This document shows positions 1 to 25,481 of a DNA stretch of 25,481 nt, piece by piece. The position numbers and the translations under genes are program-made. The number at the start of each line of letters is the position of its first letter. Positions within the stretch are counted from its first letter, which is position 1. Under the pieces are notes generated by a model. It was not told the origin of the DNA and made no database searches. It was given only the letters and a program-made list of their open reading frames with translations. Source of the stretch: a virus (lineage: Duplodnaviria; Caudoviricetes). The stretch covers positions 1 to 25,481 of the IMG/VR virus record IMGVR_UViG_3300038595_000030; one strand, given 5' to 3'.

Positions 1-244
1 GGATATGGTCGTGCAGGATAATATAGTCGATATTATCATACTTAGACCATATCGTTTTGATGATGGTATAGCTATTCTCGGCGAATGCGGCACCCTTTAC
101 CTGCACGGTGCGGCTCACACCATCCTTATGGATGATGAAGTCCCAAGCCCTTCCGTGGGTGAATGGGAAGGCTACCTCCCAACCATACTCAATAAGTATA
201 GAGGCCACCCGTAGCTCTGAGATGGCTCCACTACTTAAGGACAT
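1..244 (-). CDS. PD-(D/E)XK endonuclease (PDDEXK_5-like), runs off the window edge; not in ORF track
   Basis: Manual translation from ATG at 244: MSLSSGAISELRVASILIEYGWEVAFPFTHGRAWDFIIHKDGVSRTVQVKG..., open to base 1; E...D...QVK motif pattern. Confidence 0.7.
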   Translation of the reverse strand, partial: MSLSSGAISELRVASILIEYGWEVAFPFTHGRAWDFIIHKDGVSRTVQVKGAAFAENSYTIIKTIWSKYDNIDYIILHDHI

Positions 245-662
245 CGTGAATCTTTTCGAGATAGTCATCGTAGCTTTTAGCTATGAAGTAGATGCCGCCA
301 GCATCCTGTATCTCCTTTTCTACTTCCTTTTGATGGGCCGATTGTCGGTCGCGTCCAATCTTCACCTCTATACCGATGAATCGGCCGTTTATGATCCCGA
401 TAATATCGGGGATACCCTTGCGGGTTACTCCCGCCCTGTAGGTGCCCCGGCGCTGGTCATAAACCGCACCGTTGTTTATGCGGTAGGCGATACCCTCACG
501 CACCCATTTCATATCAAATAGGATGGTCTTGGTGAGGTCATTGGCTGTCTTATCTTTAAATGACTTCTTCACCAAAGCGAATGGTGGAAGGTCGGGGTGT
601 TTCTCGGCGTTGAGTTTATTCGCCAGGGCTGCGAGTTGCTTGAGGTTCTTCGGTATTTCCAT
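231..662 (-). CDS. VRR-NUC domain nuclease
   Basis: GIPDII...FIGIEVK...QSAHQKE...GG.Y motif typical of phage VRR-NUC. Confidence 0.85.
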   Translation of the reverse strand: MEIPKNLKQLAALANKLNAEKHPDLPPFALVKKSFKDKTANDLTKTILFDMKWVREGIAYRINNGAVYDQRRGTYRAGVTRKGIPDIIGIINGRFIGIEVKIGRDRQSAHQKEVEKEIQDAGGIYFIAKSYDDYLEKIHDVLK

Positions 663-825
663 ACTTTTTCATTATTGTATATTCAATCAATCTGGTTATT
701 TCGCTCTTATTCAAGGCATCAAGGTAGTGGGTAGCATTCTCCCAGCACCGTGCTTTGAAGTGGTCAGAGTCCTTGTATTTGTCGCTCATACTTCTCGAGT
801 TTTTCTTGGAACTTAAGGTAGGCAT
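616..825 (-). CDS. hypothetical protein (true start probably the internal MSDKYK)
   Basis: Fills the gap between yqaJ and VRR-NUC on the same strand; no recognisable motif. Confidence 0.5.
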   Translation of the reverse strand: MPTLSSKKNSRSMSDKYKDSDHFKARCWENATHYLDALNKSEITRLIEYTIMKKYGNTEEPQATRSPGE

Positions 826-1381
826 CGAGCGCTTTGGTGATCTCTGCTTCTATCTCGTTACGCCACACGCGGTGGATATTTACCTTCTTGGTGTTCATTC
901 GGGGGTCATAAGATACGAAATCGAGCCAATTGAGCGTCTCTATGACTACAAAATAATGAATCACCTGCGCCAGGTACTCTGATGGCACCCTATTGATGCG
1001 GATATACTCGATATGCTTCTTAGTGCTGGGGCACTTCACCTCCACACCACCAACATAGGTGTCGCCTTCTTTTACAAGGCCATCGGGTGATACCGCTATA
1101 AATGGATATTTATCGTGCACGCAGAACCCTACCTCTTGGACCTCGTGCCCTGTTACCTCCTCATAAACTCTGATGGCTTCGGGCTCGAAAAGGATGCCGT
1201 GGCGCATAGCTTCTGAGGTGAATGATTCTGGGATAGTACCGCTTAGGCGCTCGGCGATGAGCTCATCGATGAACGGCAGGTTATTCTTCGCGAACACATT
1301 CTTCGCTCGTGATCCAGTGATAACGCCGAGACGGGCTTCGAACCACTCTTGGCTGCGCTGTTGTAGTTTTAACTCTTTCAT
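764..1381 (-). CDS. YqaJ / lambda-exonuclease-like recombination nuclease
   Basis: QRSQEWFEARLGVITGS, MRHGILFEPEA, SPDGL, EVKCP, YLAQV motifs. Confidence 0.92.
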   Translation of the reverse strand: MKELKLQQRSQEWFEARLGVITGSRAKNVFAKNNLPFIDELIAERLSGTIPESFTSEAMRHGILFEPEAIRVYEEVTGHEVQEVGFCVHDKYPFIAVSPDGLVKEGDTYVGGVEVKCPSTKKHIEYIRINRVPSEYLAQVIHYFVVIETLNWLDFVSYDPRMNTKKVNIHRVWRNEIEAEITKALDAYLKFQEKLEKYERQIQGL

Positions 1382-1399
1382 TGTTGTTGTGTGTTATAG

Positions 1400-1477
1400 T
1401 TAATCGTTTTCGATACCGTTCTCCTCGAGGTCTCGGTTCATTAAATCTATGAGGAGGTCTTTTTTATATCCTTTCAT
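1400..1477 (-). CDS. 25-aa hypothetical peptide
   Basis: Manual translation MKGYKKDLLIDLMNRDLEENGIEND; overlaps end of upstream ORF and fills the gap. Confidence 0.4.
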   Translation of the reverse strand: MKGYKKDLLIDLMNRDLEENGIEND

Positions 1478-1604
1478 TTGTTCTCATATCTTTGATTGGG
1501 AATAGATATTGTTTCCCATCTCGTTCTACAATTGCCGATGTGCCTCTACTTCCAATGTAGGTGTATTCTTCATTGTAGAATACAACCTTATCGCCTGTTT
1601 TCAT
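1464..1604 (-). CDS. 46-aa hypothetical protein (last array gene)
   Basis: Manual translation MKTGDKVVFYNEEYTYIGSRGTSAIVERDGKQYLFPIKDMRTNERI; preceded by the AATTTATCTTATG leader shared with 1870..2109. Confidence 0.6.
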   Translation of the reverse strand: MKTGDKVVFYNEEYTYIGSRGTSAIVERDGKQYLFPIKDMRTNERI

Positions 1605-1640
1605 AAGATAAATTTATTTATCGGTGAGGAGTCTGGCGAC

Positions 1641-1850
1641 TCATCTCTCTTCGGTGTTAAAGGTTTGGTTAAAGTAATTATCAAATCGTGGTTGAGGTAA
1701 TGATTCCCAATCTCCGCCCTCCATATACGCATCTTCAATCTGCTCTTTTTCCATTTGTGCGGCTTGATGAAACCATTGTATTTGCTCTTCAATCATTGTT
1801 GATGAGTCAAATAGTTTGTCCATTAAAAACCCTACTGCTGTTTGTTTCAT
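1641..1850 (-). CDS. 69-aa hypothetical cassette protein (MKQTAV...EKEQI.DAY type)
   Basis: Starts in repeat 1847, ends TFNTEER* in repeat 1641; resembles 2655..2897. Confidence 0.75.
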   Translation of the reverse strand: MKQTAVGFLMDKLFDSSTMIEEQIQWFHQAAQMEKEQIEDAYMEGGDWESLPQPRFDNYFNQTFNTEER

Positions 1851-1869
1851 TTCTCTTTAGTGTTAAAGG

Positions 1870-2109
1870 TTATCCATTGTGAATACATACCTCGTATTCG
1901 CATTTTTTACATTTGATAGCGGTAAAATAAGAACCTTGACCGACTTTAAATTCAGAACCTCCGCAGTGCTTACAATAAAGTGTTTCTACTGGTTCTTCTT
2001 CATAGACTTGTCCTATATGAAACTCTCCATCTTTTTTATATTCTACAAGGTATTCAGGGTAGCATTCATATTTACTAACTAATTCTTTTGGGTCGTGAAA
2101 TATTTTCAT
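1870..2109 (-). CDS. 79-aa zinc-ribbon cassette protein
   Basis: CKHC...CKKC cysteine pairs; stop abuts repeat 1847. Confidence 0.7.
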   Translation of the reverse strand: MKIFHDPKELVSKYECYPEYLVEYKKDGEFHIGQVYEEEPVETLYCKHCGGSEFKVGQGSYFTAIKCKKCEYEVCIHNG

Positions 2110-2144
2110 AAGATAAATTTATTTGCGGTGAGGAGTGCAACGAC

Positions 2145-2288
2145 TCATCTCTCTTTGGTGTTAAAATGTTCTACAATCAACTCAATCGCCATTCCTAAAT
2201 CTTTAGGCTCTGCCATCTCTAAAGTATCATCACCTCTGCGCCACTTGTTGTGATTCTCAAGTAGTGTTACTGCTTCTTGTAGTGTCAT
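2145..2288 (-). CDS. 47-aa hypothetical cassette protein; not in ORF track
   Basis: Manual translation MTLQEAVTLLENHNKWRRGDDTLEMAEPKDLGMAIELIVEHFNTKER; ATGA overlaps at both ends. Confidence 0.7.
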   Translation of the reverse strand: MTLQEAVTLLENHNKWRRGDDTLEMAEPKDLGMAIELIVEHFNTKER

Positions 2289-2497
2289 TTTTGTTTGATT
2301 TTAATTACATAATTTATGCAGCGTGGTATATGTGAATAGTCGTACTTGTGGTAGGTGATGTATGAGTTGATTATTTCAACATCGTTTTCATTTACCCAAT
2401 CTATAAACTCACTATGCTTCTTCATTCCATCAGTTCCATTATAGAAAGATAACTCTCTAATCTCTGATTTGGTGAAGAATCGTTTTAGCCACTTCAT
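2285..2497 (-). CDS. 70-aa hypothetical cassette protein
   Basis: Starts in repeat 2494, ends in degenerate repeat 2285. Confidence 0.65.
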   Translation of the reverse strand: MKWLKRFFTKSEIRELSFYNGTDGMKKHSEFIDWVNENDVEIINSYITYHKYDYSHIPRCINYVIKIKQK

Positions 2498-2658
2498 CTC
2501 TCTTTGGTGTTACAAGTTATTTCAAAAGGAGGGTCATATGGGTTTTTAGTAGTATTTGGCGTATGGTAGTGTATCTGTTCAGATAAAAGTATTACCGCCT
2601 CTTCTGCTGTGATATGGCTTTCCTCTATCAATCTTTGAACTATTTCTGCTTTACTCAT
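2494..2658 (-). CDS. 54-aa hypothetical cassette protein; not in ORF track
   Basis: Manual translation MSKAEIVQRLIEESHITAEEAVILLSEQIHYHTPNTTKNPYDPPFEITCNTKER; spans repeat to repeat exactly. Confidence 0.7.
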   Translation of the reverse strand: MSKAEIVQRLIEESHITAEEAVILLSEQIHYHTPNTTKNPYDPPFEITCNTKER

Positions 2659-2897
2659 CTCTCTTTGGTGTTAAAGGTGTCGTTGTAGTATTGCTCTGCT
2701 TTTTCAAGTGGAGTACCATCGGTGTAATCACATTGACCATCAATATGAGCATCTATAATCTCCTCCCACTCTTTCTCAAGCATTGATTGCGCTAACTTAA
2801 TAGCTAACTCTATGCTTTCCGTTGAATTGCCTATGTCTTTTGTGTTTCCATAAAAAACATCTAGCCGTTCAATTAACTCTTGTATTGGTGTTTTCAT
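2655..2897 (-). CDS. 80-aa hypothetical cassette protein (MKTP...EKE..IIDA...EQYYN type)
   Basis: Spans repeat 2894 to repeat 2655, ends TFNTKER*. Confidence 0.75.
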   Translation of the reverse strand: MKTPIQELIERLDVFYGNTKDIGNSTESIELAIKLAQSMLEKEWEEIIDAHIDGQCDYTDGTPLEKAEQYYNDTFNTKER

Positions 2898-2909
2898 CTC
2901 TCTTTGGTG

Positions 2910-2999
2910 TTAAAGGTTCTGAACTATAAAATAACCTATCCATTTACCTAACTGCCAGCATCCTATAATAAATACAATGTCTTTTAATATCTTTTTCAT
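2910..2999 (-). CDS. 29-aa hydrophobic cassette peptide; not in ORF track
   Basis: Manual translation MKKILKDIVFIIGCWQLGKWIGYFIVQNL; starts in repeat 2996, stops at the TAA inside repeat 2894. Confidence 0.55.
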   Translation of the reverse strand: MKKILKDIVFIIGCWQLGKWIGYFIVQNL

Positions 3000-3075
3000 T
3001 TCTCTTTTGTTTTAAAGGTTTTATTTGCGTTTATAGCCATAATTTGGTTCTTCTTGCAAAAGAAAACTAAAGGTG

Positions 3076-3174
3076 TCAAGCATCTTTTGCTTCTCCAATT
3101 TCTTCTATGGTTGGGCGTTTTCCATCTGCCCACAATCCTTTATAGTGATTGATTAGTTCTTTTAAATTTCTCAT
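3076..3174 (-). CDS. 32-aa cassette peptide, possibly truncated
   Basis: Manual translation MRNLKELINHYKGLWADGKRPTIEEIGEAKDA; starts in repeat 3171, stops in a 19-nt segment duplicated at 3419. Confidence 0.45.
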   Translation of the reverse strand: MRNLKELINHYKGLWADGKRPTIEEIGEAKDA

Positions 3175-3186
3175 TTCTCTTTAGTA

Positions 3187-3405
3187 TTAAAGGTTTTCTA
3201 TCTCTTTTCTCACTTCTTTCCAATACTGACCGAATGGATTAGGCACTAAAATATCTTCAAGGTATGTGGTTACCTCATCTACCGCAATCAATGCTGATTC
3301 TTTAGCAAGTCTAATTCTAATGCCATCCACAAGTTCGTTTACTTGTGATAGGTTAATAGTTATAAATTTACTGACTAACTCTTGTGCTTTCTCTTTTGGT
3401 GTCAT
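3187..3405 (-). CDS. 72-aa hypothetical cassette protein (MTPKEKA.EL...YW.EV..EIE.L type)
   Basis: Starts in repeat 3402, stops at the TAA inside repeat 3171. Confidence 0.75.
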   Translation of the reverse strand: MTPKEKAQELVSKFITINLSQVNELVDGIRIRLAKESALIAVDEVTTYLEDILVPNPFGQYWKEVRKEIENL

Positions 3406-3480
3406 CTCTCTTTTGTTTTAAAGGTGTCAAGCATCTTGTGCGGTTTACTTGACATAGTGTTCTATTAAAGACACAAAACC

Positions 3481-3612
3481 CTATCGTTCTGTATCATTAT
3501 TGGTTTCTAATTTCTCAAGCGTGTCCTTTAGAATCACATTCCAAGACCATTTGTCCTTGTCAGCGTTCCAAAGTTTCTCGTACATCTCCAGTAGTATCTC
3601 TCTATTTGTCAT
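3481..3612 (-). CDS. 43-aa hypothetical protein; not in ORF track
   Basis: Manual translation MTNREILLEMYEKLWNADKDKWSWNVILKDTLEKLETNNDTER. Confidence 0.55.
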   Translation of the reverse strand: MTNREILLEMYEKLWNADKDKWSWNVILKDTLEKLETNNDTER

Positions 3613-3660
3613 TTTACCATTATTTTGTACATCAGAGCGTACAATTTTACCCTTACTTTA

Positions 3661-3879
3661 TTAAGAATTAGCCATCTCAGTAATATCAACACCGCATCTA
3701 TCCGCTATGGCCTTGAACTGTTCCTTATTCGTTACCCTGGCCTCATAGGTCCACCCTTTGATGTGTCGGATGATGGTATAGCCCTCAACATTCAATCTAC
3801 GCACATCGCTTGGCTCTGCGATGATGTACACGCTGTGTAATTCGTTCTTATTCATTTTTATTGTCTCTATGGTTATCAA
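3661..3879 (-). CDS. hypothetical protein (start may be the internal MNKNEL)
   Basis: ORF track; co-oriented and packed in the operon. Confidence 0.6.
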   Translation of the reverse strand: MITIETIKMNKNELHSVYIIAEPSDVRRLNVEGYTIIRHIKGWTYEARVTNKEQFKAIADRCGVDITEMANS

Positions 3880-4165
3880 TCTCTTGGCGGAGCATTGCGA
3901 GCTCCTCTAAGTCCATACCAAGCACCAGCTCGATGTTGTACTGTATCTTAGTGAGGAGCTCTGGATCCGTATCATCCAATGCAGATAACGGACCTTTAAG
4001 GGTGGCCTCCATATCTCGCTCCAGAGAGCGCATCTTATTCTTGATGGTATGCTTATATAGACCAGTGCCTTTGAGCTCGTCCATCTGCTCGAGAGTGGCT
4101 TGTAAGAGGGCCACGAGCTTTACACCCTCTTTGAATACTTTATACTTCTGCTGTTGTGTGGTCAT
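3848..4165 (-). CDS. hypothetical helical protein
   Basis: ORF track; operon packing. Confidence 0.7.
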   Translation of the reverse strand: MTTQQQKYKVFKEGVKLVALLQATLEQMDELKGTGLYKHTIKNKMRSLERDMEATLKGPLSALDDTDPELLTKIQYNIELVLGMDLEELAMLRQEIDNHRDNKNE

Positions 4166-4168
4166 TGC

Positions 4169-4375
4169 TTAGAGTTTTAGCCATCTTCTGCGGCGTTCAT
4201 ACTTTCTAATCAGCTGGGCGCTATTATCAAGTAGCGCTACCACATCATCATTCCATTGCGTGCGTGATGCCGTGATGGTGATGTTGAGAATCTCCCAGCG
4301 GAGCTCAGCGATATACATATCAATGTATTTCTTGTGGCGCATTGTGCGCATCATTCTATTTATCAGCGTTCTCAT
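4169..4375 (-). CDS. hypothetical basic protein
   Basis: ORF track; operon packing. Confidence 0.6.
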   Translation of the reverse strand: MRTLINRMMRTMRHKKYIDMYIAELRWEILNITITASRTQWNDDVVALLDNSAQLIRKYERRRRWLKL

Positions 4376-4958
4376 AATATCCTTGTTTGAAGTTTACAGC
4401 GGCCATCTGAGCCTTCTTCTCATTGTATAGCGCTGAGAATGCCGCTTTAATCTTATCACGCTCATTGGTGAGCTTCTTCATCTGCTTACTAAGCTCCTCC
4501 AATTCTTTGGTGAGGTCCTCGCGCACCATCTTGAGGTGATCGCGGAGCATTTGAACCTTTGCCTCAGCCTCCTCACGGAGTTGCACCTCACGCTTGATGG
4601 CCTGGCGCATCTCAACCTGTGTGATGGGCTTGTGGTATTCCTCACCAAGGTAAGAGCTAACGAAGTCGAAAATATCGCAGTAGAGCTCGAAGTGTCGCAG
4701 GCGCTTTGTCGGATCGCTATGGTAACGAAGGGCGTGCTGCTTCTCAGCGTGGACCACTGAACAGTGGCTCATTGCCTTTACCTTACCATCGGGAGTCTCA
4801 AAGGTGAACATACGAGCTATCTCATTGGTCGTGAAGTGGGGGCGTAGGGCCACCATCAGCGCACTGCGGGCATCAACCACCTCCCTGCGGCGGGTGCGCA
4901 GAGAGGGGTCAATGTTAAAGTGCTCGTGCACCGCTTCTATTAAATCGAGGTGATTCAT
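4356..4958 (-). CDS. DnaA domain IV (Bac_DnaA_C)-like HTH protein with C-terminal coiled coil
   Basis: LIEAVHEHFNI...RTRRREVVDAR...TTNEIARMF...SHCSVVHA resembles the DnaA R.R....AR...L..IG..F...DH.TV.HA pattern; start placed at MNHL (4958), just after the ssb stop. Confidence 0.6.
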   Translation of the reverse strand: MNHLDLIEAVHEHFNIDPSLRTRRREVVDARSALMVALRPHFTTNEIARMFTFETPDGKVKAMSHCSVVHAEKQHALRYHSDPTKRLRHFELYCDIFDFVSSYLGEEYHKPITQVEMRQAIKREVQLREEAEAKVQMLRDHLKMVREDLTKELEELSKQMKKLTNERDKIKAAFSALYNEKKAQMAAVNFKQGYYENADK

Positions 4959-4959
4959 A

Positions 4960-5505
4960 TCAGAACGGCATATCATCTACATCCTCTTCCTCAAACGCTG
5001 CAGGAGCAGTGGCCGTTGGGATGGTTGTGTCTGGCACCTCCTCAGAGAGCGGTGCTGTGATTTTCACATCTTCCCAAAGGTCTGAATCATCGGCGCTATC
5101 GATATCATTCAATGAGAGGACAATACCTTTATTGATATATGCCGTTAAACCCTTTTTTCCTGCCATCTCCCAGCTTTTAATGAACGCACGGACACGGAGT
5201 ACCGAACCATTGCCGATAAGGCCTGTAAACGGCGTTTTTGAGGTATCCCACAATTGTGGTGGGTTGTTGCTTTTCAAGCGCACTGTTGGCTCATCATACT
5301 TAAACGTGCCGTCCTGGCGCTTGATGTTCAAGTGAGAGAGAATCTTCATTGACTCAAGCACCGCTTGGCTCTCCTTATCAAGGGTGAGCTCCACTTGGTA
5401 CTTCTCACTAAGTTTGTTGGGTCCGCTCTTTTCCGTGAGCTGTGCCCAATTCGCTGTACCAGTCAATACTGCTGATACGCCTTTTGCAAAATCTAACTTT
5501 GCCAT
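4960..5505 (-). CDS. ssb: single-stranded DNA-binding protein, T7 gp2.5/DUF2815-like
   Basis: G.A.WA.L..., KYQVEL, IGNGS.LRV, GL..Y motifs; acidic tail ending EEEDVDDMPF. Confidence 0.75.
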   Translation of the reverse strand: MAKLDFAKGVSAVLTGTANWAQLTEKSGPNKLSEKYQVELTLDKESQAVLESMKILSHLNIKRQDGTFKYDEPTVRLKSNNPPQLWDTSKTPFTGLIGNGSVLRVRAFIKSWEMAGKKGLTAYINKGIVLSLNDIDSADDSDLWEDVKITAPLSEEVPDTTIPTATAPAAFEEEDVDDMPF

Positions 5506-5521
5506 ATCTGTTGTTGTTTAT

Positions 5522-5563
5522 GCCGCTTCATTAGTGGTAGCACCGTGCGGCGTTACGGTGCTA
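5522..5563 (-). promoter_or_regulatory. predicted H-type pseudoknot upstream of ssb
   Basis: S1 UAGCACCGU/ACGGUGCUA (9 bp); loop GCCGC pairs with downstream GCGGC. Confidence 0.5.
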
Positions 5564-5689
5564 TGCTTGGAATCCGAATAGTACGGATGCTAATTTATAG
5601 ATGAGCGCCAGTATCGTGATGGCTGTAAATGCTGCCGAACCTATGGCGGTGTAGAACGTGGCTACCTGTAATCTGCTAAACTTTTTCAT
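5561..5689 (-). CDS. 42-aa single-pass membrane peptide, first gene of the early operon
   Basis: MKKFSRLQVATFYTAIGSAAFTAITILALIYKLASVLFGFQA; A/C-rich leader, downstream of a TAnnTTTG promoter (the longer ORF-track start overlaps the promoter). Confidence 0.6.
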   Translation of the reverse strand: MKKFSRLQVATFYTAIGSAAFTAITILALIYKLASVLFGFQA

Positions 5690-5723
5690 TGTTGTGTTTT
5701 TTAGTCTTATGCTTTTGGTTCTC

Positions 5724-5756
5724 CAAACATACGCAATCAATTTTAATTCACAACAA
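5724..5756 (-). promoter_or_regulatory. Bacteroidota sigma-A type promoter
   Basis: TTGTTG-N19-TATGTTTG matches the -33 (T)TTG / -7 TAnnTTTG consensus. Confidence 0.7.
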
Positions 5757-5771
5757 TTAACACGAAGAAAA

Positions 5772-5792
5772 TTCTCCACACAATTATCCACA
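5772..5792 (+). promoter_or_regulatory. tandem DnaA-box-like sites
   Basis: TTATCCACA (5784-5792, perfect) and TTCTCCACA (5772-5780, one mismatch). Confidence 0.45.
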
Positions 5793-5851
5793 AAACAAGC
5801 GATGAGTATTTATACCTAACCATTAGTATGGTTCTCTCGCTCTATTTTTCA

Positions 5852-5999
5852 CTGCCAAAATATGAGTATCTATTTACCTACTCGGGCCGTCAAGGCCCGA
5901 TAGGGAAATAAATACGAAGGCAGAGATTTTGTTTTTTTATTTTTTTTCTCCCTATATATAGCAGGAGAAAAAAAACAATTAACAGGAAATTGTTAATAA
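5852..5999. repeat. structured dispersed repeat, copy 1
   Basis: Three inverted-repeat modules; 44/46 identical core to 22512-22557. Confidence 0.9.
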
Positions 6000-6071
6000 C
6001 GACCCCTTTTGTGTCAAATATGAGACTTTAAAAAAGAGCCAAAAACCACCCTCTGAGAAGGTATAAATAAG

Positions 6072-6100
6072 AAAAGCCCCACCAAATTGGTAGGGCTTCT
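6072..6100 (-). terminator. intrinsic terminator of the lysis operon
   Basis: AAGCCCUACCA-AUU-UGGUGGGGCUU followed by UUCUUAUUU. Confidence 0.8.
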
Positions 6101-6149
6101 CACACACAACAACAAAACAACAGCATACGCCGTTGAGTGTTTTTACCTA

Positions 6150-6584
6150 TTACTTTGGAAGGGCAGCGGCCACTATTCTCATCACCACAATGGTGAAGAT
6201 GATGCCCAGCGCTGCACCTATACCCATACTTTTTGGGCTGTCTTGCTTCACTACCTGGCGGATAGGGACCTCTTTATACACCTTAATGGTATCGGGTGGG
6301 CATTCCACATCTACAGCGATGGTATCGAAATACCTGCGCATCTCTACCCTTACGCCGTCCTTTACTATGGTTACTGTATCCACCTCTTTAATCGTTACCG
6401 TGTCGCTTACCCTTACGCTTTGCGTTACTATGGTGGTGTCCCATATTACTGTCGTATCCTGCGCAATCTTTGGGTCCTTTGCAATCGCACGCTTTAGGTG
6501 CCACTGAGCAGAACAGCTCTCGAGCAGTATCACAGCGCTTATGATCCACAGGCCTCGCAATCTTCTGGGTTTTCTAAGTTGCAC
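6150..6584 (-). CDS. putative unimolecular spanin (lipoprotein with C-terminal TM); real start probably about 8 codons downstream
   Basis: Lipobox-like LLESC after a hydrophobic stretch, DT-rich beta repeats, C-terminal hydrophobic helix, last gene of the lysis cassette. Confidence 0.65.
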   Translation of the reverse strand: MQLRKPRRLRGLWIISAVILLESCSAQWHLKRAIAKDPKIAQDTTVIWDTTIVTQSVRVSDTVTIKEVDTVTIVKDGVRVEMRRYFDTIAVDVECPPDTIKVYKEVPIRQVVKQDSPKSMGIGAALGIIFTIVVMRIVAAALPK

Positions 6585-6658
6585 GTTGGTTGGTCTTTGC
6601 TTTCCAGCTCGTTAATGAAATCGGCGAAGTCATCGCTCACATCGTGGGTAATGGTCAT
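6539..6658 (-). CDS. 39-aa acidic peptide ending CNLENPEDCEACGS; not in ORF track
   Basis: Manual translation MTITHDVSDDFADFINELESKDQPTCNLENPEDCEACGS; starts 4 nt after the holin stop. Confidence 0.7.
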   Translation of the reverse strand: MTITHDVSDDFADFINELESKDQPTCNLENPEDCEACGS

Positions 6659-6661
6659 CTC

Positions 6662-6826
6662 TTACTTTTTTGGGTCTTTACTAAATAGGAATCCGAGGGC
6701 AGCGATAATGAACGCGCTGAACTCGGTGAGGCTGGCCTTATCCAATAGGATGAGCACCACGCCTGTTGCAAAGATAACCGCACCAGAGATGGTAGTCTTT
6801 TTGTTTTGGGTAATTCTTTCAAACAT
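6662..6826 (-). CDS. holin-like 54-aa protein with two TM segments; not in ORF track
   Basis: MFERITQNKKTTISGAVIFATGVVLILLDKASLTEFSAFIIAALGFLFSKDPKK; KTT..G and ..KD basic tail. Confidence 0.7.
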   Translation of the reverse strand: MFERITQNKKTTISGAVIFATGVVLILLDKASLTEFSAFIIAALGFLFSKDPKK

Positions 6827-6827
6827 C

Positions 6828-6980
6828 TTATTGTTTTGATTGTTTTATAATCTTCTGAATGGTGTACACAATAGAAGCTAAAAGCGCGATTATTGTGAGT
6901 ACAGACTCTACATTAGCAAAGAACATCACCATTGATGTGGTGTTCACTGCAAGTACCTTAATATCGTCAATGGATAGCAT
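6828..6980 (-). CDS. holin-like 50-aa membrane protein; not in ORF track
   Basis: MLSIDDIKVLAVNTTSMVMFFANVESVLTIIALLASIVYTIQKIIKQSKQ; directly after the endolysin. Confidence 0.6.
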   Translation of the reverse strand: MLSIDDIKVLAVNTTSMVMFFANVESVLTIIALLASIVYTIQKIIKQSKQ

Positions 6981-6992
6981 AATGGTGATGTG

Positions 6993-7454
6993 TTATTTAT
7001 AGTGCTTGTATTTCGTTCGTCCTTTATCCTTATAAGCTACGAGAACCTCACCTCTATTGTCTCCATCACGGTAGCTACAATGTACCCACGCTGGACCGCT
7101 CTCCCCAGAGAACTCCCAAATGAGTTGGTCGAAGGTGAGGTGGTCTTTAATGTAATGGAACAGGTCCGCATTGGTTACGCCACCAAACACATCGGCATCG
7201 AGGTCTAGGGCCTCACCAAGGGAGTGCTGCGATCGTGATGAGCCTCCAATAGCATTGTTGAGCTCCTCGGAGCGGTACCCGCTTGTTACCGCTATGGGCA
7301 CACCGAAGTGGTCGCGAAGGGGTTGGAAGATATTATTCGCCACCGCCTTGAGTGCTATGAGGTGGGCAACGGTAGGCTCGTTATCAATACCGAGGCGCAC
7401 CGCTGTTTGTGATTTTACCACCTCAGAGAGGGAGAGGTTCTTACTGAGCTGCAT
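6993..7454 (-). CDS. endolysin, peptidase M15 family
   Basis: TSGYRS, SQHSLGEALD, FDQLIWE, WVHCSY zinc-peptidase motifs. Confidence 0.9.
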   Translation of the reverse strand: MQLSKNLSLSEVVKSQTAVRLGIDNEPTVAHLIALKAVANNIFQPLRDHFGVPIAVTSGYRSEELNNAIGGSSRSQHSLGEALDLDADVFGGVTNADLFHYIKDHLTFDQLIWEFSGESGPAWVHCSYRDGDNRGEVLVAYKDKGRTKYKHYK

Positions 7455-7893
7455 AACGTAGTAGTATCATTATAAGGGCAAAGCCCAATGTTGAGGCTAT
7501 ATTCCAAAGCATTGTCCCCCAGTAAGTGAGGGGTAGTGCTACGGGGTAGCCTAACTTATATCCAAAGGCTTGGAATAGCCCCTTACCGTTATGGCACGAG
7601 AACCATTCTCTTTTACCCCATATTATCCGTAGTGGCTTATCTATAAGGTCGGGGAGGTTAGCCATCACCCAACCACCCATCAAGAGCCAGAAGTCGCCTA
7701 ATGTAGATGCACATATATAAACGAGCAGAAGGTTCGCCTCTACGATAGCTGCCTCCTTGAGGCTCTTGTAGCTTGTCTCCCCTAAGTAGTCCATCACGAA
7801 GTGGGATAGAAAGGCAAGACCCAACCCCATTACGGGGTCGGGTGTTACTAATACTATTGCGCCTCCTATCGCTCCGTGAGTAGACGACCACAT
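7441..7893 (-). CDS. integral membrane protein, putative metal-dependent hydrolase (YdjM-like motifs)
   Basis: TH..., SHFVMD, LPDLID and a later H among several hydrophobic segments. Confidence 0.5.
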   Translation of the reverse strand: MWSSTHGAIGGAIVLVTPDPVMGLGLAFLSHFVMDYLGETSYKSLKEAAIVEANLLLVYICASTLGDFWLLMGGWVMANLPDLIDKPLRIIWGKREWFSCHNGKGLFQAFGYKLGYPVALPLTYWGTMLWNIASTLGFALIMILLRYAAQ

Positions 7894-8270
7894 TATAGCT
7901 CCTCTTCTATCACGGGATTGCAGTACTCCGCATCGGGATTCGCTTCGCAGTACGCCTTTGCATACTCCGCAGCGTGTTTAGAACCAAAGGTGTGAATCCC
8001 TACGGGTACGGGCCATACTATCGCAGAATCCCAAGCCGCTAAAGGTTCATCACGCCAAAGCACATCAACGCTATATAGAGGGCTTTGTACCTCACATATT
8101 GGGTTGCCTTCTTCATCCGTTCCCCAAGTCTCGCAAAGGTTGCCTAAGATGACCACCATTACCACCGCATTGGTGTAGTGTTCGTTTCCTTCTTCATCGG
8201 TTGTGGTGATTAGGGCTTTTGCTGCTTCAAAGGCTTCAATAGATGCGAAGCCGTATTTTCTCATTTTCAT
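7893..8270 (-). CDS. acidic protein associated with the fibre module (possible assembly chaperone)
   Basis: Position after the fibre gene; function inferred from position only. Confidence 0.55.
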   Translation of the reverse strand: MKMRKYGFASIEAFEAAKALITTTDEEGNEHYTNAVVMVVILGNLCETWGTDEEGNPICEVQSPLYSVDVLWRDEPLAAWDSAIVWPVPVGIHTFGSKHAAEYAKAYCEANPDAEYCNPVIEEEL

Positions 8271-8875
8271 CGTTTGATTCTTTTTAATCCGTACTTATTT
8301 TTTCTGTGACCATTTAACATATTTAGTAAGTTAGATTTTGAGATTCCTAAATCTTCAGCAGCGTCTGCAGTACAAGCATATTCTTTCCCCGTGTATTCAC
8401 AATATACTGGATATGAGCGTTTCAATTGCATTTTACGAACCGCTTCTCTTGGCATCTTTTTACCATACCAAGTCCCTACTTTACCCCATTGAGGATGTTT
8501 TTCACCTTTCTTTGCATCGGATAATTTTTTTCTGTGTTCCTCTGTAAAAAAAGTATTTCCGCTCTTTGCTTCAGATATTTTTTTCTTTGTATCCTCTGTG
8601 TGTCTAACAACTCCCTTCCATTTATTAGTAAGGTTGTACGACATTGGGTCATTCATCGCATCTAATTCCTCAAGAATGAATTCCTCTAACTCTCTATGGT
8701 CGTGACCAAAGTAAAGAATCTCTCTTGAAAAAGATTCCTTACGCTTTTTATAGGCTTTATTAAAAAAGTGACCGCCTCCAACATAGCCATCTTTTGGATG
8801 ACCAGTATGGCTTCCGACATACCACTTATTGTTAGAGGCATCAGTCCACTTATATACAAAGCCTATGGTACACAT
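8267..8875 (-). CDS. free-standing GIY-YIG homing endonuclease with NUMOD3 repeats and C-terminal HTH
   Basis: GFVY...WYVG; HTEDTKKKISEA and FTEEHRKKLSDAKKGEKHPQWGK; AAEDLGIS..NL; AT-rich. Confidence 0.85.
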   Translation of the reverse strand: MCTIGFVYKWTDASNNKWYVGSHTGHPKDGYVGGGHFFNKAYKKRKESFSREILYFGHDHRELEEFILEELDAMNDPMSYNLTNKWKGVVRHTEDTKKKISEAKSGNTFFTEEHRKKLSDAKKGEKHPQWGKVGTWYGKKMPREAVRKMQLKRSYPVYCEYTGKEYACTADAAEDLGISKSNLLNMLNGHRKNKYGLKRIKR

Positions 8876-10572
8876 TAAGCGATAGTTGTTAGGGCTGCCA
8901 ATTCAGCATTCGTTAGACGGGTTTTGAATAGTAGTGATTGTTTGCATTCGGTTGCTATAAACGCTGGATTCGTTGTTCCATCTAAATTTCCAATAAATAC
9001 ATCTGATAATCCGCTTTGAACCGAACCACTTGTATCACTTCCAACTAAAACACCATTCACATAAAGATTAAAATCATTATTTGCATAAGCCAAAGCAACT
9101 TTGTAATGTGTTCCAACTGATACCGCTCCGCTTGATATGGTGACTTGTGCAACTCCTTCGTCAAATGCTCTTGCTCTAATTACTCCACCCACATATTCTA
9201 AATATATAGAACGCAAGTAATTTGCTGCGCCTTTTCTTATTTCCATCAAGAACGGATTTGCTTCATTTTGAAAAATACCTTCCCAATACATTGTTCCCTC
9301 CGTTTGACCAATAAGGTCGCTAACGCCAGTCTTACTACAAACATCCCCCGCACGACTCGCAGAGGTTCCATAGGTTGGGATGTAGGATGTGGGATATAAA
9401 TTATCCTCAAGTTGTGCGCCCCATACATAAACCGAACCCGAAGCCGTTGATTGTAGTACGGCATTTACGATTGCATCAGTAAAGGAAATAATACAACGAT
9501 ACCAACCATTTCCAGCATCCTCAATAGATGCGGTATGTCCCGAACCCGTTGATTGAATAGTCCCATTGGACAAATCAAAATTTGTAATATTTGTAATTGG
9601 CGTATCAATACGCAAACCCACAACACTACCGCTCTTTGCTTTAGCGTAAACGCTGAATGTATGAGGGTTAGATGACGCACCAATGGTTAGGTAAACTCCC
9701 GAACTCGCATCAATTACCGCTGCGTTATATACGCCCTCTGGGCTTGTTGAATCTTGCGAATTTTGTGAAGATGTACCTCCAGCGTTTATCCATCCACTTA
9801 TGTATTCACTATGCACAAGGTAATTAGTCCTACTCGGCTCCAATAAAAGAGACGGGCAAGAAGCACCCCCCGAATAATCCAATCGTGGGAGGTTGTCCGT
9901 GATGCCTTCGTAGACGGCTGCCGTTGTCGTTTCTATATAGTCCGTTGCTACGAGACCTTGTTCAAGTTGTGCGTCTTGGATGTAGATAGTACCAGCGATA
10001 CTGGTTGTACCTCCATCAGTAGGATAGATAATAAAAGTAGTCATACCACTTCCGACAAAAGCAAATGTTATACGATACCATCCGCCTCCTACATTTTGCA
10101 CATCAATATCAATAGTATTACCAGATGATGATACACTCCCGTCTGTTAAGTCAACATAAACATTAGTATCAGTCGTTTGGTCAATGCGAATACGAATACC
10201 ATCCGCAGTACCTTTTTTAGCGTAAATACTTGTTGTTAAAACTCCGCTTTGTACAATACTTTGGAAAACGGCCCCACTTGCAGCAGATGCATCTAAAAGC
10301 CACGCATCAGAACTGCCATCGTAACCCGATTGACCACCCGTTACACTTGCGTTTGTGGTCACCCAAGTAGTACTAAAAGTATTACTCTGAAGCAAAAGGT
10401 TACTTCTCTCCTTCTCAATCAATCCCGATGCATTCACACGGGTTGCCGTTCCCGTTCCTCTGCTAAAGGTGAAATCTCCACTTCCATCCGTTGGTTTGAT
10501 GGAATATACTTTGCCGTCTTTTACTCCACTTGGGATTAGGGCGAGGCTGGCCGAATCAAATAATGTTGCCAT
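8875..10572 (-). CDS. tail/head fibre-like receptor-binding protein with two tandem beta-sandwich repeats and a LamG-like C-terminus
   Basis: FTFSRGTGTATRVN; repeated R.N.L..S...GWYR...AQLE...T.YI.T; YKVALAY...LYVNG...IG. Confidence 0.75.
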   Translation of the reverse strand: MATLFDSASLALIPSGVKDGKVYSIKPTDGSGDFTFSRGTGTATRVNASGLIEKERSNLLLQSNTFSTTWVTTNASVTGGQSGYDGSSDAWLLDASAASGAVFQSIVQSGVLTTSIYAKKGTADGIRIRIDQTTDTNVYVDLTDGSVSSSGNTIDIDVQNVGGGWYRITFAFVGSGMTTFIIYPTDGGTTSIAGTIYIQDAQLEQGLVATDYIETTTAAVYEGITDNLPRLDYSGGASCPSLLLEPSRTNYLVHSEYISGWINAGGTSSQNSQDSTSPEGVYNAAVIDASSGVYLTIGASSNPHTFSVYAKAKSGSVVGLRIDTPITNITNFDLSNGTIQSTGSGHTASIEDAGNGWYRCIISFTDAIVNAVLQSTASGSVYVWGAQLEDNLYPTSYIPTYGTSASRAGDVCSKTGVSDLIGQTEGTMYWEGIFQNEANPFLMEIRKGAANYLRSIYLEYVGGVIRARAFDEGVAQVTISSGAVSVGTHYKVALAYANNDFNLYVNGVLVGSDTSGSVQSGLSDVFIGNLDGTTNPAFIATECKQSLLFKTRLTNAELAALTTIA

Positions 10573-10573
10573 A

Positions 10574-10840
10574 TTAGTTTAATGAATTTATTGAATCAAT
10601 AGTACAGTTGCGGGCCTCTACAGAACCGCTGTCAGTTGTTACACGATCACTGAAGATATCAAAGGTGTAACGGCCGAAGTCTACAGGTAGTGAATTGCTC
10701 ACCGCCTGGTTTAAGCATTGCAGAGATTCTACGACACCACCATCGGCCAATACCCGCGTTTGGAATGCGCGAACTGTTGGATTCAATGTGCCACCGAAAA
10801 AGCCTCTGCGGAGCAGGTAAAAAAATTGAGCTTGTTTCAT
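10574..10840 (-). CDS. 88-aa protein with two RV..D.G..E...C repeats (putative fibre adaptor)
   Basis: FQTRVLADGGVVESLQC and FSDRVTTDSGSVEARNC. Confidence 0.7.
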   Translation of the reverse strand: MKQAQFFYLLRRGFFGGTLNPTVRAFQTRVLADGGVVESLQCLNQAVSNSLPVDFGRYTFDIFSDRVTTDSGSVEARNCTIDSINSLN

Positions 10841-10899
10841 AAAGTGGGGCCTCCTTTGAGGCGTTTTATGTGCCTCACCATCAAGGTGAAGCGGTTATA

Positions 10900-10907
10900 C
10901 AAATATA
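10900..10907 (-). promoter_or_regulatory. Bacteroidota -7 promoter element upstream of the fibre operon
   Basis: TATATTTG in an intergenic gap. Confidence 0.55.
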
Positions 10908-10921
10908 ATTATCATCGTACC

Positions 10922-13795
10922 CTATCCAGGGAATGGGGTGTTATACCAATACTTCAAGTCATTATCCCAGCGCAGGATATCGCCTTCCGCTGGTGAGGTA
11001 ATATTCACATCGTGGAGGTCCTCTAATCGATACCCTTGATTCGCACGGACCATAATAACCCCCACCGTAGCGCTCACATTAATAACGAAGGCCGTGGCAA
11101 TCTTTAAGTTTGGCGCTGAAGGTTCCGTAGTGGTAAACTTCCCATCGTTCGCAGGATCCAACCACAACACATCACCTGCCGCATAGGCTGAGGTATCTAT
11201 CTGATTAATCTTACCGAACTCAATTACCTTACCATCCTCGCCATTGGCAATCTCCTCCGTTGTTACACCAAGATAGAAGCGTGCAGGAACATCACCCGTG
11301 GCATCCATCAAATCAATAAGGATACGCCCAGAGCTTCCCACTGTACCTACAGCACGGACCGCTCTCCCCTTTGGTATGGTGGCACCCGATTGGTTCTTCA
11401 CATTGTACACCACATCCTGGCCGATATAATGCGTTGTGCCATTCATCACAAGGCTCACCGTATCCTCATCGGTGTTGAACTGCATCAAACCTTGCGCTCC
11501 GCTACCACCTGTGAGCTGCAATGATGGCGAGGTAGCATCACCATCAATCTGAAGGTCTTGAGTAATCTGAGCGCTACCATCCACCTTCTCCTTATATGGT
11601 CCGAGGGTCTTACCAGCGAAGTCAACACTCATACCACCGAGCACCCCATTGGAGGCGTTGATATAAGTACCATTGAAGTCGCTGATAGTATCAATCTCAA
11701 GGTCTCTCGTATCGCTTGGGTCGATGGTGATATCTACGAATGGGGTATATTTAGCAATCTTAAAGGCCTCCACGCTTATCTCATCAGCATTGGCCGTAAG
11801 GGTGGAGCGCATAGGGAGCCAATAGGCACCATCAAAGCGGAGGCGCTTATGGAATACCCCACCGCCGATGAACACGCCCTCAAAGCGATTGACCACCTTG
11901 TTCTGCAAGGATAGCACCTCACCTGTGGCGAGCTTAGCAATATCAATATAGGTACCACTATTCCCCACACGCCATCCCGTTGATGGGGTATAGGTACTGC
12001 CTGTGTTGACCAATAGAGAGCCCAGCGATCCAGGGCCGTCCCCTAAGCGGGTATCGGGCATATGAACCTCAAGGGAGCTCCCAAGATTTGGGGAACTGTT
12101 CAGAGCGGTGAATGTGCTCTCCACGACCGCTGCTGAGTTGTTATCGTTCTCAAAGCGTGCCGTCTGAAGGTCTACGCTCCAGCTGTAGCTGTTCCCACCA
12201 ATAAAGAAGGAAGTCGAGGACCCAGCGCTATCGTAGAACCCTAAGATGGTGATATCCACATAAAGCTCACCATCCTCTGGTAATGGTCCCGTAGCCATAG
12301 TGTGTACGGTGGCTGTGGTGCTGCTTGCCTGGCGGCTCACGTTATTCGCTGCCCATTTATAGGTTCCCAGCGTTGTGCTCCAAGAGCCCTGCCCAAATGA
12401 TGTAGCGCCACTCACAAGGCTATTTTTCCAATAGTAGTCCGCCGAACCATCGGTAGGCTCAAGGCGTATGGTAACCGCAAAGACTGGCGTAGCCACACCA
12501 GAGGTTGGTGTAGCGATATAGGTTTGGAATACACTGCGCATATTAAGGTATATGCGAGCGTTATCAGCGGCAGGGATAATACCGATATCGAGCTCATCAG
12601 CGGGGAAGGTAACAGAACCACCAATAAGGTTGGCAGCGCTCACCTTCTGCTGCTTGAGCTTCACCTTCTTCACAGCGGGGAGGTATCGGAACATCCCTTG
12701 ACTGCGGTAGACCAAATCTTGGTCTACATTAACATCGAGGACGCTGGTAGTTACACTATCCTCCGTACCACTCTTGAGGTACTTAAACTCTCTGATGTTG
12801 AGCTCATCACGCTCGGCGATCTGCTCAAATCGGTAGGTACCCTCAGAGAAGTAGAAGCGAGCACCAAGGATTGAGGCCATCTCCCGGATGATGTTAAGGC
12901 TTATCTCATAGGTTCGGGTATTCCCCTCACTCCAATAAGAGTAAGCCTTAAGGTCGGTGCGCATATTATCGAGGGGGTCCATCGTAGCGCTGTAGGTCAT
13001 CTCCTCAGCATACCAATTCACCACTGAGGTTAGGATAGGCTCATCGGTATCGAATAGGTCGGCAATACCAGCATCGGTAAGCATCTCAATGAGTGCGTCC
13101 TTAAAGGTCTTGGAGTTGGCTGTAGCGAGTCCGAAGTTATACTCAAGGGTTGAGAGCAATGAGATACCATCAGCGGCCTTGATGCCTATCTGCCGTGGTT
13201 TAGACTCATCAGCTTCCTCTACCAAGTCCTGTGTGATGTATCCTACCCAATAGAGTGAGAATAGGTCCGCAGGGATATCGGTAGTGCCGCCTAAGGCATC
13301 GATAGCATCGGTGCAGCAAGAGGCGGCCTCAAAGGTCCCACCATCGGTCTCTACTCTATCCTTAAAGTAGTCGGTCCAAATATCGCTGCGCGTCTCCGTA
13401 CCCACACCAAGCGCCAGGAGGGCATCGTTCACACAGTTGCCAGCCTCATAGGTACCGCCATCACCGAGCACTCGGTTGCGGTAGTCGTTTGCTATTTCCT
13501 CCTCCGCTGGTTTGGTATATTTCAATATACGGATGGAGAAGCGCTTATCCTGCGCATTGAGCAGGTCAATCTTAAAAGAGTCAACAGCAGCGCTGTTGTT
13601 GTACATCATCACGTTAACCGATGAACCTACAATAGGGCTGTACACCGCATCGGTCTCCCCATCGTGGGTGAGGGTGAAGCCATCACCATTGAGGGTGATA
13701 TCGTGCACCACACCGCTGTAGTCGGCATCAATTATCTGTACCTTGTATTGGTCATCTTTAAGTGTGCGGAACTCGCCTTGTAATCTTACTGCCAT
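10922..13795 (-). CDS. large tail-tip / minor structural protein
   Basis: 957 aa directly after the tape measure; beta-rich; C-terminal KNQSGATIPKG.AV module and LEDLHDVNITSPAEGDILRWD fibre-type motif. Confidence 0.75.
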   Translation of the reverse strand: MAVRLQGEFRTLKDDQYKVQIIDADYSGVVHDITLNGDGFTLTHDGETDAVYSPIVGSSVNVMMYNNSAAVDSFKIDLLNAQDKRFSIRILKYTKPAEEEIANDYRNRVLGDGGTYEAGNCVNDALLALGVGTETRSDIWTDYFKDRVETDGGTFEAASCCTDAIDALGGTTDIPADLFSLYWVGYITQDLVEEADESKPRQIGIKAADGISLLSTLEYNFGLATANSKTFKDALIEMLTDAGIADLFDTDEPILTSVVNWYAEEMTYSATMDPLDNMRTDLKAYSYWSEGNTRTYEISLNIIREMASILGARFYFSEGTYRFEQIAERDELNIREFKYLKSGTEDSVTTSVLDVNVDQDLVYRSQGMFRYLPAVKKVKLKQQKVSAANLIGGSVTFPADELDIGIIPAADNARIYLNMRSVFQTYIATPTSGVATPVFAVTIRLEPTDGSADYYWKNSLVSGATSFGQGSWSTTLGTYKWAANNVSRQASSTTATVHTMATGPLPEDGELYVDITILGFYDSAGSSTSFFIGGNSYSWSVDLQTARFENDNNSAAVVESTFTALNSSPNLGSSLEVHMPDTRLGDGPGSLGSLLVNTGSTYTPSTGWRVGNSGTYIDIAKLATGEVLSLQNKVVNRFEGVFIGGGVFHKRLRFDGAYWLPMRSTLTANADEISVEAFKIAKYTPFVDITIDPSDTRDLEIDTISDFNGTYINASNGVLGGMSVDFAGKTLGPYKEKVDGSAQITQDLQIDGDATSPSLQLTGGSGAQGLMQFNTDEDTVSLVMNGTTHYIGQDVVYNVKNQSGATIPKGRAVRAVGTVGSSGRILIDLMDATGDVPARFYLGVTTEEIANGEDGKVIEFGKINQIDTSAYAAGDVLWLDPANDGKFTTTEPSAPNLKIATAFVINVSATVGVIMVRANQGYRLEDLHDVNITSPAEGDILRWDNDLKYWYNTPFPG

Positions 13796-15258
13796 TAGAA
13801 TCCTCTTTGTCTACCTCTATTGTTTGATGCACGCTCACTGCTGAGGAGGATATCCGCCCCCGAGAGCTTTCCGAAGATCTCAACACCGCCCTGCATAGCG
13901 CCACCGAGTCCTCCATTTATTCCAAAGCTCGGCACACCCATAGCGGGTCCACCGAAGTGCTTGAATGCTGTACCAATAGAGCCCAAAGATAGGCCTCCAA
14001 TACCGCCCGTTACGGCGGCGAGCACTACGCTGAGGACTAAGGCCGCAGCAATGGTAGCGGCGAGCTGTGCGAGCATCGCCTTGAGCCCTTGAGCGAATAC
14101 AGTGAAGAAGCTCTCACCGCTTGTAAGGGCCGCGTCAAATGATGAGGTAAGTACATTACCAATGGTACTGCCCAGCTCATCAAAAGCTACAAAAGCATCG
14201 AAGGCGGCTATTGAGAGCGCTTGTGTGGGCTCAACAATCCCCTGGAGGACTGCACCGCCCTGCGTACCTTTTCCAAGCATTGAGTGCGCTTGGTTGAGGG
14301 CATAAATAGCCTCAGTATAGTAGATGGTCTCATTACGAGTTTTCTCCATCTGCTCCTCAGTATCAGCGAGGGCCTGTGTGGTTTGCTTCTGCTGCTCATT
14401 AGAGCTCTCCTGCTCCTTGCGCATCTTCTCACCCTCTTGGCGGCCTTGGCGTAGGGCATTAATCTGCATCCGCATAAGCTCACCCTGTGAGCCTTGGAAG
14501 TAGGAGGCGATAATAGCCAAGCGCTCAACGCCACTAATCTGGTCGCTGAGTAGGGTGCTCAAGGTCTCGAGGCCTCTCTTGGTCTCATCGAGGAACGCTT
14601 TATATGCTGGAGCAAGCTGCTCACCAATCTCTGTCTTAAGGTTGGTGATGGTGGCCTGTTGTGCGGCTATCTGCTCAGAGAGGGTGAGGGTAGCATTGGC
14701 TCCATCAACCATCTGCCGTGAGATGATATTCCCAACAGCCTCAGCCATATCACCCGTCTTATTGAACTCCTCACGGACCTCAACGGCAGAGAACCCTAAG
14801 TTATCCAAGATGGGGAGCGATTTACGAGCAATACCGGTAACGATACTCTCCACCATATAATCGATGCTCTCACCCGTCTCACCAGCACGCTGTTGAGCGA
14901 ACCCTAAGAGATTGCCGAGTTGAGTCAGTGGGATATTAAAGTTATTGGCTTTTACTGCCGCCTTCATAAGCTCGAAGTCGCTCACCGTACCCTTAGTGGC
15001 ACTGCGGAGGTCATCGAGGAGTCCAGGATCATTGAGGCGGTCAAAAGCTGCTTTCACGCCCTCCGCCTGTGCCGCAAGTTGTACCGATTCTGATACAAAC
15101 TGCTTAACAGCATCAACAGCGAAGGAGGCACCAATAACGCCACCCAATGCACCAAAGCCCCCACTTAATTTGCGGAGGCTATGGTCGATGTTGCCCATTG
15201 CGCTGCGGAACTGCTTGAGGTCCGCACCAATCTTAAAGTCTATATCCTGTCGGCTCAT
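13795..15258 (-). CDS. tail tape measure protein
   Basis: Follows the chaperones; Ala/Gly-rich, helical, I.F.IGAD N-terminus, hydrophobic C-terminal segment. Confidence 0.85.
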   Translation of the reverse strand: MSRQDIDFKIGADLKQFRSAMGNIDHSLRKLSGGFGALGGVIGASFAVDAVKQFVSESVQLAAQAEGVKAAFDRLNDPGLLDDLRSATKGTVSDFELMKAAVKANNFNIPLTQLGNLLGFAQQRAGETGESIDYMVESIVTGIARKSLPILDNLGFSAVEVREEFNKTGDMAEAVGNIISRQMVDGANATLTLSEQIAAQQATITNLKTEIGEQLAPAYKAFLDETKRGLETLSTLLSDQISGVERLAIIASYFQGSQGELMRMQINALRQGRQEGEKMRKEQESSNEQQKQTTQALADTEEQMEKTRNETIYYTEAIYALNQAHSMLGKGTQGGAVLQGIVEPTQALSIAAFDAFVAFDELGSTIGNVLTSSFDAALTSGESFFTVFAQGLKAMLAQLAATIAAALVLSVVLAAVTGGIGGLSLGSIGTAFKHFGGPAMGVPSFGINGGLGGAMQGGVEIFGKLSGADILLSSERASNNRGRQRGF

Positions 15259-15593
15259 CTGAACACCTTTTTTATTGCTTCCTGCACTTCTTCAAATGTG
15301 GCGGCCTTATGGTTTGCTTTCTTCCCGTCCCACGGGAATATAACGAGGTCCTTAGGGCCTAACTTCTTTTTGGTGTGGGGAGCGATATTTACCGCTGCCT
15401 GCCACCGTGTGGTCTCCCACATCAGTTGGGTGGTGAACTCCAGTTGTCGCTGGAAGCCTCGCACCTTATTTTGGAACTGCCTCGGAGTCATATTGTAGAG
15501 CTCCTCAACACTGAGTCCCATCTCTCCCAAGCCGATGGCCTCCAAACCATCCCAGTCTATTGGCTCCGACTCAGCTTGGGATGTTACTTTTTT
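15255..15593 (-). CDS. tail assembly chaperone gpT-like part, reached by -1 frameshift
   Basis: EELYNMTPRQF motif; frame continues from slippery A AAA AAG at 15593-15587. Confidence 0.75.
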   Translation of the reverse strand, partial: KKVTSQAESEPIDWDGLEAIGLGEMGLSVEELYNMTPRQFQNKVRGFQRQLEFTTQLMWETTRWQAAVNIAPHTKKKLGPKDLVIFPWDGKKANHKAATFEEVQEAIKKVFR

Positions 15594-15901
15594 TCCGCTC
15601 CGCCTTTGGTGATGAATGAAGCCACGAATATCTCCATACATTGGGAGAGCACAGTGGCATCCTCATCCATTAGGTCGGCAACATCTGCGGGGTCAAGATT
15701 AAACTCCTGCTTCTCAACACGAGCGCCATCCTTCATCCCTGCCCATACCAAATTGATGGCGTGGTCAATGCTTATCTTTTCCGCCAATTCGCTGAGGTCT
15801 TTAAGCTCAAGACCCGAGGCGTTGGTGAATAATCGTAATGCGTTAAACCCGTATTTTACGGGGTACGACTTCTCTGCTATTTTAATGATGTGTGTATTCA
15901 T
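15584..15901 (-). CDS. tail assembly chaperone gpG-like
   Basis: Between tail tube and tape measure; ends GAA AAA AAG TAA. Confidence 0.8.
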   Translation of the reverse strand: MNTHIIKIAEKSYPVKYGFNALRLFTNASGLELKDLSELAEKISIDHAINLVWAGMKDGARVEKQEFNLDPADVADLMDEDATVLSQCMEIFVASFITKGGAEKK

Positions 15902-15915
15902 TGTGTTGTAGTGTT

Positions 15916-15942
15916 AAAATAGGGAGGGCACTGCCCTCCCCT
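15916..15942 (-). terminator. hairpin/terminator after the tail tube gene
   Basis: GGGAGGGCAGUGCCCUCCC followed by UAUUUU. Confidence 0.7.
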
Positions 15943-15948
15943 TAATTC

Positions 15949-16383
15949 TTATGCTTGAGTACCTTGAGTCAAGGTTCCCGTACCTTGGAAGCTAAACGAG
16001 AAGGTAACGTTATCCTCTACACCTGCATCGGTAGAGAACTCAGTTACATAACCCGTACCGCTGTAGTACGCCTCATCGGTAGCCGTAGAGCCGAACTCTA
16101 CATACAACAAGGTGCGTCCGCTTAGATATCCGTAGATATCATCGGGTGTAGCCTTACCACTGTTATTATACACTACCAAGCCCTCACCGCTCAAGGTCCA
16201 AGACTTCTGCCCTTCAAGGACTTCCATCCAGCCTGCGCTGTCTTTGGTGCTCACATCACGCGTTCCCATTGTTACGCTGAGTGATGCGTTGGTCATCTTA
16301 CCAATGGTCTCGTAAGTTACCCCATCGGTACCAATGCGGATAACCACATCGGTGCTATTCATTACTGATGTACTCGCTGCCAT
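15949..16383 (-). CDS. major tail tube protein (TP901-1-like)
   Basis: DVSTKDS.GW...G.KSW.LS.EG, YSG..YVT, TFSFSFQGTG.L. Confidence 0.9.
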   Translation of the reverse strand: MAASTSVMNSTDVVIRIGTDGVTYETIGKMTNASLSVTMGTRDVSTKDSAGWMEVLEGQKSWTLSGEGLVVYNNSGKATPDDIYGYLSGRTLLYVEFGSTATDEAYYSGTGYVTEFSTDAGVEDNVTFSFSFQGTGTLTQGTQA

Positions 16384-16394
16384 CTTTCTTAATT

Positions 16395-16784
16395 TTATGA
16401 TTTCACTATTCTAAACACTAAATCAACGGAGATCGCATAAGTCTCCTCATCTGGGTTGTACTGCTCATTTTGATTGTCAAACCCACACGATTGAACATTC
16501 ACGCCCTCTATTGTTTCTCTCATTCGCACAAAAGCTGTGCGTATATCTTCCACTGCGGTCTGCAGTGTTCCATAATTATCACCAACCAATACCAGCTCAA
16601 CATTTACAACATCAATATGGCTATCGGCATCTTTCGAGCCCTCTGGACGTATGCTTGTTACATCATACATACAGAAAGGAGTTGGTCCCGCTTGGGCACC
16701 AATGAGAGGATATACACGCCCAGCGAATACGCTGTTTAGCGCGGCGGTATTATCGAACTTGTACTTAATTACCTTACCAATCAT
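16395..16784 (-). CDS. tail terminator/completion protein (DUF3168-like)
   Basis: GRVYPL...P.PF..Y motif; gene order. Confidence 0.75.
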   Translation of the reverse strand: MIGKVIKYKFDNTAALNSVFAGRVYPLIGAQAGPTPFCMYDVTSIRPEGSKDADSHIDVVNVELVLVGDNYGTLQTAVEDIRTAFVRMRETIEGVNVQSCGFDNQNEQYNPDEETYAISVDLVFRIVKS

Positions 16785-17311
16785 CGCAATCCTACTCTTT
16801 GCCCGAATTTTAACTTCTTTATCTCAGTTTTTACCTTTTGTCCAAAGGTACGAACAAAGCGCACACGCACCTTATTCTTTGCACCAGTCTGCGCCTTTTG
16901 AGCGAAGCCTCGGTTCTTACCGCTGTAGTCTTTTCCAGCACCAACCTGCAACCATCCGAAGTTGATGAACCCTGCATACCATCCACCCTTCTCTGGATCC
17001 CTAAAGGACCCGCTACGGCGTGGACCAACCGAAGCACCAAAAGCATTAGCGCTGTTGAGGTACTTTGGGAACTTAATGCCCACACTTCGGCGCAATTGGC
17101 CTGGAATAATCTCAGCGTATATTTTACCATCTCGGTACACCTTGAATACTTCATCGGCATCCTTGATGTTCTTTTTATACGATTGTACCATAGGCTTGAG
17201 GGACTCTCGAGCTACTTTCTTGAGTACCTTCTTTTTGATGCGGTCATCGAGCTTCTTCAGCTTTCTCATCACCTCATCAACACCCTCAATGCTTACGCGT
17301 ACATCTTCCAT
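16781..17311 (-). CDS. HK97 gp10-like tail component
   Basis: IEGVDEVMRKLKKL, GQLRRS, WYAGFINFG; gene order. Confidence 0.75.
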   Translation of the reverse strand: MEDVRVSIEGVDEVMRKLKKLDDRIKKKVLKKVARESLKPMVQSYKKNIKDADEVFKVYRDGKIYAEIIPGQLRRSVGIKFPKYLNSANAFGASVGPRRSGSFRDPEKGGWYAGFINFGWLQVGAGKDYSGKNRGFAQKAQTGAKNKVRVRFVRTFGQKVKTEIKKLKFGQRVGLR

Positions 17312-17640
17312 TATTCTGCATCAGACCATAGGCATACGAGCTTGAGGTAAGCCTTGCGCTCATCGGCCACTTGTATAGTCTGTATTTTATATGTATTGCT
17401 GTTGTATGATACTCGCATCTGCTCATCCACATCGGTACGGTAGCGAATAATAAACTCTACCTTCTTTGTGGAGGCCAGCATATCGCCTTGTTCTCCCTCT
17501 GAACCTACCTTCTCCTTTACATTAGCCCACACAGTTGCAAGGGTGCTGTAGCTCTTTACCTCCTGCCCAAAAGCATCGGTACTTTCGCTATACCCTTGAA
17601 TGACTATTCTCCTATCGAGCTGTCCTGCTTGGTCAATCAT
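17311..17640 (-). CDS. head closure protein (SPP1 gp16-like)
   Basis: GQLDRRIVIQ...D.FG...TVWA...F.IRYR.D...MR. Confidence 0.9.
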   Translation of the reverse strand: MIDQAGQLDRRIVIQGYSESTDAFGQEVKSYSTLATVWANVKEKVGSEGEQGDMLASTKKVEFIIRYRTDVDEQMRVSYNSNTYKIQTIQVADERKAYLKLVCLWSDAE

Positions 17641-18209
17641 TAGAAGGTGAATATTCTAAATGGGTTGAATAGATATTCTGAGGCCGTTGGGAGCTGTCTC
17701 ACGCGGTCATCACGCTTATCGTATAGGTCGCTAATGATAAGGAGCATTCCTTGCTTTAGAGGCGTAGGAATAGCGGCCACATCAGTACCTACCGTATAGC
17801 GCACAATCACTTGGTTAATGATGCCATTGGTGGCGAACCATCCAGCAGTTGAAGCAATGCGGGCAGGTTCGCTGATGGTATCCACCACATAATATGATGA
17901 GTCCACAGTCTGCTCCGAACCTATTTCGTCCACATACTTCACACTCGTTACCGATTGAACAGGACCACGACTCAAATAGATGATATCCTTATCGGTGGCG
18001 TTCTTATAATTTGGGAAGCCATCGTAGTATTCATCAATTGTAGTCGTAACCAATATGCGGCGAGTATATTGCTCACACATTTCCCTGGCCGCAGAGATAA
18101 GCGCTGAGATAAGCGTATCATCAGCATCAGTATCTACGCGGAGGAAATTCTTCGCCTCCGTTAAGGTGATGGGCTCAGAAGCCGCTGCTGTTACAATCGA
18201 GTAAGCCAT
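17640..18209 (-). CDS. head-tail connector (HK97 gp6/SPP1 gp15-like)
   Basis: EPITLTEAKNFLRVD...DD.LI..LI.AARE.CE.YT.R. Confidence 0.9.
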   Translation of the reverse strand: MAYSIVTAAASEPITLTEAKNFLRVDTDADDTLISALISAAREMCEQYTRRILVTTTIDEYYDGFPNYKNATDKDIIYLSRGPVQSVTSVKYVDEIGSEQTVDSSYYVVDTISEPARIASTAGWFATNGIINQVIVRYTVGTDVAAIPTPLKQGMLLIISDLYDKRDDRVRQLPTASEYLFNPFRIFTF

Positions 18210-18398
18210 TTATCGTGTTTCTTTTGCTTTGGGTTTTGCCACACTTTTCTTGGCACGCTTCGCAGGTGGTTCAGCAACCGCCACGCAGAAGCCTGCGTTC
18301 AAAAAGTCATTAGCCATCTCTGCGGGAAGGTCCGCCTCTTGGCCATCCAAGAAGCGGAACCCTGTCCCAGAGATATTGGTTGTAAACCTAACCTTCAT
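18210..18398 (-). CDS. small basic-tailed protein after the capsid gene
   Basis: 62 aa, G...DLP...A..F...G pattern with Lys/Ala tail; translationally coupled. Confidence 0.7.
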   Translation of the reverse strand: MKVRFTTNISGTGFRFLDGQEADLPAEMANDFLNAGFCVAVAEPPAKRAKKSVAKPKAKETR

Positions 18399-19597
18399 TA
18401 GGCTTGTACCAAGTGTTTAACAGCAGCACTGTTCAACACTTTAGAGTCAGAACGCTTCCAGCTCACGAAACCTACTTCGAGCTCATCAGCAAAACGCTCG
18501 TTCAAGCGTAGCATCTGAACACCACCAGCGTTACGAACTACGAACTGGCTGAAGTCAGCAGCTACGATAGTTTTCTCGCCTGTAGCGATGCTTGAAGCCA
18601 TATCGTTGTTCACATATACTGGAACACCGAATACGCGGTCTGGCTGTCCCATTTCCATTGAAGGAATGAATACAGGGAAGTCGTTAGAGCTTCCGATACC
18701 CAATGCGCGGATTGCAGCGATCACGTTATCGTGAGCCATCAAACCGAAAGATGCTTTATTGCGGTAAGAAGCATCAACGCTGTAGATAAGGTCAAGAATC
18801 TCAGCAGCAGTGATAGCTGTTGCAGAAGCAGCAGTCTTACCAGCAGCTGAACCTGTAACCAAACCTTGAGGCTGGCTTGAGCCTGTACCTGTAGTGAAGG
18901 CAGCGTTAGTAGCACGAGCGATACGCTCACCCATAGCTTCAACCAAGAACGCATCCAAGTCGAAGGCGCTATCTTGAAGCAATTGCTGAGATACACGAAC
19001 CAAAGAGCTGTAGTTGTAAGCACTCAATTGAGCGTTACCGAATGTCATATCTTGAACAGTTACAGCAGAACCTTCAGAGATAAGACCAGCATCAGTAGCA
19101 GTATCGTTCAACGTTGGGTAGTCCAACAAGCCACCAGAAGCAGTGTTCAATTTCTTAGCCAAACGCTCAACCTCACCTGTGAAGGCAGAAGCGATGTTCA
19201 ATTCATTGCTGAACTCTTGTGGTACCAAGTAACCACCCAAAGAGTCAGTACCTACCACTTGAGTAGAAGTACCACGCTTCTGAACCATTGCACGCTCCTC
19301 AGCAGTCAATGCACCGAAGCCGTGGCGTAGGTACTTAGAGAATGCATCTTTAGCGTTTGCCTTTGGAGCAGCAGCACGAGCTTCGCCTTCCATTGAAGCA
19401 ATCTCTTTCTTCAATTCAGCGTTGCGCTCAATAATTTCAATCTCTTGCTTAAGACCACGAGCATCCGCTTCGATAGCCTCAAACTTAGATTTCTCTTCTG
19501 AGGTCATAGAACGACCTTCGGCCTGTGCAGCAGCTACAATTGCATCAGCATCTTTGATGAGCTGCGCACGGCGTCCTCTTAATTCGATGTTTTTCAT
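18398..19597 (-). CDS. major capsid protein, HK97 fold with N-terminal delta domain
   Basis: Coiled-coil N-terminus, GGYLVPQEF, VSQQLLQDS, F.TGTG..QP.G. Confidence 0.95.
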   Translation of the reverse strand: MKNIELRGRRAQLIKDADAIVAAAQAEGRSMTSEEKSKFEAIEADARGLKQEIEIIERNAELKKEIASMEGEARAAAPKANAKDAFSKYLRHGFGALTAEERAMVQKRGTSTQVVGTDSLGGYLVPQEFSNELNIASAFTGEVERLAKKLNTASGGLLDYPTLNDTATDAGLISEGSAVTVQDMTFGNAQLSAYNYSSLVRVSQQLLQDSAFDLDAFLVEAMGERIARATNAAFTTGTGSSQPQGLVTGSAAGKTAASATAITAAEILDLIYSVDASYRNKASFGLMAHDNVIAAIRALGIGSSNDFPVFIPSMEMGQPDRVFGVPVYVNNDMASSIATGEKTIVAADFSQFVVRNAGGVQMLRLNERFADELEVGFVSWKRSDSKVLNSAAVKHLVQA

Positions 19598-19598
19598 C

Positions 19599-20876
19599 TT
19601 AATCGATTTTTAGGAGTTTGAGTTTATATTCAAAGATTTCAATATCTGACACTTCCTCACCATTAGCGGCTTCCGCCTTAACCTCTGGTTCGGCACCCTC
19701 AGATACGGGGGTGTTATTTCTTACGAGCTCACTTGTAGCATCGGGGTAGGCAGGTTGTGCCACTGGCGATACATCCAAGAGTCTCGATACTTTCTCAATA
19801 ATACGGTAGGTCTTACCACCACGTTCTTCCCATCTATCACGTTCAATAAGGAACGCAAAAGAGCTTTGATTCACATCGCCGCGCTTCATCAGCTCCACCA
19901 AGTCATTGGCATAGCTTGTATTCGGCATATCAACCTCATACCAAAGGCCACGATCATCAACACCAATACGCAGGGTGCCGCTTGATACTCTACCTAATAG
20001 AAGATTCTCATCGTGGTTAAAGTAGGCACGAACATCATTGTCCAAGACACTATCAAAAGCGCCAGGAGCAATCTGCTCATAAAAGCCACCCATCCACTCG
20101 GAATCGCTGTTATATACCGCCGCATACCCACGAACGATGCTGCCGTTGTACTCAGCATTCTCAAGGCGAAACTCACGCTTCTCAATCACAGCCTTATGGC
20201 CACGAACCTCAGCATCGTATTTCTCAAGAGTGGAGAATTTATGTACCACGTTGAGCACTGGCTTGCGCTCAATGTATGCCTCCTCCTCTGATGAGTAGCG
20301 GTAGATGCGGATAAGGGCCGCAGGATCATCAGCGGTACCTGTAATGGTAAAGCCACTGTCCGCTTCCAATTCACCATCACGAGAGATGTTGATAATAACG
20401 CCGTAAGCGTTACCACCCGAAGTGCTCCAGCGCACGAAGTCTCCAACCTCAAGCTCATCAGCTTCGGCGCGGTCCTCTTTAGCGCTCATCTCCTCGGGCA
20501 TCTTACCCTTACCGAACGAGATGATAATCTCATCATCGGTCTCTACAATTTCTTTTATGTGTCTTTTCATCTCCTCTGAGTCTAATGTTTCTGCTGCCCA
20601 TTCGAGCATCTCATCACCGCCCCACGCTGCATACATAATAGAGCCACACACTTGGTTGCCATCCTCATCAAAGAACTCACCCGTATCGTACACCTTCGCA
20701 CGAGAGAGGAAGCTAAAGATGCGAGGCAGGCGGTCGTGGCTTACAACCTCTCTATTGGCCAAAATACGGGCGGTATTCCACCCCACTACGGTGCCGCAGT
20801 CCGTACCTTCCTCTTTGAGGTCAAGAGCACGCTGGGCGTTCTCAGTGGCTGCTTGCGGGTAATTGGTCCAAGGCAT
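19599..20876 (-). CDS. HK97-family prohead protease (S78) with two extra N-terminal domains
   Basis: GYAAVYNS, FYEQIAPGAF, FNHD, GRV.SGTL, SSFAF, DVSPVAQPAYP. Confidence 0.92.
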   Translation of the reverse strand: MPWTNYPQAATENAQRALDLKEEGTDCGTVVGWNTARILANREVVSHDRLPRIFSFLSRAKVYDTGEFFDEDGNQVCGSIMYAAWGGDEMLEWAAETLDSEEMKRHIKEIVETDDEIIISFGKGKMPEEMSAKEDRAEADELEVGDFVRWSTSGGNAYGVIINISRDGELEADSGFTITGTADDPAALIRIYRYSSEEEAYIERKPVLNVVHKFSTLEKYDAEVRGHKAVIEKREFRLENAEYNGSIVRGYAAVYNSDSEWMGGFYEQIAPGAFDSVLDNDVRAYFNHDENLLLGRVSSGTLRIGVDDRGLWYEVDMPNTSYANDLVELMKRGDVNQSSFAFLIERDRWEERGGKTYRIIEKVSRLLDVSPVAQPAYPDATSELVRNNTPVSEGAEPEVKAEAANGEEVSDIEIFEYKLKLLKID

Positions 20877-22084
20877 TACTCAGCGGTGTTATCGGTTCCA
20901 GCATCAACCATATTCAATGGCTGTAAGTAAGTATCTCCACCTTCGATAGGGTCAAGGTTCTCGTGCTTACGGATATCATTAACACTCAACCATCCCCATT
21001 GGCGAGCAATGGCGTAAGATGAGTATCTGCTATTGATATCTCCACGAAGAAGCCCATCCATATTGAAGCGGATGCGGTAGTCTTTTTGATTCGGGAACAG
21101 CTTGCGGTTAAATTCCGCCTCCCAGCGCTTCACCCACGGAAGGATGGTATTGCGTTGGAATTGTATGCCCTGCTCCTCAATATTCGCTCTTGTTGAGCTG
21201 TTCTCTAATGATCCAAGATACGCCAATGGAATACGGAAGAATCGAGCAATATCTTCCACACCAAACTTGCGGGTCTCCAAGAATTGAGACTCTGATGGTG
21301 AAATGCTCACCTTCTCTACAGTCATACCTTCTTCGAGAATCGCTGTTTTATGGGCGTTATCTAATCCAGAGTATCTGCGCTGCCAAGAGCTCATCAAACG
21401 CTTGTAGGCCTCATCTGAGAGCCTTCCTGGGTGCTTGAGCACTGCGCTTACATTGGCACCATTGCCAAAGAATGAGCCACCGAATTGGTCAGCAGCCAAA
21501 CCAAGGCCAATGCTCTCACGAGCCGCCTCAATAACACTCTTACCTACTACACCATCAAAAGAGAGCCCTAAGATGTGAATCATCTCCGTATCGTCAAAGG
21601 TCTCCTTACCATCGTCAATGGTGTAGAACTTCTCATCTTTATACACCTTCACCTGCACACGGTCGGGGTGCACAGGAATGAGCTTCACCGCTTGACCAGC
21701 CTCATTGCGGCGGATCGCGATGAACGCATTGCCGTGGAGGCAAAGATGCGCCTGGCAGACCTCACGGAAGTTAAAGTCCGTCATCATACCATTAGGCTCG
21801 TGGATAAGTGTATTGATTGGGTGCGCAGTAGCGTTGCGCGTTGTACCATCTACATCCTGCTTAACCTCCCAAGGGAGTGAGGCAATAGTCTCAGAAATAA
21901 CACGGACCGCTCCAAATACAGCAGAGAGGCGCATTGCGCTATCCTCAGTTATGGCAATACCTGTCTTTGAAGCTGAACCATCAAACATCCAAGATGCTGG
22001 GTTCGCCAAAGAGGTGGATGGTCTATTCGGGGAGGCACGGAACGCACCCAATAAGCGACCGAATAGGTTTTGATTTTCCGCCAT
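20876..22084 (-). CDS. portal protein, HK97 family
   Basis: SAVFGAVRVISETIASLP, LHGNAF, ILEEGM, QFLETRKF...IARFFRIP. Confidence 0.95.
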   Translation of the reverse strand: MAENQNLFGRLLGAFRASPNRPSTSLANPASWMFDGSASKTGIAITEDSAMRLSAVFGAVRVISETIASLPWEVKQDVDGTTRNATAHPINTLIHEPNGMMTDFNFREVCQAHLCLHGNAFIAIRRNEAGQAVKLIPVHPDRVQVKVYKDEKFYTIDDGKETFDDTEMIHILGLSFDGVVGKSVIEAARESIGLGLAADQFGGSFFGNGANVSAVLKHPGRLSDEAYKRLMSSWQRRYSGLDNAHKTAILEEGMTVEKVSISPSESQFLETRKFGVEDIARFFRIPLAYLGSLENSSTRANIEEQGIQFQRNTILPWVKRWEAEFNRKLFPNQKDYRIRFNMDGLLRGDINSRYSSYAIARQWGWLSVNDIRKHENLDPIEGGDTYLQPLNMVDAGTDNTAE

Positions 22085-22113
22085 AATAGGATAAGATAGT
22101 TGTAATTACACTC

Positions 22114-22121
22114 CAAATATA
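22114..22121 (-). promoter_or_regulatory. Bacteroidota -7 promoter element upstream of portal
   Basis: TATATTTG(GAG), same context as 5724; lies just downstream of a terminator. Confidence 0.65.
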
Positions 22122-22158
22122 ACTATCTCTCAATGCTATGGCCCAATAAGTTAGCAAC

Positions 22159-22185
22159 AAAAAGCCCCCTCATCGCTGAGGGGGC
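22159..22185 (-). terminator. intrinsic terminator between terL region and portal
   Basis: GCCCCCUCA-GCGA-UGAGGGGGC-UUUUU. Confidence 0.85.
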
Positions 22186-22226
22186 CGTACCGCTTAACAC
22201 ACTAAGAAAAACCAAAAACCAAATGA

Positions 22227-22421
22227 CTAATTCAGCGGCACTCTGACAAAGCTACCCTTTTTGATTCGCTCCGCCAAAGCATTGAGTGTAAACTTAACCC
22301 GAATATTGGGTTTCATTATATCGGTCAAGATCGCCACACCATTCTCGATGCGCTCGAGCTTATACATCCATTTAAACTTTGGTGATTGAAACACCTCACC
22401 AATTGTAAAATCCTTTTTCAT
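22227..22421 (-). CDS. 64-aa basic protein, moron-like insert
   Basis: AT-rich, own terminator, possible TATATTGC promoter at 22446-22453. Confidence 0.65.
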   Translation of the reverse strand: MKKDFTIGEVFQSPKFKWMYKLERIENGVAILTDIMKPNIRVKFTLNALAERIKKGSFVRVPLN

Positions 22422-22492
22422 ATCATTTGAGTTTTGGTTACAGGTGCAATATATATCAAAATTCTAAACCACTGGATATATACATACATTTT

Positions 22493-22643
22493 TTTTACCA
22501 GCTATGCACGCATCTATTTACCTACTCGGGCCGATAAGGCCCGATAGGGAAATAAATGCAAATGGTAAAATCGCTTGATTTTGTTTTTTTTCTCCCTATA
22601 TATAGCAGGAGAAAAAAGAAAATTAACAGAAAATTGTTAATAA
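22493..22643. repeat. structured dispersed repeat, copy 2
   Basis: Same three modules and order as 5852-5999. Confidence 0.9.
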
Positions 22644-22792
22644 AGTACCTTTTTCACCTTGTAGTGCCTCCCCTCGAAAATCATCAAAACCTCATAAGTT
22701 TGGTCTGGATTGAGCACCAAAATGGGTGAATAGTTATGTATATCAAATAACCAAAGCGCTATTTTCCACGCCTCATCTCTACTTAATCCCAT
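22637..22792 (-). CDS. 51-aa hypothetical protein coupled to terL; not in ORF track
   Basis: TGATG overlap with terL stop; MGLSRDEAWKIALWLFDIHNYSPILVLNPDQTYEVLMIFEGRHYKVKKVLY. Confidence 0.55.
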   Translation of the reverse strand: MGLSRDEAWKIALWLFDIHNYSPILVLNPDQTYEVLMIFEGRHYKVKKVLY

Positions 22793-24339
22793 CACAAAAA
22801 TCGCATTCCTCTATCCTCATAAGCGCTCGACTTACTCACATCAGAATTCTCCACAGTCATCTTTTCACCCAATGCCATAATCATAGCGACCACACCATCA
22901 ATCTTATCCCCTGCTTTAGCCTTGCTGAATTTTACGTTCTCCGCATCATCCTTCTTCACCACCACATTACCGACCATCCAGCGGAGCATACTATTACCAC
23001 CGTGATGCAGTTTGCGCTGCTTAACCAAGACCTCAGCGTTTTTAATAGGGCCACTCATAGACACAAAGCCCTGTCCGAATGGGTCCATATCAATACCCTC
23101 ATCAACAAGCTGCTGGACCAAGCTATTGGAATTCCAGCGGTCAAAAGCAATGCTCTGGATATCGAACACATCAGCGGCCTCCACAATCTTATTCTTTATA
23201 ACCCCATAATCCGTAGAGTTGCCATCGGTAACGATGAGCTCACCCTTAGCGACAAAGGAATCATAGGAGCCACCTGTCTGCACCCTACGGCGCTCAACAG
23301 CGGCCTCAGAGACAAAGAGGTAAGGCAGAACCTTGATGCTACCATCATCCCACGGGAATATCAACACAAAGGCCGTAACATCCTCCACAGCAGCAAGGTC
23401 AAGGCCACCGTAACACTTGCGCCCTCTAAGCTCCTCCAGGCGCACCTCACCAGCGCTCTGCATCCACTCATCATCAGCAATCCACGAAGCCAATGAGTTG
23501 ACCCATTGATTAAGGTGAAGCTGTCGGAAGGCTATCTCTGCACTTGGTAGGGTCTTAGCCTCATTGCTCATCTTCTTAAAATACTCGGGCTTGATGCTCA
23601 CCGCATAGTTAGGGTTCGCCTTGCGCCACGTCTCCTCACTATAGATATCATCATTAGCATCGGCCTCATAGATAAGGGGGAGGAAGGTGTTATCCTCAAT
23701 GATGCCGTCCCTTACCTTCTTACCATAATCATAGAGCTCATAGCATACGCTGTTGGGATCAAAGAGCCCCGCAGTAGAGATGCCGAACATCAAAGGTTGG
23801 GAACGTGCCCCCATAGAGGTGGCCATAACATCCCAGAGCTCCCTGTTTTTAGCGCTGTGCACCTCATCATACAATACCGCTGAGGCATTAGCACCGTGCA
23901 ATACTCCCGCATCGGCCGCTACCGCTTTGAGGAAGGAGTTGGTACCCTTTAGCACAATAGAGTTTCGGTACACTTGGCACCCACGCTCAAGGACGGGCTG
24001 GTTCCTTACCATCTGCTTACACACATCGAAGATGGCATTCGCTTGGTCCCGAGAGGAGGCACACACATAAATCTCCGCGCCAGGCTCCTTATCAATGAAT
24101 AGGAGTGCCAAACCAATGGCGGCGAGGAGGTTACTCTTTCCGTTCTTACGAGGGATGAACACGAAGGAGGTGCGGTACTGACGGGTGCCGTCATCATTCA
24201 CCGTACCAAAGAGCTCACGGATATAATCAATCTGCCACTCCTCCAGTTTAAAAGGCTTACCTGCCAGCTCACCCTTGACGTGAGTAGTTACACGCTCAAT
24301 AAATTTAATGATGCGGTCTGCTTTGCTTTCGTCGTACAT
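22792..24339 (-). CDS. terL: terminase large subunit
   Basis: Walker A PRKNGKS, Walker B VLYDE, nuclease GGLDL and KIDGVVA. Confidence 0.96.
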   Translation of the reverse strand: MYDESKADRIIKFIERVTTHVKGELAGKPFKLEEWQIDYIRELFGTVNDDGTRQYRTSFVFIPRKNGKSNLLAAIGLALLFIDKEPGAEIYVCASSRDQANAIFDVCKQMVRNQPVLERGCQVYRNSIVLKGTNSFLKAVAADAGVLHGANASAVLYDEVHSAKNRELWDVMATSMGARSQPLMFGISTAGLFDPNSVCYELYDYGKKVRDGIIEDNTFLPLIYEADANDDIYSEETWRKANPNYAVSIKPEYFKKMSNEAKTLPSAEIAFRQLHLNQWVNSLASWIADDEWMQSAGEVRLEELRGRKCYGGLDLAAVEDVTAFVLIFPWDDGSIKVLPYLFVSEAAVERRRVQTGGSYDSFVAKGELIVTDGNSTDYGVIKNKIVEAADVFDIQSIAFDRWNSNSLVQQLVDEGIDMDPFGQGFVSMSGPIKNAEVLVKQRKLHHGGNSMLRWMVGNVVVKKDDAENVKFSKAKAGDKIDGVVAMIMALGEKMTVENSDVSKSSAYEDRGMRFL

Positions 24340-24794
24340 TATTCTCCTCCTAATAAATCTTCTAAACTATCCAAACGCTCGGGGGCACTGAGCTTGGCTC
24401 TTGCCGCTGCGGTGAGTCCAAACTCGGGCAGCATTTTCTTGATGCGGTCCCAAGCACCATTCATCATCGCCAGCTCTGGGCGGGGGCGGTGCATCTCATC
24501 ACCTTGTGCGGTGGTGGTGCTGTATGTTGGTCCGAGCTTCTTAATCACTGCACGGGCAGCCACATAATCCTCCCACGCATCAGAGAGCATCTGCAAGGCC
24601 ATAGCATCCACCTCAGCGACTACGCCGAGATCATCGAGATGCTTAACCAACCATTGGAATGTTTCCTCAGCGCTTTGGTATGCTGGTAACTCTGGCCTTC
24701 CCTGTACCTCCAAGCGGTCTCCGTGTTTCCCTGGCTCATAGCTTCCATTAGCTTTAAGCATCTTAGTTGGTAATGGTGGTCTTCCTTTTCCCAT
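24339..24794 (-). CDS. terS: terminase small subunit, P27 family
   Basis: GRPP.PT..L...G, P.L, EFGLTAAAR; directly upstream of terL. Confidence 0.9.
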   Translation of the reverse strand: MGKGRPPLPTKMLKANGSYEPGKHGDRLEVQGRPELPAYQSAEETFQWLVKHLDDLGVVAEVDAMALQMLSDAWEDYVAARAVIKKLGPTYSTTTAQGDEMHRPRPELAMMNGAWDRIKKMLPEFGLTAAARAKLSAPERLDSLEDLLGGE

Positions 24795-25480
24795 TAGTAT
24801 TTATAATTTGTTGAGATGATTTTTAAATCACTTCTTTTTAATATTGCGTTAATTATGTTAGGGTAAGGATTCAAAGAAGTTACCCTCATCAATTCATCAG
24901 CTTTAACAATATGATGCCTCTTTCTTATATTCTCATCATAAGCTAACCATTGAAAATTGCTATAATGAGATAAGGCAATAACCTCTTTCTCTGATTGAGC
25001 CAATGATATTGGTATTATATGATCCATATGACACTTTTCAATATCAGGATTTGTATAAGACACTTTTTTAAGATAATCCCAAAAGCTATCAGCATCCATA
25101 CCTATAATCTTATAGGTGCGTGAACTCTTCTTGCTACCAGCATACCTAAATGCCGATAGCACTGCTCTTCTTGAGTTTCTTTTCAGTCTTTCAATAGGAT
25201 TTTTTTTAATTCTTGCATCCTTAGCTTTTGCAGTAGCTTTGTTCTTTTTTATCCTTATACACTCTCTGCAAGTTCTTTGAAAACCATCTTTAAAACTATT
25301 GCTAAAATCAAAAGCTGATGAATCAAGATACTGGTTGCAATTATTGCATTCCTTACCATTTTGTAAAACTTGATTCCGTAATTTTTCCTGCTTTTCTTTA
25401 CGAGATTGTTTTTCTTTCTCAAGTTTATTTGTGTACGATAACCTTGATTTTTGGCAATTTCTACAGGTACCACTTATACC
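24794..25480 (-). CDS. HNH endonuclease with N-terminal CxxC zinc fingers; 5' end outside the window
   Basis: HMDHIIPIS...HYSNFQ.L...EN..K; frame stays open upstream of the ORF-track start to the window edge, with CRNC, CNNC and CREC. Confidence 0.8.
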   Translation of the reverse strand, partial: GISGTCRNCQKSRLSYTNKLEKEKQSRKEKQEKLRNQVLQNGKECNNCNQYLDSSAFDFSNSFKDGFQRTCRECIRIKKNKATAKAKDARIKKNPIERLKRNSRRAVLSAFRYAGSKKSSRTYKIIGMDADSFWDYLKKVSYTNPDIEKCHMDHIIPISLAQSEKEVIALSHYSNFQWLAYDENIRKRHHIVKADELMRVTSLNPYPNIINAILKRSDLKIISTNYKY

Positions 25481-25481
25481 G

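What the first reader, a model, noticed from the sequence alone, without database searches (positions are those of the whole stretch)
1598..3460. Modular micro-gene cassette array joined by a 24-nt stop/start linker repeat
Seen: nine copies of (minus) ACCTTTAACACCAAAGAGA(G/A)ATGA at 1641, 1847, 2145, 2494, 2655, 2894, 2996, 3171 and 3402, plus a degenerate copy at 2285, with irregular 102-349 nt periods. Each copy provides the ATG of the next ORF. Six upstream ORFs read through it and end (T)FNTKER*-like on an ATGA overlap; two stop at an internal TAA that is in frame with the ATG and so blocks fusion; one stops right at its edge. The intervening ORFs (8-80 aa) are mostly unrelated and visibly more AT-rich than the flanking genes. 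Inference: the repeat is a portable terminate-and-reinitiate junction that is also a recombination handle, so single-gene cassettes can be gained, lost or shuffled and are expressed immediately. This is integron-like in effect, but no attC hairpin or integrase is visible. The array lies between a gp2.5-like SSB and a YqaJ exonuclease, the type of machinery that could recombine short homologies. The cargo could be host-takeover or anti-defence peptides.
Basis: partly seen in the sequence, partly recalled or inferred. Interest (0 to 1): 0.88.

Follow-up and report, generated by a model that had tools for sequence, protein, structure and literature searches.

The report
Shared gene-swap joint across phages
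A 24-base sequence that ends one small phage gene and starts the next marks the exact points where hundreds of different small genes are rearranged among phages of very different sizes, likely by recombination across this short shared stretch rather than by an integrase.

Summary
The repeat is real: nine copies, one strand, none in 300 shuffles. About 670 IMG/VR stretches hold it, in phage records from about 30 kb to over 200 kb, with up to 21 copies.

It marks swap points. Close homologues of repeat-led genes have unrelated upstream neighbours in 173 of 182 pairs, against 5 of 44 for small genes without it, and homology switches inside the repeat. Variable bases within the repeat follow neither flank fully, so exchanges are spread over about 20 nt, as homologous annealing predicts and a fixed cut site does not.

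No integrase, resolvase or reverse transcriptase was found, and there is no hairpin. Two of three frames are closed by stops, and fusion is nearly absent (1 of 296 units). A sister junction behaves alike and almost never co-occurs, which suggests separate gene pools.

It works like T4 PeSL cassettes and 'boundary sequences', but is a stop/start joint, not a promoter-terminator. The enzyme, circles, coupling and cargo function are untested.

The parts
3402..3425 (-). junction repeat copy 1
   Evidence: 2 mismatches; same upstream DNA leads three other genes in L025, L052, L088
3171..3194 (-). junction repeat copy 2 (upstream gene stops at internal TAA)
   Evidence: same downstream gene with unrelated upstream in L002, L070
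2996..3019 (-). junction repeat copy 3
2894..2917 (-). junction repeat copy 4 (internal TAA stop)
   Evidence: 0 mismatches
2655..2678 (-). junction repeat copy 5 (ATGA overlap)
   Evidence: L122 shares the unit 2681-2493 at 99%, ends in repeats
2494..2517 (-). junction repeat copy 6 (ATGA overlap)
   Evidence: L122 has an extra gene inserted here
2145..2168 (-). junction repeat copy 7 (ATGA overlap)
   Evidence: L110 same upstream, different downstream
1847..1870 (-). junction repeat copy 8 (upstream stop at edge)
   Evidence: L027 same downstream start, unrelated upstream
1641..1664 (-). junction repeat copy 9 (ATGA overlap)
2107..2148 (-). second adaptor (repeat ATG to a new ATG), first copy
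   Evidence: (D9), 59: 10 contexts, in front of different genes
1602..1644 (-). second adaptor, second copy
   Evidence: (D9)
3481..3612 (-). 43-aa cargo gene; repeat-led in other phages, not here
3187..3405 (-). 72-aa cargo gene (phrog_21441, unknown function)
3076..3174 (-). 32-aa cargo gene, likely truncated (94 aa in L002)
2910..2999 (-). 29-aa hydrophobic cargo ORF
2655..2897 (-). 80-aa cargo gene of the commonest cargo family (..YYN.TFNTKE[RK])
2494..2658 (-). 54-aa cargo gene
2145..2497 (-). two-gene unit (70 aa at 2285-2497, 47 aa at 2145-2288) that moves as one
   Evidence: L110 98% over 2518-2145
1870..2109 (-). 79-aa cargo gene with two CxxC pairs
   Evidence: sequence seen directly
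1641..1850 (-). 69-aa cargo gene, weakly like the 80-aa gene
1464..1604 (-). 46-aa cargo gene after the second adaptor
1400..1477 (-). 25-aa ORF (..ENGIEND); relatives have a similar-ending small gene before YqaJ
764..1381 (-). conserved flank: YqaJ-family exonuclease
   Evidence: PF09588 E=2e-26
3848..4165 (-). conserved flank: 105-aa gene
   Evidence: 65-74% identical in 16 relatives
4356..4976 (-). conserved flank: DnaA C-terminal-like helix-turn-helix protein
   Evidence: (below cut-off here)
4960..5505 (-). conserved flank: gp2.5-like ssDNA-binding/annealing protein
   Evidence: phrog_112 E=3e-8

Best explanation
The 24-nt repeat is a shared gene joint at which small phage genes are exchanged, likely by homologous annealing across its ~20-nt core rather than by a site-specific integrase. 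Shown: homology between phages switches inside the repeat, at more than one position, and tolerates mismatches. The repeat supplies the next gene's ATG, a TGA overlapping it (ATGA) and an in-frame TAA 15 nt upstream, so a gene arriving in two of three frames is terminated and fusion is blocked. Inferred: the enzymes are the phages' own exonuclease plus strand-annealing proteins (or host recombination) during co-infection or replication. Inferred: every swap leaves both partners with an intact stop and start, so such recombinants survive and the joint spreads. Inferred: the joint arose from the coding end of a prolific small-gene family (..YYNETFNTKE[RK]*). Untested: coupled translation, excised circles, and whether the arrangement is adaptive or a self-spreading by-product.
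For: Pairs: 266 of 280 pairs sharing the downstream gene start have unrelated upstream DNA, and 242 of 253 sharing the upstream DNA have unrelated downstream genes; by family 64 of 67 and 64 of 65. Control: 173 of 182 for repeat-led small genes against 5 of 44 for other small genes in the same loci. Crossover map at flank identity of at least 98%: positions -23 to -17 follow the upstream gene (0.96-1.00), +5 to +8 the downstream gene (0.97-1.00), while -12/-9/-1 give 0.74/0.84/0.71 with upstream and 0.65/0.70/0.87 with downstream. Seven families need an exchange 5' of -12 and nine need one 3' of -9. Same-flank relatives: 154-1295 nt between the flanking genes against 2470 here; 11 of 16 have no repeat, 5 have 1-3 copies with other cargo. 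No integrase in 47 of 47 viral records or the window; no resolvase or reverse transcriptase in 18 of 18; no hairpin. An exonuclease VIII-like cluster is in 12 of 13 near-complete genomes, with ERF in 3 and Sak in 2. The minimal efficient pairing segment of Red-beta is given as 23-27 bp (PMC3945230, passage). Frames: 142 ATGA stops, 62 internal TAA stops, 5 third-frame read-throughs and 1 in-frame fusion among 296 units.
Against: No recombination was observed directly and no read-level data were obtained. No annealing protein was identified in 8 of the 13 genomes (two have an unannotated candidate; candidates were picked by eye, not scanned exhaustively). The core is near the lower length limit for efficient annealing and often mismatched. 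The repeat holds a 4-bp dyad (CTTT-N6-AAAG), and two variable positions lie in its 6-nt spacer, which a mismatch-tolerant recombinase could also decouple. Position -1 is more uniform within a locus than expected (0.75 against 0.50), which is unexplained. The locus also varies without the repeat (L131, L140-L142), and one window gene is cut at another short homology. Pairs are not independent, and all loci were chosen by the repeat, which inflates its apparent conservation.
Confidence: 0.74

Rival explanations
1. The repeat is the target of a dedicated, mismatch-tolerant site-specific recombinase (host-encoded or of an unrecognised family) that inserts and excises cassettes, as integrons do.
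For: Very sharp, near-invariant core (-15 to +3 at 96-100% apart from three positions, partly by selection of loci). 4-bp dyad around a 6-nt spacer, seen directly. Same word in phages that share few proteins and always one orientation per record.
Against: Exchanges map to more than one position. The 5' arm erodes gradually (66-90% at -22 to -17). The sister junction shuffles equally but lacks the dyad. No integrase, resolvase or reverse transcriptase in the phages. No isolate chromosome among the 10 GTDB hits.
Confidence: 0.12
2. The repeat is kept mainly as a binding site for a phage regulator, such as the DnaA C-terminal-like helix-turn-helix protein, and shuffling is secondary.
For: That protein family is in 13 of 14 repeat-bearing genomes compared. 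One repeat variant is one mismatch from a relaxed DnaA box (box consensus recalled, not from a call).
Against: The same protein is in relatives with no repeat at this locus. The fixed register to ATG and the breakpoints are explained without it.
Confidence: 0.06
3. The rearranged orders are assembly chimeras formed at a short repeat.
For: All data are metagenomic assemblies. Matches crowd at contig ends (26 of 79 within 200 nt, 3.1 expected).
Against: A graph misjoin needs an exact shared word of about 20 nt (inference, for k of 21 or more), yet same-upstream pairs first differ at -12 (7 families) or at -10, -9, -7 (one each) among 28 families. The window's order recurs at 100% in two other contigs. 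Same-flank relatives differ in cargo and length.
Confidence: 0.04
4. The repeat is only a convergent translation-initiation motif.
For: It sits in register with ATG in 462 of 477 contexts and has A at -13 and -6, positive determinants in Flavobacterium johnsoniae (PMC6847099, passages).
Against: It has G at -3 in 98% and mostly C at -12, where A is favoured in that study. It is absent from the window's core gene starts. Convergence does not explain the switch of homology inside it.
Confidence: 0.03

Closest known systems
PeSL (promoter-early stem-loop) cassettes of T4-type phages (PMC2839356, passages; PMC4122927, abstract)
   Same: Short repeated elements flank small unknown genes in variable regions and serve as homologous exchange points for insertion, deletion and replacement, with no integrase found and crossovers at varying places in the element.
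   Different: PeSLs are intergenic promoter plus terminator elements within T4-like phages. This repeat is 24 nt, has no hairpin or sigma-70 promoter, overlaps coding ends and carries stops and the start. It is shared by phages of about 30 to over 200 kb with little protein content in common. Mini-circles are shown for PeSLs and untested here.
Short conserved 'boundary sequences' of the modular theory (as described in PMC3029335, passages; the original papers were not read)
   Same: [quoted passage not shown]
   Different: That paper says such sequences cannot be found at most boundaries and reports single cases. Here one word serves 286 gene-start families in the sample, forms arrays of up to 21 copies per record, and has a sister word with a nearly separate distribution.
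Start-associated sequences (SAS/ESAS) of cluster K mycobacteriophages (PMC3203893, passages)
   Same: An oriented short repeat fixed just upstream of start codons of different genes; its authors mention possible recombination.
   Different: SAS is a 13-bp Shine-Dalgarno-like word, ESAS sites tend to stay with the same gene family, and the passages read show no shuffling at them. This repeat has no such core, includes stop codons and marks breakpoints.
Integron gene cassettes (features recalled)
   Same: Arrays of small, promoterless, same-strand genes drawn from a large pool and delimited by a repeat.
   Different: No attC-type hairpin, no integrase, no single crossover bond, and the carrier is a phage.

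Membership tests
Integron | IntI tyrosine recombinase at or serving the array | tested here: not met
   PF00589 in 0 of 47 viral records (0 of 9 near-complete) and not in the window, which is about 39% complete; a host enzyme was not tested
Integron | attC site folding into a single-strand hairpin | tested here: not met
   z-scores -0.16, -0.65 and +0.67 for stretches holding the repeat
Integron | one fixed crossover point | tested here: not met
Integron | array of mobile single-gene units in one orientation | tested here: met
   some units carry two genes
PeSL | early sigma-70-type promoter in the element | tested here: not met
   no promoter-like site at the copies; 11 found against 11.1 expected in the region; Bacteroidota-type promoters are not covered by that scan
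PeSL | terminator stem-loop in the element | tested here: not met
PeSL | indels between relatives end in the element | tested here: met
PeSL | excised mini-circles | not testable with these tools
   no read-level data were obtained
Boundary sequences | short conserved sequence at gene boundaries, shared by otherwise unrelated modules | tested here: met
Boundary sequences | exchange by homologous recombination | tested here: inconclusive
   spread, mismatch-tolerant exchanges fit it; the enzyme is not shown
SAS/ESAS | fixed position upstream of start codons, one orientation | tested here: met
   462 of 477 contexts carry the ATG; 0 of 251 loci have copies on both strands
SAS/ESAS | Shine-Dalgarno-like core or 17-bp inverted repeats | tested here: not met
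   sequence seen directly

The most novel reading that the evidence does not exclude
Junction words such as this one and its sister are address codes that divide the small-gene pool of one host group's phages into separate exchange networks across phage families. A dedicated, still unrecognised mismatch-tolerant recombinase or binding factor serves them, giving phages an integron-equivalent with several hundred cassettes.
Probability: 0.15. Interest if true: 0.88.

Novelty: new variant of a known kind. Interest (0 to 1): 0.64.

Why it matters
Whether phage mosaicism arises at short conserved boundary sequences or by illegitimate recombination followed by selection is an old question, and clear boundary sequences have been scarce. 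Here one 24-nt word marks breakpoints for 286 gene-start families in the sample (Chao1 estimate about 870), with a matched control and a within-repeat crossover map. It gives a defined substrate for testing phage annealing proteins. It also gives a sequence tag for harvesting the mobile small-gene pool of these phages, and the sister word suggests that such joints can partition gene flow.

Tried and rejected
No match for the array DNA or the 80-aa protein among 50,697 annotated phage records. Pfam gave nothing above cut-off for the 10 array genes scanned, and PHROGs one unknown-function family. Across the pool, 8 of 108 representatives reached a Pfam cut-off. The ESM Atlas gave only unnamed viral clusters, so cargo function stays unknown. 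A C-terminal peptide signal (FNTKER) as the reason for conservation was rejected: copies where the gene stops at the internal TAA are about as conserved (C at -9: 0.81 against 0.84). A CRISPR-like array was rejected because the spacers are genes of 100-350 nt. YqaJ as the general machinery was rejected (2 of 48; the first look of that search is loose). The 2285 site as a tenth copy was rejected. Earlier-findings look-ups by sequence and by place returned nothing. Read-level tests for circles and deletions were not obtained. No structure or complex was predicted, since nothing in the claim depends on one.

Full report
Setting. The window is a linear virus record estimated 39% complete. It encodes a terminase, major head protein and endolysin, a YqaJ exonuclease and a gp2.5-like protein. 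The host is likely Bacteroidota, an inference from two weak lines. Core gene starts are A-rich, with a Shine-Dalgarno-like 5-mer in 3 of 28. Five of the nine distinct GTDB contigs with the repeat carry Bacteroidota-group labels, one of them probably a chance hit. All GTDB hits are metagenome bins, and by eye their genes look phage-like (not tested against a library).

Observation. Nine copies lie at the stated coordinates, all on the minus strand, with 0-3 mismatches, and none arose in 300 Markov runs. Corrections are listed under the observation check: four real read-through genes rather than six, no tenth copy at 2285, and a second adaptor behind two copies.

Spread. An exact 21-nt pattern gave 124 loci from 12 of 64 parts of IMG/VR, about 670 stretches in all. 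Two- and three-copy patterns gave 65, 28 and 19 more stretches, some overlapping earlier ones. In 48 chosen records (47 large viral contigs and one bin) there were 1-21 copies, always on one strand per record, with one match to the reversed control pattern. Thirteen genomes estimated at least 85% complete fall into several groups; members of different groups often share only 1-9 proteins.

Breakpoints. From 251 loci (18 left out as window copies, duplicates or the chance hit) I took 632 copies, 477 unique contexts and 418 with full flanks. Of 280 pairs sharing the downstream start at 80% or more, 266 had unrelated upstream DNA; of 253 sharing the upstream DNA, 242 had unrelated downstream genes. 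Identity falls from about 0.92 to the background of 0.28-0.31 across the repeat. The pairs are not independent; by family the figures are 64 of 67 and 64 of 65. In a control on the same kind of loci, repeat-led small genes had a different upstream neighbour in 173 of 182 pairs and other small genes in 5 of 44. For the window itself, L122 carries an extra gene at the copy at 2494, L110 shares the two-gene unit 2518-2145 with different neighbours on both sides, and L002 and L027 share gene starts behind other upstream DNA.

Same-flank relatives. Of 34 YqaJ loci, 16 that also showed the 105-aa gene were compared. The interval is 154-1295 nt against 2470 nt here. Eleven have no repeat, and five have 1-3 copies (one degenerate) with other cargo. 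Several repeat-free relatives still differ in gene content, so the locus is a general hotspot and the repeat is not the only route.

Mechanism. In pairs whose shared flank is at least 98% identical (28 and 35 families), bases from -23 to -17 follow the upstream gene and bases from +5 the downstream gene, but -12, -9 and -1 follow neither fully. Seven families need an exchange 5' of -12 and nine need one 3' of -9, so there is no single bond even if -1 is ignored. This fits mismatch-tolerant homologous annealing. Phage Rad52-like recombinases act on short, diverged homology, with a minimal efficient segment of 23-27 bp for Red-beta (PMC3945230, passages). An exonuclease VIII-like cluster is in 12 of 13 genomes (four members tested, all DUF3799). 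ERF was confirmed in three and Sak in two; none was identified in the other eight, two of which have an unannotated candidate beside the exonuclease. Integrase, resolvase and reverse transcriptase searches were empty for the viral records, though many records are fragments and a host enzyme is untested. A 4-bp dyad around a 6-nt spacer keeps a site-specific enzyme alive as a rival.

Translation logic. Among 296 unique repeat-to-repeat units, 142 genes stop at the ATGA overlap, 62 at the internal TAA, 18 elsewhere within 30 nt, 63 further upstream, and 11 read past: five through copies lacking the TGA, five in the open third frame and one as an in-frame fusion. The scarcity of the third frame suggests selection for termination at the joint (inference). 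The repeat has A at -13 and -6 but G at -3, so it only partly fits the F. johnsoniae initiation determinants (PMC6847099, passages). Coupling is untested.

Cargo and origin. The 476 unique complete ORFs have a median length of 62 aa; those of 25 aa or more form 171 families, the largest with 112 members by single linkage. Eight of 108 representatives reach a Pfam cut-off, including two YqaJ genes, so the repeat can also lead core genes. Cargo families are not tied to this word: it precedes 59 of 103 starts of the commonest family found without reference to the repeat, and 2 of 51 distant homologues of the 72-aa gene (27 of 78 loci dropped as duplicates, edges or starts not located). Forty-one ORFs end in the family-like tail ..YYN.TFNTKE[RK], which suggests the joint began as the coding end of that family (inference).

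Sister junction. AACCTTTAAATCAGAATARRATG occurs in about 700 stretches. It shuffles likewise (34 of 37 and 34 of 35 pairs) and co-occurs with the first word in 1 of 131 and 0 of 214 loci (loci are a few kb or less, not whole genomes).

Comparison. It works like PeSL cassettes (PMC2839356, passages; PMC4122927, abstract) and like the boundary sequences described in PMC3029335 (passages). It fails the PeSL and integron membership tests. SAS repeats (PMC3203893, passages) share the position but not the stops. PMC4503421 (passages) describes a variable small-gene region not attributed to such repeats. Seven searches of the open-access library listed no paper that, by title and abstract, describes this word or a stop/start joint shared across phage groups. 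Subscription papers and supplements were not seen. Earlier unchecked notes of this scan describe similar linkers in other phages; they are leads, not support.

Verdict. A real, widespread, apparently undescribed variant of a known kind. The breakpoint evidence is strong; the enzyme, circles, coupling and cargo function are inferred or open. Interest 0.64.

Noticed in passing
L313, L359, L361 and L505-L635: Sister junction AACCTTTAAATCAGAATARRATG (..TFKSE*, then ATG 2 nt later), about 700 stretches; shuffles and almost never co-occurs with the window's repeat.
   Followed up: partly
window 2107-2148 and 1602-1644: A second ~45-nt adaptor follows the repeat and ends in its own ATG; found in 10 contexts before different genes. 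Most copies outside the window carry TAAATTTG, which resembles a Bacteroidota -7 promoter box (recalled, untested).
   Followed up: partly
window about 3071-3089 and 3417-3435: A further 19-nt homology (AAGATGCTTGACACCTTTA) occurs twice, and one copy lies where the 32-aa gene departs from its 94-aa form in L002: a breakpoint outside the main repeat.
   Followed up: partly
repeat position -1, 111 loci: The A/G base before the ATG is more uniform within a locus (0.75) than by chance (0.50), while -12 and -9 are not; unexplained.
   Followed up: partly
window 5868-6010 and 22512-22654: Two 143-nt copies (84% identical) of an AT-rich intergenic element with a near-palindromic core around TATATATA; part of it is conserved in relatives. 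Possibly an origin or promoter.
   Followed up: no
window 4356-4976: DnaA C-terminal-like helix-turn-helix protein whose family is in 13 of 14 genomes compared, across otherwise dissimilar phages.
   Followed up: partly
L287 (G021:C1:17000-24500) and L288 (G027:C1:1-3500): Large arrays in fragments of big phages: 15 copies in about 3.7 kb and 10 copies in about 1.8 kb.
   Followed up: partly
L013, L152-L154: The repeat supplies the start codon of YqaJ exonuclease genes, so it can lead core genes as well as small cargo.
   Followed up: partly
L330, L337, L343, L345, L349, L381: Homologues of the 72-aa gene sit behind other recurring junction words (..EIEKL*, ..EIESI*, ..KTK*, ..KTNNL*), hinting at more joint families.
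   Followed up: no
window 8267-8875: NUMOD3-bearing gene, likely a homing endonuclease, among the tail and lysis genes.
   Followed up: no
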